This document shows positions 1 through 64,000 of a stretch of DNA of 64,000 nucleotides, piece by piece. Source of the DNA: a bacterium. Its GTDB lineage: Bacteria; UBA8248. A model generated the notes under the pieces. The model had not been told where the DNA came from. It worked only from the letters and a program-made list of their open reading frames with translations, and ran no database searches. How positions within the stretch are numbered: position 1 is the stretch's first letter; the number at the start of each line of letters is the position of its first letter. The translations under genes and the position numbers were made by a program. The stretch lies in assembly GCA_965200245.1 (NCBI GenBank), contig CBDATS010000005.1, positions 128,001-192,000 of the forward strand, given 5' to 3'.

Positions 1-2
1 AA

Positions 3-449
3 TTCGATGGGAAGTCTGTAAGCACTTGGCAAAGCCTTCCCCGTATTGTGGCCCGTACCAAGCCGGGTTCTTTCGTGCAGGTAAAATATTACCGGGAAAA
101 ACGTCTTGAGAGTGCCTATATCCGCATCGGAAGCCGGCCCGAAGTTCCCCATCCACAAAAGCAGGCAAGCCATACGTCCATGGGAATGAAAGTAGTGGTG
201 CTTACCCCACACTTGGCTCAACGTTTCGGGATAACTTATGAGGCGAATAAGGTGGTGGTCTCCTCGATTTTACGAGGCAGTATTGCTGAACTTAGTGGTA
301 TCAGGCTTGGTGACAAAATTGAGGAAATAAACCACAAACCTGTGAAAACAATAGAAGAATTTCAGTCGGCCATCGAAATATCCCGCTCCGAAGGCTCTAT
401 ACTCCTTCTGCTGAAAAGAAAAGGGACCAATCTATTCGCAGCTCTCTAG
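3..449 (+). CDS. HtrA/DegP/DegQ-family serine protease, C-terminal PDZ domains (partial, begins before window)
   Basis: Frame is open from the window edge (FDGKSVSTWQSLPRIVARTKPG...). Second PDZ motif GSIAELSGIRLGDKIEEINHKPV and a typical ...LLLLKRKG..LFAAL end. Confidence 0.8.
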   Translation, partial: FDGKSVSTWQSLPRIVARTKPGSFVQVKYYREKRLESAYIRIGSRPEVPHPQKQASHTSMGMKVVVLTPHLAQRFGITYEANKVVVSSILRGSIAELSGIRLGDKIEEINHKPVKTIEEFQSAIEISRSEGSILLLLKRKGTNLFAAL

Positions 450-552
450 ACCAAATAACGACCTGCAACATCCTGAGGTGATGACCCAGGGATCACCAGC
501 TTTCCAAGCTTGTTTTTTCCAATCTTTCCAGAGGAAAAGAAAACGAGAAGTA

Positions 553-1695
553 TCATGTTTCCAGCCACCGTTCATATTGTTGCAAGGCGTAGCGATCCGT
601 CATTCCGGCCACATAATCACAAACCATACGATGTCGCCCATCTGTCTTCTCAAGTTTGCGAACATGTTCCGGGATTTTATCTGGTTCGGCGACATACAAG
701 TGGAACAATCCGCTCAGTATTTTTCGAGCACTTTTCTCCAGTTTCATCACGCGTTCATTCTTGTACATCCGCGCCATCAAAAATCGTTTAAGTTCGATGT
801 TTTTCTCGTTCATTTCCTCGCCGAAAAGAATGACATCATGTCCCTTTTCTCTCACGTCCGAAATATCCCGGAGTTCCCGGGCCTTGATGCGCTCGCATGA
901 GAATGTGATGATATCCTGAACCTGTGAATTGATAATTCGGCGAATGGTGTCGTGCTTGCTCTCCCGCCAGGAAGAGTCAGGAAAAGATTTTTTTGAACTT
1001 TCGTAGTGCTCACGCCATAGCTGCGTATCCTGCAAATCTTCCAGATCAAACAGCCGGGATGACAAGCCGTCATCCAGGTCATGATTGTTATACGCAATCT
1101 CGTCCGCCACATCGACTACCTGAGCTTCGAGGCTGGGAGAAATTGTATTCGTTTGGCCTGGAGGCATCGGACCTTCGTAACGATCCAGATATTTGATAAT
1201 GCCCTCTCGTGTTTCCCATGTCAGATTCAACCCCGGGAATGACGGATAGCGTTTCTCCAGAACTTCAACGATTCGGAGGGCTTGCAAATTGTGCTCGAAT
1301 CCGCCGTGTTTTCCCATTAGGTCGTCTAAAACTTTCTCTCCCGCGTGACCAAATGGTGGGTGGCCCAGATCATGCGCGAGAGCAACGGCCTCGGCAAGTT
1401 CTTCATTCAAAGCGAGTGCCCGTGCCATGGAGCGAGCGATTTGGCTCACTTCAATGGTGTGAGTCAGGCGTGTTCGGTAATGATCCCCCTCGTGATTCAC
1501 AAAAACCTGGGTTTTGTATTCAAGCCTCCTGAATGCCTGCGTATGGATAATCCGGTCACGGTCACGCTGAAAAGCTGTCCTCATGTCGTGCTCAGGCTCC
1601 GGGTATTTCCGTCCGAGACTGTCGGCGCTATGCGCGGCACAAGGTGCTAATGATTGTCTTTCCCGTTCTTCGATAGAAACTCGAGTGTTGTTCAT
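553..1695 (-). CDS. dgt: Deoxyguanosinetriphosphate triphosphohydrolase (HD-domain dGTPase)
   Basis: Motifs RTAFQRDRDRIIH, FRRLEYKTQVF, RTRLTHTIEV, HDLGHPPFGHAGE and DYVAGMTD. Start taken at ATG 1695, because the longer ORF overlaps alkA. Confidence 0.93.
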   Translation of the reverse strand: MNNTRVSIEERERQSLAPCAAHSADSLGRKYPEPEHDMRTAFQRDRDRIIHTQAFRRLEYKTQVFVNHEGDHYRTRLTHTIEVSQIARSMARALALNEELAEAVALAHDLGHPPFGHAGEKVLDDLMGKHGGFEHNLQALRIVEVLEKRYPSFPGLNLTWETREGIIKYLDRYEGPMPPGQTNTISPSLEAQVVDVADEIAYNNHDLDDGLSSRLFDLEDLQDTQLWREHYESSKKSFPDSSWRESKHDTIRRIINSQVQDIITFSCERIKARELRDISDVREKGHDVILFGEEMNEKNIELKRFLMARMYKNERVMKLEKSARKILSGLFHLYVAEPDKIPEHVRKLEKTDGRHRMVCDYVAGMTDRYALQQYERWLET

Positions 1696-1711
1696 ATGAC
1701 GTACCGAGTTC

Positions 1712-2653
1712 TCAAGCATCAGTGTGGTCCACCGACGGGGCGAGCCCCGCACGCCATGCGGAGAACAAATATGTTGTCGCCAGAGAAGCCCATGGATACC
1801 ACCCTTCGGCTTTAGTCCGTGCCGTTTCCTCATCAACCCGTTCTTTTCCAAAGCAATAGCGCGCCACGACCTTTTGTACTCCCAAATCACCCCCGGGAAA
1901 TACCTCGACGCGACCGAGTGCCCTGAACAACATTTGCTCGGCTGTCCAACGCCCCACACCCCGTATCCTGGTCAGGCGAGCCACCGCATCGTCTATGGAC
2001 ACTGCGCGTAGCTCTTTCTCATCCAATTGACCCTCCAGGGCTGCGCGCGCTACACCAATCACGTATTCGGCTTTTCGTTCGGAAAATTGCATCGTGCGAA
2101 AGGTCGATACCCGGGCCCTCACCAAACGTTCCGGGCGCGGAAATGCATAATAGGTCTTCCCGTCAATGCGTAATTTTCTCCCCCATCGCTTCACCATCCG
2201 CCCCCGAATGGTTCCCGCGAACGTTAAATTCACCTGTTGCGCTGTTATCGCTGTAACAAGAGCCTCAAAAATGCTCAAGTATCGAATCGGTTTTAATCCC
2301 CTGAATTTTTTCGCAATAGGAGCCAAGTTCACATCGTCTTTCGTCATCCGGTAAAACGGCCTCAAATCAAGATCAAAAGCCAAAATATGCTTGAGCGCGT
2401 TCAATCCAGCATTTTGAGCCGATTTCGTCATGCGTCCCTCTTTGGTCATTTTTAGTCGAATCGTCTTCTGATTCCCGTTTTCAATATCAGCTTCCAGCAA
2501 AACCAAATCGCCATCCGGGTCTTCCACAACTCTTCGGTACACCCCATCAGTGTAGGAGTTGACAAACTCTACTTTGGATACGTGAAACCGCAACAAGCTC
2601 TCATGAAACAAAAAAGGCTCAGAGAAATGCAAGATTTTGGTGACAGAACCCAC
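1712..2653 (-). CDS. alkA: DNA-3-methyladenine glycosylase II (AlkA family, HhH-GPD)
   Basis: FEALVTAITAQQV, HhH motif LTRIRGVGRWTAE, FPGGDLGV with the catalytic Asp, and an AlkA N-terminal domain. Confidence 0.88.
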   Translation of the reverse strand: MGSVTKILHFSEPFLFHESLLRFHVSKVEFVNSYTDGVYRRVVEDPDGDLVLLEADIENGNQKTIRLKMTKEGRMTKSAQNAGLNALKHILAFDLDLRPFYRMTKDDVNLAPIAKKFRGLKPIRYLSIFEALVTAITAQQVNLTFAGTIRGRMVKRWGRKLRIDGKTYYAFPRPERLVRARVSTFRTMQFSERKAEYVIGVARAALEGQLDEKELRAVSIDDAVARLTRIRGVGRWTAEQMLFRALGRVEVFPGGDLGVQKVVARYCFGKERVDEETARTKAEGWYPWASLATTYLFSAWRAGLAPSVDHTDA

Positions 2654-3427
2654 CTATTCCACAATCCTTCTGCTCACCAAGAAGCAGGCAACCACCAAGA
2701 AGAAAAACGTAAAACCAAGCAAAAACGAAAAGTGCCAGAGAAAATTTTCAACGCGTCCATAAATAAACAAACCGCGCGAAATTCTCACTGCATGTGTAAG
2801 CGGAAGAGCCTCGGACAATCGTTCTACCCACAGCGGAAGACCTTTGATGGGAAACAAGGTGCCGGCGAAGAAAAACATCGGCATGACGATAGCAGAGAAA
2901 TAAAAGTTGAAAAACGAAAAGCTATGAGCCAATGACGTCGCAATCAATCCCAATGCCGCGAACATCACCGCTTCGATAAACAGAACCGGAAGAATCGCGA
3001 CTGCCCACCATGAACCTACCAGGCCGAACAGACTCAAAACAATCAACATCAGTGTCGAGCCAATCAATGCCCGGCTGGCACACCAGAGCAGGTCTCCCAG
3101 CACGATATCGCCCACCGTTAGTGGAGCCATCAACATGGACTCATAGATATTCTGAATTCTCATCCTCGAATAAGCCCCATATGTGGACTCATACGTGGCA
3201 TTCCACATTGCGACGGAAACCATCAACCCAGGACCGATGAATTGCGCATATGAGATGCCGTCCAGATTCGGTACCAGTCTGCCGAGCCCATAACCAAACG
3301 CGACAAGCCACAATATGTGCTCGCCCAGATTTCCTGCCCATTCAGCCAGGTAGAATGAGCGGTAGTACACCAGGTGACGAACCCAAACGCGAAAGGCGCG
3401 ATGGCTCGGAGCCTGAGGGAAACGCAT
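2654..3427 (-). CDS. ABC-2 type exporter permease (NodJ-like)
   Basis: Six hydrophobic segments, YAQFIGPGL, FFFAGTLFP...LPLTHAV. TGATG overlap with the upstream ATPase. Confidence 0.88.
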   Translation of the reverse strand: MRFPQAPSHRAFRVWVRHLVYYRSFYLAEWAGNLGEHILWLVAFGYGLGRLVPNLDGISYAQFIGPGLMVSVAMWNATYESTYGAYSRMRIQNIYESMLMAPLTVGDIVLGDLLWCASRALIGSTLMLIVLSLFGLVGSWWAVAILPVLFIEAVMFAALGLIATSLAHSFSFFNFYFSAIVMPMFFFAGTLFPIKGLPLWVERLSEALPLTHAVRISRGLFIYGRVENFLWHFSFLLGFTFFFLVVACFLVSRRIVE

Positions 3428-4356
3428 CAATCGCGAAGCTCCCTGCCCGTCAGTTTCAGAAATAAATCCTCCAGGGTAGCGGGCCTTCTCAAAAAATCCT
3501 TCCGCCCGAATGAAACCAAATGCTCCATTACCCCTATCCCGTTGTGGCTATACAGATACAATATATCCGCAACGACTTCCGTCTTTACGGGAAGATCCCT
3601 TAACGATTCCAATAATTCTACCGAGATACCACCTTTCAATTCGTATACTTCATCCCCCACTTTTTCCTGAACCAGGGTTTGCGGTGGTCCTTCAAGAAGA
3701 AATTTTCCCTCATCCATAATGCCGATACGGTCACACATTTGCGCTGCTTCCTCCATGTAATGCGTAGTGAGGAGGATTGCCAGGCCCTGCGCCTTGAGTT
3801 CCCGGAGCCTTTGCCAGACCAGGTGTCTCGCCTGCGGATCGAGGCCTGTGGTGGGTTCATCCAGAATCACGAGTTTCGGCTCATGAATCAGTGCACGCGC
3901 GATATGGAGGCGCCTCTTCATGCCACCGGACAGAGTCTTGATTTGCGAATCCCATTTTTCTCGAAGTTGCATGAAATCCAGCAGATATTCGATGCGGGAC
4001 AATGACGCCTTTTTGGAAATGCTGAAAAATCCGGCATAGATCCAAAGGTTTTCATATACGGTCAGGTCTCGATCCAGGGTATCTTCCTGCGACACGATGC
4101 CCATTTGTGCTCGGATGAGCCGACTCTGGGTTACTACGTCTCTATCCAGCACCTTCAGCACGCCAGTATCAGGGTGGATGGCTCCATGCAGCATTTTGAT
4201 TGTCGTTGTTTTGCCTGCTCCGTTCGGGCCCAAGATCCCGAAACATTCCCCGGACGCCACCTGAAGCGAAACGCCATCGACGGCTTTAAGAGAGCCGAAA
4301 GACTTTTCGATGCCTTGAGCGTCAATCACGAGTCCAGGCAACGAAAACTCCTCCAA
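3427..4356 (-). CDS. ABC exporter ATP-binding protein (NodI-like)
   Basis: Walker A GPNGAGKTT, signature LSGGMKRRL, Walker B ILDEPTTGLDPQARH, and TTHYMEEA. Confidence 0.92.
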   Translation of the reverse strand: MEEFSLPGLVIDAQGIEKSFGSLKAVDGVSLQVASGECFGILGPNGAGKTTTIKMLHGAIHPDTGVLKVLDRDVVTQSRLIRAQMGIVSQEDTLDRDLTVYENLWIYAGFFSISKKASLSRIEYLLDFMQLREKWDSQIKTLSGGMKRRLHIARALIHEPKLVILDEPTTGLDPQARHLVWQRLRELKAQGLAILLTTHYMEEAAQMCDRIGIMDEGKFLLEGPPQTLVQEKVGDEVYELKGGISVELLESLRDLPVKTEVVADILYLYSHNGIGVMEHLVSFGRKDFLRRPATLEDLFLKLTGRELRD

Positions 4357-4367
4357 TACGAGAGGCG

Positions 4368-5618
4368 CTATAGACCACGGAGACGCTCAGCCTCTGCTAT
4401 TCTTTCAATTGCGACTATAAAAGCCGCCGTACGCAATGGCACCTGTTTTTCTTTCGCCAATTCATAAACCTCCGAGGTGGCGCGAGTCATGATTTTACCC
4501 AACTCGCGGTTCACCCGTTCTTCCTCCCATCCGAATTGCTGGATGTTCTGAACCCACTCAAAATACGAGACTGTCACGCCTCCGGAACTCGCCAATACGT
4601 CCGGGATCAACATGACGTTACCGGTTTCATTCAAAATTTCTGCTCCCCTTTCGGTAACCGGAGCATTGGCCGCTTCCAGAATTACTCGAGCTTTTACATC
4701 CCCTGCATTTCCGGCATGAATCGCGCCGCCGAGAGCCGCAGGAATCAAGATGTCCACATCCAGCGTCAACAATTTTCCGTTGGCAATCTCCTCGACCCCG
4801 TCAAGACCCTCGAGCGTTCCCGTCGCTTTTCGATGCGCCGTAGCCGCTTCGACGTCGATACCGTCACCGTTGAAGTAGGAACTCCTGCTGTTCGAGATCG
4901 CCACTACTTTCACTCCCAGTTCCTTCATAAATCTCGCAGCGTATGACCCGACATTTCCAAAACCTTGTATCGCAACCGTCATGGTTTCGGGGTTCCAGCC
5001 CTCTCTTCTGGCGAGTTCTTCATAGACCATAACTGCCCCCCGCCCGGTGGCAGCCTCACGCCCCGGAGAGCCACCCATGGCCAAAGGTTTTCCGGTAACA
5101 CAAGCTGGCGCATACCCATGCCGGCTGCTGTATTCATCGAAAATCCACGCCATCACCTGCGCATTCGTATTCACGTCGGGGGCGGGAACATCACGGTACG
5201 GTCCCAGAATGTGGTCGATGCGCGCAATGAATTTTCTGGTCAGGCGCTCCAGTTCATATATGCTGAGTTTTCTCACGTCGACGGTGATGCCGCCTTTTCC
5301 GCCGCCGAAGGGTATGTTGACCAAAGCCGTCTTCCAAGCCATCAGCGCCGAAAGGCCGCGTACTTCGTCCATGTCTACTTCGTGGTGGTAGCGGATCCCG
5401 CCCTTGAAGGGACCGCGCGCACCACTGAATTGAACACGGTAGCCCTGCCAAACGCCCAATGAGCCGTCGTCCTTGCGTATGGGGATCTCGACTTTCATTT
5501 CACGGAAAGGCGTCTTGAGCAGAAACCGCATTTCATCATCCAGTTCGATGATGTCCGCCGCTTTGTCGAATTGCGCGAGTGCGGTTTCGAATACGTTGAC
5601 CCGCTCTGGGGTAGACAT
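4368..5618 (-). CDS. gdhA: Glu/Leu/Phe/Val dehydrogenase (glutamate dehydrogenase)
   Basis: RGPFKGGIRYH, PFGGGKGG, DVPAPDVNT, Rossmann IQGFGNVG and GGVTVSYFEWVQN. GAGGGGG RBS before ATG 5618. Confidence 0.92.
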   Translation of the reverse strand: MSTPERVNVFETALAQFDKAADIIELDDEMRFLLKTPFREMKVEIPIRKDDGSLGVWQGYRVQFSGARGPFKGGIRYHHEVDMDEVRGLSALMAWKTALVNIPFGGGKGGITVDVRKLSIYELERLTRKFIARIDHILGPYRDVPAPDVNTNAQVMAWIFDEYSSRHGYAPACVTGKPLAMGGSPGREAATGRGAVMVYEELARREGWNPETMTVAIQGFGNVGSYAARFMKELGVKVVAISNSRSSYFNGDGIDVEAATAHRKATGTLEGLDGVEEIANGKLLTLDVDILIPAALGGAIHAGNAGDVKARVILEAANAPVTERGAEILNETGNVMLIPDVLASSGGVTVSYFEWVQNIQQFGWEEERVNRELGKIMTRATSEVYELAKEKQVPLRTAAFIVAIERIAEAERLRGL

Positions 5619-5702
5619 GATGATATTCCCCCTCAAGATTCCCCTAAAGGACAGCGCTCAGGCGGCTTGACGAGAGAATTAAAAACTCGAAACGTCAGGG
5701 GT

Positions 5703-5933
5703 TCAGTGGCACGAACACATGCCTCCGCAACCGCCCCCGCCGGCCGAGTATCCACTAAAGGTCGAAGCCGACGCCGCCGCGCCGGAAGTGGATTTGGCAA
5801 ACAAGGAAAGTTTTTTGTGAACCTTCTTGGACCCACACTCAGGGCATTCCACCTGCATGGTAGCTTGCGCAGATGAAACAATGGTCTCGAAATCCTTTTC
5901 ACAGCTTCCACAAAGAAATTCATACATCGGCAT
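5703..5933 (-). CDS. FmdB-family zinc-ribbon protein
   Basis: MPMYEFLCGSC...CPECGS motif and a Gly/Cys-rich tail. Confidence 0.88.
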   Translation of the reverse strand: MPMYEFLCGSCEKDFETIVSSAQATMQVECPECGSKKVHKKLSLFAKSTSGAAASASTFSGYSAGGGGCGGMCSCH

Positions 5934-5956
5934 GACAGTTCTGGCCTCCCGGATAG

Positions 5957-6607
5957 TCAGCGCATTTCATTGGCGCGGCGCCAATCCGCCAAAAATCTCT
6001 CTAATCCGATATCCGTCAACGGGTGTTTGAGCAACTGCGCGATCACTCCGAATGGGACCGTCGCGACATCCGCCCCCATTTTCGCGGCTTCGAGCAGGTG
6101 AATCGGTGTACGTACACTGGCAACAAGCACCTCGGTGGCAAAGTCGTAATTCTCGAAAATCTGCACGATGTCACTCACCATCTGCATGCCGGGGTTCGAG
6201 ATGTCGTCCAACCGGCCCACGAAAGGGCTCACAAAAGAAGCCCCCGCCTTGGCAGCCAGCATGGCCTGTGCAGGACTGAAAATGAGGGTGACATTTGTGT
6301 TGATGTTCTCCTCGCGCATGGCCTTAACGGCACGAAGCCCATCGACACCCACCGGAACCTTCACTACGACGTTCTGGTGAATCGCAGCCAACTCACGGCC
6401 TTCTTCGACCATTTCTTTCCACTCCGTGGCGATGACCTCAGCACTCACGGGCCCGTCGACCACCTCGCATACCTCCTTGATTCTCGTGTGGTGGTCTGCA
6501 CCTTCTTTTGCGATGAGCGAGGGATTCGTCGTCACGCCGTCCAGAATGCCCGTGGACGCCGCTTCGGTGATTTCTTCGATGTTCGCCGTATCGATGAATA
6601 TTTTCAT
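5957..6607 (-). CDS. tal: Transaldolase / fructose-6-phosphate aldolase (short type)
   Basis: [14 protein letters not shown], Schiff-base VVVKVP, NVTLIFS and [11 protein letters not shown]. Confidence 0.92.
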
Positions 6608-6665
6608 ACTCTCTCCCGCCGGACGTATCAATTCCATCCCACAGGGCTGCGCCCCGCTACCTCGA

Positions 6666-6693
6666 AGATTACGCCACTGTGCCCAAATGTCAA
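6666..6693 (-). promoter_or_regulatory. Putative sigma70 promoter for tal
   Basis: Minus strand TTGACA-16 nt-TAATCT about 60 nt upstream of the start codon. Confidence 0.5.
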
Positions 6694-6784
6694 CATGGCG
6701 GGTGGTGAGTTCATGCAGGGAAAGCAGAACATCCAGCGTGTTGGTTCTTGAAGTGGTTTATCACCTGGATTGAGCGAATGTGCG

Positions 6785-7057
6785 TTAATTTTCCGCTCCG
6801 GGCGGGCCGCCTCTTTCTGCAAACTGTTTTGCGCAGTCAGCACTGCAGAATGAATGCCTGCCGCCGCCTGCGCGCTTCGTAATCGCAATGTGCGAGGGAA
6901 AAAACGTCGCACACTCTGGGCAGTTCAGCATTTCATCATCCAGGCCGCCCTCGGCTTCTCGGTTTTTCTGCGCCGAGTTCCCTGAACCGGTAAACAGACT
7001 GCGCACAAGATAAATTATCAGCCACGATAAAACCAGATAAAAAATGAATCGTAACAT
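6785..7057 (-). CDS. Small membrane-anchored protein with TRASH/zinc-binding motif (PP0621-like)
   Basis: N-terminal hydrophobic helix, then CPEC...FCSADC. Confidence 0.7.
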   Translation of the reverse strand: MLRFIFYLVLSWLIIYLVRSLFTGSGNSAQKNREAEGGLDDEMLNCPECATFFPSHIAITKRAGGGRHSFCSADCAKQFAERGGPPGAEN

Positions 7058-7133
7058 TGGAGCAGGCCTCACGAGATGCGGCGAGGATCTCGGAAAACGC
7101 CACTTTACACCCTGGATAGCCGGATGGGAATCG

Positions 7134-10100
7134 CTAGGCGAGCGCGTTCGCGTGGTAATCCTGTAAGGCGCGCACCGAATACTCGTTTTCGCGCAGAATA
7201 CGTATCGCGCGTATGGCCGCCTGTCCTGCGGCGAGTGTGGTGCAGTAGAAGATATTGCGCAAAAGCGCCGTTCTGCGGATGGAATAGCTGTCCCGTATCG
7301 ACTGCTTGCCCGAGGTAGTATTGAGTACGAACTGCACCTTCCCTGCTTCCATCTGCTCCACGATATGGCCCGGCTCGCCGTCTATCACCTTGTGCACGAA
7401 ATCCGCTTCAACCCCGTTCGCCATGAGCGCTGTTCTCGTGCCCGCCGTGGCCACGAGGGAAAAGCCCAGTTCGACGAGCTGCTGCGCCAAGGGGATGATG
7501 GCCGCCTTATCCTCGGCGCGCACGGAGATGAACGCACGCCCCGAAAGCGGAAGAATGGAGCCCGCCCCCTCCTGCGCCTTGAGATAGGCCGTCGGGAAAT
7601 CCGCTCCCATCCCCATCACCTCGCCGGTGGATTTCATCTCGGGTCCCAGGATCACGTCGACTCCGGGAAATTTCTTGAAAGGAAACACCGCTTCTTTCAC
7701 GCCGAAATGGCGCGGCTCTGCGTCGTGATCGCAACCCAGTGATCGCAGCGTCTCGCCCGCCATTACACGGGCGGCAATCTTGGCGAAGGGCGCGCCGACC
7801 ACCTTGCTCACGTAGGGCACGGTACGGCTCGCGCGCGGGTTTACCTCCAGGATAAATACCTGGCGCTTGTGGACCGCGAACTGGACATTGTTGAGGCCCA
7901 GGACGTTCAGGGATTTCGCCAGAATCCTCGTCTGGCGCTTGATCTCCTCCACGATATCGGGACCAAGCGTGTAGGGAGGAATGGAACACGCCGAATCGCC
8001 GCTGTGGATCCCCGCTTCCTCAATGTGTTCCATCACGCCCGCGACGACGACATTCTCCCCGTCCGAGACCGCATCCACGTCCACTTCCACGGCGTCTTCC
8101 AGGAACCTGTCAATGAGCACGGGCCGTTCGGCAGAGGCGCGGACGGCATCACTCATATAGGCGGAGAGTTCCTCCGCGTCATGCACAAGCGCCATGGCGC
8201 GGCCTCCGAGCACATAGCTGGGCCGCATGAGCACAGGATAGCCAATGGCGTTCGCAATCGCGAGCGCGTCTTCGGTGCTCGTGGCCGTGCCCGAGGGCGG
8301 CTGGGTGAGATGGAGCTTTTTGAGTAGATCGCTGAAGCGCTCCCTGTCTTCGGTCAAGTCAATGCTCTCGGGCGAAGTGCCCAGAATCGGCACGCCCGCT
8401 TCCTTGAGGGCCAGAGCGAGCTTGAGCGGTGTTTGGCCGCCGAACTGCACGATCACGCCGCGTGGCTTTTCGCGGTGGACGATCTCGAGCACATCCTCGA
8501 GGGTCAAGGGCTCGAAATAGAGCCTGTCGCTCGTATCGTAATCCGTGCTCACCGTCTCGGGGTTGCAGTTCACCATGATGGCCTCAAAGCCCGCCTCCGC
8601 AAGCGCCATTACGGCGTGTACACAGCAGTAGTCGAACTCGATGCCCTGCCCGATACGGTTAGGACCGCCACCCAGGATGATTATCTTCTCACGCTCGGTC
8701 GGCGGCGCCTCGTCTTCCTCCTCATAGGTGGAATAGAGATAGGGCGTATGGGCCTCGAACTCCGCAGCGCAGGTATCCACCTGCTTGTAGACGGGACGAA
8801 TGCCCATGCGATGCCTCACCGTGCGAACCACCGCCTCTTTCACGCCCTGCCGTCGGGCGATCTCCAAATCACTGAAGCCGTTTTGCTTCAAGAATCTGAG
8901 TGAGACCTCATCCTCCAGAAGACCAGGCGCAGCGATATATTCTTCCATATCGACGAGTTGCGTCAGATGTGCAAGGAACCAGGGGTCGACGCCGGAGGCG
9001 CGGTAAATCTCATCTTCGCTCATTCCCTCTCTGAACGCGCGAGCGATGGTCCAGAGACGATCAGGGCCGGGGATTCTCAACCCTTCCAAAATCAGCTCCT
9101 TGCGCTCATTTCTGGATAATTCCTCCAACTCTCCAGGCTTGGGATCCGCCAAGCCGTAGCGGTCGATCTCAAGCGAGCGCACAGCCTTCATGAGCGATTC
9201 GCGGAACGTCCTGCCGATTGACATCACCTCCCCTATCGAACGCATCTGCGTATCGAGGACTGGGGGCGTCTCGGGGAATTTCTCGAATGTAAAGCGCGGC
9301 ATCTTCGTGACGCAATAGTCGATGGATGGCTCGAACGAGGCGGGCGTCTGACGCGTGATGTCGTTCGGTATCTCATCAAGCGTGAGGCCGACAGCAAGTT
9401 TCGCGGCAATCTTGGCGATGGGAAAACCCGTAGCTTTGCTCGCGAGTGCAGAACTTCTCGACACGCGCGGGTTCATCTCGATAACGACCATGCGCCCGTC
9501 TGTGGGACTCAAGCCGAACTGGATGTTTGAGCCGCCGCACTCGACCCCAACTTTCCGTATGCAGGCGATGGCCGCGTCCCGCATTTTCTGGTACTCGCGG
9601 TCCGAGAGCGTCTGCGCAGGAGCAACGGTAATGGAGTCGCCCGTGTGGACGCCCATGGGGTCGAAATTCTCGATGGAACAGATGATGGAGACGTTGTCCT
9701 TCAGGTCGCGCATCACCTCGAGTTCGAATTCCTTCCAGCCCAGGATGCTTTCCTCGAGCAGCACCTGAGCCACCGGGCTTTCAGAGATCGCCCAGGCAAG
9801 TTTTTCCTCAAACTCATCCTCAGTGAATGCCACCGCCCCACCCGAACCGCCTAGCGTGAAGGCAGGGCGCAGGATGATCGGGAAGCCAATCCCGCGTGCC
9901 GCCTTCCAGCCCTCGCTCATCGTGTTGACGACCTCGCTGTGGGGGAGATCAAGACCTATTTCGCGCATCGCCTTCTTGAATAGATCCCTGTCTTCCGCGC
10001 AGCGGATGGCAGGCAGCTTCGCCCCAATCAGTTCAACGCCCAGTGTGTCGAGGGTGCCATTCTCCGCCAGGGCCACCGCCGTGTTCAGTCCCGTCTGGCC

Positions 10101-10373
10101 GCCCATGGTGGGCAGCAACGCGTCGGGACGTTCTTTCTTGATGATCTCCTCCACCACTCTCGGCGTAATGGGCTCGACGTAGGTGGCGTCGGCCATCTCG
10201 GGGTCGGTCATGATGGTGGCGGGGTTCGAGTTTACCAACACCACCTCGTAGCCCTCCTCTCGAAGGGCCTTGCACGCCTGAGCGCCCGAATAGTCGAACT
10301 CGCAGGCCTGGCCGATGATGATGGGCCCAGAACCAATGATCAGTATTTTCGCTATGTCCGTTCTTTTCGGCAT
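7134..10373 (-). CDS. carB: Carbamoyl-phosphate synthase large subunit
   Basis: [28 protein letters not shown], duplicated ATP-grasp domains and a C-terminal MGS domain; 1079 aa. Confidence 0.99.
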
Positions 10374-10473
10374 GAATCAGGCCACTCACTCAATAAGGAT
10401 AAATATGGGACGTTTTATATTCTTGTTGATCCGGTAATGTATTGCCCCTCTCAGCAATCCGTCGCGCGCACGT

Positions 10474-11565
10474 TCACTCTCCCACGCAGAAACTGAAGAA
10501 TTCATCGAACAGCACGCCCGCATCATGCGGACCGGGACAGGCCTCGGGGTGGTACTGCACGCTGAACACTTTGGGGGATTCGGACTTGAGTCCCTCACAA
10601 GTCCGGTCGTTCAGAGAAGAATGCGTCACCGCCACACCGGCGGGCAAGCTCTCCGGGTCCACAGCGAAGGAATGATTCTGCGAGGTGATGTCCACCTTTT
10701 TCGTGCTCAAATCCTGAACGGGATGGTTCGCCCCGTGGTGGCCAAACTTGAGCTTGTACGTCCTGCCGCCTAGCGCCTGCGCGAGAATCTGATGGCCGAG
10801 ACAAATCCCCACGATGGGAACCCGGCCCATCATGCTTCTGACGTTCTCGACAACATAACCCAGAGCAGCAGGATCTCCCGGGCCGTTCGAGAGGAAAACG
10901 GCGGCAGGCCTCCTTGCCAGCACGCTCTCGGCGGTCTCGGCCGCTGGCACGATTTCCAGATCGAAGCGCTCCCCGAGTTCCCGGAAAATGTTGTCCTTCG
11001 CTCCCAGGTCATAGGCCACGCAAAGCGGGCGGCCCTTACGCTCGCCGTAAGCGTGCGCGGCCTCACAAGTCACGTCGCGCACCATGTCGCGCCCATCCAG
11101 CCCCGGACTCGCCTTGGCGCGTTCAATGAGATTTGCCTCGTTGAGGTCGGTGGATGAGAGCACCGCCTTGAGCGCGCCCGCCTCGCGGACATGACGCGTG
11201 AGCGCACGCGTGTCCACGCCCTCGATGCCGGGAACACCCTGTTTCCGGAGATAGGAATCCATGTCCTCGTTCGCCCGAAAGTTGCTGTGCCGCCTGCAGA
11301 CCTCCTTGACGATGAACGCCTCGACCCAGACGTGGCGAGATTCTTCATCACCCGGTATGACGCCGTAGTTCCCGATGTGGGGATAGGTCATTACCACCAT
11401 CTGGCCCCGGTAGGAGGGATCCGTGAGCACCTCCTGGTAGCCCGTCATTGCCGTGTTGAAGACGATTTCGCCTTCTGCATCCGCGTCGGCTCCGAAACTC
11501 ACGCCCCGGAAGACTATGCCGTCTTCCAAGGCCAGTATTGCCGGTTTGACTTTTCGTCCCCTCAT
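10474..11565 (-). CDS. carA: Carbamoyl-phosphate synthase small subunit
   Basis: GEIVFNTAMTGYQE, LSNGPGDP, catalytic GICLGHQ and VQYHPE. Confidence 0.98.
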   Translation of the reverse strand: MRGRKVKPAILALEDGIVFRGVSFGADADAEGEIVFNTAMTGYQEVLTDPSYRGQMVVMTYPHIGNYGVIPGDEESRHVWVEAFIVKEVCRRHSNFRANEDMDSYLRKQGVPGIEGVDTRALTRHVREAGALKAVLSSTDLNEANLIERAKASPGLDGRDMVRDVTCEAAHAYGERKGRPLCVAYDLGAKDNIFRELGERFDLEIVPAAETAESVLARRPAAVFLSNGPGDPAALGYVVENVRSMMGRVPIVGICLGHQILAQALGGRTYKLKFGHHGANHPVQDLSTKKVDITSQNHSFAVDPESLPAGVAVTHSSLNDRTCEGLKSESPKVFSVQYHPEACPGPHDAGVLFDEFFSFCVGE

Positions 11566-12884
11566 GTGGTGAGCGCCTCCTGCACGGAGATTTTCATTTC
11601 ACCCTCAATCCTGCTCATCCGCACGCTCCCACCCACGATGGTGGCGACAGCGCAGCCCTTGAGCTTCCAGCCCGCGAAGGGCGTATTCCTGCCGTAGCTC
11701 TCGAAAGTTTCGGGGTCGACGAGGACTTCGCGCTCGGGGTCCAGGATCGTCACATCGCCCGGAGCGCCTTCTCTCAACGTACCGTAGGGCAGGCCCAGCA
11801 CCTCGCACGGCCCCGTGGTGAACTTGGCGATCATCTCGGACAGGGTGAAAACACCCCCGCCCACGAGTTTGTCCAGTGCGAGCGATACGGTCGTCTCCAG
11901 CCCCACGATCCCGAACGGCACAGCATCGAACTCCCTTTGGATCTCGGCCTCGTAGTGCGGTGCGTGGTCCGAGGCGATAACGGAAATCGTACCGTCTTTC
12001 AAGCCTTCCAGCAGAGCCTGCCGGCTCGCCTCACCACGCAGGGGAGGCGCCATCTTGGCCGAGGAGTTGAAGTCCAGTATCACCTCGTCGGTGAGAGAGA
12101 AATGATGCGGTGTCACCTCGGCCGTCACACGGATCCCGCGCGCCTGCGCCCACCGTACCAAGTCCACTGCGCCCGCGGAGGTAATATGCAGAATGTGGAG
12201 CCTGCCCCCCGTCAGTTCGGCGAGACGGATGTCGCGATGTACACAGATGTCCTCGCTCGCCGCCGGGTTTCCCGCAAGGCCAAGCAAGGTGGAAACCGCT
12301 CCCTCGTTCATTACCCTGGCTCCGGAGAGCGAGAGATCCTCCGCGTGGTCGAGTACGCTGACCCCGAGCATTCCGGCGTATTCGAGAGCTGATCGCATCA
12401 GTGCAGCTGTCTTGACAGGTACGCCGTCGTCACTGAAAGCCACTGCACCCGCCTCCATCTGCTCGGCCATCTCGGTCAACTCCTCGCCTTCGAGACCCAC
12501 CGAAACCGAGCCGATGGGGAACACGCGGCAGGCACCCACTTCGCGCGCACGTTTCAGGATGCGCTCGGTGATGGAACTCGTATCGTTCACCGGGTCCGTG
12601 TTCGCCATACACGCCACGCCCGTGAAACCGCCTGCAGCAGCGGCGCGGGTACCACTCTCGATATCTTCCTTGTACTCCTGCCCCGGTTCCCGAAAATGGA
12701 CGTGCATATCGATGAAACCGGGGGCCACGACAAGTCCTTCTGCGTCGATAATCTCATCCCCGCTGCGCGGCAATATGCTCTTTCTCCTGTGGGCGACTTT
12801 TCCCTCCTCGATCAGTATGTCGCATATCTGATCGACACCATCCGCGGGGTCGATGAGGCGCCCTCCCCTAATGAGCAACGGCAT
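11562..12884 (-). CDS. pyrC: Dihydroorotase (long, type I)
   Basis: [28 protein letters not shown] and IASDHAPH; lies in the pyr operon. Confidence 0.96.
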
Positions 12885-13884
12885 TTCTCACCTCCTTGCG
12901 CAATTTGCCGGATACTGCGGCGTCCGCCTCTTTCGGGGCAGCGTCCTCCTCCTCATCCCGTTTCAACGACAGGAGATAGAGGATTGCCATCCGGCAGGCG
13001 ACGCCGTATTCGACCTGCTCCAGGATGACGGAGAACGGCCCGTCGGCCACGTCAGGTGACATTTCCACGCCCCGGTTGATGGGCCCAGGGTGCATAATGA
13101 GCAGATCGCGCTTCGCCCCCTGTAGCTTCTTCTTGGTGATCCCGTAGGTACTGGCGTACTCGCGCGCGCTGGGGAAGGCACTCCCTGCGCCTCTTTCCAA
13201 CTGGATTCTGAGGGCGATGAGCACGTCCGCCCCGTCGATTGCCTCATCGATCCTCGTCGTCACGCGTGCGCCCAGGCAGTCCACTTCGGCGGGCAGCATC
13301 GTGGAAGGACCGCAAAAGGTGACGTTTGCACCCAGTTTCAGGAGGCCAGCCACGTTCGAGCGCGCCACGCGGCTGTGCGCAATGTCGCCCACGATAGAAA
13401 CGTTCAGCCCCTCGAATCTCTTCTTGTGTTCCCTGATGGTGTAGAAATCGAGCAGCGCCTGCGTGGGGTGTTCGTGACAGCCGTCCCCCGCATTCACCAC
13501 GGCGCAATCGAGTTCCCGGCCCAGATAGGCGGGCGCGCCCGACGCCCAGTGCCGGACGACGAGCACATCGGTCGCCATGGCTTCGATGTTCCTCGCCGTG
13601 TCGCGCAGGGTTTCGCCCTTGGTCGCCGAACTCGTGGAAACAGAAAGGTTGATGACGTCCGCCGAAAGGCGCTTGCCCGCGATCTCGAACGAAGCACGCG
13701 TGCGCGTGCTGTTCTCGAAAAACAGGTTGACGATGGTCTTTCCCCTCAAGGTCGGCACTTTCTTGATGTCGCGCTCGTTGATCTCACGAAACGAGTCGGT
13801 CTGATCGAGAAGAAAGGTTATTTCTTCGGGTGCAAGCTCTCGAATCGAGAGCAGATCCTTTCTACGGTAGGCTTCCAAGCTCAT
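12868..13884 (-). CDS. pyrB: Aspartate carbamoyltransferase catalytic subunit
   Basis: [34 protein letters not shown] and [11 protein letters not shown]. Confidence 0.98.
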
Positions 13885-13925
13885 GTGATTTCCCCTCCCT
13901 GTAACGCCCCTGGATCCGGGGACGC

Positions 13926-14450
13926 TTATCGTCTGAAAACGGCGTCCTGCCCGTCGGTTTCCTTGAGATGCACCCGCACCTCCTCAGGATGGACCGCTTC
14001 GATGTTCTTCCCCACAAAATCGGCGCGAATCGGCAGTTCGCGTCCTCCCCTGTCTACCAGAATGGCGAGCCGCACCCTGCGGGGCCTGCCGAAGCCCATG
14101 AGCGCAGCCAGGGCGGCGCGTACCGTGCGACCCGTATAGAGCACATCGTCGACCAAAACGACATTCTTGCCCTCGCACGAGAAGGGAAGGTCCGTCTTCT
14201 TGAGGCCGGTTCTCATCCCTCCTCCATAGTTCAGATCGTCACGGTAGAGCGTCACATCAAGCGCTCCCACGAGCGGGCGCACACCTACCAGAGACTGGAT
14301 CTCCTCTGCCAGCCTTTCCGCGAGAGGTGCACCCCTTGTGCGAATGCCGATGAACACCAAATCAGAGAGATCGGCCGTTCTCTCCAGAATTTCATGCGAA
14401 AGGCGCCTCAGTGTACGCCTCAGTTGTTCGGCGTCGAGTTGCTGCTTCAT
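13926..14450 (-). CDS. pyrR: Bifunctional pyr operon regulator / uracil phosphoribosyltransferase
   Basis: [41 protein letters not shown] and [13 protein letters not shown]. Confidence 0.96.
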
Positions 14451-14563
14451 CCAGACCGAATCCGGCGTCCGGGCGACGGTACATCGAAAGGGCACAAAAA
14501 AAACTCCATGCCCACAGGGCATGGAATCCGACAATCAAGCGTATATATGGATACGGCAATCAT
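14447..14563 (-). CDS. Putative pyr leader peptide (38 aa, [38 protein letters not shown])
   Basis: AAGGAGG (14578-14572) lies 8 nt before ATG 14563. The ORF crosses the terminator and its TGA overlaps the pyrR ATG (ATGA). Confidence 0.55.
   Translation of the reverse strand: MIAVSIYTLDCRIPCPVGMEFFLCPFDVPSPGRRIRSG
14496..14526 (-). terminator. Intrinsic terminator (attenuator) in the pyr leader
   Basis: Minus strand TTCCATGCCC-TGT-GGGCATGGAG followed by T8. Confidence 0.85.
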
Positions 14564-14569
14564 GTGTGT

Positions 14570-14609
14570 TTCCTCCTTCGCCGCCTCACTGGACAGCATT
14601 AAAGGGGAA
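14570..14609 (-). promoter_or_regulatory. PyrR-binding RNA loop (anti-antiterminator type)
   Basis: Minus strand CCUUUAA-UGCU-GUCCAGUGAGGC-GGCGAAGG matches the Bacillus-type PyrR site (CUUUAA...GUCCNGNGAGGC...AAGG) and sits upstream of pyrR. Confidence 0.88.
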
Positions 14610-14664
14610 TCTCTGAATCAGCAGTTCATTTCAGCCCGGTGATATACGACGGGCCATTTCCGGC

Positions 14665-14693
14665 AAACTAGCAGTCTTCCCGGCAAAGAGCAA
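14665..14693 (-). promoter_or_regulatory. Putative sigma70 promoter of the pyr operon
   Basis: TTGCTC-17 nt-TAGTTT with an extended -10 TG, just upstream of the PyrR loop. Confidence 0.4.
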
Positions 14694-14701
14694 GAGACGA
14701 A

Positions 14702-15016
14702 TCAGGCGCGTTTCAAAAAATCAAGCGTCCTGCCCGATCGTGCCTCCTTTTCTTCTGGTGCGTGAGCCGTTTCCTCCAGAATTTCGAACAAACCGGATGC
14801 TTCTTTTTTCGACAAATTGCGCCTCGCCTCCGCAATCACCCGGATGCGCAGAGTCTTGTTCTCGAGTCTGAGACTCAGGACGTCCCCGATTTCCACCTGA
14901 GAGGAAGCTTTGGCCGTTTTCCCTTCGATTCCCACAGCACCCGCATCCACGAGGCTCCTGGCGAGAGGACGCCGCTTGGCCAGGCGACTATAGCGCAAAA
15001 ACTGGTCGAGGCGCAT
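14702..15016 (-). CDS. S4-domain RNA-binding protein (HslR/YabO-like)
   Basis: MRLDQFLRYSRLAKRR..A...V.IEGK.AKAS..VEIGD S4 signature. Confidence 0.9.
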   Translation of the reverse strand: MRLDQFLRYSRLAKRRPLARSLVDAGAVGIEGKTAKASSQVEIGDVLSLRLENKTLRIRVIAEARRNLSKKEASGLFEILEETAHAPEEKEARSGRTLDFLKRA

Positions 15017-15025
15017 CTTGTTTCG

Positions 15026-16546
15026 TCATTGAGTAATTTCTTTGGGATCCGCCACGATGCTGCGCGTCTTCTGTATCTCAACCTCGAAATCGAGCCGCGC
15101 TGCCCTGTTCTTCGTCTCGAAGGACACTTTTTTCGACTTTGCGTTTTGTCCTTCACCCTTCGACTGTTCGGAGAACGCCTTGAGCATGTCTGCGAAATTG
15201 ACTTCTCCGATGAAGGAGTCGGGCAACAGATACACGTAGCGGAATAAATAGATGTTCGCGGATGGGTCGGGACTTACGAACAGCCTGTGTCCCGCCTCCA
15301 GGGCGTCGATGGCTTCCTTCCTCACCTCGGCTCCCTGGCCCACCTTCACCTTGTCCGATTTCCATCGGGGCTTGTTCCTGTTCGCACCATAGGCCCACAA
15401 CACCCTGTCCTGGCCGAATAACCCACCTTTCGTCTTGAGCTTGATTCCGACCAGCCGGAAGCTAATCTGCTCACGGACATCCTTGAACACTGCAGAGAGG
15501 CCGCTTTGCGATGGGCCCGGGTCGTAACTGGTTTCCAGAAAAACGGATCTTTTGAGATCCGCCACCCATTCGCGACGTCTCTTTGTGAATTTCTCCTGGA
15601 AAACCTTGTCACGGATTTTGCCCGACACCTTGTCGAGGGTAATCACCTTGCCCGGTGTAACGTCATCGACGTGAATGACGTGAAAACCGACTCTCGTTCT
15701 CGTGGGCTCGCTTGTCGCGCCCCTGGCCGTCGAGAAAATGAGTTGTTCGAGTTCGGAAAATACCTCGCCCTTCTTTACGGAGCCCAGTTCGCCACCTCGG
15801 CTCCGGGCGGGCCCTTCTGAATACTTCTCTGCCAACCTGGCGAAATCAGCGCCGGGCTTCGCGGCCTCCCTGTAAGCGAGTTCCGCCTTCTTGCGCTGTC
15901 TTTCGATCTCCTCGGGAGAGGCACCCTTGTTCACAGGAAAGAAAATCTGCCGCACAGCCCGGGACTCAGCCTCGCGGTAGTCATCCAAATGCGCGTTGTA
16001 ATAATCCGCTATTTCCTGTTCCCGCACAGAAACACGCAAGCCGACTTCCATGTTCTCCACTTTTCGCCCGAGCAGTTTCTTGCGGATTTCGTCGCGATAT
16101 TTCTCCATCGTCATTCCCTGCGACCTCAAAAAATCGCGCAACCCGGCCGTCGTTGTCTTGTTCTGGCGAAGTATGCCCGTGACGGTGTTTTCGATTTCCT
16201 TTTCGCTGACGTTCAACCCGAAGGTGGAAGCGCGTTTTTCAATGAGTTTGCTCTCGATCATGGCGTCGAGCGCCGAAATCTCGAGTTCGCGAATCCGCCG
16301 GTTCAACTGTTCACCCTTGTAACTATCCCTCAGCTTGTCGACTCTGGGCTTTACGAGATCCTGAAGTTCGGACAGCATGATGATCTCATCATCAATCTTC
16401 GCGATGATTCTCTCTATCGTCACGGGCGCGGACATGGCCACTGCAGACGCGCCCATGAGGACGAAAAATACAATCGCCGAGACCCACAACCCTCTAGCCC
16501 GATACGATATTTTCAAGGTTTTTCCGGTAGTATTTGATTTTTGCAT
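15026..16546 (-). CDS. SurA-like periplasmic chaperone/parvulin PPIase with extra C-terminal domain (start uncertain)
   Basis: Signal-like hydrophobic stretch, ERIIAKIDDEII..SEL SurA N-domain and rotamase FARLAEKYSEGP..SRGGELG...GFHVI. Confidence 0.85.
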   Translation of the reverse strand: MQKSNTTGKTLKISYRARGLWVSAIVFFVLMGASAVAMSAPVTIERIIAKIDDEIIMLSELQDLVKPRVDKLRDSYKGEQLNRRIRELEISALDAMIESKLIEKRASTFGLNVSEKEIENTVTGILRQNKTTTAGLRDFLRSQGMTMEKYRDEIRKKLLGRKVENMEVGLRVSVREQEIADYYNAHLDDYREAESRAVRQIFFPVNKGASPEEIERQRKKAELAYREAAKPGADFARLAEKYSEGPARSRGGELGSVKKGEVFSELEQLIFSTARGATSEPTRTRVGFHVIHVDDVTPGKVITLDKVSGKIRDKVFQEKFTKRRREWVADLKRSVFLETSYDPGPSQSGLSAVFKDVREQISFRLVGIKLKTKGGLFGQDRVLWAYGANRNKPRWKSDKVKVGQGAEVRKEAIDALEAGHRLFVSPDPSANIYLFRYVYLLPDSFIGEVNFADMLKAFSEQSKGEGQNAKSKKVSFETKNRAARLDFEVEIQKTRSIVADPKEITQ

Positions 16547-17477
16547 TTCGCTTGAGTTCTCCCAGCCAGCCTGCAAGGCGCGCCCTGCCTTTCTCGGCCA
16601 GCAACCGCTTCTTGATGTCATCCTTAACGGACGCCAGTGTTTTCTGGAACGGCAACCGTCTCTCCGACACCTCCAGCAGGTGAAAGCCCGCCGGACTCCT
16701 GACAAGACGGCTCACCTCACCCAACTTGAGTGATTCCACCACGCTCTCGATGTTTTCGGGCAGTTCTCCTCGTTGGAAATATCCCAGATCGCCACCCACG
16801 TCTCGTTCGGGGCCGGTGGAATGCTCCTGTGCAAGCGCCGCAAACGATTTGCCATCAAGAATGAGTTTCCTGAGCCGCGTAGCCATTTTAGCCGAATCGA
16901 CGACGATTTGGCGAACCCGCCACCGCTTCCCAACCCGGAATTTCTCTCTGTTGCGGTTAAAATAGTCCTCTATCTCGGCATCGGAAACTTCAAGCTTCGA
17001 GTAAATTTCCTTCTCCAGCAGGTGTTCGATTTCGAGCGTCTCGCGCATCGTCTTGAGCCACGATTCCTCATCCAGCCCCTGCTCTTTCATAATGGATTTC
17101 ATATCCAATCCGTCATACTGGCGGCGAACGAACTCAACAAAGCGCCTCACTCGCCCTTCGCTCACGTATTCGCCGCTATCGCGGAAACGCTGCAGCAGAA
17201 GACGCCTTTCCACGAGTTGATCCAGCAATACCCTGGGGAAAGGTTTCTCGACCTTTTCCATAGCTGCCGGATTCCTGTCCGCCATGAAATGCGCACGTAC
17301 GTCCTGATCGGTAATCGCCTCACCGTTTACCTGAACAAGCAGGACTTCCCTGTTTTCGCTCTTCGTCTGAAGCGAAGAATCGCAACCCGCCGCGACGAGC
17401 AGCACCATCCAGCAAATGAACACCTTCCGGATCCGGCCGCCCGATATCAAACGAGTTTCAATTCTGTCCGTCCTCAT
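16494..17477 (-). CDS. PrsA/SurA-like parvulin peptidylprolyl isomerase, probable lipoprotein
   Basis: Lipobox-like LVAAGC, VNGEAIT and FAALAQEHS.GPE..VGGDLG...SPAGFHLL. Confidence 0.88.
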   Translation of the reverse strand: MRTDRIETRLISGGRIRKVFICWMVLLVAAGCDSSLQTKSENREVLLVQVNGEAITDQDVRAHFMADRNPAAMEKVEKPFPRVLLDQLVERRLLLQRFRDSGEYVSEGRVRRFVEFVRRQYDGLDMKSIMKEQGLDEESWLKTMRETLEIEHLLEKEIYSKLEVSDAEIEDYFNRNREKFRVGKRWRVRQIVVDSAKMATRLRKLILDGKSFAALAQEHSTGPERDVGGDLGYFQRGELPENIESVVESLKLGEVSRLVRSPAGFHLLEVSERRLPFQKTLASVKDDIKKRLLAEKGRARLAGWLGELKRNAKIKYYRKNLENIVSG

Positions 17478-17487
17478 GACGAGAGCC

Positions 17488-20400
17488 TCACACTTGTTCC
17501 GCCACTACCTCACCTTCTGTGACCTTGCACACTTCCAAAGCATCCAGCACGTGAACGAGAAAGTCAAAATCCTCCCGCCAACGCCCACTGAGGCCCGCCC
17601 GAAAGGCGTGTGCGCTGGTGAACGCCATGCCCGGCATATCGAGAAAAGCGGCCGTGAGTTCATAGTCGCCCGGGAAAACCTCCATGTGCGCTTCCTTGCC
17701 ACGAACGAGTAAAGACTTGATCCCGCACAGGCGCGCGCGCAGGCGGATTTCCCCCAGTTGCAGGAGGTGGAGGGCACGCTCGGGTATCGCTCCGTATTTG
17801 TCCTGCAGTTCCACGCCCAACTCCCGCAACTCTGCCGGCGTCTGCGCCGAGGTGATTCGGCGATAGACGTCCAGGCGCTCGATCTGGGCCGGAATCCACG
17901 AGGGCGGCAGTGTGCCCGCCACGGGCACAACGATATCGGGTTCCGTTCGTTCAACAACTTCGCCTTTGGCCTCCTGCACCACTTCCTCAAGAAGGCGGCA
18001 ATACATATCAAAGCCCACAGCGGAGATTTGTCCCGATTGCCGGTGCCCGAGCAAATGTCCTGCGCCGCGAATCTCCAGATCACGCATGGCGAGTTTCAAG
18101 CCACCTCCGAGTTCACTCAACTCCTCAAGTGCCCGGAGTCGTTCTCTCGCCTGCCTGGTCAGGGAGTTCGCGCCAGATACCAGGAGATAGGCGTGCGCCT
18201 GGAACCTGTCGCGCCCGATCCGCCCACGCAACTGGTATAGCTGCGCCATTCCGAACATATCCGCCCGGTTGATCATAATCGTGTTCACCGAGGGGATGTC
18301 GAGGCCGCTTTCGATGATCGTCGTGCACAGGAGCACGTCGGCCCGGCGGGTCACGAACTCCTCCATCACCTCTTCGAGTTCGCGCTCCTTCATCTGACCA
18401 TGCCCCATCAGGATGCGTGCGTCGGGCACGAGTTTCTCCAGGAGCCTCCGCATGGCGGGCAGGCTCCTCACCCGGTTGTGCACGAAAAACACCTGCCCGC
18501 CCCGATCGAGTTCCTTGGTGATGGCGTCTTTGATGAGTTTCTCACTGAAGCGCGAAATGTACGTGCGCGGCGCGACCCGGTGGCGCGGCGGCGTTTCGAT
18601 GACGCTCAAATCGCGCGTGCCCGAGAGTGCCATCTGCAAGGTGCGCGGAATAGGCGTGGCGGTGAGCGTCAGCACGTCTACGTCGACACGGAGCTTCTTG
18701 AGCTTCTCCTTGTGAGAGACGCCGAAGCGGTGCTCCTCATCAATGACCAAAAGCCCCAAATCGCAAAACGAAACGTCTTTCTGGAGCAGGCGATGCGTGC
18801 CGATGACGATGTCCACCCGCCCGGCGGTAAGGCCTTGCACCACCTCGCCTTGCTCTTTTCTGCTTTTGAAGCGCGAGAGCATCTCCACCTGAACCGGCAG
18901 CGATTCGAAGCGATTGCGGAACGTCTCCCAATGCTGATGAGCGAGCAGCGTCGTCGGTACGATGACGGCCACCTGCTTGCCCGCTGAAATGGCCCTGGCG
19001 GCGGCCCTGAGCGCCACTTCCGTCTTCCCGTAGCCGACATCCCCACAGATGAGGCGGTCCATTGGGCGCGCGCGCTCCATATCCGCCAGCACGTCGCGAA
19101 TAGCCTGTTCCTGATCGGGCGTCTCCTCGAATCCGAAGCCAGCAGATATTTCAGGATCAAACGCCCCCTCCGCCGAGAAGGCGTACCCCTCGGCGTTGCT
19201 CCTTTCCGAATAGAGACGCACCAAGTCACGCGCGATCCCCCGCAGCGATTTCTTGACGTTGTTCTTCGTCTTGGCCCAGCGATTCCCGCCCAGCCTGTCC
19301 AGTGGCGGTGCGATGCCCGCCCCGCGGTATTTGTGGATACGTTCCACGTCGTCCATCGGAACGTAGAGCTTGTCACCCCCCGCGTATTGCAGGGTCAAAA
19401 ACTCGTTCTCCCCGTCTGTGTGCTCGATGACGCGCGTGCCCATATAGCGGCCCACGCCGTGCTCGATGTGCACGACAAGGTCGTCTTCATTCAAGTCCTT
19501 GAAGCCCTCGCCGGGCTTTGACTGGGGCAGGCGGCGCGAATCACGGGCCAAGGCACCAACCAGCAGGTCTTGCGCCCGGAAGAACACCCGTCGCTCTTCG
19601 GGAAGCCGGAAGCCGGCGGCGAGTTTGCCTTCCGCGAGAACGATATCGTGGCGCCCGTCCATGAGGCAGGTTCCCTCGGGTAAAATTGCCACGCCCACCT
19701 CATGCTCGCGCAACAGTGCCTGTATCCTCAGCGCGAGAGTCCTTTCCTCCGCTACGATGACGACGCTTTCATCGCCTTTGCGCCATGCGCGCAATTGCCC
19801 CACGAACGCCTCCACCCGTCCCCGGAAGGGGTTGATGTTTTCCCCGATCAAGGCCTCGCCCGCTTCGAGATTCTCATCGGGACTTGCGGCGTCGAGGCCC
19901 AGCGAATTGAATCCGAGACGTGGCCAGATGGAAAATTCCTCGTGTATTTCCTCGGGCGTGAGCCAGAGGCGCTCCGGTGCGAAGGAAACGAGACCTCGCT
20001 CGGGCGCAAGACGCGCCTCCTCGACCACTTCCTCCCATCGCTTCTCCATCGCCTCGTCGAATTTTCCCGCTTCGTTCAAGACCCAGAGCGCATCTCCAGG
20101 CACCACGTCGAACAAGGTCGTCATCTTTTCCAAGAACATGGGTGCGAGACTCTCCATTCCCGAAAAATGCCCATCCGCGTCGAGGTGATCGAGGAGGCGT
20201 TCTATCCGCGCGTCCGTCTCCGGCGATGCGGCTTCCACAAGTGCGCGCCGGCCCCGCATTTTCTCCTCTGACGAGAAAACGATCTCTTTCGACGGAAAAA
20301 TGTCCACGTTTTGCAAGGTCCCCAGATTGCGCTGCGTCTGGGGATGAAAATTTCGCAGGGAATCGATCTCATCCCCGCGAAGCTCCAGACGCGTGGGATA

Positions 20401-20949
20401 TGCATTGTGGGGGGAGTAAAAATCCAGAATTCCGCCCCTGACGGCGTATTCTCCCGGGGATTCAACCACGGACCTTCTCTCGTACATCAGGGATTCGAGC
20501 GAACCGATGAACGAGTCACGCTCGATCGTCATGCCTTCGCTCAGTTGAATCAGGGCGTCACCCACTCTCTCGGGCGGAGGCAACCGCGTCGCCATGGCCG
20601 ATGCACTCGCCAGCACGACGCCACTTTCCCCGCTCCGCAAAAAGTGCAGAGCGGACATCCGCTCGCCGATGTTTTCGCTCGATGGAGAAAGACGCGAAAA
20701 AGGGTATACATCCCACGCCGGAAAGCCCACCACAGGCAAATCCCGCACCCCTGAAGCACCGATGAACAGCTTGATGTTCGACTTAATTACTTCGAGTCGA
20801 TGCTGGTCCATTTCGACGACAATGACGGGCCCGTCGCGTTCGCACGCTATTCTGGCCAGCCACCAGGCGGTTGAGGCATCGTTACCGCCGCGCAAGTGAA
20901 CCTGCTTGGGTCCATCGAGATCGCGAAGCGAAGAAAGGAATTCATTCAT
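17488..20949 (-). CDS. mfd: Transcription-repair coupling factor
   Basis: UvrB-homology VRGGILD, RID domain VVHIEHGVGRY, MDRLICGDVGYGKTEV, IDEEHRFGV, QLRGRIGR and TRG motif DLEIRGAG. Confidence 0.97.
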   Translation of the reverse strand: MNEFLSSLRDLDGPKQVHLRGGNDASTAWWLARIACERDGPVIVVEMDQHRLEVIKSNIKLFIGASGVRDLPVVGFPAWDVYPFSRLSPSSENIGERMSALHFLRSGESGVVLASASAMATRLPPPERVGDALIQLSEGMTIERDSFIGSLESLMYERRSVVESPGEYAVRGGILDFYSPHNAYPTRLELRGDEIDSLRNFHPQTQRNLGTLQNVDIFPSKEIVFSSEEKMRGRRALVEAASPETDARIERLLDHLDADGHFSGMESLAPMFLEKMTTLFDVVPGDALWVLNEAGKFDEAMEKRWEEVVEEARLAPERGLVSFAPERLWLTPEEIHEEFSIWPRLGFNSLGLDAASPDENLEAGEALIGENINPFRGRVEAFVGQLRAWRKGDESVVIVAEERTLALRIQALLREHEVGVAILPEGTCLMDGRHDIVLAEGKLAAGFRLPEERRVFFRAQDLLVGALARDSRRLPQSKPGEGFKDLNEDDLVVHIEHGVGRYMGTRVIEHTDGENEFLTLQYAGGDKLYVPMDDVERIHKYRGAGIAPPLDRLGGNRWAKTKNNVKKSLRGIARDLVRLYSERSNAEGYAFSAEGAFDPEISAGFGFEETPDQEQAIRDVLADMERARPMDRLICGDVGYGKTEVALRAAARAISAGKQVAVIVPTTLLAHQHWETFRNRFESLPVQVEMLSRFKSRKEQGEVVQGLTAGRVDIVIGTHRLLQKDVSFCDLGLLVIDEEHRFGVSHKEKLKKLRVDVDVLTLTATPIPRTLQMALSGTRDLSVIETPPRHRVAPRTYISRFSEKLIKDAITKELDRGGQVFFVHNRVRSLPAMRRLLEKLVPDARILMGHGQMKERELEEVMEEFVTRRADVLLCTTIIESGLDIPSVNTIMINRADMFGMAQLYQLRGRIGRDRFQAHAYLLVSGANSLTRQARERLRALEELSELGGGLKLAMRDLEIRGAGHLLGHRQSGQISAVGFDMYCRLLEEVVQEAKGEVVERTEPDIVVPVAGTLPPSWIPAQIERLDVYRRITSAQTPAELRELGVELQDKYGAIPERALHLLQLGEIRLRARLCGIKSLLVRGKEAHMEVFPGDYELTAAFLDMPGMAFTSAHAFRAGLSGRWREDFDFLVHVLDALEVCKVTEGEVVAEQV

Positions 20950-21026
20950 GACGTGAAATTTCAGGTTTCGGTTCGAAACGCATCAGTCGGAACAATCCAT
21001 ACGGCATGAATATTTTCAGAAAACTC

Positions 21027-22145
21027 TCAGTTCAAAGACTTCTTGGTAATAATGAAATCCCGCAGAACGTTGGAGGAATTCCTGGGCAACGCGACCTCCG
21101 AGCCGTTCAGGGATATCTGCGTGCCCGCTACGTTTCCCACTGTGAGGGCAAATTTCTCCGATCCCTTCCAGTTCCTCTCGTTGCCTGCCAACAAGAGAAG
21201 TTCTTCCGTATTCTTCGAATCGACCACGATCCGAAGCCACGTGTCTTCAGTCGCAAAAATCTTCAATATCAGTGGCAATTCTTGTGAAGCGGTGGTTGAT
21301 CGCGGTTTTTTCGGTGCGGCCTGGTTGTCCGGTGCCGCGTTGGGGGCGGCCTGGCCGCTTGCCGGAGCGGAGGGGTTTTGCGGTGCAGGCGTAGCCTCGA
21401 CGGAAGCAGTGTTTTCCGGTGCGGGAGGCGCCTCCTCCGTCTGCGGACTTTCCTGCGCCGGAGTGTTCGCCACGGCCGCCTGGACCTGGGGCTTCTCTTC
21501 CTTCTTTGTAGCCGGAGGCTCCTTCATATTCCCGTTCGAGGCCGTGGGAGTTGCTTCAGGAGCCTTCTGCCCGGTGGCGTTTTTTTTCCTGACGGCTCCA
21601 GCCTCGTTGTTCCTGCTCGCGTTTGTCTGGTTCTGGCGGGGGATATCATCACCCTTAAGCATTATTGCCTTTTTCACCCTGTTGATAATTGACTCGATCG
21701 GAACCAACTGCTCTGTTTTCCCCTTCATGTACCAGAGAAGACCGCCGCCTGCGAGCAGAAAAACCAGGACAAAGGCGAAGGTGGCGACAGATGAGAAACG
21801 ATTCATCCGGCGTGGGTGGGTGGCGAAAGTGCGAACCGCAGGTTCAAGCTCATAGCCTTCGAGTTGAACCCCACCGGAAATTTCGCGCTTGTAGCTCGCG
21901 ACGACGGCCTGATTGTCCACACCGACCGCATCCGCATATGCGCGAACGAAGCCAAGACCGACAGGGCCGGTCGGCAAATTATGGAACTCGCTGTTATCGA
22001 TGCTTTCCAGATAGTATGTTCGGATACGCGTATGTTCGGAGACCGAGCGTAGCGTTATGTCCTTTGCCTCACGCACTCGACGCAAGAAAGAACCTACACC
22101 ATCCTTTTCTAACTGAGCCGCCAATCTCGGGTCGAGATTCGCCAT
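21027..22145 (-). CDS. rodZ: RodZ-like cytoskeleton protein (HTH, TM, linker, DUF4115)
   Basis: GSFLRRVRE...TRIR..YLESID...GFVRAYA HTH, one TM helix, Ala/Pro-rich linker and WLRIVVD...VGNVAG C-domain. Confidence 0.88.
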   Translation of the reverse strand: MANLDPRLAAQLEKDGVGSFLRRVREAKDITLRSVSEHTRIRTYYLESIDNSEFHNLPTGPVGLGFVRAYADAVGVDNQAVVASYKREISGGVQLEGYELEPAVRTFATHPRRMNRFSSVATFAFVLVFLLAGGGLLWYMKGKTEQLVPIESIINRVKKAIMLKGDDIPRQNQTNASRNNEAGAVRKKNATGQKAPEATPTASNGNMKEPPATKKEEKPQVQAAVANTPAQESPQTEEAPPAPENTASVEATPAPQNPSAPASGQAAPNAAPDNQAAPKKPRSTTASQELPLILKIFATEDTWLRIVVDSKNTEELLLLAGNERNWKGSEKFALTVGNVAGTQISLNGSEVALPRNSSNVLRDFIITKKSLN

Positions 22146-22201
22146 GAAGGGGCCTCATTTCTTCTCTACATTCCAATAAAAACGACCCGATTGTGAAATC
22201 A

Positions 22202-22231
22202 AGTCTATTTCATAATCAGCCCGAAAGTCAA
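22202..22231 (-). promoter_or_regulatory. Putative sigma70 promoter for rodZ
   Basis: TTGACT-18 nt-TAGACT on the minus strand. Confidence 0.45.
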
Positions 22232-22309
22232 CGCAGGAACAACGGGTATTATTTCTTTTCACTGACTCGAACAAAGCGCAAAAACCATGATTTGCGTACC
22301 TTGCGATTT

Positions 22310-23179
22310 TCAGGAGATCATGGAGAGAATCAGAGGCGTTACGTGACAGATATTCGGATTCGCAGCGTCTGCGGACAAGGCGTCCGTACCTTTCCCGTAA
22401 AGCAGTATGGGAACGGGGTTTGTAGTATGCGCGGAAGTTTCCATATCCTCCACATTTCCGTGGTCGCTGCTCAGAACGAACGTATCCTCGGCCGGGTCGA
22501 TGCGCCTGAGAGCGGCCTGCAGGAATCGGTTCAACCCCGTCAAAACCGCAATGGCTTCCTCGGTGGTTCCGCGGTGGCCGACGTGATCGGTCTGGAAAAA
22601 CTCATAAACCAGCAAGTCCTTCCCTCGTGCCAGCTTTCCGAGGCACGTGCCCGCCTCCTCTGCATCAAGCCTGGGCACGTCATGACCCTGTTCGGCAATG
22701 ACAGCGTTTGTGTAGTCGCGGTAAACGGCCCGGCCCACGATGAGATCCTCGAGGCGGTTCAGGCGAAGGCCGGCGCTCTCGGCGGTTACCGTGGTCACCG
22801 AGCGGATGCGATTCCTGCCACGCATGAAAAACCGGGGCGTATACGTGTTGGCGAAACCGACGGCGGCGCCCTTCTCTCTCGCACGCCTCAAGAGGCCGTT
22901 TCGAGCGATGATACGTCGCAACTGCGTATTCGGAAGGGCCTGTACGTGCCTGCCCACCGCCTTGGGCGCGTTGACGCCGGTGAACAGGGCGGTCCCGCCC
23001 GTCGCGCTCTGTGGAACGCCCTCCATCCCGAGGCAGGCGTCCGCCTCGATGAGGCGGAATCCGGGCGCTTCGTTTCCGCACAAAAGCCCCAGCGGCGGTT
23101 CTTTCACGAAGGAGAGTGGATTACCCGGCCCCGGCGCAGCGACGCCCAGACCATCCACGAACACGAAAAGAACGGACAT
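22310..23179 (-). CDS. Alkaline-phosphatase-superfamily metalloenzyme (iPGM/phosphopentomutase-like)
   Basis: FVDGLG, PQSATG (Ser nucleophile), TDHVGH and SSDHGN...HT.NPVP metal-binding motifs. Confidence 0.8.
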
Positions 23180-23180
23180 G

Positions 23181-24200
23181 CTACAGTGTTCTGCCTGCGG
23201 CCTCTGCGAAAACCTTTAGTTCCTCAAGCAAGGCAGCGAACTTGCTCGGCTTGAGCGACTGCGGTCCATCACTCATCGCCTTCTCTGGCTCTGGATGCAT
23301 TTCGAGCATCAGGCCGTCTGCCCCAACGGCCACGGCCGCTTTCGCCAGGGGCGCGACGAACCGCCAGGCGCCTGCCGCATGGCTCGGATCCACTACGACC
23401 GGCAAATGCGTCTGCTCCTTGAGTACGGGCACGGCACTGATATCCAGTGTGTTGCGCGTGGCCGTCTCGAAAGTGCGGATTCCCCGCTCGCACAGCACGA
23501 CGTTCGGGTTCCCCTGGCTCATGATGTATTCGGCCGACATCAGGAACTCCTCGATGGTGGTGGACATTCCACGCTTCAGGAAAATCGCCTTGTTGGTCTT
23601 GCCGACTTTTTTGAGCAGCGAGAAGTTCTGCACGTTGCGCGCGCCAATCTGCAGCACGTCCGCGTACTCGCAGCACACATCGATGTCTTCTGAGTCCATT
23701 ACTTCGGTCTGGATGGGAAGCCCCGTCCTCTCGCGCGCCTCGGCGAGGAGTTTGAGGCCTTCTTCCGCCATCCCCTGGAAACTGTACGGCGAGGTGCGCG
23801 GCTTGTACGCGCCGCCTCTCAAGACGTGTCCGCCGCATGCTTTGACCACATCTGCGGACTCCATGATCTGTTCCCTGCTCTCTACGGAGCAAGGTCCGCC
23901 GACGACAATGATCTTCTCACCGCCGATTTCCACCCCTTCACCCATCGGCAACTTGCTGCGCTCGGGCCTTCCCTCTGAACTCGCTAGTTTGAATGGCTTG
24001 AGAATCGGCATCGCTTTTTCCACTCCATTCAACGAGACAAGTGATTCCAGCATGTATTTCCCTCGCTCATCCCCGATAGCCCCGATCACGGTGCGTTCCA
24101 CCCCTTTGATGACATGTTCCTTGTAGCCGAGTTCGTTGATCCTCTTGATGGCGTTCTGTATCTCATCGTCCGTTGCGTCCTGCTTCATTACGATTATCAA
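23181..24200 (-). CDS. aroF: DAHP synthase type I-beta with N-terminal ACT-like regulatory domain
   Basis: [38 protein letters not shown] and DPSHA. TTG start with AAGGAG RBS. Confidence 0.95.
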
Positions 24201-24240
24201 ATCTTATCTCCTTTTTTTCGGAATTATCAGCGCGAATCTC

Positions 24241-24272
24241 AAAAAAATCGCCGTGAGGCTCTCCCACGGCGA
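24241..24272 (-). terminator. Attenuator terminator upstream of aroF
   Basis: Minus strand TCGCCGTGGG-AGAGC-CTCACGGCGA followed by T7, about 40 nt before the aroF start. Confidence 0.85.
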
Positions 24273-24326
24273 GTGCTTCCCTGTTCTCCGTGGCGACCGG
24301 GCTGTCCGCCCGCCCGCCGCTCGTTT

Positions 24327-24404
24327 TCACATGACGGCGTGCGGACGGACGGTGATAAAGCCGAAAAAGCCATATTCCTCACCAAAATGACCGAACGTCC
24401 GCAT
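24327..24404 (-). CDS. Phe/Tyr-rich leader peptide MRTFGHFGEEYGFFGFITVRPHAVM
   Basis: 25-aa ORF with 5 Phe and 1 Tyr, AAAGG RBS 8 nt upstream, lying between a promoter and the terminator ahead of aroF. Confidence 0.78.
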   Translation of the reverse strand: MRTFGHFGEEYGFFGFITVRPHAVM

Positions 24405-24458
24405 CTTGTTCGCCTTTGAAACGTGAAAAGTTTTTCTGCCTCTCTAAAAAAGCGCTTT

Positions 24459-24488
24459 AGGATAATCCCGCAAACCCATAAAAGTCAA
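24459..24488 (-). promoter_or_regulatory. Putative sigma70 promoter of the aroF leader
   Basis: TTGACT-18 nt-TATCCT on the minus strand. Confidence 0.55.
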
Positions 24489-24518
24489 CCCATTGGACGC
24501 GGAAATTTTCGGTATTTT

Positions 24519-25683
24519 TCAGGTTTTTCGCACCACTTCCGTGAGCCTGCGCCGATCCGGTCCGGACGGCCTGAGCAACCTGCCTCCCAGCACCACGTGC
24601 GTTGCCTCCAGCATCCTCTGTCCCGTGCGCCGTTCTCACATGGCATCCTCGAAAGCAAACCGACCCTCACGCATCCGGAATACGGCGACATCGCCCCGCG
24701 CGCCTTTTCGGAGCGTCCCCACTTCGCCTTTCAAGCCAATCCATTCCGCCGCCGTCTGCGTGCTGAGCCGCACCACCTCTGCAAGGGGGAAGCCCAGGGC
24801 CAGGAACTTGCTCATAAGACTCGGGAAATCACACACAGGGCCATTGATGCAATGCGTATGGAGGTCTGTGCTGAGATTTCCCGGCATGAGGCCCTGTTCC
24901 ATGGCGCGTTCCATGATCTCGAAACTGAAGCTCGAACGCCCGTGGGCAACGTCGAGTAACACCCCTGAGTCTCTCGCCTCCTACACCGCGCGGCGCACCC
25001 GACCCCGTGCGTCGAGTATGTTTTCCCTGCGACCGTGAAACGCATGCGTCAGAACGTCGCCCGGGCGGAGGCGTTTGAGGATGCTGGGCAAAGAAGTGGG
25101 CGTATCACCCACATGGACCATGAGAGGGACTTTCAGGAATTCCGCCGCCTCGAGTGCCGCATCCAGCGGCTTCGATCCGCTGCGTTCCACCACGTTGTTG
25201 CTCAGGCGCACCTTCATGCCAATCAGGTATTTTCGATGCTTTTGGTAGCACTCCACTGCCCTGTCCACGCGCAGTGCGCGCATATCGATGTTCTCGCCAA
25301 GGCCGTCTATCAGGAGTCCGCCTTCCGAGATGTTGAGATACGCGCGCACCGTCGGACGCGCCTTCTCCAGGAACCACTCCTGAAAACCGGGATATGTCTG
25401 TGCGCCTGCGCTGCCCGTATCGACCGCAGTCGTGACGCCGCGCGACAGCATGGCGGCCTCGAGGTTCACCCCGTAGTGCGTAATGCCCTCGTAAAAATGG
25501 CAATGGAGGTCAACCAGGCCGGGTGTTACAACTTTTCCCCGTGCGTTGAGCGTCTGCCTGCCCCCCCGGTTCGATGTGGGGATCCACCCGCCGCACACGA
25601 CCCTGTGCTATCTCGACATCCATCGTCCCTTCCAGACCTTGGGAGGGATCGAGCACGTATCCACCGCGAATCACGAGGTCCAT
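24519..25683 (-). pseudogene. Amidohydrolase/deacetylase-family metallohydrolase (dihydroorotase-like), disrupted
   Basis: AGGAGG RBS, MDLVIRGG.VLDP, PGLVDLHCH, LMVHVG, LTHAFHG and STDLH. Frameshift at the G7 run (25561-25567), in-frame TAG at 24981-24983 and in-frame TGA at 24636-24638. Confidence 0.85.
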
Positions 25684-26106
25684 ACACTGGCCTCCTACAA
25701 TGAAACCGGGTGCGAACCTACAGGTTCAGCAAGAACCGGAGCAAAAAAAGTAGCTTCGGGGAATTATTCCCCCCAGAAGCGATGAGACGCAATCGGCCGT
25801 GGAACTGGCTTCGAAATGATTCAAATGCAAACATCATCCATTAGGAACGCACCAGCGCAGGCATCTGGAGCATCTCCCGGGAAAATCCATGCAAATCGAA
25901 ACGGGGAACTTGTCTGGCCGATACCCGTGGACAAGACAAACAAGATGGGCTGGAACGTCTCGAAAAAACGGAAAACATCGCAAATTCGAAGGGCGCCGCA
26001 GACAACGGGATGGCCCGTGGATTCGAGAGACACCGAAGCCGGACATCAAAAACCCGTATCGTGAGAAGGGTTGGCCGAGACCCTTGATCGCATCGCCACA
26101 CAGCGA

Positions 26107-26360
26107 AATCCGTACGAAATTCTGCACACGGAGAAGACAATACACGCTCCCACAAAACTGCCGACTCAAAAACCGAAGCGGCAGACAGGAACAGGATTGA
26201 CAGGTTGGCGAACCGCGATGCACAGGGAGAAACAAGGGTCTGCAATGTTACGAATAACGTGTTCAGAATACGCTGGGGCGATTACCGGGTTCTGTACGCT
26301 CTCTGCAACGGTTTCAGAATACCCATTCCCGACATCGAGAATAGAGGGGTGTCTATAGCC
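26107..26360 (+). pseudogene. RelE/StbE-type toxin relic
   Basis: 26262-26297 translates as FRIRWGDYRVLY, followed by ...DIENRG. The upstream part (PYEILHTEK) is in another frame and there is no valid start. Confidence 0.6.
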
Positions 26361-26655
26361 TATAGAAGAACAGACCCCTGAGAAGAATGTTCACCTCATC
26401 TTTCATCCACTTCTTGAAAATCTGCGTCCTATCCTCCAATATGCCATGAAAATCTTGCATCAATCTTTCTCCGAAGTGAAAGAGAAGGAAATGACCCGCG
26501 GAAATGGGTATTGCGGGTGGAATGCTTCCGTTCCGGGAAAACCGGTAACCCCGAAGAGGGCGGCTGATCAACATGTCCAAAACCGATTTTTCACATGGCT
26601 TTCCCAAGCCTGCCTGTCCAGTTCCCCTGCAAAATCAAACCACCGGAGTCAAGAA

Positions 26656-27828
26656 ATGAGCCTGCAAACAGAAACTCAACTGCAATTCGATCTCGACGAA
26701 ACGCAAAAGATGCTTCGCCAGACGGTGCGCGAACTCTCGGAGCGCTACATCGCCCCGCGCGCCGCCGACATCGACGAGTACGAGGAATACCCCGAGGACA
26801 TCTACCAACTCCAGAAAGAACACGGCCTGCTCGGCATCTTCTTCCCCGAGGAATACGGGGGTGGCGGCATGGGCTTTCTGGGTGGCTGCGTCGCCATTGA
26901 GGAAATCGCGCGCGTTTGCTCGAATTCGCCGCTGTTCATCGTGCTCAACATGCTCTCAAGCCGCGTCATCGATCTGAGCGGAACGCAGGAGCAGAAAGAC
27001 CACTACATGGCGGGCCTCGCGAAAGGAGAACTCAGAGGTTCCTACGCGCTCACCGAACCCCACGCGGGATCGGATGCGGGCAACATCCGCACGCGCGCCG
27101 TCAAGGAGGGCGACGAATGGGTCATCAACGGCACCAAGTGCTTCTGCACGGGACCCGACAAGGCGGATTTCATCACCGTCGCCGCCAAGACCGACGCCCA
27201 TGCGGGCACGCGCGGTATCACCTATTACATCGTGCCCACAGATTCGCCGGGCTTCAGCATCGCCAAGCACGAACGCAAGATGGGGATGCGGGGTATCGCG
27301 ACCTGCATGCTCAACCTCGACAACGTGGCCGTCCCGCTTGAGAACCAGGTGGGCGAATTGAACGGGGGCTTCAAGACCGCGATGATCGGCTTCAACCAGA
27401 TGCGGCCGGCCATCGGATCGCGCGCGGTAGGTCTGGCACAGGGTTGCCTCGACTACGCGTCCAACTACGCCAAGGAACGTGAGGCTTTCGGCAAGCCCAT
27501 CGCCCAGCATCAGGCCGTGCAGTTCATGCTTGCGGACATGTTCATGGACATCGAGGCAGCGAGGCTGCTCGTCTACCGCGCGGCTGCTCTTGTGGACGCG
27601 GGCCAAATCGGCAAGGAGAATGCCCGGTATTTCTCGACGGCCAAGACCTACGCGGCCGACATGGCGATGAAGTGCGCGATAGACAGCATCCAGGTTCTTG
27701 GCGGGGCAGGCTACATGAAGGATCACCCACTCGAGCGTTTCATGCGCGACGCCAAGCAGATCCAAATCGTCGAGGGAACGAGCCAGATTCAGCGGATGAT
27801 CATCGCCCGGAACCTGCTCGGCCTCTAG
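26656..27828 (+). CDS. Acyl-CoA dehydrogenase (paralogue 1)
   Basis: ALTEPHAGSD, INGTKCF, KMGMRG, REAFGKPI..HQAVQFMLADM and QIVEGTSQIQR (catalytic Glu kept). Confidence 0.95.
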   Translation: MSLQTETQLQFDLDETQKMLRQTVRELSERYIAPRAADIDEYEEYPEDIYQLQKEHGLLGIFFPEEYGGGGMGFLGGCVAIEEIARVCSNSPLFIVLNMLSSRVIDLSGTQEQKDHYMAGLAKGELRGSYALTEPHAGSDAGNIRTRAVKEGDEWVINGTKCFCTGPDKADFITVAAKTDAHAGTRGITYYIVPTDSPGFSIAKHERKMGMRGIATCMLNLDNVAVPLENQVGELNGGFKTAMIGFNQMRPAIGSRAVGLAQGCLDYASNYAKEREAFGKPIAQHQAVQFMLADMFMDIEAARLLVYRAAALVDAGQIGKENARYFSTAKTYAADMAMKCAIDSIQVLGGAGYMKDHPLERFMRDAKQIQIVEGTSQIQRMIIARNLLGL

Positions 27829-27840
27829 GAGCGGGCTGAG

Positions 27841-29007
27841 GTGAAGGGAAGCCAGAATCCTGCAGGCACGTTCGAACTCTCCCCGGCCCAGCGGATGCTG
27901 GCCGATACGATCTATGAATTGAGCCGCCGACACATCGCACCGCGTGCCGGTGAGACGGACGAGAACAACGAATACCCGGAAGACGTCTTCGCACTTCTCA
28001 AATCCCACGATCTGCTCGGCCTCTACATCCCGGAAACCTACGGCGGGGCGGGCCTGGGAATTCTGGAAACCTGCGTCGCCATCGAGCAGATGGCGCGTTT
28101 TTGCTCGAACTCCCCTCTTTTCTTCTCCGTCCACTTGCTCGCCACGCGGCCCGTCGCCATCGGCGGAAGCGAGGTGCAAATGCACACCTATCTCGGCGGT
28201 GTAGCCCGTGGCGAATTACGGCCCGCCTTTTCGCTCACCGAGCCGAACGCAGGTTCCGACGCTGCGAACATATCCACACGCGCCGAACGTGACGGGGATT
28301 CGTGGGTCATCAACGGCCAGAAATGCTATTGCACGGGGGCGAGCGTGGCGGACTTCATCACCGTAGCGGCGAAGACCGAACCCGACAAAGGGGCAAGGGG
28401 CATCTCCTTCTTCAACGTTCCCAAGGGCGGGTTTCGCGTGGGACGTCATGAGCGGAAGATGGGAATGCGGGGTATTCCGACGTGTGAGGTCTTTCTCCAA
28501 AACTCGCGCGTACCTCTTGAGAACATGATCGGTGAACGAGGCCAGGGTTTCAAGACCGCCATGCTCGGCTTCAACCAGGCGCGACCCGCCATAGGTGCGC
28601 GCGGAGTGGGTCTGGCACAGGGGTGTCTCGATTACGCCTCGAACTACGCGAAGGAGCGCGAGGCATTCGGCAAGTCCATCGCACAGCACCAGGCCGTGCA
28701 GTTCATGCTCGCCGACATGTTCATGGAAACCGAGGCGGCCCGTATGCTCGTTTACCGTGCCGCCGCCATGGTGGATAATGGGCGTTACCGGAAAGAAGAT
28801 GTGCATTTCATCTGCGCCGCGAAATGCTACGCCACCGATGTCGCCATGAAGGTCGCCGTGGATGGCGTTCAGGTGCTCGGCGGCGCGGGCTACATGAAGG
28901 ACCACCCGATCGAGCGGTTCATGAGAGACGCCAAGCAGTTGCAGATTATCGAGGGGACCAACCAGATTCAGCGCATGGTCATCGCTCAAAATTTACTGGA
29001 ATTATAG
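27841..29007 (+). CDS. Acyl-CoA dehydrogenase (paralogue 2)
   Basis: SLTEPNAGSD, INGQKCY, KMGMRG and QIIEGTNQIQR; closely similar to paralogue 1. Confidence 0.95.
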   Translation: MKGSQNPAGTFELSPAQRMLADTIYELSRRHIAPRAGETDENNEYPEDVFALLKSHDLLGLYIPETYGGAGLGILETCVAIEQMARFCSNSPLFFSVHLLATRPVAIGGSEVQMHTYLGGVARGELRPAFSLTEPNAGSDAANISTRAERDGDSWVINGQKCYCTGASVADFITVAAKTEPDKGARGISFFNVPKGGFRVGRHERKMGMRGIPTCEVFLQNSRVPLENMIGERGQGFKTAMLGFNQARPAIGARGVGLAQGCLDYASNYAKEREAFGKSIAQHQAVQFMLADMFMETEAARMLVYRAAAMVDNGRYRKEDVHFICAAKCYATDVAMKVAVDGVQVLGGAGYMKDHPIERFMRDAKQLQIIEGTNQIQRMVIAQNLLEL

Positions 29008-29034
29008 TTCAAGTCCCTCGTCACGGAGACCGAA

Positions 29035-29643
29035 ATGAGCCAGATGATTGAAATCCTGCAACCCACCTCCTTCATTCGCGCGGGCGATCACCCCCTGGCG
29101 GAGCGGCCCGAAGATCTGGGCGGACTTACAATCGGCTTCTTCCACAACAACAAGCCCAACGCCGACGTTCTACTCGAACGGATCGAGGAGCTTTTCGCAA
29201 AAGAAGACGAGACGCTGCGCTTCGTGCGCTGGGGAAAGCCAAACCCCACCCTGCCCGAAGATCGGATTGAGGAATTCATCGAACAGGTGGATGTGGCCGT
29301 CTGCGCGGTGGGTGACTGAGGGAGTTGTACGTCATGGAGTATCCATGACTCGGTGGAGATGGAAAAAGCAGGCATTCCGACGGCCACGTTTTGTTCCAGT
29401 GAATTCTCGGCCCTGGGGGCAAACGAGAGAACGGCCCTGGGGATGCCTGGCCTCCCGATAGTCGTCGTGATGCATCCGGTGGGAGGCATAGCACCGGGAG
29501 AGGCGCGCGCTTTGGGCGATGGTGCGGTGGAGGAGATTCGGCACATCCTCACGAGCGACGCCGAGACTCTCAGGAAAGAATACAGAGCGCGCGAATACGT
29601 CCCGCCCCGAAAGGCGGTGCGCCACAAGACCCTCTTCGGATAG
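29035..29643 (+). CDS. Predicted UGSC-family selenoprotein (202 aa; TGA 29317-29319 read as Sec)
   Basis: ORFs 29035..29319 and 29353..29643 are in frame and join as AVGD-U-GSCTSWSIHD. Family-like motifs NNKPNAD..L and EKAGIPT. SECIS-like hairpin follows the TGA. Confidence 0.88.
29331..29349 (+). promoter_or_regulatory. Bacterial SECIS-like hairpin
   Basis: GTCATGGA-GTA-TCCATGAC, a perfect 8-bp stem with G in the apical loop, starting 11 nt after the TGA. Confidence 0.75.
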
Positions 29644-29656
29644 GCGGGCTTCCGAT

Positions 29657-30736
29657 ATGAGCGACCATTCTCAGGAAAATCTTGCGTTCGGGAGCGAGCG
29701 GGTGAAGGTGCGCGACACGCCCGAGGCGATGGCGCGACTACTTGAGGCGAGAGGCTGGGGCGACGGCCTTCCCGCTGTTCCCCCCACGCCCGATCGCGTC
29801 GCCCGGATGGTGGAGGGCGCAGGCCTCGCGCCTGATGAAGAAATCGGGCTCATGCCCCCTCGCCAGGGCGTCATCACGGTGAAAGCCCTCGCCGTGAACG
29901 CCGTGATGGCAGGCTGTCTACCGGCATACATGCCCGTTCTGTTGGCGGCAGCCCGCGCGGTGCTCGAACCCGGGTTCTCGCTCCACGCCATTCAGGCGAC
30001 GACCCACCCCGTAGCACCCCTCATCATCGTGAACGGCCCCGTGGTCGAAGAAATCGGCCTGAACGCCGAATATGGATGCTTCGCCCCCGGCAACCGGGCG
30101 AACGCGACGATTGGCCGTGCGATGCGCCTGACGCTTCTGAACATCGGCGGTGCGAGCCCCGGCATCCTGGACCGCGCCACACAGGGGTCGCCCGCCAAAT
30201 ACGCATTCTGCATCGCCGAGAACGAGGCCGCCTCCCCTTGGGAACCCCTCCACGTCGAGCGCGGTTTTCCGCCAGAGGAGAGCACCGTGACGCTCGTGGG
30301 CTGCGAGGGACCTCACAACATCAACGATCACGTGAGCCACACGGCAGAGGGAATTCTCGCCACCGCTGCCGACACCATGTCCGTCATGGGGTGCAACAAT
30401 TTCTATCTTCGTGGCGAACCCGTTCTCGCCCTCGGACCCGAGCACGCAGCAACCATCGCAGGAGACGGCCTTGCGAAGGCGGACGTAAAGCGGAGAATCT
30501 TCCAGCTCGCCCGTAAGCCTGTGCGGCAACTGAAGCGTGGCGCCATGTGGGGAATGCAGACCTGGGATGAGAAAATAGCGAACAACGAGGGCGACGATGA
30601 TTTCGAGATTCCCCTTCTCGACAGGCCCGAGGACCTGCTCCTCATCATCGCGGGCGGCGCCGGCAAACACTCCTGCTGCATGCCCACTTTCGGACCAACG
30701 CGCTCGGTGACGCGAAAGATCGAAGTCGCAGGATGA
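29657..30736 (+). CDS. Hypothetical protein of the type found next to UGSC genes
   Basis: Motifs GWGDGLPAVPPT..RV..M, AVNAVMAGC.P.YMPV, PGNRANATIGRA and AENE..SPWEP; starts 13 nt after the selenoprotein stop. Confidence 0.8.
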   Translation: MSDHSQENLAFGSERVKVRDTPEAMARLLEARGWGDGLPAVPPTPDRVARMVEGAGLAPDEEIGLMPPRQGVITVKALAVNAVMAGCLPAYMPVLLAAARAVLEPGFSLHAIQATTHPVAPLIIVNGPVVEEIGLNAEYGCFAPGNRANATIGRAMRLTLLNIGGASPGILDRATQGSPAKYAFCIAENEAASPWEPLHVERGFPPEESTVTLVGCEGPHNINDHVSHTAEGILATAADTMSVMGCNNFYLRGEPVLALGPEHAATIAGDGLAKADVKRRIFQLARKPVRQLKRGAMWGMQTWDEKIANNEGDDDFEIPLLDRPEDLLLIIAGGAGKHSCCMPTFGPTRSVTRKIEVAG

Positions 30737-30739
30737 TGG

Positions 30740-31240
30740 TCATGTTTTCATCAACTGTATTCTTGAACCCGACCAGTCCGAGCGGTAGCCCGTTGACGAA
30801 CAAGACAATATCCGGAAGGCGTTTCTGTTTGTTATCGACGACGGTGAACTGATTGACCGCCAGCCAGTCGTTGTTTGCGGGGCCGTCGAAATCCACAGCG
30901 CAGGCCGACACGTCGCGGACCGCGTCGTTATCGTCACGGTGTTCAACCGTGATCCCATGATGAGCATCCGGTGGAACGAGCGGTTACGAACCTCCAGCGT
31001 CGTCCCTTCCGGGCGCGTCAATTGGCCGAACACATCCTGATGGGCGGAGGCGGCAGAACAGGATTGAGGTGGGCCATTTCATCGCAAGGCGTCCTTCAAG
31101 AATCACGTCGCTATAATCAGCACGCTCCGCGCGCAGCACATCGGGGCAACACCGACATCGTGGGTGATATTCCAGCCGAGGTTCTCAAGCCATTCGAGCA
31201 GGATGATTTCAACGTCGGATCCGGTTAAGCGGCGCGCCCT
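30740..31240 (-). pseudogene. hsdR: Type I restriction endonuclease HsdR, N-terminal relic
   Basis: Fragments in different frames: SDVEIILLEWLENLGW, LTRPEGTTLEVRNRSFHRML and VDFDGPANNDWLAVNQFTV...PDIVLFVNGLPL. The helicase part is absent. Confidence 0.85.
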
Positions 31241-31282
31241 TGGTCAACTCCGAGACAACGTTGGCGTCGCGGAAATATCCAC

Positions 31283-31567
31283 TCATTCGGACTCGTCGTC
31301 CGTGAACGGGATTTCCCTACCGGAACTTCTCGTACCCGGGCTCTCCAGATTCACCCCACGCGGCATGTTCTCGACCAGCCATCGTCCCATCGATTTACGG
31401 GGCGGTCTTTTCCAATACCACTCCCCGGCGGACACGACCACAAAAGGTCGCCTCATCCCGATATGTTGGGGCCCCTCCTCCTCTGCGAGGCGCAACACTG
31501 CGGACAGACGCGCCTTGGCCTCCGCAACGGTCCATACTCGATGGGGCCTAGAATGCCGTTCCGCCAT
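31283..31567 (-). CDS. Phd/YefM-family antitoxin (no toxin partner)
   Basis: WTVAEAKARLSAVLRLAEEEGPQHI...VVVS Phd signature. Confidence 0.8.
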   Translation of the reverse strand: MAERHSRPHRVWTVAEAKARLSAVLRLAEEEGPQHIGMRRPFVVVSAGEWYWKRPPRKSMGRWLVENMPRGVNLESPGTRSSGREIPFTDDESE

Positions 31568-31668
31568 AATCCCCTCAAGCAAAGTAATATAGTCCCGTAC
31601 AGGCTATACTTAGATCGACGTCAAGACGTGAACGTACCGAACGTGACGCGTCGGTCGGAAATTGTGCC

Positions 31669-31704
31669 TCAAGTGATGTTTGCGTCGAGAAGATAACCGG
31701 TCAT
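31669..31704 (-). pseudogene. DUF4411/PIN-like nuclease stub (MTGYLLDANIT*)
   Basis: Its ATG overlaps the ImmA/IrrE stop (ATGA). YLLDAN is the typical first strand of PIN-fold proteins. Ends after 11 codons. Confidence 0.6.
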
Positions 31705-32852
31705 TTCACCACCTCGACTTCACGCCCAAGATTGTTAAAGGTTTCGGTCCTGGAAACTCCAAGCATCCGAAAGGCGTCTCGATAGAGCGTTTGTCCTTCG
31801 AGCGTACTCACTACAAGCGCGCGGGCGAACCGCCGCCCGACCCGTGCGACCGTCGTGCGATAGAAGTCGCCACCGCTGTCCGCTCGGACGAGTTTCCGCA
31901 GACGTTCGTTCTCTTGCGTCCAGGCGGTATCGAAGCGCTCGCGAGTTAGCCAGCCTGCGTCAAGCAGTCGTCGCAGAATGACCAGCGTGCTGACCTTGAA
32001 AGTCCGCGCCAAGCGGAACAGGAAGTTGTGGGGCGGCTCGTCGTCGCGAAGCCTGGCGCGAATATCTGCAAGCGGTACGAGAAACTCTGCCGCCACCGCG
32101 TTGCACCACACCTCCTCGCGGCAGAATCCCGTATTCAGTACGGCCCCAAGATTCGACAAGGCAGAGGCACCGAGCCAGATATGCGCAAGTTCGTGTGCGA
32201 GCGTGAACATCTGCGCCGCCTTCGTGTCCTTGCCGTTGACGAAGATCAGCGGCGCAAGCGGATCGCACAGCGCGAAACCGCGAAACTCGGCGGGATCGAG
32301 ACGCCGGCGGTTGTTGCTCATCACGATACCGCTCACCATGACGAGCACACCGGCCTCGTTGGCCTGGCGGATGAACAAACGCAAAGCGTCGTTCCAGTTC
32401 GGACACTTACGGCGGGCGTCAAGACTGAAACCTAGGGTCTCTCGTATCTGGGTCGCGACAGTTTCAGGGAACGTCCGGATAGAGGCACTACCGACGAAGC
32501 TGCGTTCCGGCTCGCCGGCGACGCGGGCGAAATCCCGATACCAGCCCTGCCGTTCCCGGCAGGCGTAAATCGTGTCCAGCATATTCGGGCTGGGTCGTGT
32601 GACCGCATGACCGGCAAAGGTTCGGAAATCCGGAATGGGCACGGATTCCTCCGGCGGCTCCGAGAGGAACAGACAACCGACCGGCGCATGGACGGCACGT
32701 GCAAACGCCTCCACCTGCCTCAGGGTGGGCTGCTCCTGGCCGGCCTCCCACACAGGCAGCTTTTTGAATTTCACCGCCAGATCTCTCTGTGCAACCCCGG
32801 CGCGCTCGCGCGCCCAGCCGAGGAGTTCGGGATTGACGGGGATTCGGATCAT
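31701..32852 (-). CDS. XRE-HTH + ImmA/IrrE-family zinc metallopeptidase
   Basis: N-terminal HTH (LGWARERAG...WEAG..QPTLRQ), EFRGFAL, FTLAHELAHIW (HExxH) and EVWCNAVAAEFL. Confidence 0.9.
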   Translation of the reverse strand: MIRIPVNPELLGWARERAGVAQRDLAVKFKKLPVWEAGQEQPTLRQVEAFARAVHAPVGCLFLSEPPEESVPIPDFRTFAGHAVTRPSPNMLDTIYACRERQGWYRDFARVAGEPERSFVGSASIRTFPETVATQIRETLGFSLDARRKCPNWNDALRLFIRQANEAGVLVMVSGIVMSNNRRRLDPAEFRGFALCDPLAPLIFVNGKDTKAAQMFTLAHELAHIWLGASALSNLGAVLNTGFCREEVWCNAVAAEFLVPLADIRARLRDDEPPHNFLFRLARTFKVSTLVILRRLLDAGWLTRERFDTAWTQENERLRKLVRADSGGDFYRTTVARVGRRFARALVVSTLEGQTLYRDAFRMLGVSRTETFNNLGREVEVVK

Positions 32853-33065
32853 GGGCGCTCTCCCGCCAGACTCGCCAACGCAGCCTTCAGGACTGGAAGC
32901 AGACCTTGGCGGTGTGTTCATCCGGTGTGAAGCCTGAGGCCATTTGCTGGTATGGGTGGGTGTAGTTTCGGAAATCGCGCAAGCCGTGACTGAACTTCTT
33001 GATGCCAAGTTCCCCAACGCCGATCTTGCACGCATAGTCAATCAACTACGCAAGTCTCCATTCGT
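32853..33065 (-). pseudogene. C-terminal relic of a HEPN-like protein
   Basis: Translates as ...LIDYACKIG...KKFSHGLRDFRNYTHPYQQMASGFTPDEHTAKVCFQ (RxxxH-type motif), with stops, a frameshift and no N-terminus. Confidence 0.5.
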
Positions 33066-33074
33066 AACCCGCAC

Positions 33075-33200
33075 CTCCCCATTCCGAGCTCGGAATAGAT
33101 CGGCGCGGCATATGCTCCAGGCCAAAGTATGGCGTGCTCTGCACAACATCGGCAGGGCGAAGGCCGCGTCGCGGAACTTCTGCGACGTCTGCTCGGGGTG
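33075..33200 (-). pseudogene. hsdS: Type I R-M specificity subunit HsdS relic
   Basis: DVAEVPRRGLRPADVVQSTPYFGLEHMPRRSIPSSEWG resembles the start of an HsdS target-recognition domain and lies between the hsdM and hsdR relics. Confidence 0.6.
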
Positions 33201-33220
33201 CCATCACTTTTCACAATCGC

Positions 33221-33586
33221 TCAGACTTCTTCAATGGACTCGACCGACCCTCCTGATATGCGATGGTTCGACGTGCCACAAATCAATACCACATAATCTT
33301 TCTCGATCTCATGGTAAAACCGCTCCGGCAAGCGTGCCCAGTCTCTCGCCTCCACCAGAAAAGGAATGTTCGACTCCCGCACCGCCTCCTCGAAATCCAC
33401 CAATTGATCGATGGGAATTTCCGCAAGGTCCGGGCCACGCAGGACCAGATCGAGATCGCTTCCATCATGGCTTCGCCCGGTCACGCGGCTTCCATAGGCC
33501 CATACCTCCACACCTGGCAGATGTTCCCGCAACAGGGCATCGAGTTCGGCGCGATGCCGGGGCTTCAGGTGCAGCCGTTCAGCCAT
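33221..33586 (-). CDS. Minimal nucleotidyltransferase (MNT antitoxin)
   Basis: VWAYGSRVTG....SDLDLV and ESNIPFLVE; overlaps the HEPN gene end. Confidence 0.88.
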   Translation of the reverse strand: MAERLHLKPRHRAELDALLREHLPGVEVWAYGSRVTGRSHDGSDLDLVLRGPDLAEIPIDQLVDFEEAVRESNIPFLVEARDWARLPERFYHEIEKDYVVLICGTSNHRISGGSVESIEEV

Positions 33587-34004
33587 CCTTACCCGCCTCG
33601 ATAATATCGGCCAGCGCCTTCGCATCGACGATGAATGTCGGCAGCAACTTCAGCGTGGCCTCGGCAAACTTCTCACCATAGTCGTGCCCGGTGTCGTTGC
33701 GATTGTCGCGGTATCGTAGCCATCGCTCCGCCGTCTCCACGTCGATCAGCCCGTGCTTCGCGGCATGGCGAAACAGATCCCTGAAGACCAGGCGGTCAGC
33801 CTGTCGATTGCTGGCGAAGTAGGCCGCAAGACGCTTGCGCAATAGCTTGCCACCCTGTTCCAGAATCAGTTCGAACTACTTGACGCAGGCGGCACGGTAG
33901 ACGTCATAGAGGAAATCATCCGATTCGCCATGGACGCCGATCCCCTCCAGAGCACGTTCCAGCGCACCGATACAGCGACGCAGGAATGTTGTGTCGATAC
34001 TCAC
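33579..34004 (-). pseudogene. HEPN toxin / nucleotidyltransferase substrate-binding protein with nonsense codon
   Basis: Two in-frame ORFs join as AACVK*FELILEQ (TAG 33876-33878, probably from GAG). HEPN motif RNDTGHDY is present. Confidence 0.85.
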
Positions 34005-34385
34005 GCGGCGCACTCCCGGAAGCCTGGCACCTTGTAGTTCTCCTCGGTGGCTATGTCCACGGATTGAATCCCGGCCTGCTGCTTCCGCCATTGGGCCGAC
34101 AGTCAAGGCGTTTTCTCCTCAGCGGGGGTGATGAAGCCGATGCGCGAATTGGTCGATACAAGTGTCCAAAACGCCATCTGCTTCCCCATACGGCCAGAAC
34201 CGAGGCATGACCTTCCTCGAAAGCGTCAGAGGTGTACTTGAGGAAATCAGCCCCAGAACGACATGCTTGCTGCCGTATCCATCGAACCGCGCAGAGTATC
34301 GGTCATCGCCCAAAGTTCGTGCTTATGACCCGTCACGGCTCAGGTGTCGGATTTTGGGTCTTTGCCAATGCCTCTCGCGCCAGCG
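34001..34385 (-). pseudogene. hsdM: Type I R-M methyltransferase HsdM relic (N- and C-termini joined by a large deletion)
   Basis: N-terminal pieces ELWAMTDTLRGSMD / KHVVLGLI / LKYTSDAFEE, then C-terminal EEK..LSAQWRKQQA...DIATEENYKVPGF, all within about 400 nt. Confidence 0.75.
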
Positions 34386-34924
34386 CCTTTCGTTCCAGGT
34401 AAAATCAGCACAACTGAGTCTGTTCCCTGTCTCATTATACCGAAAACCAGGCATCACCATGAGTTTGCTATTGCCGATACGGCAGTTTACAAACCGGGAC
34501 AATGACTGTCATCCGACAAATTCGGTGAACTGTCACTTTTTATGCTTGCTGGATCAAGTCACACGCATTTGCTCAAAATAAAAACAACAACAGAAACTCG
34601 CGTCGCCTGATTTCTGACAAAGAAAAAGAAGATGGGCAGTTACCGGCAATTCGGCCTGACAGGTTTTCTTTTCGAGCGATATTCCCGGCAACGCAAGAAT
34701 GAAGCAAATCCTCCAAGCGCATGCCGCTGTCGGCGGCAAAGTAGCATCGGCTTGTTTCGCGATACTGGACAGGAACCGTTCACGTGCTCCCCTGCCCAAA
34801 GTCTGGCATTATCTGCGGCCCTTCCGGTGTGGACTATCCTGCCTCAGGTCGTGAAATCACCTGAGCTATTGTATAACTGAAAGTATTCCTTTCAATTATG
34901 CGCGATTGATGGTATCATATTCGC

Positions 34925-36106
34925 ATGATCGAGCGGAAGATTACCCCTTGTCTGGTGGAATTGTTTCAACAATATCCGTTCGTCACGGTGACCGGACCGA
35001 GACAGTCCGGCAAAACCACCCTTTGTCGCGCGGCCTTTCCGAATCTGGAATACGTCAACCTCGAGGCACCGGATCAGCGGGAATTCGCAGAAACCGACCC
35101 CCGGGGCTTCCTTTCCCGCCTGGGCGACGGCGCCGTCCTGGACGAGATCCAGCGCGTCCCTGAACTCCTGTCCTATCTTCAGGTCATGGCGGACGAAGTG
35201 GGACAAAACGGCCTCTTCGTGCTGACGGGCAGCGAGCAGTTCCGGCTTTCCGATGCTATCAGCCAGTCACTTGCCGGTCGCACGGCGCTACTGCGCCTGT
35301 TACCGTTTTCACTCGCCGAAAGGCGACAGGCGGGCGCGAGCGAAGGGGTCGACAACATTCTCTACTCCGGCTTCTATCCCCGGATTCACGACCAAGGGCT
35401 CGAACCCCGACAAGCGCTCGGCGACTATTTCGAAACCTATGTGGAACGCGATGTGCGCCGGATCGGGGAAATCCGCAATCTCTCCAGTTTCCGTCGATTC
35501 GTCCGTCTGTGCGCCGGCCGTGTGGGACAACTGATCAATCTATCGGCCCTGGGTGCGGATGCCGGCGTTTCCCACACCACGGTACGCCACTGGTTGACAA
35601 TTCTTGAAGCCAGCTACATCGTTTTCCAGCTTCCGCCGTTTTTCGCGAATGTCCGCAAGCGGCTGGTCAAGTCGCCCAAGCTTTACTTCCACGATGTCGG
35701 GCTGGCAAGTCATCTCATCGGCATCGAGCATGCCGGGCAGTTGGGCACCCATCCGCTCCGGGGAGCGCTGTTCGAGAACGCCGTCGTCGCAGAGGTCCTC
35801 AAGCACCGTTTCAACCAGGGGCGCCGTCCCAACCTGTCCTTCTTCCGCGACGTCAGGGGACTCGAGTGCGACCTTCTCTACGAAAACGGCGACGGGGTGG
35901 GCGTCATCGAAGTCAAGTCCGGCGCGACGGTCGCATCCGACTGGTTCGATGCCTTTCACCGGGTGGCGAAGACATTGCCCCAAATCATCCTCAGAGCGGT
36001 CGTCTACGGCGGTTCGGATCGGCAGTCCCGCCGGGATGGTGAGGTGATTCCCCTGGTCGCGCTGGGCGAAGTGCTCGATCAATTCGACGGGCGCAAACCA
36101 ACCTGA
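34925..36106 (+). CDS. AAA+ ATPase (AAA_14 + DUF4143)
   Basis: GPRQSGKTT, LDEIQRVP, LTGS, SLAGR, KSPKLYFHDVG and a nuclease-like tail ECDLL...IEVKS. Confidence 0.92.
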   Translation: MIERKITPCLVELFQQYPFVTVTGPRQSGKTTLCRAAFPNLEYVNLEAPDQREFAETDPRGFLSRLGDGAVLDEIQRVPELLSYLQVMADEVGQNGLFVLTGSEQFRLSDAISQSLAGRTALLRLLPFSLAERRQAGASEGVDNILYSGFYPRIHDQGLEPRQALGDYFETYVERDVRRIGEIRNLSSFRRFVRLCAGRVGQLINLSALGADAGVSHTTVRHWLTILEASYIVFQLPPFFANVRKRLVKSPKLYFHDVGLASHLIGIEHAGQLGTHPLRGALFENAVVAEVLKHRFNQGRRPNLSFFRDVRGLECDLLYENGDGVGVIEVKSGATVASDWFDAFHRVAKTLPQIILRAVVYGGSDRQSRRDGEVIPLVALGEVLDQFDGRKPT

Positions 36107-36237
36107 TGACATCTCCATAGGAGCCGCATACATATAACCACGGATAAACCATGAACTCCCGCAAGAAATGTCTTTCCCTGCCCCGCTGATATCCTCCGGC
36201 GCGCCTGCACGAACACCACCGTGAGCACGATAATCGC

Positions 36238-37239
36238 CTAGAACACGAACACCGCGGCCCCCGGCAGACCAATGCTGCGCTGCAGCGAATCGGATCCCGA
36301 CACCAGCACCGCGAAAACGGCAGCGGCTATGGTGACCCCAAGAGGGTTGTTGCGCCCGATGACGGCGATCAGGATGGCCATCGCCCCGTAGTTGGGCGCA
36401 CCTTCTGCGCCACTGATGCCGAGTAACAGGCTCTGGTGAAACCCGGAGACTTCGAGCGCCCCCGCCAAGCCCGACAGCGCGCCGCAGGTCGGCATGATGA
36501 TAAGTGTTACGTGTGCGACGTTGATGCCGCCAAAACGCGCTGCCCGGGGGTTGTCCCCTACCGCACGAATCTCATAGCCCACGATGGTGCGCGTCATGAA
36601 AAAGTACATGCCCAACGCCGCCGCCAGCGCGATGACGAAACCGAAGTGCGCACCCGCCTTCGGCATCATCTGGGGCAGCACCGAGGCGTCCGGAATCGGG
36701 AGCGAGATGGCCTCCCCCGCCATCGGGTCGTTCCAGGGGCCGTTCGCGAGATAGTCCACGAGATAGAGCGCGACGAAGTTCAGCATCACCGTCACGAAAA
36801 TCTCGCTCACCTGAAAGCGCACACGCAGGATACCGGGAATGAAGCCCCACAGCAATCCGCCGGCTATCCCGCCCAGGAGACCCAGCGGGACGAAAATCGG
36901 CCAGGGGAGGTTCAGTCCCTCTAGCGCGAAAGCAGTTCCCGTCATGCCGATGGCGCCCGCGTATATCTGCCCGTCCACGCCGATGTTGAAATGTCCTCCC
37001 CGCATTCCGAAGGCCACGGCGAGCGATCCAAGCAGAAGCGGACAGAACTTGTTGAGCGTCTGCGCGAACCCGCCCCATGTGCCGAGCGAGGAACGCAGAA
37101 CGGTGCCGAACGCGACAAGCACGTCGCCTCCGAAGGCGACGATGAAAACGGCTCCGCACACGAGCGCCAGCGCTCCCGCCGACGCATAGGTGACGGCAAA
37201 ATCGAGTGCTGCTTCTTTTTTCTCACTTGAGGCCGCCAT
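36238..37239 (-). CDS. Nucleoside/BMP-type ABC permease, probably truncated by a premature TAG
   Basis: FNIGVDGQ, SEIFVTVMLNFVA, GYEIRAVGDNPRAA. Hydrophobic sequence continues in frame after the TAG (AIIVLTVVFVQARRR). Confidence 0.85.
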   Translation of the reverse strand: MAASSEKKEAALDFAVTYASAGALALVCGAVFIVAFGGDVLVAFGTVLRSSLGTWGGFAQTLNKFCPLLLGSLAVAFGMRGGHFNIGVDGQIYAGAIGMTGTAFALEGLNLPWPIFVPLGLLGGIAGGLLWGFIPGILRVRFQVSEIFVTVMLNFVALYLVDYLANGPWNDPMAGEAISLPIPDASVLPQMMPKAGAHFGFVIALAAALGMYFFMTRTIVGYEIRAVGDNPRAARFGGINVAHVTLIIMPTCGALSGLAGALEVSGFHQSLLLGISGAEGAPNYGAMAILIAVIGRNNPLGVTIAAAVFAVLVSGSDSLQRSIGLPGAAVFVF

Positions 37240-37240
37240 G

Positions 37241-38791
37241 TCAGGAACCCGCTTCCTCTCTTTGGCCCGCCATGAGCGCGCCGATCTGGAAGAGATCGTA
37301 CTCGGGGCCGTCGAAGGCGCCCAGAATCTCGCCCGCATAGATGACGATGATACGGTCGCTCATCAGGCGGAGTTCATCCAGATCTTCGGATATCAGCAGA
37401 ACGCCCGCACCCCCCGCGCGAAGCTCCCGCAGCCGGTTGTGCACGAAAGAGGCGGCCATCACATCCAACCCGCGCGTGGGGTTGTTCGCGATCATCACCT
37501 TCCCGCCCGTCTTGTGGGCGAGCATGACCGCACGCGCTACGATGGTCTTCTGTATATTCCCGCCAGAGAGATTCGCTGCGGGCGCACGCTCGTTCCTCGC
37601 CAGGATATTGAATTCCGCAATCGCGTTTCTGCCCATATCGTGAACGGTTTCACGCTCGAATACGCCGCGCCTCTTGAAGACGTGCGGGTGCAGGCCAAGT
37701 ACGAAATTCTCCGCAACACTCAGGCCCGGCAGAATCCCCTCCTCTATCCTGTCCTGCGGCAGGAGACTCATTCCCCGCGCAATTCGCCCCGACACCGAAA
37801 GGTTTGACACCTCCTCGCCTTCGATGTTGATCTCGCCTGATTCTGTTTCGATTAGCCCGGCCACCGCTTCGGCCAACTCCTTCTGACCGTTACCCGAGAT
37901 GCCAGCCATGCCGACGATGAGTCCCCGCGGGACTTCGAAGGCAACGTTTTTCAGGGGCACACCGTATAGTTCGGAAGTGCAAAGCCCACGCACCGAAAGG
38001 GCTGGATTCCCCTCCCTCGCTGCCGATGGCCCGGTTGGCCGCTCGTTCTCCGGAGGCAGACCGCGCTCGCCCATCATCATCTGGACCAGCCTCTCGCGGG
38101 TGGCTTCCTCGAGAAGGATGGTGTCCACCTTCCGCCCGCCGCGAAACACGGTGATGCGATCGCAGTTGTCCAGAACTTCCTGTATCTTGTGCGTGATGAA
38201 GATGACCGTCAGCCCCCCCTTGGCGAATGACTTCAAGATGGAGAACAGGCCATCCACTTCGTGGGGAGTCAGCATGGTCGTCGGCTCATCGAGAATCAGG
38301 ATATCCGCGCCATGATAGAGGGCTTTCAATATCTCGACTTTCTGCTGAATCCCGGCGGGCAGGTTTTTTACCTGCTCGTCCAGCGGGATGGAAAGGCCGT
38401 AATTCGCCGCGAGTTCCTCTACGGAACTGCGCCGGGCTTCGATGTCGAGTTTCCAGCGCGAACCCTCGCGCCCGAGCAGTATGTTTTCGAGTGCCGTGAA
38501 GTTGCCAATCAATTCCACGTGCTGGTGAACCATACCGACGCCGACCGCAATCGCATCCTGCGGGGAATGGATATCCACCTCGCGCCCTTCGATCAAGATT
38601 TGCCCGTCATCCATGCGGTACAGCCCGCTCAGGATGTTCATGAGCGTGGTCTTGCCTGCACCGTTTTCCCCCAGAAGGGCGTGTATCTCTCCCTTGGCGG
38701 CCTCGAAGTCCACGGTGTCTAGAGCACGGACTTCCCCGAAGGACTTGCTGACGCCGCACATCTCGACGCAGGAGGGAATCGTTTCCGTCAT
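37241..38791 (-). CDS. Sugar/nucleoside ABC transporter ATP-binding protein (two NBDs)
   Basis: GENGAGKTT, GMVHQH, ILDEPT, ITHK, LSGGNIQK and PTRGLDV. Confidence 0.93.
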   Translation of the reverse strand: MTETIPSCVEMCGVSKSFGEVRALDTVDFEAAKGEIHALLGENGAGKTTLMNILSGLYRMDDGQILIEGREVDIHSPQDAIAVGVGMVHQHVELIGNFTALENILLGREGSRWKLDIEARRSSVEELAANYGLSIPLDEQVKNLPAGIQQKVEILKALYHGADILILDEPTTMLTPHEVDGLFSILKSFAKGGLTVIFITHKIQEVLDNCDRITVFRGGRKVDTILLEEATRERLVQMMMGERGLPPENERPTGPSAAREGNPALSVRGLCTSELYGVPLKNVAFEVPRGLIVGMAGISGNGQKELAEAVAGLIETESGEINIEGEEVSNLSVSGRIARGMSLLPQDRIEEGILPGLSVAENFVLGLHPHVFKRRGVFERETVHDMGRNAIAEFNILARNERAPAANLSGGNIQKTIVARAVMLAHKTGGKVMIANNPTRGLDVMAASFVHNRLRELRAGGAGVLLISEDLDELRLMSDRIIVIYAGEILGAFDGPEYDLFQIGALMAGQREEAGS

Positions 38792-38855
38792 TAATTTCAT
38801 CCGTTCCAAGCGCCCCACCCTCTGTACCGGGGCGGGGCGCTCGCATATTCCGTTT

Positions 38856-39854
38856 CTATTTCGCCAGCATGACCTTTTTCATTTCCATTCGGGGCTTGAT
38901 CGCCCCGGTGCGCACCTTCTCATACGCTTCCTTGGTCTTTTTCACCGCATCGGCCGATACGTTGCCGAGAGAACCGAGTTCGAACCCGTTCCCGAGTTTC
39001 ATGGCCACATATCCCCCACTCGCGCCTTTCATGATTCCCTGCATGGCCATCCGGTAAGGAGGCCGGAAGTCGATGATCAGCGTGCCGGCAAAATGCTTGG
39101 GTCCCTTGTCCGTCTTGTCGGTGTAGAACGTGGTGACCAGCACCTTGTTCTTCGCTTTCTTGGCCGCCTCGGCGACCCCGTACACTCCCAGGTTCACCAT
39201 GTTGATGATGAAGTCGACACCGTCGGCGATCATGGCGTCGGCTGTCTGGCGCGCCTTGACCGGATCGTTCTGGTTTCCGGTGAAGGAGTAGACAAGTTTC
39301 GCCTTGGGGTTGGTCGCTTTCAGGGCATCCGAGATGGTGTTGATGGAAGCCTTGAAGTCAGGAAGCTGGATTCCCGCGATGACGCCCACCTTGTTCGTTT
39401 TCGTGGCGAGGCCGGCCAGCACCCCGAAGGGATAGAAGGCCTGATAATAGTGACGGTGAATGTTCCACACGTTCTTGGGAACCTTGAACTTGCCCGAACT
39501 CTCCATGATGAAGATGGTGTCCGGGAATTTCGGTGCCAGTTTCTGTATGAGCCGGACGTACTGCCCGCCGTGGAAACCGATGATGGTGTAGCCCGAAGCA
39601 ATGTACTCGCGCGCCACCCGCTCGGCGTCTGCCGGAGAGATACGCTCGGAGTAGGAAGTCTCGATCTTGAACCTCTTCTTGGTGTCCTGCGCCACCTCAT
39701 AGCCTCTGAAGTTGCAGTCCGCATCCTCGATGGGTCTAGGCAGGATGATGGCGAACTTGTGGGCCTTCGCGGCGAGCGCCTGACCAGGGACGACCAGTGT
39801 CAGGGCCGTGAGTGCGGCGGCGAAGAACATTCGGCGTGTCCATTTGGCTTTCAT
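38856..39854 (-). CDS. BMP-family ABC substrate-binding protein
   Basis: AAGGAGG RBS, signal peptide (TRRMFF, possibly Tat), LAGLATKTNKVGVIAG and NDPVKARQ.A.AMIADGVD. Confidence 0.88.
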   Translation of the reverse strand: MKAKWTRRMFFAAALTALTLVVPGQALAAKAHKFAIILPRPIEDADCNFRGYEVAQDTKKRFKIETSYSERISPADAERVAREYIASGYTIIGFHGGQYVRLIQKLAPKFPDTIFIMESSGKFKVPKNVWNIHRHYYQAFYPFGVLAGLATKTNKVGVIAGIQLPDFKASINTISDALKATNPKAKLVYSFTGNQNDPVKARQTADAMIADGVDFIINMVNLGVYGVAEAAKKAKNKVLVTTFYTDKTDKGPKHFAGTLIIDFRPPYRMAMQGIMKGASGGYVAMKLGNGFELGSLGNVSADAVKKTKEAYEKVRTGAIKPRMEMKKVMLAK

Positions 39855-39896
39855 GTCAGTCCTCCTTGATGAGAAACACGATGTCCCGGACATGGG

Positions 39897-40837
39897 TCAA
39901 TTCCGGGCCTCACGGTCATATGGCCTTGTAAGTGCGCGGGGGCTCTCCGCCCCCCGCGCTACCTGAACCAGAACTATCATAGCGAACACGTACGGGAGCA
40001 TGAGCAAAAATTGCGGCGGGATGATTTTGGCGAACTGCGGCAGGGCGCTGACCTTGAATTGAAAGGCGTCGACATACGCGAAAAGAAGCGCGCCGACAAA
40101 CGACCACAGCGGCACCCAGCGCCCGAAGATCACCAGCATCAGGGCGAGCCACCCCCTTCCGTTCACGATGTTGTCCGTGAACGAACCCGAAATAACGAGT
40201 GGCAGGTATGCGCCCGCGACGCCCAGAAAGAGTCCGCCCACCGCGCATGCTCCGTAGCGCATCCGGGCGACATCGACTCCCACCGTGTCCGCCGCGCGGG
40301 GGTTCTCTCCGCAGGCGCGCAGTCTCAATCCCAGCGGGGTCTTGAAGAGGAAAAAATCACGGCCGCAACGAGGAAATAGGACAGATAAACCAGACCGTTT
40401 TGCCGGAAGAAAATCTCCCCGATGAAGGGAATCGCGCCCAGGAACGGGATGGGAATCTCTTTGAGCGTCGGCACTTGTGGAATCGACTGCACGACGCCGA
40501 CCGCCAGTCTGTAAATGGTGGGCGAGATACCCAGTCCCAGGACAAATATGCCCAGCCCGATCACGATCTGGTTCGCGCGCAGGGTGATGGAGAAATACGC
40601 CAGGAGCAGCGTCAGAACACTCCCTGACAGCGCTGCGACCAGACAGCCGACGAAAGCGCTGCCCGAATAGTAGGTGAGCAGAAAGCCCGTCACCGAACCG
40701 AGCGTCACGACGCCCTCGATACCAACGTTCAGGATTCCCGAGCGTTCAATGATGGTTTCCCCCAGGCACGCGATGATGAGGGGGGCCATCATGAGCATGG
40801 TAAGCTGGAAAAGGGATATGTCAAACAAGAGGGACAA
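39897..40837 (-). pseudogene. Nucleoside/BMP-type ABC permease, frameshifted
   Basis: ERSGILNVGIEG in the first ORF and LRACGENPRAAD...GRGWLAL in the second. One extra T in the T6 run (40351-40356) restores VIFFLFKTPLGLRLRA. Confidence 0.85.
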
Positions 40838-41191
40838 GAAGGCGCACTCCCCACTTCAGGTGTAAAAAATAAAAAAGTTTCTTTCCTTGCGCCGCTACTC
40901 GGGAGACGGGGTGCATTTATCGTTGTTATTTTGCAGTCAGTATGCCTTATATGTTCTCAAACTCAAAACAATAGAGTTCATATTTCCGGCGGGCGATACG
41001 GACTCTCCGCCTGCCCGGTTCCCTGTGGTTCTGACAAATCCGACCTGCCGCCTGACACCCGTGGTGAATGCGGATGCGTTGCCCGTCGCGTTCGGTTCAT
41101 ACATAATGCGCGCATTGCAAACGCTTCCCATATCGACTGACCAACCAGGATGGAGATCGTTTTTTTCTTCGTCCCAAAGGAGACCTCCAAG

Positions 41192-41911
41192 ATGGAATTG
41201 ATCGATCTGAGCATGGAAATATACCGGGACATGCCAATCTACCCGGACCTCCCCGGCCCCTCCCTCACCGTCGATGAAGACTGGGATACAGTTGCCAGAC
41301 GCACGGGCGCCATCGACTACGGCGCCCCCATTGTGACAAATCACTGCGTCATCTTCATGAGCGACCACACGGGTACGCACATCGACTCCCCCTGGCACAA
41401 CAATCCCGATGGCTTCACGACCGAACGCATCCCGCTCGAGTGGTGTCTTTCGGACGGCGTCGTCCTCGACTTCACGGACAAGGAGTCGGGCTACACCATC
41501 ACCGCGGCGGATGTGGAGAGCGCACTCAAAAAGATCGACTACACCCTCAAGCCCCTCGATATCGTGCTCATCCGCACCGACGCAAGCGTGGACTGGCAGA
41601 CGAATCCCGACTACACCATGAACCAGCCCGGCATGAGTGCCGAGGCGACCCACTACCTGATTGACAACGGCATCCGCGTAATGGGGATCGACGCGAGTGG
41701 CTGGGATGTGCCTATCTGGAAGATGCACGAGACACGCAGCTACTGGGAGGCCCACCGGGTCATGCTGGAGAAGGATTACTGCCACATCGAGAACATGATC
41801 AACCTGAACCTCATTCCCAGGCCCTTCGGCTTCAAGCTCTCGGTGTTGCCTATCAAGTTCCGGGGCATTTCGGGCTCTCCCATCCGTGCGGTGGCGATTA
41901 TCGACGCCTAG
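41192..41911 (+). CDS. Cyclase family metal-dependent hydrolase (kynurenine formamidase-like)
   Basis: IDLS, HTGTHIDSPWH (HxGTHxDxPxH), MGID, HIENM and GSPIRAVA; AAGGAG RBS. Confidence 0.92.
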   Translation: MELIDLSMEIYRDMPIYPDLPGPSLTVDEDWDTVARRTGAIDYGAPIVTNHCVIFMSDHTGTHIDSPWHNNPDGFTTERIPLEWCLSDGVVLDFTDKESGYTITAADVESALKKIDYTLKPLDIVLIRTDASVDWQTNPDYTMNQPGMSAEATHYLIDNGIRVMGIDASGWDVPIWKMHETRSYWEAHRVMLEKDYCHIENMINLNLIPRPFGFKLSVLPIKFRGISGSPIRAVAIIDA

Positions 41912-41932
41912 ACCTCCCGGGGAGCGAGTGGC

Positions 41933-43501
41933 ATGGTGCTGGCCGTCTGCGTCCTATCCGGCGCGTACCACGATTCTGTGAAACTCATGCGCATCAGCGC
42001 CGCAGCTACACAGAAGCCAGGCGTACGCCAAGCAGCGGCACTCATGGGCACACCGATGAATCTCGAGCAACTCGCAGCCAGCGGCCTTTTCGCTGAAGAA
42101 GCGAGAAGCGCGGGGCCGAACGACCTCGTCCTGGTCGTCGATGCGCAAGATACACAAACAGCGCAACAAGAGCTCACCATAATGGAAACTGCTCTCACCA
42201 CCCCCCGTGCAGATGGCGGTGCGGGCGTGTTCGCAAACCTCGCGGTGCCCACGCTCGATGCCGCACTCGGCAAGGACCCCTCGATCAACCTGGCTCTTTT
42301 CTCGATTCCTGGCCCGAGCGTGCGCCGCGAGGCGACTCGCGCGCTGGGGATGGGCCTCCACTGCCTCATCTTCAGCGACAACGTGCCGGTGGAAGACGAG
42401 GTGGCTCTCAAGCGAATCGGACGCGAGCGGGGACTGCTCGTGATGGGTCCCGACTGCGGCACGGCCCACATCGCAGGCGTGGGCCTCGGGTTTTGCAACG
42501 TGGCGCGTCCGGGCGAAATCGGTATCGTGGGCGCAGCCGGAACGGGAATTCAGGAAGCCATGGCCAGTATCGATTCGGCAGGCGGGGGAATCTCCTGCGC
42601 CTTGGGGACCGGCGGGCGCGACGTCACCGCCGCTGTCTGCGGCCTCGCCATGATCCAGGCTATCGAAGCCCTGATTGAAGATGCGACTACAAAGGTTCTC
42701 CTCATTCTCGGAAAACCGCCCGAGCCCGCCGCTTTGGAGAAGATACTGGAAGCAACGGCCCGCTGCGAAAAACCCGCCGTCATCCATTTCGTCGGATCTG
42801 GCACCGGGGATACAGAGCGACTCTTGCACACGAATCCTGGTCTCCACGCTGCGGGTTCACTCGCAGAAGCGGGCAGGCTCGCCGTCTCGCTGTGCGAAGG
42901 TCATGCCAAGGCAGCGAAGCCCAAACTCGGTCCCGAAGTTCAAGAGAATATCTCGGCGTGGAGCCGCACAAGCCCGAGGAGCCGTCGATTTCTCCGCGGC
43001 GTCTACACGGGAGGGACGCTTTGTGCCGAAGCCCAGGCCATCGTCGGAGAAACGGTTCCGGGAATTCGCTCCAATGCTCCACTGGACAAGAACCAAGGCA
43101 TGATGGCCGACCCCATGAAATCTGAGGGTCATGCAGTGGTGGACATGGGTGAGGATCTGTTCACGCGCGGAAAGCCCCATCCCATGATCGACCCCACACC
43201 CAGAAGTGCTCGCATTCTTCAGGAAGCCCAAGACCCGGAAACGGCGGTCTTGCTCATTGACGTCGTTCTCGGCCTTGGTGCGCATCATGATCCAGCGGGA
43301 GAGGCGGCGAAGGTCATTGAGCGCGCGCGGGATGCGGGTGCCGGCATCCTGTTCATCGCCTCCGTCACGGGAACCGAGGGCGACCCGCAGGGTCTGAAGG
43401 AACAGCGAGACAGGTTGAAGGTGGCAGGTGTGCTGGTGGCGGATACGCACGCGGATGCGTGCCTCGCCGCCGCCGCCGCGCTGCAGGCCATCGACCGATG
43501 A
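41933..43501 (+). CDS. fdrA: FdrA/AllF-family acyl-CoA synthetase-like protein
   Basis: YHDSVKLM, FSDNVP, LVMGPDCGT, GTGGRD, GVYTGGTLCAE and GKPHPMIDP. Confidence 0.9.
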   Translation: MVLAVCVLSGAYHDSVKLMRISAAATQKPGVRQAAALMGTPMNLEQLAASGLFAEEARSAGPNDLVLVVDAQDTQTAQQELTIMETALTTPRADGGAGVFANLAVPTLDAALGKDPSINLALFSIPGPSVRREATRALGMGLHCLIFSDNVPVEDEVALKRIGRERGLLVMGPDCGTAHIAGVGLGFCNVARPGEIGIVGAAGTGIQEAMASIDSAGGGISCALGTGGRDVTAAVCGLAMIQAIEALIEDATTKVLLILGKPPEPAALEKILEATARCEKPAVIHFVGSGTGDTERLLHTNPGLHAAGSLAEAGRLAVSLCEGHAKAAKPKLGPEVQENISAWSRTSPRSRRFLRGVYTGGTLCAEAQAIVGETVPGIRSNAPLDKNQGMMADPMKSEGHAVVDMGEDLFTRGKPHPMIDPTPRSARILQEAQDPETAVLLIDVVLGLGAHHDPAGEAAKVIERARDAGAGILFIASVTGTEGDPQGLKEQRDRLKVAGVLVADTHADACLAAAAALQAIDR

Positions 43502-44916
43502 GCACGAAAAAATTGCTGGAGGGCATCCGCATCGCCAATATCGGCGTGGAGTTGTTCGCGGAAAGTATCGCTGCGCAGAATGCCCCCGTGGTGCAGGTGG
43601 ACTGGCGTCCCCCGGCCGGAGGAGACCCCGAAATGATGAATCGCCTCGACAGATTGGCCGCCTGTGATGCGGCCAACGACATCGCCATCGAGAGGCTTCA
43701 GGCCGCAAGGCCCGTATGGGTGGATGTCGGCGTCGCCATGGAAGACATACCCGGCATGGGCGAGCGCACCCTCCTCCACGCGGGCCCTCCAATTACCTGG
43801 GAGAGAATGTCCGGGCCTCTTCGGGGCGCGATGACAGGCGCGACTCTCCTGGAAGGATGGGCGCAGGACGCGAATGAAGCCGAACAGCTATGTGCGAGCG
43901 GGGAGATCGCTTTCGAGCCGTGCCACCATCACTCGTCGGTGGAACCGATGGCGGGCGTGGTATCGCCCTCCATGCCGGTGAGCATCATCGAAAATCGAGC
44001 CCCAGCAGAACTCGGCGGCGGCGGAAGGGCTTACTGCACCCTGAACGAGGGTTTGGGCAAAGTACTTCGCTACGGCGCGTATTCCGAAGACGTGCTGGAA
44101 CGCCTCAAATGGATGGCGGAGGAACTGGCCCCTGCCCTGCGCGCGGCGCTCCGTGCGACTCCCGAGGGGCTGGACATCAAGAGCGTCATCGCGCGCGCTT
44201 TGCAGATGGGCGATGAGGCGCATAACCGGAACGTCGCGTCCACGTCGTGTATTGCCCGCACCCTCATGCCCTGCCTCGCGGAGACGGTAAACGACACATG
44301 GGTAATTTCCCGCGTGGCGGCTTTTTGGGCGGGCAACGATCACTTCTTTCTGAACCTCGCAATGCCCGCCGCCAAGGCGAGTCTCGACACCATGGCCGGT
44401 ATCGAGGGGTCCTCTCTGGTCTACGCCATGTCGCGCAACGGGACAGATTTCGGTATCAGGGTCGCCGGTCTGGGGGATGCGTGGTTCACCGCGCCCGCGA
44501 AACATCCTGTGGGGCTGTTTTTTCCCGGCTTCTCGCAAGAAGATGCAAACCCCGACATCGGCGATTCGGCCATCATGGAGACACTCGGCGTCGGCGGCTT
44601 CGCCATGGCTGCAGCGCCCGCTATTGTATCGTTCGTAGGCAGCTCGACGGCGGAAGCCTTTCAGGCGACGAACGAAATGTACGGGATCACCTGGGCGAGG
44701 AGCCGCGACTACACCCTTCCCGTACTCGATTTTGCGGGCGTGCCGATGGGCATCGACATCCGCAAGGTGATCGAAACGGGCATCTACCCCAACATCAACA
44801 CCGGAATCGCCTCCAGGAACGCCGGCGTCGGGCAAATAGGCGCAGGCGTCCTACGCGCCCCCGAAGCGCCGTTTCAAAAAGCCTTTGAAGCCCTAGTCGA
44901 CAAGGTGCCGGATTAG
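43498..44916 (+). CDS. DUF1116 (YlbE/AllG-like) protein
   Basis: VDWRPPAGG, LLHAGPP, NEGLGKVLRYGA, MGDEAHNRN, NPDIGDSAI.E and INTGIA; ATGA-coupled to fdrA. Confidence 0.88.
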   Translation: MSTKKLLEGIRIANIGVELFAESIAAQNAPVVQVDWRPPAGGDPEMMNRLDRLAACDAANDIAIERLQAARPVWVDVGVAMEDIPGMGERTLLHAGPPITWERMSGPLRGAMTGATLLEGWAQDANEAEQLCASGEIAFEPCHHHSSVEPMAGVVSPSMPVSIIENRAPAELGGGGRAYCTLNEGLGKVLRYGAYSEDVLERLKWMAEELAPALRAALRATPEGLDIKSVIARALQMGDEAHNRNVASTSCIARTLMPCLAETVNDTWVISRVAAFWAGNDHFFLNLAMPAAKASLDTMAGIEGSSLVYAMSRNGTDFGIRVAGLGDAWFTAPAKHPVGLFFPGFSQEDANPDIGDSAIMETLGVGGFAMAAAPAIVSFVGSSTAEAFQATNEMYGITWARSRDYTLPVLDFAGVPMGIDIRKVIETGIYPNINTGIASRNAGVGQIGAGVLRAPEAPFQKAFEALVDKVPD

Positions 44917-45161
44917 CGAGAGGGTGTTTCTGTTCCAAAGAACGCCGCTCCCTTGAGGCTTATCCGAAATCGGGGAGCACGGTACCCTTCCCCAAGTCGC
45001 AGACACATTTGCAGCCCAGCGCCAGAGCGGCACAACGACTGACTAGCCCGACGGATATCCAGACACCTCGGAAGTATATGTATTTATGAGCCAAGCGCAC
45101 ATTTCGCCAGTCCTTCACAGTGCGTAGCAATTTTCCTTTTCTCTCCGGTTGGGGTTCGCCC

Positions 45162-46038
45162 TCACGCGGCCTGCCATACGATCGCCACCATGCCGATGAA
45201 CAACAAGACCGCGCCCACCGTTTTCCGCCAGGTAATCTCTTCTTCCCCCTTGAGCCAGATGCGGGCGAATAGCAGGGAAAACAGCGGCGCGGTGTAGACG
45301 ATGGGGGCGATGATCGACACTTCGCCGTAGCGATACGCTGTGAAATGGCAGAAAAAAGAAAGCGTGAGAATCGAGCCCGCAAGCGCAAATCCCGTCACGC
45401 CCGCGCGGTTGAACGAAAAACGCTGATCTTCGGGCAGAAAGGGATAGAACACGAACAGCATGGGAACGGAGATCGCATAGGCAAGCGTCGCTCCCAGCAG
45501 CGGTTCGGGCATGAGGGCGAGTGCGTGCTTTCTGATGGACGCGGCAAAGGCGAACGAAACGGCGTGGGCCATCGGCAGGAGGATGAATATCCTTCGCCAG
45601 GGTTTCTCGCCTTCACTTTTGAGCGCCAGCAACACGCACCCTGCGACCACAAAGAGCGTCGCCCCCAGCACCAGAACGCCCGGACGTTCACCGAGCCAGG
45701 CCATCGCCACGAGAGTGGAAAAAAAAAGGCGTCACCGTGATGAGCGGCATGGCGCGTCCCACCCCGATATAGCCGATGCTCAGGAACATGAGGGCCTGTG
45801 CCATTCCGGGCGCAAGCGCGCCACCCGTCAGAAACCACAGGGCGACCGGCAGCGTAAGTTCACTCCATGGAGAAAGAAATGCCGAGATTGTGACCAGGAC
45901 AACCGTTCCGATGCTGAGTGTAATCAGGCTGCCCGTGAAGGCACTCGCGTGGCGCATGTTCCGCCGTGCCATGACACTGAAGGCGGCGAACGATACCGAC
46001 GACGCGAGACTCAGTGCGATGGCGAGGTGTTGATCCAA
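45162..46038 (-). pseudogene. EamA/DMT-family transporter, frameshifted
   Basis: Two ORFs together give a 10-TM EamA protein. Removing one T from the T9 run (45719-45727) restores TPFFSTLVAMAWLGE. Confidence 0.82.
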
Positions 46039-46157
46039 GGCGGGAGCTTACCGGTGAAAGAACAGGCAAATGGGAGGATTCACGCTCCCGCACGCGGTGG
46101 TGGGTGTCGATCCAATCTCGTACACCCCTGATTTCGGCAAACGCCGTGCAAGAAGCT

Positions 46158-46670
46158 TCAGCAACCTGTCTTCTTGCACCTGATACACTCTACGATACTG
46201 TCCGGCTCGTTCGACCTGGAGGAGCGTTCCACGTCGTAGTCTTCCATCTTTGCATTACCGAACAGGCCAATGAGCATTCTTCCGTCTTCCAGGACGATAT
46301 AATCCCCAATCAGGACCCTGCCGGTAGCTTCATCCCTAGCGGCCCTGCGGTAAATGTGCCGGATCCCGATTCTGTGGTTGCAAGAAGCAGCGTAGCGAAG
46401 GCCGTTTTTCAAGACGTGGGCCTTCCCGTCCACGATTTCCGTCTGTACCTTGCGTTCTCCGCCGGAAAGCCAACCATCAACGAAGGTCACTCGCGTGATC
46501 CCGTCCTCACCGACTTCAAAGGATATTTTCACGTAGCGTGTTTCGCCGCAAATCCACTCGCCGATCATCTTCTGGTCACAAATTGTGGCAGGTTCTGCGG
46601 CGGACGCACCTCCTGCGGTTCCAGCGAGAACGAGCGAGAGCAGCAACGCTTTCGGCAGAGTCGAAAACAT
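46158..46670 (-). CDS. Hypothetical secreted protein
   Basis: GGAG RBS, signal peptide LLLSLVLAGTAGGASA, mature region with six Cys; no family recognised. Confidence 0.55.
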   Translation of the reverse strand: MFSTLPKALLLSLVLAGTAGGASAAEPATICDQKMIGEWICGETRYVKISFEVGEDGITRVTFVDGWLSGGERKVQTEIVDGKAHVLKNGLRYAASCNHRIGIRHIYRRAARDEATGRVLIGDYIVLEDGRMLIGLFGNAKMEDYDVERSSRSNEPDSIVECIRCKKTGC

Positions 46671-46813
46671 GGGTTTCTCCCCGCTAACGTCCGGCTGCAC
46701 GCAATCCTGCGCCAGGCAGGCGAAAAATACGCCGCCCGCCCTTATTTCCTCCGCCGCGCACCCAAGCCCCGAATGGAGTTTCGGTCAACGATCTTCACAA
46801 CGAACATCTACTG

Positions 46814-48034
46814 CTAGAAATACACTTCCCCTGGTCTTACGGGCGGGGTCCACTCGCACTCGCCAAAGGGTCCGTCGCCGTTTTCCTTGACGTAGGCGAT
46901 GCGATTGTCGTTCACGGTCTCGCCAACAAGGGCACGGTGCAACCAGTCGAGAATGTACTGGTGATTATCAATGCCGCCCAGATTCGAGAGGCTCACAAGG
47001 GGGTGGAACTGGTTCTCGAACACCCACATCTCCTTCTTGCAAGTGAGATCCTCATACACTTCGATGGCATCCTCAAGCGGGCAAAGCGGGTCGAACTCGC
47101 CTGTCACCAGAAGCGTGGGGCATTGAACCTTGTCCATGTAGCCCTTGACGGTCATGTTACGCGCCATCTCGTCGAACGCATCCTCATCGTCCATGCCCGC
47201 CATATACATGAACACCTGTTTGAAGCGCGGCGAGGACTGCGTGAAGATGGTGTTGTTCGGGTTGAAACACGCCACAGCACTCGCCACCGCCGCCGCCCGG
47301 TGGTCGTAGCACGCCAGGCGAAGCGACCAGAAACTTCCCATGCTGATGCCGTAGATGCCGATCTTGGTGGGCTCGATCTCCTCACGCCCGAGAAGGTAGT
47401 CCATTACCGCAGCGCCCGCGCGCTCGTAGTTGTCGCCAACGGCGCGGATTTTCTGGATGTTGGAGTTGCCCTGCCCCGGGCCGTCCATCGCCAAAACGTG
47501 AAAACCCCTGTCCGCAGCCACGTTGTGCCTGGCGTGGGGGAAGACTTCCTTGGTCTGGTCCATGCCCGGCACGTAGATGACACACGGCGCTTTTCTCCGG
47601 TCAGGCAAGAGGTGCAGCAGGCAGGAGATGGTCTTGCCGTCATCAAAGGGCACCTCGACGCGCTCGATGGGATACGATGCCGTTTCCGATCGTCTGTCGA
47701 CCATTTCCTTGAGCTTGTTGCAAAGGTAAACCTTCACCGGGTTGTCGTCATAGAAAATCGGGTGCTGCGCCATGCGATAAGCTTCGATGGCGTGGTCGTA
47801 GTGCTCGGTGGCCGTGGCGTTGAAACCCTCCCTCTGGGCCTTGTTGCCGAGTTTTTCGTGGAATTCCGCGGATTCGCGCCAGACCTTGGGCAACATCTGG
47901 TAGTTGTGGGCGCGCTTGCCTTGGGGTACTTCCAGGTAATCGCGCTCGAAGTTCTGGACTCTGCCTCTCATGTTCAGGGCCAAGTCCAGCATCCACTGCT
48001 GATTGTCTCTTTCGGTACGTAGTTTGCGAATCAT
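46814..48034 (-). CDS. Alpha/beta hydrolase (FrsA / 2,6-dihydroxypseudooxynicotine hydrolase-like)
   Basis: PGMDQTKE, MDGPGQG, nucleophile elbow GISMG, GEFDPL and FHP. Confidence 0.85.
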   Translation of the reverse strand: MIRKLRTERDNQQWMLDLALNMRGRVQNFERDYLEVPQGKRAHNYQMLPKVWRESAEFHEKLGNKAQREGFNATATEHYDHAIEAYRMAQHPIFYDDNPVKVYLCNKLKEMVDRRSETASYPIERVEVPFDDGKTISCLLHLLPDRRKAPCVIYVPGMDQTKEVFPHARHNVAADRGFHVLAMDGPGQGNSNIQKIRAVGDNYERAGAAVMDYLLGREEIEPTKIGIYGISMGSFWSLRLACYDHRAAAVASAVACFNPNNTIFTQSSPRFKQVFMYMAGMDDEDAFDEMARNMTVKGYMDKVQCPTLLVTGEFDPLCPLEDAIEVYEDLTCKKEMWVFENQFHPLVSLSNLGGIDNHQYILDWLHRALVGETVNDNRIAYVKENGDGPFGECEWTPPVRPGEVYF

Positions 48035-48107
48035 TTTTCTCTCCACGTTGAAAAATGGCAAAAGAAGTTTCGCCGACAAATATTCCCTTCACCCGGATGC
48101 GGGCGGA

Positions 48108-48136
48108 ATGCTAAGCGGGGCGCGCCTTGCGGTCAA
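48108..48136 (-). promoter_or_regulatory. Putative sigma70 promoter for the hydrolase
   Basis: TTGACC-17 nt-TAGCAT on the minus strand. Confidence 0.45.
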
Positions 48137-48170
48137 TGCACTCGACTCAACAGATAAGGTTACCTAGCAC

Positions 48171-49343
48171 CTAGCGGACGACACCCCCCCTCCTGAGGGC
48201 AGCTATCTCCCCTGCCGGGAAGCCGAGTTCGCCCAGCACCTCATCGGCATGCTGGCCCAATACCGGCGGCGGCCTTCGCACGGAAGAAGGCGTCCTGTCG
48301 AATTTCACGGGCACGCCGCCCAACCGCAAAACACCGTATTCAGGGTGCTCGGCCCGGGCGAGATAACCCATCGCCTTCATCTGAGGATCCTCGTAGAGAT
48401 CGGTGGGCTTTCGCACGCGCGCGCAGGGCACGCCCACATTCTCGAACCTGTGCACCCATGTCTCCCCGGTCGCAGTGAGCAACACATTCTGCACAATGGG
48501 GATGATTTCCCCGCGCGCATCGTGCCTTCCCCGAAAGGTTCGCCACGCCTCCTCTTCCAGTAATTCGGGAAGACCCAGTATCTCGGAGGATTTCTCCCAG
48601 AATCCGTCCACGTCCATGTAGAGATAGATGTGGCCGTCCGACACCTCATAGATGCGGGCGATGCGATCGCTCAGGGCGTCTTCCACATCCGATACGGGCT
48701 CCATTTCACTCGCCCACATGAGGCGGCCGAACTGCATGGCTGTCGCCCCACCCAACAGAGAGGCATCGATCCGCTGGCCCTCACCGGTACGTTCACGAGT
48801 GTAGAGCGCCATCATCACCGCGCCATATGCGAGCGCGCCCGTCATGTAGTCCACGAAAGAACCCTGCACGAGTTCAGGTGCACCGCCCCCGCCTTGCTCT
48901 GCGGGGATGCCCGCCGTCGTCTGGATGATGGGGTCGATGCCCCGGCGTTCGCGCTGGGGGCCTCCCTGGCCGTAGGCGGACACCGAGAGATAGATAAGCC
49001 GGGAATTTTCTCGCATCAGGGCGTCTGCTCCGAGCCCGAGCTTCTCAATGGCACCGGGGCGATAGCCTTCCACGAACACGTCCATATGAGCGGCCAGTTT
49101 CCTGGCGATTTCGCGGCCCTTCTGTTCGCGCAGGTTAAGGGCGAGGCTGCGCTTGCTGCGGTTGAGCCCCAGAAACAGCCTGCTCTCCCCGGAAAAAGAA
49201 GACGGAAAATTCCGCACGCGGTCGCCCTCAGGCGGTTCGAGCTTCACCACGTCCGCGCCCGCATCTCCCATCATCAGCGTGCAGAACGGCCCCGCCACGT
49301 AATGCGTGAGGTCCAGCACCCTGATTCCTTGCAAACCGTCCAT
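48171..49343 (-). CDS. CaiB/BaiF family III CoA-transferase
   Basis: LQGIRVLDLT..VAGP, GADVVKLEPP.GD, NRSKRS, FVDY (catalytic Asp) and PPVLGQH. Confidence 0.93.
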   Translation of the reverse strand: MDGLQGIRVLDLTHYVAGPFCTLMMGDAGADVVKLEPPEGDRVRNFPSSFSGESRLFLGLNRSKRSLALNLREQKGREIARKLAAHMDVFVEGYRPGAIEKLGLGADALMRENSRLIYLSVSAYGQGGPQRERRGIDPIIQTTAGIPAEQGGGGAPELVQGSFVDYMTGALAYGAVMMALYTRERTGEGQRIDASLLGGATAMQFGRLMWASEMEPVSDVEDALSDRIARIYEVSDGHIYLYMDVDGFWEKSSEILGLPELLEEEAWRTFRGRHDARGEIIPIVQNVLLTATGETWVHRFENVGVPCARVRKPTDLYEDPQMKAMGYLARAEHPEYGVLRLGGVPVKFDRTPSSVRRPPPVLGQHADEVLGELGFPAGEIAALRRGGVVR

Positions 49344-49389
49344 GTCTTTCCTTGAAAAATACTTGAAGTATACCTGTTTATCTTTTGAT

Positions 49390-49806
49390 TTATAACCGTT
49401 TATTCACTTTCTCTATCTTTCGCAACAGTTTTTCGTTCTTGCACATGCGGGGAACGATGAAGCGCTCGTTCGTGCCCCGGGCGACGATTTCTTCCTCGTC
49501 GTGAATCTCCACTTCGAAGACGCATCGCCTGCCTTCACGCTCAATGAGCCGCGCCCGCGCCTCCACGCGCATCCCCTTGGGCGTTCCTGCCATGTGGTTG
49601 AGAGATACCTTCGTCCCCACGCTCGTCTGCCCAGCATCCAGGTGTTCCGCCAGCGCGTCCATGGCGGCCTTTTCCATGAAGCGTACAAGTTCGGGTGTCG
49701 CCACCACCTCCGCGTTCGTGCCCCGGAGGTGGTGGGGCACATGCTCATCCGCCACGACGACGGAATACGTCCCCTCAAGTCCCGGCTGAATCTTATCATC
49801 ATTCAT
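49390..49806 (-). CDS. Hot-dog thioesterase (FlK-like)
   Basis: VVATP.L..FMEKAA, SVGT.V.L.H...TP.G with the Thr/Glu/His triad positions present. Confidence 0.85.
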   Translation of the reverse strand: MNDDKIQPGLEGTYSVVVADEHVPHHLRGTNAEVVATPELVRFMEKAAMDALAEHLDAGQTSVGTKVSLNHMAGTPKGMRVEARARLIEREGRRCVFEVEIHDEEEIVARGTNERFIVPRMCKNEKLLRKIEKVNKRL

Positions 49807-49835
49807 GTGGATTCACCCGATTCTCGCGACAGCGA

Positions 49836-50816
49836 CTAGTTGCCCATTGTCAGGACGATTTTCCCGAAGATATTCCCGGTCATGAGCAAATCGTGGGCAC
49901 GCGCAGCCTCTGCGAGTGGTATCGTCTCCCCTACAGAGGCGCGCACCCTGCCGTCGGGGAGCAGAAGACCCAAGTGACGCACCATTTCCGGGAATACGGG
50001 GTCGGAATTGAACAGGCTCAACCCGCGCACGTCTATGTCTTTTGAATAAAAGGGCGGATAGTTCACCGAACCTACCGGGTTCTTGCCTGTGCCCGCGCCA
50101 AGCACGACGATGCAGCCGTATTTTTTCACCGCCCGGCAATCGGCGTCAAAATTTTCGGCCGCCACCATTTCAATCACCGAATCCACTCCACGCCCGTCGG
50201 TCTCGGCGAGGCAGCGGTCGGCGAAATCCTCCTCGCGGTAGTTGATCACTACATCCGCGCCGAATTCACGGCAAAACGCAGCCTTGTCTTCGGAACTCAC
50301 GGTAGTGATGACGCGCACGCCCGCAGCCTTTGCGATCTGAATCCCCATGCAACCCACGCCGCCGGCCCCCGCGTGGATGAGCACCGTCTCACCCGCCTTG
50401 ATGCCCGCTTTGTATATCAGTGCATAGTAGGCCGTATACAAAACCACAGGCAGGGAAGCACCCTCCTCATAGGAGAAGCTGTCCGGGAGCTTCGCCGTGC
50501 GGAGGGGGTTCAAGATCGCCTTTTCGGCGTAAGAACCACTCACCGCCACGCCGAAGACTCTCTCGTTGGGGGAGAAACCCCTTACGCCCTCGCCCACAGC
50601 CAGCACGTCGCCTGCCGCGTCGACGCCAGGCGTCCAGGGCAGGGCCAGGCTTTTGGAGAGCGGATGTGCGCCCGAGCGGAAGGTGGTATCCACCGGATTC
50701 ACACCCGCCGCCTTCACGTCCACCAGTATTTGGCCCGGTCCGGGCGTCGGATCCGCCGCGTCTTCGAGCACCATCACTTCCGGGTCGCCGAATTCATGTA
50801 CGTGTATCACCTTCAT
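49836..50816 (-). CDS. NADPH:quinone oxidoreductase (zeta-crystallin/Qor, MDR family)
   Basis: AAGVNPVD, PGVDAAG, VLIHAGAGGVG and GKIVL. Confidence 0.92.
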   Translation of the reverse strand: MKVIHVHEFGDPEVMVLEDAADPTPGPGQILVDVKAAGVNPVDTTFRSGAHPLSKSLALPWTPGVDAAGDVLAVGEGVRGFSPNERVFGVAVSGSYAEKAILNPLRTAKLPDSFSYEEGASLPVVLYTAYYALIYKAGIKAGETVLIHAGAGGVGCMGIQIAKAAGVRVITTVSSEDKAAFCREFGADVVINYREEDFADRCLAETDGRGVDSVIEMVAAENFDADCRAVKKYGCIVVLGAGTGKNPVGSVNYPPFYSKDIDVRGLSLFNSDPVFPEMVRHLGLLLPDGRVRASVGETIPLAEAARAHDLLMTGNIFGKIVLTMGN

Positions 50817-51027
50817 CTTCTTCTCCTGTCGAATTGCGCGTTATGCGCCTCGCTTCTACCTCGAAAATCAGACCAAGGGGTTCGTTCGATGCCTACTCCT
50901 TACCATACATGGGGAGAAAATGCTCTCGCTTCCCGAAATATCTCCCGCGCGATATCGAACAGGACAAGTCCTTTTCCCGCTCGAATCGAACGCCTGTTCT
51001 CCTCCGTCTCGCTCAACGCAGCAGCCC

Positions 51028-51055
51028 TTGACACGGAGGTTTCAGCGGGGATAAT
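51028..51055 (+). promoter_or_regulatory. Putative sigma70 promoter of the TAXI-TRAP operon
   Basis: TTGACA-16 nt-GATAAT. Confidence 0.5.
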
Positions 51056-51172
51056 GAAGTATTCTCAAATTGCGTAGAAAATCGCGCGAGCCCTGTTGGT
51101 TTGCACGGGGGGGGCGGAGAATTGTACCGGCCAAATGATTCAAGTTCATAGGGAACTCTTCGAGTTTCATCC

Positions 51173-51192
51173 GGTGATGAGGTGTCATCACC
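51173..51192. promoter_or_regulatory. Inverted repeat, candidate operator
   Basis: GGTGATGA-GGTG-TCATCACC, 40 nt upstream of the TAXI start. Confidence 0.4.
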
Positions 51193-51232
51193 ATCAAATC
51201 GTGAAAGTTTTCAACATCAAAAGGAGTCCGTA

Positions 51233-52225
51233 ATGAAGAAATTCGCATTCCTGGCAACAGTCGCGGTGGCCTTGTCCTTTATGATCGGCACGGCCGACGC
51301 TGTCGAGCGTTATCGCTTCGGTGGAGGCCCCTCCGGCGGCGCGTGGCATCCCTCCATCAGCGCGGGAACACAGCTTCTCAACAGGAAGCTCGGCAAGAAG
51401 TTCTACTTCCAGTATTCCCCCTCGGCCGGTTCGGTGGCCAACGTCCGGCGTGTGGGTCTGGGCGAGTTCGCCACCTCGTGGGGACATGTCGGCCAAGTCT
51501 ACCAGTCATGGACTGGCACGGGCCTGTTCAAGAAAGACGGCGCCAACAAGAACTTCCGCATCGTCGCCAACGTCCGCGCGCAGTCGCAGATCATCGCCGT
51601 ACTGGCGGACAGTACCATCAAGTCCTACAAGGACATGGTCGGCAAGCGCGTGAACCTGCTCAAGCAGGGAACGGGTAGCCACGTGAACTGCAAGAACATC
51701 TTCGCCGCAGTCGGCATTCTCGACAAGATTCAGCCGCGCTACCTAGGCTTCGCCGCCTCCGGCCGGGCCCTGGGCGACCGCCAGATCGACGTCTACTGCT
51801 CCGCAGGTGCGCCGTTCACCATCCCGGCTCTCACCCGGCTCTCCATCCAGAAGCCGGTGCGCTACATCAGCCTGAGCGAGGCCGAGCAGAAAAAGGTGAC
51901 CGGTGACCACAAGTTCTACGTGCCCGTCACCATTCCCGTCCAGAAGGAAGTGCGTGGAATGAAGGCTCCGGCGCGCTCCATCGCCTATGACGTCTGGTGG
52001 ATTGCACACAAGCAGATGTCAAACGATGCCGTCTATAACATGCTCAAAGTTATCGCCTCGCCCGAGAATCTCAAGCAATTGACCAAGACGGCACGCTACT
52101 GGCGCGATCTGAGCGGCAACTTCAACGCCCTCAAGGTTCACAAGATATGGGTGCACCCCGCCGCCGCACGTTACTGGAAAGAACGCGGCGTGAAAATACC
52201 GGCCGAGGTCGTGAAAGGCTTCTGA
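51233..52225 (+). CDS. TAXI-family TRAP transporter solute-binding protein
   Basis: AAGGAG RBS, signal peptide, GGPSGGAW, SAGSVANV, G.GS and HPAAARYWKERG. Confidence 0.9.
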   Translation: MKKFAFLATVAVALSFMIGTADAVERYRFGGGPSGGAWHPSISAGTQLLNRKLGKKFYFQYSPSAGSVANVRRVGLGEFATSWGHVGQVYQSWTGTGLFKKDGANKNFRIVANVRAQSQIIAVLADSTIKSYKDMVGKRVNLLKQGTGSHVNCKNIFAAVGILDKIQPRYLGFAASGRALGDRQIDVYCSAGAPFTIPALTRLSIQKPVRYISLSEAEQKKVTGDHKFYVPVTIPVQKEVRGMKAPARSIAYDVWWIAHKQMSNDAVYNMLKVIASPENLKQLTKTARYWRDLSGNFNALKVHKIWVHPAAARYWKERGVKIPAEVVKGF

Positions 52226-52257
52226 TTCTCGCAACGAAACCCCGGCAAGCAATCGCC

Positions 52258-52299
52258 CCCGGGGAGGAGGAGAAACGGAAAAATCTCCTTCTCCCCGGG
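52258..52299 (+). terminator. Long hairpin between binding-protein and permease genes
   Basis: CCCGGGGAGGAGGAGA / TCTCCTTCTCCCCGGG, a 16-bp stem with one G-U pair followed by ATTCTTTC. Could be a partial terminator or an mRNA stabiliser. Confidence 0.6.
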
Positions 52300-52365
52300 A
52301 TTCTTTCACTTGATGGAATTTTTCGCCACTAGAGGCCCGCTCGCCTGGGCCGGGATAAGGACGCC

Positions 52366-54834
52366 ATGTTTCGAAATCTCCTGCCCGTTTTAATGAAGCT
52401 GGGCCTCATATCGGACGAGATGGTCGTTCCGCGCAATCTGCAGGGTTTTTCGCGCATTATCGTCTCGATTATTTCCGTCGCGTTTTCCTATTTCTTCGTT
52501 CATATCTCATACTTCGGTCCCCCGCGTTCGGAAATCTTCAAGGGCGTCTACATTCTGGCGACCGCCACGTTGTGCATTCTCGTCTATAAAGGCAGGCAAA
52601 GGCCCGTCCGTGAGGGGTTCGCCTATCTGGACGAAATCTTTTCGTTCCTCGCCATCGTCGTCATGTGCGCCTCCCTAGCCCTGTGGGCGTATTGGGGCGC
52701 TTTCTTCGGCGATGTGCTCTGGAGCGAGTTCATGGTTGGCGGAACCTACCTGATCGCCCTGCTCGGCGGGCTGTTCGGCGCGATCCTGTATCGCTTTGAA
52801 GCCACCAAAGAGCGCATATCGGAACTCCCTTCGCTATCGGACTGGCTGTTCATCGTATCGGCCGTCGCCCCCATCATCTGGTGGAACATCTACAATATCG
52901 AACTCACCACGCGCATCGGCGGTCCCGTGCCCACCTCGGTGGTGATCTACACGCTGCTGCTTACTGCAGTGAGTTTCGACATCGCAAGACGCGTCATCGG
53001 CCCGGTTATCCCGTTCATCGGCTTCTTCTTCCTGATCTACAGTTTCAAGCCCATCGCACAGATATCGCCGGGCCTTCTCTACCACGACGGCTTCGGGCTC
53101 GACCGCGTCACCGAGTTCCTGATGCTGGAGGCCGACGGCATCACCGGTCTCATCGTCGAGGTGTTCGCCACCTACATCGTCATCTTCGTCGTTCTGGGCG
53201 CATTCCTGGAAAAGACTGGCTTGGGCGAATTCCTCATCGACGCCACCTACCGGGTGACAGGCCAAAAAACGGGCGGCCCCGGCCTCACGGCGGTCATGTC
53301 GAGTGGTCTGTTCGGTATGATCTCGGGTAGCGGCGTGGCCAACGTAGTGACGACGGGCACGTTCACCATCCCCCTCATGAAGCGAGTGGGCTACCGCCCG
53401 GAATTCGCGGGCGCAGTTGAGGCGGCCGCCTCAACGGGAGGCGCCTATATGCCTCCCATCATGGCGGGCGCGGCCTTTCTGGTCGCGCAGCTCACCGAAA
53501 CCTCTTATTTCGATATTGTCAAGATAGCGACGCTCCCGGCCATCCTCTACTATCTATCCGTGGGCTACATGGTCTACATCCGCGCCGTGCGGCGGGGACT
53601 CCACGGCGTCGACCCCTCGGAGTTACCCCCCTGGAGCAGAATCGTTCCGCGACTTCATTTCCTGCTGCCCATCCCGGTAATGGTCTACTTCCTCGTCATC
53701 GGCGATTCTGCGTTCCTTGCTGCCTTCAAGACCATCTGCCTCATCGTGATGCTCAAGATTTGCGAACTGCTCTCGAACATCAACATACCCACCGCCGCTC
53801 AAACGGCCCGTCCGTTCCTGTACATCTCGATTCTCTTCGGTGTCTTGTCTTATTTCTTCGGCCTGAAAATCGGTCCTCCGTTTTCGTGGTTCGCGGACAC
53901 GCTGCGCGGCATGAACTGGGGAGACGCCCTGTTCTGGACAATAGCGATGTTCATCGTCCTGAAGCTCGCCGAGATCCTCTCGACTGCAATGCGGACGGAA
54001 AACGGTGAATCCGAATACGAAACGGGACCGATTCTCTTCACGCGGCTTCGGGAGCTAGTGGTTGAGATCGTCAAGGTGACCTGGATTTCCCTGGAGGCAG
54101 GCGCGAGGAACACACTCGTCATCGGCTGCATCGCGTGCGTGCTGGGCATCCTGCTCTCCTGCGCGACGCAAAGCGACCTGTCGGGCCGTATCTCCATCCT
54201 GCTGACGGAATTCAGCTTCGGCCTCCTGCCACTCACAATCATCTGGGTAATCATCGCCGGCTACATCGTCGGCATGGGTCTTCCCATCACGGCGAGCTAC
54301 GTGGTGCTGGTCATCTTCGGTGTCATTGCACTCACCAACCTTGGCGTGCCGACCGTCCACGCGCACCTCATCTGCTATTGGGTAGCCGTCGTGAGCGCAG
54401 TTACCCCGCCGGTCGCACTGGCAGCGTACGCGGCGAGCGCCATCGCGGTGTCGGACCCGGTGAAAACAGGCTTTCAGGCACTCAAACTCGCCTCGTGGCT
54501 CTTCATCATGCCGTTCCTGTTCGTCTATACTCCCCTTCTTCTGAGTGGCACGACGACCGAGGTGACCATCACCTTCGTGGCGTGTCTCATCGGCATCGTC
54601 GGTTGGGCCGGTTGGATGGAGAATTTTATGACGCGGCACGCAAACGGTCTTGAACGGGCGTTGATGTTCATCGGCTCTGTGTGTCTCCTGTTGCCTGTGG
54701 GAAATTTCGTCACCTTCATCACCCCGCTGGAAGGGGATTTGAGATATCTCTCTTACGCCGTGGGCATCGTCTCCCTCGTCGCAGTGCTCGTCTTGCAACG
54801 CACGCGCGGCGGCGTGGACCCCGAACCCGCGTAA
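52366..54834 (+). CDS. TRAP transporter fused permease (4TM/12TM, DctQM)
   Basis: FGMISGSGVANVVTTGTFTIPLMK, AVEAAASTGG..MPPIM, GMGLP.TA.Y and TPPVALAAYA. Confidence 0.93.
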   Translation: MFRNLLPVLMKLGLISDEMVVPRNLQGFSRIIVSIISVAFSYFFVHISYFGPPRSEIFKGVYILATATLCILVYKGRQRPVREGFAYLDEIFSFLAIVVMCASLALWAYWGAFFGDVLWSEFMVGGTYLIALLGGLFGAILYRFEATKERISELPSLSDWLFIVSAVAPIIWWNIYNIELTTRIGGPVPTSVVIYTLLLTAVSFDIARRVIGPVIPFIGFFFLIYSFKPIAQISPGLLYHDGFGLDRVTEFLMLEADGITGLIVEVFATYIVIFVVLGAFLEKTGLGEFLIDATYRVTGQKTGGPGLTAVMSSGLFGMISGSGVANVVTTGTFTIPLMKRVGYRPEFAGAVEAAASTGGAYMPPIMAGAAFLVAQLTETSYFDIVKIATLPAILYYLSVGYMVYIRAVRRGLHGVDPSELPPWSRIVPRLHFLLPIPVMVYFLVIGDSAFLAAFKTICLIVMLKICELLSNINIPTAAQTARPFLYISILFGVLSYFFGLKIGPPFSWFADTLRGMNWGDALFWTIAMFIVLKLAEILSTAMRTENGESEYETGPILFTRLRELVVEIVKVTWISLEAGARNTLVIGCIACVLGILLSCATQSDLSGRISILLTEFSFGLLPLTIIWVIIAGYIVGMGLPITASYVVLVIFGVIALTNLGVPTVHAHLICYWVAVVSAVTPPVALAAYAASAIAVSDPVKTGFQALKLASWLFIMPFLFVYTPLLLSGTTTEVTITFVACLIGIVGWAGWMENFMTRHANGLERALMFIGSVCLLLPVGNFVTFITPLEGDLRYLSYAVGIVSLVAVLVLQRTRGGVDPEPA

Positions 54835-54864
54835 TTCGCAACGGAATCCCGAGAAGGAGACATC

Positions 54865-55497
54865 ATGAGCGCTAATCCTCCCGCTCTGAGGCGCATACAA
54901 CACGTGGGTCTGAAGGTCCACGACCTGGACGAGGCGGTGGCCTTTTACCGTGACGTCATAGGGCTTCGGGTCTCGGACCGTTACGAGCCGGGGGACAATC
55001 CCCACAGCCCATGGGGGATATGCTTCATGCGCTGCGGCGAGGGTCATCACGAGGTATCCCTCATCGCCTACCCCAAGGAAGCCGGCCTCACGCCCAAGGA
55101 AGGCGACATGCGAAAACCCGAGGTCGGCCTGCACCACGTGGCTTTCGAGGTCGGATCGAAAAAAGAACTCGAAACCTGGGCGGAACATATCCGTTCACAC
55201 GGCATCCAAATCGCTGCGGGGCCACTCGTCCACAGCCCCACGCATCCCGAGGGCGACGGAACCCTGGGCGAAAACCGCGCCTTTTACTTTCACGACCCTT
55301 GCGGAAACGGCATCGAGATTTTCTGCGACCTCGCCCGGATGGACGCAGACACCAACCGCGTGAACGAGGCGTGGTTCCGTGACAGGCTCGAGCGCGACGG
55401 CTTCTCGCGCGGCGACGCTGACCCGCCCCCCGCCTGGCGGCCCAGCGTATCGAGCATGGCGGGCGCGAAAGAGAAATTCGGCAGCGCTTCCTCCTGA
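54865..55497 (+). CDS. VOC-family protein, single-domain extradiol-dioxygenase-like
   Basis: IQHVGLKV.DL, HHEVSL, GLHHVAFEV and FYFHDPCGNGIEI. Confidence 0.85.
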   Translation: MSANPPALRRIQHVGLKVHDLDEAVAFYRDVIGLRVSDRYEPGDNPHSPWGICFMRCGEGHHEVSLIAYPKEAGLTPKEGDMRKPEVGLHHVAFEVGSKKELETWAEHIRSHGIQIAAGPLVHSPTHPEGDGTLGENRAFYFHDPCGNGIEIFCDLARMDADTNRVNEAWFRDRLERDGFSRGDADPPPAWRPSVSSMAGAKEKFGSASS

Positions 55498-55562
55498 CCC
55501 ACCGCGACGCACGAAGGAAAACGAAAGTGGTGCATCGTGCCCAAGACTTGCCTGAGAGTCCC

Positions 55563-56783
55563 ATGGGGGGAGGGTCTCGCTACAAGACGGTGGCCCTTCT
55601 CGCCTTCGCGCTGGCGTTTATCGTCCTTTCCTCGCTTGGAACGCTGGACCATTTCGCCCAGAAGCGTATTAAAAAAACGATGACGAAGTCCCTAGGCATA
55701 TATGCCACATCAAGGACCATCAATGCCGGGATTTCTATACTTCAAACTTCACAGGTCAAATTACCTCTTATCGCATCAGTGCAGGTGGGCGAGGTGCTGG
55801 ATCCGTTAAATGATGCCGTCGAGCGACTCTCATCCGTGATGACCTGGGCGATCGGTTCGCTGGCTCTACAGGTCTTCGTCCTGGAAGTCGCTTCGAGTTG
55901 GGTTTTCAAGTGCCTTTTTTTATTAATCAGTCTCGCAGCGATACCAGCCCTGGTGCTTGTAGACACGAAATATTTCCCAAAACCGCTTCAGGCAATACCC
56001 GGGTTTTCCAAGGCAAACCTGGAACGCTACAGCGAACTGTCCCTTCGGGTATTCGTCTTCGCTGTCATCTTCCGTTTTATCGTTCCAGTGTTCGTCACAA
56101 CCAGCTTTTTGCTCAGTCAGACGTTTCTGGGGGCAGAGATCGACAAATACAAAGAGAATTTGTCGTGGATTCGAGAACAAATGCCGCATGTTGCTAAAGT
56201 GGATTCTCCCGATAGTCAGGAAATTAAGAGAGGAGAAGTACGTAAGGTCTCTGAATTGGAGAAAGAATCGGAGAAACTCAAAAAACTCGTTTCGGAGCAA
56301 GAGAAGAAAAAACTGGACCTGAACGAACAACTCGATGCGAAAGAGGATTGGCTAGATTGGTTGGATCGGTGGCGTCCGGAATTTATTGGCGGCGCGCCTC
56401 CGAGAAAAGAGCCTTTAGAACTACAGGAAGTCAAACAGAATATAGAGAAATATCAGAAGCGAATCCAAGCCATCGAAACTGACCTTGATTGCATCAGGCG
56501 AATACGCGCAGGCGAGGATTGCGATTCTTGGCTGAAGGCAATATGGAAGAAAACAGATATTTCCAAGAACTTTGAGGAAGTCTCCAATAAGGCTGACGAG
56601 ATTGTTGAAAACTTAGTTCGTCTCTTGTCCGCCATTGTGATAGAAAACATTCTTCTCCCGCTCGTTTTCCTGGCGATCGCCATAAAGTGCAGCCTGCCTC
56701 TTGCCAGACACTCGACGCGATTGATCTCTGCAATGAGGCGGGATGCGAAGGAACTGCGGGGCTATATGGGCAAAGGGGATTGA
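55563..56783 (+). CDS. Hypothetical membrane protein with central coiled coil (start may be 55527)
   Basis: Several hydrophobic helices, GEVLDPLNDAVERLS, a Lys/Glu-rich heptad region; visibly more AT-rich than its neighbours. Confidence 0.7.
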   Translation: MGGGSRYKTVALLAFALAFIVLSSLGTLDHFAQKRIKKTMTKSLGIYATSRTINAGISILQTSQVKLPLIASVQVGEVLDPLNDAVERLSSVMTWAIGSLALQVFVLEVASSWVFKCLFLLISLAAIPALVLVDTKYFPKPLQAIPGFSKANLERYSELSLRVFVFAVIFRFIVPVFVTTSFLLSQTFLGAEIDKYKENLSWIREQMPHVAKVDSPDSQEIKRGEVRKVSELEKESEKLKKLVSEQEKKKLDLNEQLDAKEDWLDWLDRWRPEFIGGAPPRKEPLELQEVKQNIEKYQKRIQAIETDLDCIRRIRAGEDCDSWLKAIWKKTDISKNFEEVSNKADEIVENLVRLLSAIVIENILLPLVFLAIAIKCSLPLARHSTRLISAMRRDAKELRGYMGKGD

Positions 56784-56851
56784 GAGGGCCGCAACGCAAC
56801 CTCAGAAGCGTCGCCGTGTGACATCCCGAACCCAATGGAGGGAACATCAAA

Positions 56852-57808
56852 ATGACACATCGCGTCTTGAGCGTGGATGAGCGCACCAGAACGCAGCCGG
56901 CACGCCGGGCCTTCATGGAGGAATACCTGCACGAGGGCTATAAGTTCGTGGAACCGGAATCGTTCGACGACGACGCTCTCCGCGAGGCAGTTGCCGGGGC
57001 GTGCGCGCTCTTCACCGGGTTCGCCCCTATCTCGCGGGAGATGATGGAGGCGGGGCCGGGCATCAAGGTTGTCGGCAAGGTGGGCACGGGCGTGGACAAC
57101 ATTGATGTGGCAGCCGCCACCGAACTCGGTATTCCCGTCGCCAACGCGCCGGGCTGGATGCGCTGCGTCCCCGTGGCGGAACACGCCATGACGCTCACAC
57201 TCATCATGGCGCGAAGACCCTGGCTCTGGCCCACCGAAGAGCGCAGGCTCCACTTTCAGCTACAGGGTGCGACGATGGGGATTGTCGGTCTCGGGAACAT
57301 CGGCCAGGCCCTCGCCAGGCGCGCTGCCGCCTTCGATATGAATATCTACGCCTACACGCGCACGCGGGGAAAATTCAAGCCTGACGATTTCGAGATAGAA
57401 GAGGTGGAAACGCTGCACGATCTGCTTCCGCGCGCCGACTTCGTGGTACTCACCCTGCCCCTGACGCCCGAGAACCAGGGAATGATAGGTGCACGAGAGT
57501 TCGAACTCATGAAAGAGACAGCTTATCTCGTCAACGTCTCGCGCGGCCCCCACGTGGATACCGAAGCACTGACAGACGCAATCCGCGAGGGGAAAATCGC
57601 TGGCGCAGGGCTCGACGTGGTGGAAACCGATCCCCTGCCCGGGGGCCACCCCCTCTCTAATTTTCCAAATGTCGTCATCTCGCCCCACAACGCCGCCCAG
57701 ACCGAGAGCGTCCAGCGTGAGAGCTACAAGCTTTTGTGCGATAATATCAAACGGGCGGTGGAAGGTGAGAAAGTTACCTCGCTCGCCAATCCTGAAATCT
57801 ACGAATAA
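56852..57808 (+). CDS. D-isomer-specific 2-hydroxyacid dehydrogenase
   Basis: GTGVDNID, VAEH, GIVGLGNIG, VNVSRG, GAGLDV.E and SPHNA. Confidence 0.92.
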   Translation: MTHRVLSVDERTRTQPARRAFMEEYLHEGYKFVEPESFDDDALREAVAGACALFTGFAPISREMMEAGPGIKVVGKVGTGVDNIDVAAATELGIPVANAPGWMRCVPVAEHAMTLTLIMARRPWLWPTEERRLHFQLQGATMGIVGLGNIGQALARRAAAFDMNIYAYTRTRGKFKPDDFEIEEVETLHDLLPRADFVVLTLPLTPENQGMIGAREFELMKETAYLVNVSRGPHVDTEALTDAIREGKIAGAGLDVVETDPLPGGHPLSNFPNVVISPHNAAQTESVQRESYKLLCDNIKRAVEGEKVTSLANPEIYE

Positions 57809-57832
57809 AGCGCGCCGCAGAGGAGATTCACG

Positions 57833-58969
57833 ATGGAAGATGCACCCATTCGAGGCCTTGAGGGCGTCATTGCGGCCGATACGAGGATATGCTCCCTGGA
57901 CGGCGAGAACGGGGTTCTGGGGTACTACGGCTACGATGTGCCCGAAATGGTGCGCAAGAGGGTTACCTTCGAGGAGGTCGTCTATCTCCTGTGGCACGGC
58001 GAATTGCCCACCCGCGAACGTCTGAAGGAATTCGACAAGGCCATGAAGGCCGAGCGCGCCCTCTCGTCCGGAATGCTGCGCGCCCTGAAACAGGTACCTC
58101 CCGGCGAGCAGAGAACGGCGGCGTTAAGGGGAGGCTTGGGGATTCAGGGGCTATTCGATCCCGAGGCGGAAAATTCCTCTGTGGAGGCGAACCGCAGAAA
58201 GGCGCTCAGGCTCACCGCGAAAATGCCCACCATCGTCGCGGCGCAACACCGCTTGGCGGCGGGCCTCAAACCCCTGAACCCGCGTAAGGGTCTCGGGCAC
58301 GCGGCGAATTTTCTCTACATGATCACGGGCAAGACACCCGACAGGATCGACGCCCGTGCACTCGACGCCACCCTCGTCCTCTATGCAGAACACGAATTCA
58401 ACGCCTCTACCTTCGCGACGCGCGTCGTCACTTCCACCATGTCGGACATTTACTCCGCCGTTACGGCGGGCGTCAGTGCTCTCAAGGGACCACTGCACGG
58501 GGGCGCAGGCCTCGCGGTGATGGAGACTTTACGGGAGATCGGCGACATCAAGAACGTGGAGCCCTTCGTTGAGGCAGCGCTCGCCAGAAAAAGGCTCTTC
58601 ATGGGCTTCGGCCATCGGGTCTACACCAGGAGCGGCGATCCACGCGCCAGCGTGCTCATCCAGTTGGCAGAGGAAGTGTGCCATCGGCCCGGTCGCGACG
58701 CCAAATGGTTCGACATGGCACGCGCGCTCGACAACGCCGTGCAGAGCCGGAAGGGCGTCATTCCCAACGTGGACTTCTACTCGGCACCGCTGTGGCAGGG
58801 GCTGGGCATTCCCATGGAGCTGTTCGTCCCCATCATCGCCATGTCACGGGTCGCGGGCTGGACAGCCAACATCCTCGAGCAGCAGGCTGACAACCGTCTC
58901 ATCCGTCCACGGGCGCGCTACACCGGCCCCGAAAAGCGGCGTTACAGGACGTTGAGAAGCCGTGACTGA
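57833..58969 (+). CDS. Citrate synthase / 2-methylcitrate synthase family protein
   Basis: GLEGV, AEHEFNASTF, KGPLHGGA, MGFGHRVY and PNVDFY. Confidence 0.92.
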   Translation: MEDAPIRGLEGVIAADTRICSLDGENGVLGYYGYDVPEMVRKRVTFEEVVYLLWHGELPTRERLKEFDKAMKAERALSSGMLRALKQVPPGEQRTAALRGGLGIQGLFDPEAENSSVEANRRKALRLTAKMPTIVAAQHRLAAGLKPLNPRKGLGHAANFLYMITGKTPDRIDARALDATLVLYAEHEFNASTFATRVVTSTMSDIYSAVTAGVSALKGPLHGGAGLAVMETLREIGDIKNVEPFVEAALARKRLFMGFGHRVYTRSGDPRASVLIQLAEEVCHRPGRDAKWFDMARALDNAVQSRKGVIPNVDFYSAPLWQGLGIPMELFVPIIAMSRVAGWTANILEQQADNRLIRPRARYTGPEKRRYRTLRSRD

Positions 58970-60944
58970 TCCGGGAACGCGCAGCCTCACGCAAAAGCTC
59001 ATCGACGCGCACCTGGTTTCGGGTGCTTCGAGAACACCGGGTGAAGAAGTCGAAATACGAATCGACCAGGTACTCTTGCAGGACGCATCCGGCCCGACCG
59101 CCCTGCTCCACTTCGAGGCGATGGGCCTTGCGCGCGTGAAGCAGAAAACGGCCGTCATGTACGGCGACCACCAGACCATCCAGGTCAACAGCCTCCACAC
59201 CGACGCCCACCGCTTCATGCTCGGTTTCTGCCGAAAGCACGGCATCCATTTCTCGAAACCGGGAAACGGCATCTGCCACAATGTGCATCTGGAAGAATTC
59301 TCGATCCCCGGCGAGAGTCTTATCGGAACGGATTCACATACCCCCCAAGGCGGCGCGGTAGGAATGCTCGCCGTGGGTGCTGGCGGCATGGACGTTGCGA
59401 CCACCATGGCAACGGGCGCGACCATCATCCCGCGTCCAGTCATCGTCGAGGTAAGACTCACCGGGAAGCTGGGGGCCTGGGCCACGGCGAAAGACGTCAT
59501 TCTCGAACTCTTGCGCCGCCTGGGCGCGCGTGGAGGAATCGGCAAATATTTCGAATACACAGGATCCGGCACCCGCACTCTCACGGTGCCGGAGCGTTTC
59601 ACCATCGCGAGCATGGGCACGGAACTCGGCCTTACGGGCAGCATTTTCCCGAGTGACGCACAGACAAAGATGTTCTACGAACGCATTGGCCGCCTCGCCG
59701 ACTGGTCACCGCAGGAAGCGGAAACGGACGCCAAGTATGACGAGAGAATCGAACTCAACCTCGCAGACATCCAGCCACTCGTCGCCCTGCCCTCCAATCC
59801 CGAGAATGTCGTCCCCGTCACAGAAACCCTCGGCATACCCATCCACCAGGTCATCATCGGAAGCTGCACGAACGGCACGTTCACCGACATAGCCTCTTTC
59901 GCGCAGGTGCTGAGAGGCCGCAAGGTGGCCGACAGCGTCGATGCGATTGCCTTTCCGGGTAGCCGACAGGCATTTGAGGAACTTGCGAGAGAGGGACACC
60001 TGGCCGATCTGCTCGCTGCAGGCGTATGCATCTCGGAATCAACGTGTGGTTCGTGCCCCGGCTATGCGCACATCCCCGCCCCGGGCATGAACTCCCTGCG
60101 CACATTCAACCGGAACTTCAAGGGCCGCTCCGGACTGAGCGAGGACGCTGTCTATCTCGCAAGTCCCGAACTAGTCGCCGTGGCAGCCCTGCACGGCGAG
60201 ATAAGAGACCCGAGAGACGAAGGAAATGCACCCGAGGTTCTGCTCCCTTTCCGTTTCGCAAGCGACAAGACGGCAATCGTGGAACCAGCGGAGGCTCCGG
60301 CGGAGGTGGAGATTATCCGGGGACCCAATATCCAGCCTGTTCCGGTGGGAGAGTCACTCGGCGATTCCTATACGGGAGAAATCCTCATCAAATTGGGCGA
60401 TAACGTATCGACCGATCACATCAGCCCGGCGGGCGTCGAGGCCATCACCTACAGAACGAACATGCCGGCACTGGCCGATTTCACCTTCAGGCGCGTGGAT
60501 GAAACGTTCGCCTCCCGAGCGCGGGAGGCGAACGGCGGCGTTATCGTCGGGGGAAAGACATACGGACAGGGGTCCGCCCGCGAGCAGGCGGCCATCTGCC
60601 CGATGACACTCGGTGTGCGTGCCGTCATCGCCAAGAGTTTTGCGAGAATCCACCGGGCGAACCTCATCAACTGGGGTATCCTGCCGTTGACGTTCACCGA
60701 TGAGGATGACTACCAAAAGGTGGACCTCGGCCAGAACCTCTCGATATCGAACATCAAGGATTCGCTCACGACGGGTCTTTTCCAGATCGAAAACCGGGAT
60801 ACAGGCAACACCTTCGGTGCCTCGTGCCCGCTCACGGAACGCGAGCGGCGCATGCTCGCCGCGGGCGGCGCGCTGGCCCTCGCACGCATCGTGGGAGGAA
60901 GTTCAGGCACGGCAAACCCCTTTCACAGGCAGAACGGGGCCTGA
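58962..60944 (+). CDS. Aconitate hydratase family (short single-chain type)
   Basis: QDASG, GICH, DSHT, Fe-S ligands GSCTN and CGSC, NRNF.GR, TDHISP and KSFARIH..NL. Confidence 0.9.
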   Translation: MTDPGTRSLTQKLIDAHLVSGASRTPGEEVEIRIDQVLLQDASGPTALLHFEAMGLARVKQKTAVMYGDHQTIQVNSLHTDAHRFMLGFCRKHGIHFSKPGNGICHNVHLEEFSIPGESLIGTDSHTPQGGAVGMLAVGAGGMDVATTMATGATIIPRPVIVEVRLTGKLGAWATAKDVILELLRRLGARGGIGKYFEYTGSGTRTLTVPERFTIASMGTELGLTGSIFPSDAQTKMFYERIGRLADWSPQEAETDAKYDERIELNLADIQPLVALPSNPENVVPVTETLGIPIHQVIIGSCTNGTFTDIASFAQVLRGRKVADSVDAIAFPGSRQAFEELAREGHLADLLAAGVCISESTCGSCPGYAHIPAPGMNSLRTFNRNFKGRSGLSEDAVYLASPELVAVAALHGEIRDPRDEGNAPEVLLPFRFASDKTAIVEPAEAPAEVEIIRGPNIQPVPVGESLGDSYTGEILIKLGDNVSTDHISPAGVEAITYRTNMPALADFTFRRVDETFASRAREANGGVIVGGKTYGQGSAREQAAICPMTLGVRAVIAKSFARIHRANLINWGILPLTFTDEDDYQKVDLGQNLSISNIKDSLTTGLFQIENRDTGNTFGASCPLTERERRMLAAGGALALARIVGGSSGTANPFHRQNGA

Positions 60945-60945
60945 T

Positions 60946-62091
60946 ATGGGACAGATGAAATATCCAGCCGTCTTCATGCGCGGGGGCACGAGCCGAGCCA
61001 TCGTCTTCCACGAAAAAGACCTGCCTGAAGACCAGGCCGAGCGTGACACTATATTCCTCAAAGCCATCGGCAGCCCGGATCCGAACGGACGCCAGATCGA
61101 CGGCCTGGGCGGGGGGATATCTTCCCTGAGTAAAATCGCAGTCGTGGCGCCCTCGGGGCGCGCGGACGCGGACGTGGATTTCACCTTCGCTCAGGTGGGT
61201 GTTACGGACGAGAACGTTGACTACGCCGGCACATGCGGAAACATTTCGAGCGCGGTGGGGCCGTTCGCTGTGGATGAGGGTCTCGTGCAGACGAACGACG
61301 GGCTCGCCACCGTGCGCGTCTACAACACGAATACGGACAAGACGTATTATGCACACTTCCCGGTAGAAGACGGCATGGCAGGCGTCGATGGAGAGTATGA
61401 ACTGCCTGGCGTATCGGGCACGGGTGCGCTCATCACGCTTGAATTCATGGCCCCTGGTGGTGCGGCCACGGGAAAGCTCCTGCCCTCGGGAAACGTGATG
61501 GATACCTTCGAGATTGAAGGTATCGGCAGGATCGAGGCGAGCATGGTGGACGCCACTAATCCGATGGTCTTTGTCCGGGCCAAAGACCTCGGGCTAACCG
61601 GTGGAGAAGGCCCCGGTCTCATCGACAGTCGCGTCGAGGTGATGGTGAACCTGGAGCAGATCCGCGCCGAGGCAGCAGTACGCATGGGGCTTGCGCGCGA
61701 CAGAAGAGAGGCATCGGAGAGTGTGCAGGCGGTTCCCAAGGTGGTGCTTGTCTCCCCTCCCCTGGAATACATGGACCTGAAAGGCGAAATCATCGCGGCG
61801 GATGACTGCGACATCGCGGCCCGCATCATCTCCATGGGCAAGACCCACCGCGCCTTCGCCCTTACCGGTGCCATGTGCCTGGCCGTCGCCGCGCGGATAC
61901 CGGGTACCGCGGCACACGAGGCCGCCCGAAACGGTGCGGGCGACATTCGTCTGGGACATCCGTCTGGTGTGCAGACGATAAACGCGGTGATCACAGAGAC
62001 GCCCGAAGGACCTGTTGCAGACAAGGTGATCGTCTACCGGACGGCGAGAAGACTCATGGAAGGGATGGTCTGCGTACGTGCAGGTTCCTGA
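60946..62091 (+). CDS. prpF: PrpF-family (2-methylaconitate) cis-trans isomerase
   Basis: FMRGGTSR, GSPDPNGRQIDGLGGG.SSLSK, CGNISSAVGPFA, SMGKTH and RTARRLMEG. Confidence 0.92.
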   Translation: MGQMKYPAVFMRGGTSRAIVFHEKDLPEDQAERDTIFLKAIGSPDPNGRQIDGLGGGISSLSKIAVVAPSGRADADVDFTFAQVGVTDENVDYAGTCGNISSAVGPFAVDEGLVQTNDGLATVRVYNTNTDKTYYAHFPVEDGMAGVDGEYELPGVSGTGALITLEFMAPGGAATGKLLPSGNVMDTFEIEGIGRIEASMVDATNPMVFVRAKDLGLTGGEGPGLIDSRVEVMVNLEQIRAEAAVRMGLARDRREASESVQAVPKVVLVSPPLEYMDLKGEIIAADDCDIAARIISMGKTHRAFALTGAMCLAVAARIPGTAAHEAARNGAGDIRLGHPSGVQTINAVITETPEGPVADKVIVYRTARRLMEGMVCVRAGS

Positions 62092-62095
62092 AACG

Positions 62096-62971
62096 CTATC
62101 TCCTCTCTCCCGTCACGAGCCACACGCCCGTCGCCGTAAGTGCCGCGCCGATGAGCAGATGCCAGCCCAGCCGCTCGCCCAGATAGAGACCACTCCCCAC
62201 CACGCCGACGATGGGCGTCATGAAGAAGAACACCGATATCTTCGCAGGTGAATAGCGGAGCAGCAAATGGCCCCAGTAGGCCAGAAGCAGCGCGCTCGAT
62301 ATAACGCCCATGTAGAACACCGCGAAAATCTGCGGGCCGCCGATATAGGTGATCCCGAAATTCGTCTGAGAGAACGAAAGAAGAAAATAGACAGGCGCGC
62401 CGATGAGCATGGCCCATCTGGCGATCGAGACGACGTCGGATTTAGCGAGATACCGGCGATAGTGAATCGACTGCGTCGCCCAACCTGCAGCGGCAATAAG
62501 GATGTAGAAATCGGACCTCAGGGACCCGCCCGTTTCCATACTGTTCGAGAAGACGGTAATGGTGCCTGCCATCGCCGTCGCGAAGCCCAGCGCCCGCACG
62601 AGAGTGATGCGCTCGCCAGTAAGAAAGGCGGCGCTCAAAAGCATCACCCAGACCGGCTGCGAATAGAGGAGCACCGAGGCGCGCGCGGCCGCGGTTCCGA
62701 ACATCCCCTGGTAAAGGAACCAGATGTAAACGTTGTGCATCAGCGCGTTCAGGATTCTGTGACCTTTCTCCTTCCAAGGGTCTTGGTGGGTAACGCTGTC
62801 CGGGATACGCATCAGGAACCTGTAGAGCGTGAGGGTCAGGACCCCCGTGCAGCACCGCATCCAGATCATGGCGTATGGGGTAACACCCGCGTAGGCGCCC
62901 TTGATGACGGGCTGTGCCATGCCCCAGACCGCCGTAAGCAGCAGCGATCCCAGAACCAGTTCGAGCGTCAT
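62096..62971 (-). CDS. EamA/DMT-family transporter
   Basis: About 10 TM helices, two repeats ending LTGERI and LGERL; start uncertain. Confidence 0.85.
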   Translation of the reverse strand: MTLELVLGSLLLTAVWGMAQPVIKGAYAGVTPYAMIWMRCCTGVLTLTLYRFLMRIPDSVTHQDPWKEKGHRILNALMHNVYIWFLYQGMFGTAAARASVLLYSQPVWVMLLSAAFLTGERITLVRALGFATAMAGTITVFSNSMETGGSLRSDFYILIAAAGWATQSIHYRRYLAKSDVVSIARWAMLIGAPVYFLLSFSQTNFGITYIGGPQIFAVFYMGVISSALLLAYWGHLLLRYSPAKISVFFFMTPIVGVVGSGLYLGERLGWHLLIGAALTATGVWLVTGERR

Positions 62972-63012
62972 TCCGTCTACGACGGATGATCTGGAAGGGC
63001 CGGAGGAACCGT

Positions 63013-63423
63013 TCAACCGTTCTTCCCGGACTTGCGTGGCCGCTCGCATATTTCGATACGAATATTCTCGGGTCCCTTGATGAAGGCGATCATGCGGCCG
63101 CCCACACCTGCGGGCACAGGTGGCATCGAGACCTCGGCGCCCCGCTCTTCCAAACGGGCGACCGCCGCCACCACGTCGTCGACTGCGACGCCGAGGTGAT
63201 CCAGCCCGTGCGTCAGTTCGGGCGCAACGGAGTCGGGTTCATCGCCCGGACGGTAACCCCGGATGCGCAGGTCTCCTTCGCCGAGCTTGTATATGGCGTA
63301 GGGCGCACCCTTGAAATCCTCCTCGTAGGAGATAGGCTCGAGTTCGAAGACGCGTTCGAAGAAATCCGCCATGGCTCGGACATCTCGCGTCAGGAAGTGC
63401 ACGTGGTCGTACCGGAATTCCAC
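63013..63423 (-). CDS. VOC-family protein (glyoxalase/epimerase-like)
   Basis: YDHVHF, GLDHLGVAVDD and AFIKGPENIRIEI; AAGGAG RBS. Confidence 0.88.
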   Translation of the reverse strand: MEFRYDHVHFLTRDVRAMADFFERVFELEPISYEEDFKGAPYAIYKLGEGDLRIRGYRPGDEPDSVAPELTHGLDHLGVAVDDVVAAVARLEERGAEVSMPPVPAGVGGRMIAFIKGPENIRIEICERPRKSGKNG

Positions 63424-63536
63424 AATAAACTCCTTTCATGATTGTTCATTTTCGCGCGCTCATATTACGCTGAACCGAGAATCCCACAGGAAACACCGTT
63501 TGCACAAACGATTTTCATCTTGAGGGAAGGATACTC

Positions 63537-64000
63537 ATGCCGAAGACAAAAATCACGAGCGAAGAGCACCGGGCAAATCATGGCGGAGCCGAACTGTTCT
63601 TGTGGAGGAAGCGAAAGGAGGGGCCCGGAAAACCGGGAGACGCGGTACTCCTCGTGCACGGTTCATCCATGGCCTCGACGCCCACGTTCGACCTTCAGGT
63701 GAAGACCCGCCCCGGATATTCCCTGATGGACTATCTCGCAGAACATGGCTTCGACGTCTGGTGTGTGGACTGCGAGGGCTACGGAAAATCCACCAAATCG
63801 AGGCGGGTCTCCTGCGGGATCGAACGCGGCGCCAGGGACGTTCTGGCGGCGGCGAACACCATCCGCCAAGTGGGCGGAGCCCGTGCTGTTCATCTTTACG
63901 GCATTTCATCCGGTGCACTGCGGGTCGCCCTTTTCGCACAGAAAAACCCCCGCCGCGTAAAGCGACTAATCCTCGACGCCTTCGTATGGACTGGAGAAGG
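63537..64000 (+). CDS. Alpha/beta hydrolase (partial, runs off window; absent from ORF track)
   Basis: Translates as MPKTK...VLLVHGSSMASTPTFDLQV...DCEGYGKS...YGISSGALR with no stop before the window end. Confidence 0.88.
   Translation, partial: MPKTKITSEEHRANHGGAELFLWRKRKEGPGKPGDAVLLVHGSSMASTPTFDLQVKTRPGYSLMDYLAEHGFDVWCVDCEGYGKSTKSRRVSCGIERGARDVLAAANTIRQVGGARAVHLYGISSGALRVALFAQKNPRRVKRLILDAFVWTGE

What the first reader, a model, noticed from the sequence alone, without database searches (positions are those of the whole stretch)
26656..30736. Candidate new pathway: twin acyl-CoA dehydrogenases + UGSC selenoprotein + partner protein
Seen: four co-oriented genes with gaps of 12, 27 and 13 nt, intact although flanked by decayed DNA. 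Known: ACADs are flavoenzymes acting on CoA thioesters, some reductively or on sulfur-containing substrates. UGSC proteins carry a UxxC redox motif and, to my knowledge, have no assigned function. Inference: a flavin- and Sec-dependent redox module in which the selenoprotein and its Cys/His-containing partner form a two-subunit enzyme acting on a CoA-linked, possibly organosulfur, substrate or passing electrons to the ACADs. No ETF gene is in the window. The substrate cannot be read from sequence.
Basis: partly seen in the sequence, partly recalled or inferred. Interest (0 to 1): 0.82.

Follow-up and report, generated by a model that had tools for sequence, protein, structure and literature searches.

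The report
ACAD operon with two-part selenoenzyme
Four intact genes form an operon in which one duplicated fatty-acyl-CoA dehydrogenase sits beside a selenium-containing protein and its obligatory, still uncharacterised partner, which together look like a new thioredoxin-reductase-fed reductase that is common in environmental bacteria.

Summary
Window 26656-30736 (+) carries two ACAD genes, a UGSC-family selenoprotein gene (in-frame TGA at 29317-29319) and a 359-aa gene of no known family, with gaps of 12, 27 and 13 nt. Decayed DNA lies on both sides.

The strongest result is that UGSC and the "partner" form one conserved unit:
- They are adjacent on one strand in 71 of 80 loci from many phyla.
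- They are fused in frame in 17 of those loci.
- They co-occur in the same 27 of 41 related genomes.

Sec decoding is supported: 73 of 76 readable UGSC motifs have TGA, a covarying SECIS-like hairpin follows it, and the genome has a tRNA-Sec.

A profile comparison aligns the UGSC Sec region, Sec on Sec, with GrdB/PrdB-type reductase selenoproteins (probability 91.6%). The partner is not GrdE/PrdA-like, has no Pfam or NCBIfam match, and its confident model has no clear PDB relative.

Of 47 long partner homologues, 30 are fused to a thioredoxin-reductase domain that keeps its CxxC. This points to an NAD(P)H-fed reductase.

The ACAD link is real but lineage-specific. It is kept in 14 species of the genus, one sister genus and 4 metagenome contigs. 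It is not enriched across the wider family. The substrate remains unknown.

The parts
26656..27828 (+). ACAD1, acyl-CoA dehydrogenase (390 aa), SCAD/MCAD-like
   Evidence: Three ACAD Pfam domains. The best NCBIfam hits are acryloyl-CoA reductase AcrC (390.5 bits) and cyclohexane-1-carbonyl-CoA DH (367 bits), both far below their cut-offs of 640 and 650. Nearest solved chain is 3pfd_A, E 5.8e-103. It is the most conserved gene of the operon: 90-97% in the genus and 76-80% outside it.
27841..29007 (+). ACAD2, a tandem duplicate of ACAD1 (388 aa, 64% identical), genus-level duplication
   Evidence: It is missing in G008 (L135), partial in G002 (L138), and absent from the single-ACAD loci of G024, L158 and L159.
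29035..29643 (+). UGSC-family selenoprotein (202 aa, motif G-D-U-G-S-C)
   Evidence: NF041046 136.5 bits against a cut-off of 125; PF24696 E 1.2e-46. The AF2 model has pLDDT 91.6 and is a five-stranded flavodoxin-like alpha/beta fold, with Sec at the N-terminus of helix 96-111. hhalign to GRDB-family Sec proteins gives probability 91.6%, E 8e-7, with Sec aligned to Sec.
29317..29319 (+). TGA read as selenocysteine (U95)
   Evidence: All 7 UGSC genes of this genome have exactly one TGA. Of 82 UGSC hits in 80 foreign loci, 73 have U, 3 have Cys and 6 were unreadable. A tRNA-SeC (tca) lies at C8:357340-357436.
29331..29349 (+). SECIS-like hairpin: 8-bp stem and 3-nt loop, starting 14 nt after the UGA
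   Evidence: The fold alone is not significant (-12.7 kcal/mol, z -0.77). On 42 UGSC genes 93.5% of cells pair, against 85.4% in shuffles. The covariation score is 0.273 against 0.139, reached by 0 of 500 shuffles. Four of 8 pairs show compensatory changes. Slid controls pair at 18-47%.
29657..30736 (+). Partner protein (359 aa), an uncharacterised family; proposed substrate-binding catalytic subunit
   Evidence: No Pfam or NCBIfam hit. 7972 of the 8000 candidates scored match at E<=0.001; none of the 120 listed has a Pfam domain, and all that bear a name are 'hypothetical protein'. It matches 5570 representative clusters at 50% identity. The AF2 model has pLDDT 89.9 and pTM 0.90, with no clear PDB fold match. 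Invariant residues include C87 (in A-G-C), R147, R154, R157 and E188.
24444..25720 (-). Flank, not part of the operon: amidohydrolase pseudogene, divergent from ACAD1
   Evidence: Amidohydro_1 pieces. There is a TAG where 14 orthologues have TGG, plus a further TGA and an N-terminal frameshift. The gene is intact and syntenic in the genus and in G024, and absent in L158 and L159.

Best explanation
The region is an operon that encodes an ordinary flavin acyl-CoA dehydrogenase, duplicated in this genus, and a two-subunit selenoenzyme.

Shown:
- UGSC and the partner are one functional unit. They are adjacent, often fused, and co-inherited.
- UGSC is a real selenoprotein.
- Its Sec-bearing half is distantly homologous to the Sec region of GrdB/PrdB, the substrate-specific selenoprotein subunits of the glycine, sarcosine, betaine and D-proline reductases.
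- The partner is unrelated to GrdE/PrdA and to any described family.
- Partner homologues are often fused to, or encoded beside, a thioredoxin-reductase-type flavoprotein that keeps its redox CxxC.

Inferred mechanism:
1. NAD(P)H reduces a TrxR-type flavoprotein. In this genome that would be the housekeeping Trx/TrxR system, because none is encoded in the operon.
2. That system reduces the U95-x-x-C98 selenenylsulfide of UGSC.
3. The selenolate then acts on a substrate held by the partner. There an invariant Cys87 and an Arg147/Arg154/Arg157 cluster would bind and activate a carboxylate or acyl-CoA.
4. The step is a two-electron reduction, most likely a GrdB-like reductive removal of a substituent next to the carbonyl.
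5. The partner, which is expanded to 13 paralogues against 7 UGSC genes, sets the substrate specificity.

In this lineage the product, or its CoA ester, would be handed to ACAD1/ACAD2 for beta-oxidation with ETF encoded elsewhere. The substrate itself is not known.
For: Pairing of UGSC and partner:
- UGSC lies within 1.2 kb on the same strand in 71 of 80 loci, and within 300 bp in 65 of 80.
- Both gene orders occur: 56 UGSC-first, 19 partner-first.
- 17 in-frame fusions among the foreign loci, and one in this genome (569 aa).
- 54 of 150 representative partner homologues carry UGSC sequence.
- Both families are found in the same 27 of 41 relatives.

Selenoprotein status.

GrdB/PrdB homology:
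- TIGR01917 matches at E 0.0027 over residues 80-167.
- hhalign gives probability 91.6%, E 8e-7 over 81 columns, Sec on Sec.
- The comparison set was this genome's own GRDB-family genes, which also read through a TGA in U-x-x-C or U-G-T-G contexts.

Reductase feed:
- 30 of 47 long homologues carry TrxR Pfam domains.
- The four fusions I read keep CATC, CAVC or CADC, and the domains occur in both orders.
- TIGR01292 scores 308-317 bits.
- A TrxR-like gene is the immediate same-strand neighbour in 5 of 80 loci, from four phyla.

Carboxylate/CoA theme:
- A TctC carboxylate-binding protein is the immediate neighbour in 11 of 80 loci, and CoA-transferase III in 3 of 80.
- In this genome 4 of 9 loci abut an ACAD, ECH or CoA-transferase gene within 49 bp. 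Those families make up 67 genes in 3.68 Mb.

ACAD coupling in this clade:
- The operon is kept in 14 of 14 genus loci, 12 of them with both ACADs.
- It is also kept in G024 and in L156-L159, down to 65-72% identity of UGSC and partner.
- There is no internal terminator or promoter signal above shuffles.
Against: - No substrate, cofactor or activity can be read from sequence.
- The GrdB homology covers only about 80 residues. UGSC does not reach the GRDB family thresholds.
- The partner shows no similarity to the pyruvoyl subunit on which GrdB/PrdB chemistry depends (probability 0.1%). A different chemistry is therefore quite possible.
- Across diverse genomes CoA-enzyme genes are not denser next to the pair (0.37 per 10 kb at 0-2.5 kb) than further out (0.44-0.48).
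- ACADs near other pairs are only 25-38% identical to ACAD2, the query used, so they are not orthologues.
- The operon has no CoA ligase or transferase and no TrxR. The only TrxR found with the query I used lies 54 kb from the nearest pair.
- One paralogue (F locus) reads U-G-S-S, so it lacks the proposed resolving Cys.
- Co-transcription was not tested, because the read tools were unreachable.
Confidence: 0.55

Rival explanations
1. UGSC plus partner act on a CoA-linked, possibly organosulfur, substrate, or shuttle electrons to or from the twin ACADs, as one dedicated four-protein flavin-and-selenium module.
For: - The operon is tight and conserved in this clade.
- In this genome other UGSC/partner loci abut ECH, ACAD and CoA-transferase genes.
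- 3-sulfinopropanoyl-CoA desulfinase is among the ACAD look-alikes, at 280-283 bits against a cut-off of 600.
Against: - The ACAD link is missing from most of the family: 5 of 80 loci within 3 kb, and a flat distance profile.
- The recurrent redox companion is TrxR, not ACAD or ETF.
- Both ACADs keep the (I/V)-E-G-T motif. From memory, this motif holds the catalytic Glu of SCAD/MCAD-type dehydrogenases, which argues against a desulfinase-type ACAD.
- ACAD2 is dispensable: it is lost or truncated in two species.
- No sulfur-metabolism gene lies in the operon.
Confidence: 0.15
2. UGSC plus partner is a general thiol/selenol redox or detoxification system: a repair, peroxide, electrophile or metalloid reductase fed by TrxR. 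Its position beside the ACADs is a lineage-specific accident of gene order with no metabolic coupling.
For: - The UxxC motif and the TrxR fusions resemble AhpF/AhpC-type modules.
- One fusion is to a CMD/AhpD-like domain (P0166).
- The neighbourhoods are very variable.
- Selenoproteome surveys group UGSC with redox proteins (passages read in PMC2398784 and PMC13188914).
Against: - 13 partner paralogues and 7 UGSC genes in one 3.7-Mb genome fit a substrate-diversified catabolic enzyme better than a housekeeping defence. So do the neighbours: transporters, CoA enzymes, amidohydrolases, peptidases and aminotransferases.
- The operon with ACAD1 has 12-31-nt gaps and is kept down to 65% identity.
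Confidence: 0.17
3. The Sec/Cys residues of UGSC and Cys87 (with Cys185 or His263) of the partner bind a metal or iron-sulfur centre at the subunit interface. The enzyme would then be a non-redox hydro-lyase or isomerase.
For: - The weak structural look-alikes of the partner are Fe-S hydro-lyases: class I fumarase alpha 7xky_A (Foldseek E 4e-4, VIA Z 4.5), L-serine dehydratase and CyuA (Z 3.5-3.6).
- Other weak look-alikes are cyclic-amide hydrolases of the Toblerone fold (E 0.03-0.3).
- PrpD-family genes and amidohydrolases recur nearby.
Against: - All these matches lie in the noise range: TM 0.17-0.26 and Z below 6.
- Only one Cys of the partner is invariant.
- Fusions to TrxR domains with intact CxxC argue for thiol-based electron transfer.
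- The F-locus UGSC lacks the second Cys.
Confidence: 0.1

Closest known systems
GrdB / PrdB (Pfam GRDB PF07355; TIGR01917): selenoprotein B subunits of the glycine, sarcosine, betaine and D-proline reductases
   Same: - Sec sits in a U-x-x-C motif directly after a beta-strand and at the start of a helix.
- This is followed by an E-x-x-G-I-(P/A)-T strand and an (H/Y)-P-x-G turn.
- The profile alignment places Sec on Sec.
- Both work as one of two subunits.
- From memory: those reductases are re-reduced through thioredoxin/TrxR or a dedicated reductase.
   Different: - UGSC is about 180-200 aa and has its own N-terminal half.
- It fails the GRDB thresholds.
- Its partner is unrelated to the pyruvoyl proenzymes GrdE/PrdA.
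- It occurs mostly in lineages such as Betaproteobacteria, Dehalococcoidia, Acidimicrobiales, Rokubacteria and Binatia rather than in Stickland fermenters.
- This genome has a true GrdE-like/GrdB-like pair elsewhere, at C5:575890-578649.
UGSC-containing protein of the selenoproteome surveys (NF041046 / PF24696), including the 'UGSC/Unknown_1 fusion' of the 2008 GOS study
   Same: It is the same family. The passages I read describe it as one of the most abundant aquatic selenoproteins (255 Sec against 21 Cys forms in GOS), as of unknown function, and as once seen fused to an 'Unknown_1' domain (PMC2398784). It is still listed as uncharacterised in 2022 and 2026 (PMC9312934, PMC13188914).
   Different: - Those papers suggested a thioredoxin-like fold. 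The model here is flavodoxin-like.
- In the passages I read, the papers do not report the GrdB/PrdB homology, the near-universal pairing, the TrxR fusions or the ACAD operon.
- Whether 'Unknown_1' is this partner family could not be checked, because Figure S1 is a supplement and supplements are closed.
Low-Mr thioredoxin reductase modules fused to, or paired with, their client (AhpF-type logic; TIGR01292)
   Same: Partner homologues are fused to a full TrxR domain with the C-A-T-C-D-type redox motif, or have one as the neighbouring gene.
   Different: - The client is not a peroxiredoxin or a thioredoxin. It is a protein of unknown fold together with a selenoprotein.
- The window's own operon has no such gene.
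SCAD/MCAD-type acyl-CoA dehydrogenases (butyryl-CoA DH Bcd, AcrC, cyclohexanecarboxyl-CoA DH)
   Same: Three-domain ACAD architecture. Best solved relatives are 3pfd_A, 7w0j_A, 5lnx_A, 5ol2_C and MCAD, at E 1e-84 to 6e-103.
   Different: No equivalog model is reached, so the acyl substrate is undefined. The twin arrangement is a recent duplication, not an alpha2beta2 pair of distinct subunits.

Membership tests
UGSC family (seleno)protein, NF041046 / PF24696 | HMM score above the curated cut-off | tested here: met
   136.5 bits against a cut-off of 125; PF24696 159.4 bits against 25.
UGSC family (seleno)protein, NF041046 / PF24696 | U-G-S-C motif with Sec encoded by an in-frame TGA, plus the means to decode it | tested here: met
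   G-D-U-G-S-C at residues 93-98. Covarying hairpin after the UGA. tRNA-SeC in the genome. SelA, SelB and SelD were not searched.
GrdB/PrdB selenoprotein B (PF07355, TIGR01917) | Family HMM above threshold | tested here: not met
   No PF07355 hit at E<=0.01. TIGR01917 gives 16.7 bits against a cut-off of 602. The PF07355 search of the genome finds 4 other genes, not the UGSC genes.
GrdB/PrdB selenoprotein B (PF07355, TIGR01917) | Homologous Sec-bearing region with Sec in the equivalent position | tested here: met
   hhalign probability 91.6%, E 8e-7, 81 columns, U95 aligned to the Sec of GRDB-family proteins. The template profile has only 4 sequences.
GrdB/PrdB selenoprotein B (PF07355, TIGR01917) | Pairs with a GrdE/PrdA-type pyruvoyl proenzyme (PF09338) | tested here: not met
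   Partner profile against this genome's GrdE-like protein: probability 0.1%. No PF09338 hit at E<=1.
Thioredoxin-fold selenoproteins (suggested for UGSC in PMC2398784) | Thioredoxin fold around the UxxC | tested here: not met
   The AF2 model (pLDDT 91.6) is a five-stranded parallel alpha/beta sandwich. Its best matches are flavodoxin-like or Rossmann-like proteins: 2v9c_A at E 1.2e-5, and VIA Z up to 10.9 with 206 chains at Z>=8, so the matches are generic. This is a prediction, not a solved structure.
Acyl-CoA dehydrogenase family | N-terminal, middle and C-terminal ACAD domains | tested here: met
   PF02771, PF02770 and PF00441 in both proteins.
Acyl-CoA dehydrogenase family | Catalytic glutamate base and FAD binding | tested here: inconclusive
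   Both end in (I/V)-E-G-T-(S/N)-Q-I-Q. That this motif holds the catalytic Glu of SCAD/MCAD is recalled, not tested here. FAD binding was not tested.
Heteromeric alpha2beta2 ACADs (FadE26/27-, PimC/D-type) | Two divergent subunits, one of them lacking the catalytic base | tested here: not met
   ACAD1 and ACAD2 are 64% identical and keep the same C-terminal motif. PimC/PimD models score 101-123 bits against cut-offs of 624-653. ACAD2 is absent in several orthologous loci.
Partner: any described family or fold | A match to Pfam, NCBIfam, a PDB sequence or a PDB fold | tested here: inconclusive
   No Pfam or NCBIfam hit for 4 family members. No PDB sequence hit at E<=10. Foldseek best is E 4e-4 with TM 0.22. 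VIA best is Z 5.5 over 89 residues, with none at Z>=8.

The most novel reading that the evidence does not exclude
UGSC plus partner, with a TrxR-type feeder, is a new class of selenium-dependent reductase. Its catalytic subunit has a fold not yet seen in solved structures.

It would carry out GrdB-like reductive cleavage of a substituent next to a carboxyl or thioester group. It would do so without a pyruvoyl cofactor and outside the fermentative Stickland niche.

The large paralogue expansions of the partner would be a substrate-specificity repertoire for breaking down organic acids and amino-acid derivatives. In this lineage one member would prepare an otherwise blocked acyl chain for ACAD-dependent beta-oxidation.

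That would give a function to one of the most abundant orphan selenoprotein families of aquatic microbes.
Probability: 0.3. Interest if true: 0.85.

Novelty: new variant of a known kind. Interest (0 to 1): 0.64.

Why it matters
UGSC-containing proteins make up about 8% of the selenoprotein genes in ocean metagenomes (passage read in PMC9402790). They have had no function since about 2005-2008.

This work gives a concrete, testable frame:
- an obligatory partner, found in 5570 representative clusters and with no annotation at all;
- a probable electron source of thioredoxin-reductase type;
- an evolutionary tie to the GrdB/PrdB reductases;
- a compact operon with an ACAD, which narrows the substrate search to compounds that end up as acyl-CoAs.

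The partner's confident model without a PDB relative also makes it a good target for structure determination.

Tried and rejected
- The look-up of sequencing runs was unreachable on five identical tries. Read laying was therefore never used, and co-transcription and UGA read-through in RNA are untested.
- Rfam found nothing in the window at gathering thresholds.
- The single-sequence fold of the hairpin was not significant. The SECIS case rests on the comparative test.
- Partner against the GrdE-like protein: no similarity.
- Fold searches of the partner gave only noise-level hits: class I fumarase, Toblerone-fold hydrolases, and RidA/chorismate-mutase-like C-terminal domains.
- The ESM Atlas returned only unnamed or auto-named clusters.
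- PDB sequence searches of UGSC and the partner found nothing meaningful.
- Idea that a partner paralogue (C2:258822-259817) uses Sec: rejected. Its TGA aligns with a Trp of P-G-W near the C-terminus.
- Idea that ACAD and UGSC are fused in G024 (616-aa frame): rejected. A stop and a frame change separate them.
- Idea that the 700-aa frames in G007 and G015 are TrxR fusions: rejected, because they have no TrxR similarity.
- Idea that the split amidohydrolase is a conserved programmed frameshift: rejected. The two pieces are in one frame, and only this genome has the TAG.
- General enrichment of ACAD or CoA-enzyme genes around the pair across phyla: not found.

Full report
**Observation**

- ACAD1 26656-27828
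- ACAD2 27841-29007
- a UGSC-family gene 29035-29643, with one in-frame TGA at 29317-29319
- a 359-aa gene 29657-30736

All lie on the + strand, with gaps of 12, 27 and 13 nt. GGAG-type ribosome-binding sites precede the first three. A consensus scan found no promoter- or terminator-like site inside the cluster beyond what shuffles give.

The two ACADs have the three ACAD domains and are 64% identical to each other. They reach no equivalog model. Their best look-alikes are acryloyl-CoA reductase AcrC and cyclohexane-1-carbonyl-CoA dehydrogenase, at about half the cut-off. The best solved relatives are SCAD/MCAD-type enzymes.

The third gene passes NF041046 and PF24696. The fourth has no Pfam or NCBIfam match, even at E<=1.

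**Flanks**

- The divergent upstream amidohydrolase carries a TAG where all 14 orthologues have TGG. It also has a TGA that an orthologue reads through, and an N-terminal frameshift.
- The 964 bp downstream are a repeat that is also present on contig C4, with VapC-like frames broken by stops.
- Beyond that lie an IrrE/M78-type gene, a nucleotidyltransferase and a DUF4143 ATPase.

**Selenocysteine**

- All seven UGSC genes of this genome have exactly one TGA.
- In 80 loci from other species, 73 of 82 UGSC hits read U at the motif, 3 read Cys and 6 were unreadable.
- The hairpin that begins 14 nt after the UGA is not significant on its own.
- On 42 UGSC genes it pairs in 93.5% of cells, against 85.4% for shuffles and 18-47% for slid controls. 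Four of its eight pairs show compensatory changes. No shuffle in 500 reached its covariation score.
- A tRNA-SeC gene is present on contig C8.
- I did not search for SelA, SelB or SelD.

**The pair**

The partner family is large and unannotated.
- 7972 of the 8000 candidates scored matched. None of the 120 listed has a Pfam domain, and every one that bears a name is called 'hypothetical protein'.
- It matches 5570 representative clusters at 50% identity.

A scan of one genome per GTDB species found at least 551 relatives. I examined the best 80 loci, which come from Acidimicrobiales, Binatia, Rokubacteria/Methylomirabilota, Dehalococcoidia, Alpha-, Beta- and Gammaproteobacteria, Acidobacteriota and others.
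- A UGSC gene lies on the same strand within 1.2 kb in 71 of the 80, and within 300 bp in 65.
- Both orders occur: 56 UGSC-first, 19 partner-first.
- 17 are in-frame fusions interrupted only by the Sec codon.
- This genome has one such fusion itself, of 569 aa.
- Of the 150 best representative homologues of the partner, 54 carry UGSC sequence in the same chain. In 34 of these it is only the part after the Sec codon, as expected for gene calls that restart behind a TGA.
- Among 41 related genomes, both families are found in the same 27 and in none of the other 14.

This genome has 13 partner genes for 7 UGSC genes. They include a run of four partners near one UGSC gene and two partner genes without any UGSC gene nearby.

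I take the two-subunit enzyme as shown at the genomic level.

**What the subunits look like**

The UGSC model (pLDDT 91.6) is a five-stranded flavodoxin-like alpha/beta domain, with the Sec at the N-terminus of a helix. Its structural matches are generic. It is not the thioredoxin fold suggested in 2008.

NCBIfam gave a weak hit to GrdB over the Sec region (E 0.0027). This genome has four GRDB-family genes: one full-length gene beside a GrdE-like gene, and three short PrdB-like ones. All four stop at a TGA and continue in frame, as U-G-T-G, U-P-L-C or U-G-L-C. A profile comparison of 50 UGSC sequences with these four gave probability 91.6%, E 8e-7 over 81 columns. It aligns Sec to Sec, E-x-x-G-I-P-T to E-x-x-G-I-A-T, and H-P-x-G to Y-P-F-G. 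UGSC is therefore a distant relative of the Sec domain of GrdB/PrdB, but not a member of that family by its thresholds.

The partner model is confident (pLDDT 89.9, pTM 0.90). Even so, the best Foldseek hit has TM 0.22 and the best VIA Z is 5.5. It is unrelated to the GrdE-like protein (probability 0.1%).

In 46 sequences its invariant residues include D36-G-L-P39, A85-G-C87, R147, R154, R157 and E188. That pattern fits a site with a single essential cysteine and an anion-binding arginine cluster. This reading is an inference.

**Electron source**

- Of 47 homologues of 630-2000 aa, 30 carry thioredoxin-reductase Pfam domains.
- The others: 3 carry UGSC, 1 an amidohydrolase, 1 an AMP-binding domain, 1 a CMD/AhpD-like domain, 4 fibronectin-III, 1 a weak aminotransferase hit, and 6 carry nothing.
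- In the fusions I read, the TrxR part keeps C-A-T-C, C-A-V-C or C-A-D-C, and the two parts occur in both orders.
- The fused domain and a neighbouring TrxR-like gene score 317 and 308 bits on TIGR01292, against a cut-off of 343.
- A TrxR-like gene is the immediate same-strand neighbour of the pair in 5 of 80 loci. They come from Dehalococcoidales, Burkholderiales, Acidobacteriota and two Alphaproteobacteria.

This is why I read the system as a reductase fed by NAD(P)H through a dithiol flavoprotein. The window's operon has no such gene. The only TrxR I found in this genome lies far from every pair.

**The ACAD link**

Within the orthologous clade the link is conserved.
- In 14 species of the genus, ACAD1, UGSC and the partner are syntenic in all 14. 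ACAD2 is full-length in 12, missing in one and partial in one.
- A second genus of the family has a single ACAD followed by UGSC and the partner.
- The four metagenome contigs with partners at 69-89% identity all have an ACAD directly upstream: two twin and two single.
- ACAD2 is therefore a genus-level duplicate, and the conserved core is ACAD1-UGSC-partner.
- The upstream amidohydrolase is not part of that core. It is absent in L158 and L159.

Outside this clade the link disappears.
- An ACAD lies within 3 kb in 5 of 80 loci. Any of four CoA-enzyme families does so in 14 of 80.
- Their density is flat with distance: 0.37 per 10 kb next to the pair, and 0.44-0.48 further out.
- The ACADs that do occur nearby are only 25-38% identical to ACAD2, the query used.

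Within this genome, however, 4 of the 9 pair loci directly abut an ACAD, enoyl-CoA hydratase or family-III CoA-transferase gene. Those families together make up 67 genes in 3.68 Mb.

Other neighbours, all variable from locus to locus:
- TctC carboxylate-binding proteins (immediate neighbour in 11 of 80 loci)
- SDRs
- luciferase-like monooxygenases
- PrpD-family proteins
- TauD
- amidohydrolases, including DUF6282
- S15 and M17 peptidases
- an aminotransferase
- a branched-chain 2-oxoacid dehydrogenase complex

The picture is of a substrate-diversified catabolic enzyme for organic acids or amino-acid derivatives. One member of it has become tied to an ACAD.

**Literature**

A full-text search for 'UGSC', 'UGSC-containing', 'UGSC family', NF041046 and PF24696 found eight relevant papers, all selenoproteome surveys or reviews. 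I read passages in five of them: PMC2398784, PMC1976440, PMC13188914, PMC9312934 and PMC9402790.
- They report the family as abundant and of unknown function.
- The 2008 paper mentions one 'UGSC/Unknown_1' fusion and a 'likely Trx-like fold'.
- I could not open its Figure S1, because supplements are closed. Identity of Unknown_1 with this partner is therefore likely but unverified.
- The Haft 2022 preprint does not mention UGSC.
- I found no paper that reports the GrdB/PrdB homology, the TrxR fusions or the ACAD operon. These searches cover only the held library.

**Verdict**

It is partly right about the ACADs: the coupling is real in this clade and not general. It is unsupported on organosulfur chemistry and on electron transfer to the ACADs.

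The most likely mechanism is a TrxR/thioredoxin-fed, Sec-dependent two-electron reduction carried out on the partner subunit. In this lineage the product would enter ACAD-dependent oxidation. The substrate is unknown, and the chemistry (reductive C-X cleavage against other thiol/selenol redox reactions) is inferred.

Noticed in passing
G000 C5:575890-578649 (outside the window; loci L147-L150): The genome encodes a GrdE-like protein (PF09338, E 9e-105) next to a full-length GrdB-like gene. It also has three short PrdB-like genes, at C8:244897, C4:784641 and C4:1532073. All four GRDB-family genes end at a TGA and continue in frame (U-G-T-G, U-P-L-C, U-P-L-C, U-G-L-C), so they are probably selenoproteins that ordinary ORF calling truncates.
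   Followed up: partly
window 24444-25720 (-): Amidohydrolase pseudogene. It has a TAG at 24981-24983 where 14 orthologues have TGG, a second in-frame TGA near 24636, and a frameshift near 25600. The gene looks intact in the related species and is syntenic with the operon in the genus and in G024.
   Followed up: yes
window 30737-31700; G000 C4:42326-46292: The stretch just downstream of the partner gene is repeated on contig C4 at 73-86% identity. It holds VapC-like reading frames interrupted by stops, and a 99-aa frame without any Pfam match. Further downstream lie an IrrE/M78-peptidase gene (31701-33041), a nucleotidyltransferase (33221-33625) and a DUF4143 ATPase (34925-36106). None of this downstream part is shared with the 14 orthologous loci.
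   Followed up: partly
G000 C4:1133735-1134277 (locus L020): One UGSC paralogue reads G-H-U-G-S-S, that is, Sec without the Cys three residues later. It scores below the family cut-off (113 bits). It sits between an enoyl-CoA hydratase gene and a partner gene, followed by an amino-acid ABC transporter.
   Followed up: no
G000 C4:1246527-1248233 (-) (locus L017): A natural UGSC::partner fusion (569 aa, motif V-U-G-G-C) lies next to a second partner gene, a PF12831 FAD oxidoreductase and a solute-binding protein.
   Followed up: partly
G000 C2:258822-259817 (locus L023): This partner paralogue follows the three genes of a 2-oxoacid dehydrogenase complex (E1 alpha, E1 beta, E2). It has an in-frame TGA where its relatives have Trp (P-G-W), about 15 residues before the end. 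This is probably a nonsense change or a slightly shortened protein, not Sec.
   Followed up: yes
window 25600-26655: The 1056-bp spacer between the amidohydrolase and ACAD1 has no convincing ORF and no repeat in the genome. About 290 bp of it (positions 451-738 of the spacer) are about 74% conserved in several species of the genus. Other species have only about 300 bp there. The nature of this stretch is unknown.
   Followed up: partly
proteins P0133-P0168: Partner::thioredoxin-reductase fusion proteins of about 660-730 aa exist in several lineages. One is labelled Candidatus Dormibacteraeota by its source. Single fusions to Amidohydro_2 (P0157), an AMP-binding domain (P0163) and a CMD/AhpD-like domain (P0166) also occur. 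Whether these loci also hold a UGSC gene could not be checked.
   Followed up: partly

Follow-up and report, generated by a model that had tools for sequence, protein, structure and literature searches.

The locus described here raises two questions, namely whether a TGA codon inside a bacterial reading frame terminates translation or is decoded as selenocysteine (Sec), and what the protein that spans this codon might do. The locus lies in the window, i.e. the whole stretch of 64,000 nucleotides that was analysed, which is part of a genome of 3.68 Mb in 15 contigs. Under translation table 11 the frame is broken into ORFs 29035-29319 and 29353-29643 (94 and 96 aa). When TGA is read as U, a single frame of 202 residues is obtained (...VCAVGD-U-GSCTSWSIHDSVEMEKAGIPT...; motif VGD-U-GSC) which runs from an ATG (29035-29037) through the in-frame TGA (29317-29319) to a TAG (29641-29643). 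The original prediction, made from the letters alone, had joined the two ORFs in this way, had placed the product in the UGSC family, described but of unknown function, and had concluded that genes for Sec insertion must be present elsewhere in the genome. Coordinates of all features are listed in the table.

Table. Features of the UGSC locus and its surroundings, given as positions in the window
Feature	Position	Strand	Remarks
Second acyl-CoA dehydrogenase family gene	26446-27828	+	Pfam domains start at residue 85 of the 460-aa ORF
Acyl-CoA dehydrogenase family gene	27841-29007	+	Pfam Acyl-CoA_dh_N/M/1; ends 27 nt ahead of the UGSC start
Likely ribosome-binding site GGAG	29025-29028	+	6 nt 5' of the ATG; letters read directly, role putative
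UGSC-family selenoprotein gene	29035-29643	+	202 codons plus TAG stop; Sec at codon 95
UGA decoded as selenocysteine, U95	29317-29319	+	Column kept in paralogues, relatives and external loci
Cys98 codon, C of U-G-S-C	29326-29328	+	At least 90% conserved in the 56-sequence UGSC alignment
Bacterial SECIS hairpin, 8-bp stem, GUA loop	29331-29349	+	Folding, covariation, synonymous-codon bias, fit to published model
Partner gene, 359 aa, uncharacterised family	29657-30736	+	Starts 14 nt past the UGSC stop

The family assignment was borne out by profile searches. The window protein passed the thresholds of both NF041046, 'UGSC family (seleno)protein' (136.5 bits, cut-off 125), and Pfam PF24696 (159.4 bits, cut-off 25). 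By its motif, its length of about 180-200 aa and the existence of Cys-containing relatives, this family is the 'UGSC-containing protein' of Zhang and Gladyshev (PMC2398784, PMC1976440, PMC13188914). It has been known since 2007-2008, and the passages on it in these papers assign no function, as the original prediction had held. The window gene adds one more member to a known family that is already included in curated annotation models; by itself it represents a routine case of a described selenoprotein family which gene callers split at the UGA. Its orthologue at locus L089 is 89% identical and starts at the equal position. A C-terminal tail of about 30 residues in the window protein is common to its relatives L047, L093 and L094.

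Profile searches of the genome identified selA (572.7 bits) and selB (391.9 bits), about 0.9 kb apart on one strand, and selD (338.6 bits), which contains one in-frame TGA of its own. A tRNA-Sec with anticodon TCA was also found (75.9 bits), and all four scores exceeded their cut-offs. The machinery whose presence had been predicted is encoded in this genome, and the opposite case, a pseudogene in a genome devoid of Sec machinery, is contradicted by the sel genes together with the conserved TGA column described below. Neither selA nor selB has an internal stop in its reading frame, which shows that the genome does not use TGA as a sense codon in general. SelB and tRNA-Sec would decode the UGA at 29317-29319 as selenocysteine, guided by the hairpin that begins 11 nt downstream.

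Conservation of the TGA was followed at increasing taxonomic distance. The window genome contains seven matches to PF24696, each with exactly one in-frame TGA, and when these seven paralogues were aligned the TGA fell into one column at 31-34% identity to the window copy. UGSC genes were present in 22 of 22 genomes of the genus (3-9 copies each), in 41 of 41 genomes of the family (2-9 copies each) and, as a match, in 43 of the 51 genomes by which the phylum was sampled. Among the matches listed, one TGA was present in 150/150 in the genus search, which comprised 34 further rows, and likewise in 150/150 in the family search, which comprised 89 further rows. Scanning one genome per species with a pattern returned at least 113 stretches; all 80 loci that were returned proved to be UGSC genes by tblastn with the TGA in place, a result that indicates taxonomic spread and not the ratio of Sec to Cys forms, given that the pattern itself demanded the TGA. 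The labels of these loci were Betaproteobacteria/Burkholderiales and Alphaproteobacteria; among actinobacterial taxa, Streptomycetaceae, Acidimicrobiaceae and Actinophytocola; and further Dehalococcoidia, Acidobacteriota, Binatia, Nitrospinota and relatives of Bacillus. The records of L051 (Robertmurraya sp.) and L105 (Bacillus dakarensis strain Marseille-P3515T) carry no MAG label and may stem from cultured isolates. Hyphomonas neptunium is listed among the carriers of the family in PMC1976440.

Forms with other residues at this position were found via the protein encoded directly downstream, hereafter called the partner. Of the best 150 partner-family relatives in the protein library, 21 carried a UGSC domain, and in the 17 of these fused relatives that were aligned the Sec column was occupied by Cys (13), Ile (2) or Ser (2). 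In another 35 of the best 150 the sequence starts just past the Sec residue, as is typical of genes whose calls were truncated at the TGA. The alignment of homologues that had been proposed as a check on the original prediction yielded the same-column TGA in homologues and Cys in 13/17 of the aligned fused relatives.

At the Sec position, the U-G-S-C motif column was invariant both in the paralogue alignment and in an alignment of 56 sequences. The residues immediately after the TGA are the best conserved of the family: in the 56 sequences, G96 and S97 were invariant and C98, T99, S100 and H104 were conserved to at least 90%. In one paralogue of the window genome, Cys98 is replaced by Ser (U-G-S-S). 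As the strongest conservation directly follows the TGA, termination at this codon is irreconcilable with the alignment.

The hairpin consists of the arms GTCATGGA (29331-29338) and TCCATGAC (29342-29349), which form a perfect 8-bp stem around the loop GTA (29339-29341), and it is separated from the TGA by a spacer of 11 nt (29320-29330), exactly as predicted. Folded alone it reached -11.1 kcal/mol (z -4.21), a value matched by none of 200 shuffled sequences. The fold of the 64 nt after the TGA as a whole was not unusual (z -1.32; 21 of 200 shuffles as good). The minimal SECIS element of E. coli fdhF has a spacer of the same length, 11 nt after the UGA. The fdhF element carries a bulged U, whereas the stem in the window is perfect and free of bulges. 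No statement of the 11-nt fdhF spacing was found in the review PMC10778597. The Rfam search gave no family covering the hairpin, and one row at chance level in 28500-30500.

Covariation of the helix was evaluated at two depths. In the seven paralogues, columns 15-22 pair with columns 26-33 (counted from the U of UGA) in 94.6% of 56 cells, and both sides have changed in three helix pairs with the register kept. In 80 sequences, 93.4% of 640 helix cells were paired, and none of 500 shuffles reached the observed pairing or covariation; registers slid against each other paired to just 16-55%. At pair 21-27, GC occurred 49 times and CG 31 times with no unpaired case, and at pair 18-30 the counts were GC 57, GU 20 and AU 3. 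A subclass of UGSC genes with TGC-TGT has a loop of 5 nt instead of 3 nt.

As the helix lies within conserved coding sequence, a synonymous-site test was carried out on 81 external genes, which had been retrieved with a pattern that left the tested synonymous positions free. The Ser codon in the 5' arm was TCG in 74 of 76 cases, compared to 28.9% of the 668 Ser codons elsewhere in the same genes. The Ser codon of the loop was AGT in 48/48 (7.6% elsewhere in the same genes), and the Thr codon preceding it was ACG in 66 of 81 genes, compared to 37.5% of 718 Thr codons elsewhere. The third letter of the loop codon (loop position 24) was T in all 81 genes, regardless of whether the residue was Ser, Cys, Gly or Leu. 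Judged from these sequences, the synonymous-codon bias is selection acting on the RNA.

The hairpin was also compared with the published model of bacterial SECIS elements, which sets four constraints (legend to Figure 2 of PMC13188914) and agrees with the window hairpin in all of them: (i) an apical loop of 3-9 nt (here 3 nt, beginning with G and then U); (ii) an upper stem of 4-16 bp (here 8 bp); (iii) a distance from UGA to loop of 16-37 nt (here 19 nt); (iv) a free energy of at most -7.5 kcal/mol (here -11.1 kcal/mol). The constraints are those of the bSECISearch model, which had been suggested as a check along with the original prediction.

Copies of the locus were also detected in sequencing runs. 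Near-identical DNA was detected in runs from three studies, some of them labelled as sponge metagenome, and one of these may be the source of the window DNA itself. A contig of 20,907 nt from another study spans 27800-30800 with zero differences. The TGA is unchanged in the DNA contigs and also in an RNA-library contig of 357 nt that corresponds to 29151-29507. The junction between the stop of UGSC and the start of the partner is spanned by two contigs from RNA libraries; such contigs are no proof of transcription, and the parts they leave uncovered are uninformative.

The partner is a protein of 359 aa (codons 29657-30733) for which searches returned no Pfam match even at E up to 10, no NCBIfam match and no sequence or profile match in the PDB. 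In an Atlas search it hit only unnamed or arbitrarily named clusters. A profile built from 69 partner sequences retrieved 8258 representative clusters (E <= 0.001), or 2679 when the threshold was set to E <= 1e-30. The window genome contains 13 partner copies (tblastn). Six of its seven UGSC genes directly adjoin a partner copy, one of the six as an in-frame fusion, and four partner copies in tandem are located about 2.6 kb away from the seventh. In 81 external UGSC matches the two were fused in 25 cases, and the partner lay downstream in 19 and upstream in 28, always on one strand (72/81); the other nine matches were all located within 796 nt of the end of their locus and could not be assessed for a partner. 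Both orders of fusion exist, the reverse order being found in P0004 and P0010. A fusion of UGSC to a conserved domain 'Unknown_1' has been reported (PMC2398784), and this domain is probably the partner family.

Conserved positions of the partner are D36, C87 (at least 90%), T115 (at least 90%), T116, N149, R154 and E188, along with a G-G-x-G stretch close to the C-terminus. Cys87 is replaced by Ala in the fused copies L043 and L044 (labelled Acidobacteriota, Acidiferrales), in which the U..C of UGSC is kept. The AF2 model of the partner was of high confidence (pLDDT 92.7, pTM 0.92). When it was compared with the PDB by Foldseek, there were 0 matches at E <= 0.001, the best being class I fumarate hydratase (E 2.8e-3, TM 0.22), and the best VIA-align score was Z 5.2 over 82-89 residues, i.e. 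over a subdomain; this outcome does not establish a new fold. The partner is presumed to be the catalytic or substrate-binding subunit.

Nine of the best 150 partner relatives, picked for unusual length, were inspected for additional domains. In P0038, the partner domain is followed by a C-terminal Pyr_redox_2 domain with a CAVC motif, resembling thioredoxin reductase. In P0107, it is preceded by an N-terminal catalytic domain of ferredoxin:thioredoxin reductase (FeThRed_B). Each of these two fusions is known from a single representative among the nine inspected. As three different disulfide or selenosulfide modules are joined to the same domain, the fusions argue that the partner may consume reducing equivalents which it draws through thiol chemistry.

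When the PDB was searched by sequence and by profile, no meaningful match to the UGSC protein was obtained (best E 0.35 and 0.049), and the fold of this protein was examined on a predicted model (pLDDT 90.0). According to DSSP, the model comprises five strands with a helix after each, and Sec95 is located where strand 3 (87-91) leads into the N-terminus of helix 3 (96-111). The best matches were flavodoxin-like (TM 0.42-0.47) and Rossmann-like (Z 9-11.2), and thioredoxin-fold proteins were not among the matches listed for this model. The fold is thus predicted to be Rossmann/flavodoxin-like, and the thioredoxin-like nature suggested in the literature is not supported by the model. The original prediction had taken UxxC to be a thioredoxin-like redox motif, and this can be maintained for the motif but not for the predicted fold. 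Like UGSC, the UxxC/CxxC oxidoreductases of the thioredoxin fold have two chalcogen residues two positions apart at the N-terminus of a helix; unlike them, UGSC has the predicted topology of a five-stranded alternating beta/alpha sandwich.

A second line of comparison led to GrdB, selenoprotein B of glycine/sarcosine/betaine reductase, and to PrdB of D-proline reductase, both tabulated with a UxxC motif (PMC9312934). The window genome contains four genes of the GRDB family (PF07355), each of which ends at a TGA beyond which the frame continues, with motifs U-x-x-C or U-x-x-T. Using hhalign, UGSC was aligned with a GRDB profile at 80.6% probability (E 1.3e-5) over 60 columns with U on U, the profile comprising four sequences only, all from the window genome. 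The alignment continues through the motifs LE-x-x-G-I-P-T and H-P-(F/L)-G. TIGR01917 matched the window protein weakly (16.7 bits, E 0.0027) and below its cut-off of 602.2, and PF07355 was not listed for this protein in the Pfam search. We take the connection between UGSC and GRDB as a lead: their Sec sites may be distantly homologous, but this does not make UGSC a member of the GRDB family. In both, a beta-strand precedes the UxxC motif with its Sec, at which a helix begins, and GrdB and PrdB work with a second protein, as is proposed for UGSC. In contrast, GrdB has an N-terminal part of about 330 residues that is absent from UGSC, and the partner of GrdB/PrdB (GrdE/PrdA) is a pyruvoyl proprotein, whereas that of UGSC has no Pfam match at E up to 10. 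The UGSC partner itself showed no relation to the GRDB profile (probability 0.07%).

In the reading that we favour, the Sec-decoded UGSC protein and the downstream protein would together form a two-part reductase, with UGSC as the subunit for selenol-thiol redox chemistry. The reading as a whole appears reasonably probable to us, and its narrower component, that UGSC serves the partner as a redox subunit, is likely. The selenol-thiol pair Sec95/Cys98, with Cys98 as the presumed resolving thiol, would form the two-electron redox centre of this enzyme. Substrate binding would fall to the partner encoded 14 nt downstream, and the substrate is probably either an organic acid or a metabolite linked to CoA. 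On reducing it, the selenol-thiol pair would close to a selenenylsulfide, which a system of the thioredoxin-reductase type would then re-reduce. Sec might itself attack the substrate, in the way proposed for GrdB/PrdB, or act through Cys87 of the partner. Across the sequences compared, a closed Se-S cycle is not universal, because the motif is U-G-S-S in one paralogue and the Sec column is occupied by Ile or Ser in some fused relatives. Some partner copies are without Cys87, a further point against a uniform Se-S cycle.

Other readings of the locus were weighed against this one. Were the TGA a true stop, the locus would represent a pseudogene or a pair of small ORFs, as the 94 and 96 aa obtained with table 11 suggest. 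In view of the TGA in the same column of seven diverged paralogues and all listed homologues, of the peak of protein conservation between the TGA and the GTG of the second ORF, and of the SECIS element and complete Sec machinery, this is extremely improbable, and the window gene almost certainly encodes a genuine Sec-decoded UGSC protein. In another reading, UGSC would be a free-standing, general thiol-disulfide oxidoreductase of the thioredoxin type, as suggested in the literature, and the downstream gene would be an unrelated neighbour. The UxxC motif at the N-terminus of a helix agrees with it, as does one Atlas cluster near the partner that was automatically named 'Thioredoxin family protein', but the five strand-helix units with flavodoxin/Rossmann-like matches and no thioredoxin among the matches listed do not, nor does the partner, which in 72 of 81 external matches is either fused to UGSC or its direct neighbour on the same strand, the other nine matches lying at locus ends. 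We therefore regard a free-standing oxidoreductase as highly unlikely.

Closer to the favoured two-part reductase, and a variant of it more than an exclusive rival, is a role of Sec as nucleophile in the manner of GrdB/PrdB, in which a covalent selenoether would be formed with the substrate held by the partner and a bond would be cleaved reductively, the partner taking the place of GrdE/PrdA. This variant draws on the Sec-on-Sec profile alignment with GRDB that runs into the motifs that follow, on the weak TIGR01917 match, on the UxxC tabulated for GrdB and PrdB (PMC9312934) and on those partner copies that are devoid of Cys87 while their UGSC still has U..C. It is opposed by the homology being confined to 60 columns and by the partner, which resembles neither any Pfam family (E up to 10), GrdE/PrdA included, nor the GRDB profile (0.07%). 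On balance such a covalent mechanism seems possible though rather unlikely.

As to the substrate of the proposed two-part reductase, the genomic neighbourhood was inspected. Two acyl-CoA dehydrogenase genes precede UGSC in the window and at the orthologous locus L089 with their order kept. The nearer one is probably in one operon with UGSC; the best NCBIfam rows for this gene were all under their cut-offs. The true start of the more distant one is probably later than 26446, since its Pfam domains begin only at residue 85 of the ORF. A scan of 25500-31800 for promoters and terminators returned two of each, not above the level in shuffled sequence. Other UGSC copies of the window genome adjoin genes for CoA-transferase III and enoyl-CoA hydratase. 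Over 87 loci, the neighbours included TctC (18), CoA-transferase III (10), acyl-CoA dehydrogenase (7), MmgE/PrpD (7) and short-chain dehydrogenase (6); these families vary from locus to locus, and the count for TctC may reflect the many loci labelled Burkholderiales. The neighbours hint loosely at a role in the metabolism of organic acids or CoA esters.

UGSC proteins are among the most abundant selenoprotein families of aquatic metagenomes, with 255 Sec and 21 Cys forms in the GOS table (PMC2398784), and a review of 2026 still lists their function as uncharacterised (PMC13188914). The literature passages on the family offer a bioinformatic description without a function, and pairing statistics, alternative redox fusions, a fold assignment or an alignment with the GRDB Sec site were not found in them. 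The present analysis adds (i) the near-obligate pairing of UGSC, often as a fusion, with a large unnamed family (8258 representative clusters); (ii) fusions of this partner family to disulfide-reductase modules; (iii) a predicted Rossmann-like fold of UGSC; (iv) a possible link to the Sec site of GrdB/PrdB. Tentatively, and with somewhat less than even confidence, we propose that UGSC and its partner constitute a widespread, undescribed two-component and often fused selenoenzyme. The partner would be a reductase without a detectable structural relative in the PDB, served by one of several interchangeable redox modules: UGSC with Sec or Cys, which would descend distantly from the Sec site of GrdB/PrdB, or else a domain resembling either thioredoxin reductase or ferredoxin:thioredoxin reductase. 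Aerobic bacteria from soil, freshwater and sponges would use this enzyme to break down organic acids or CoA esters, and the lineage of the window genome would have expanded it to seven UGSC and 13 partner copies per genome. Taken together, the four additions would turn a family of 'unknown function' into a testable hypothesis of a two-subunit reductase.

Two paralogues of the selenoprotein UGSC in the same genome carry an altered motif (see table). In the first, the second Cys of the motif is replaced by Ser; the second is fused in frame to a domain of the partner family, and another partner copy is found immediately downstream. In alignment A5, the SECIS elements fell into two subclasses, namely TGG-AGT with a loop of 3 nt, and TGC-TGT, in which a stem of 7 bp carries a loop of 5 nt (UGUAY). 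What separates the two is pair 21-27, counted from the U of UGA, where G and C are exchanged in a compensatory manner.

Given the one in-frame TGA within selD, selenophosphate synthetase of this organism is probably a selenoprotein as well. Further, each of the four GRDB-family genes ends at a TGA beyond which the frame stays open, with the motifs T-U-GTGT, V-U-PLC, V-U-PLC and A-U-GLC, as listed; three of the four are short (266-306 aa). All four are probably further selenoproteins.

Features of the window and of the genome that contains it
Feature	Location	Strand	Remarks
First acyl-CoA dehydrogenase gene	window 26446-27828	+	longest ORF, 460 aa
IrrE/Peptidase_M78-domain gene	window 31701-33041	-	directly past operon
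AAA_14/DUF4143 ATPase gene	window 34925-36106	+	directly past operon
UGSC paralogue L029	C4:1133723-1134301		H-U-G-S-S
UGSC paralogue L030	C4:1246527-1248131		U-G-G-C
Partner tandem array	C4:1230160-1234618	single	4 copies
selD (L010)	C8:72779-73741
GRDB-family (PF07355) genes (L152-L155)	C5:577336-578649, C8:244897-245787, C4:784647-785564, C4:1532073-1532870		outside window

Within the window, the Pfam domains of the first acyl-CoA dehydrogenase begin only at residue 85, and the true start of its gene is probably located further downstream. The IrrE/Peptidase_M78 and AAA_14/DUF4143 genes suggest a mobile or defence-type insertion beside metabolic genes.

Six library relatives of the partner (P0002, P0007, P0009, P0052, P0055 and P0065; 709-741 aa) contain two partner-family stretches per chain, which is a tandem duplication. 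Relative P0051 possesses an N-terminal region of about 190 residues that is unrelated and had no match in Pfam. A UGSC gene lies approximately 2.6 kb from the four-copy partner array. As the genome encodes 13 partner copies versus seven of UGSC, a single UGSC protein may serve several partners.
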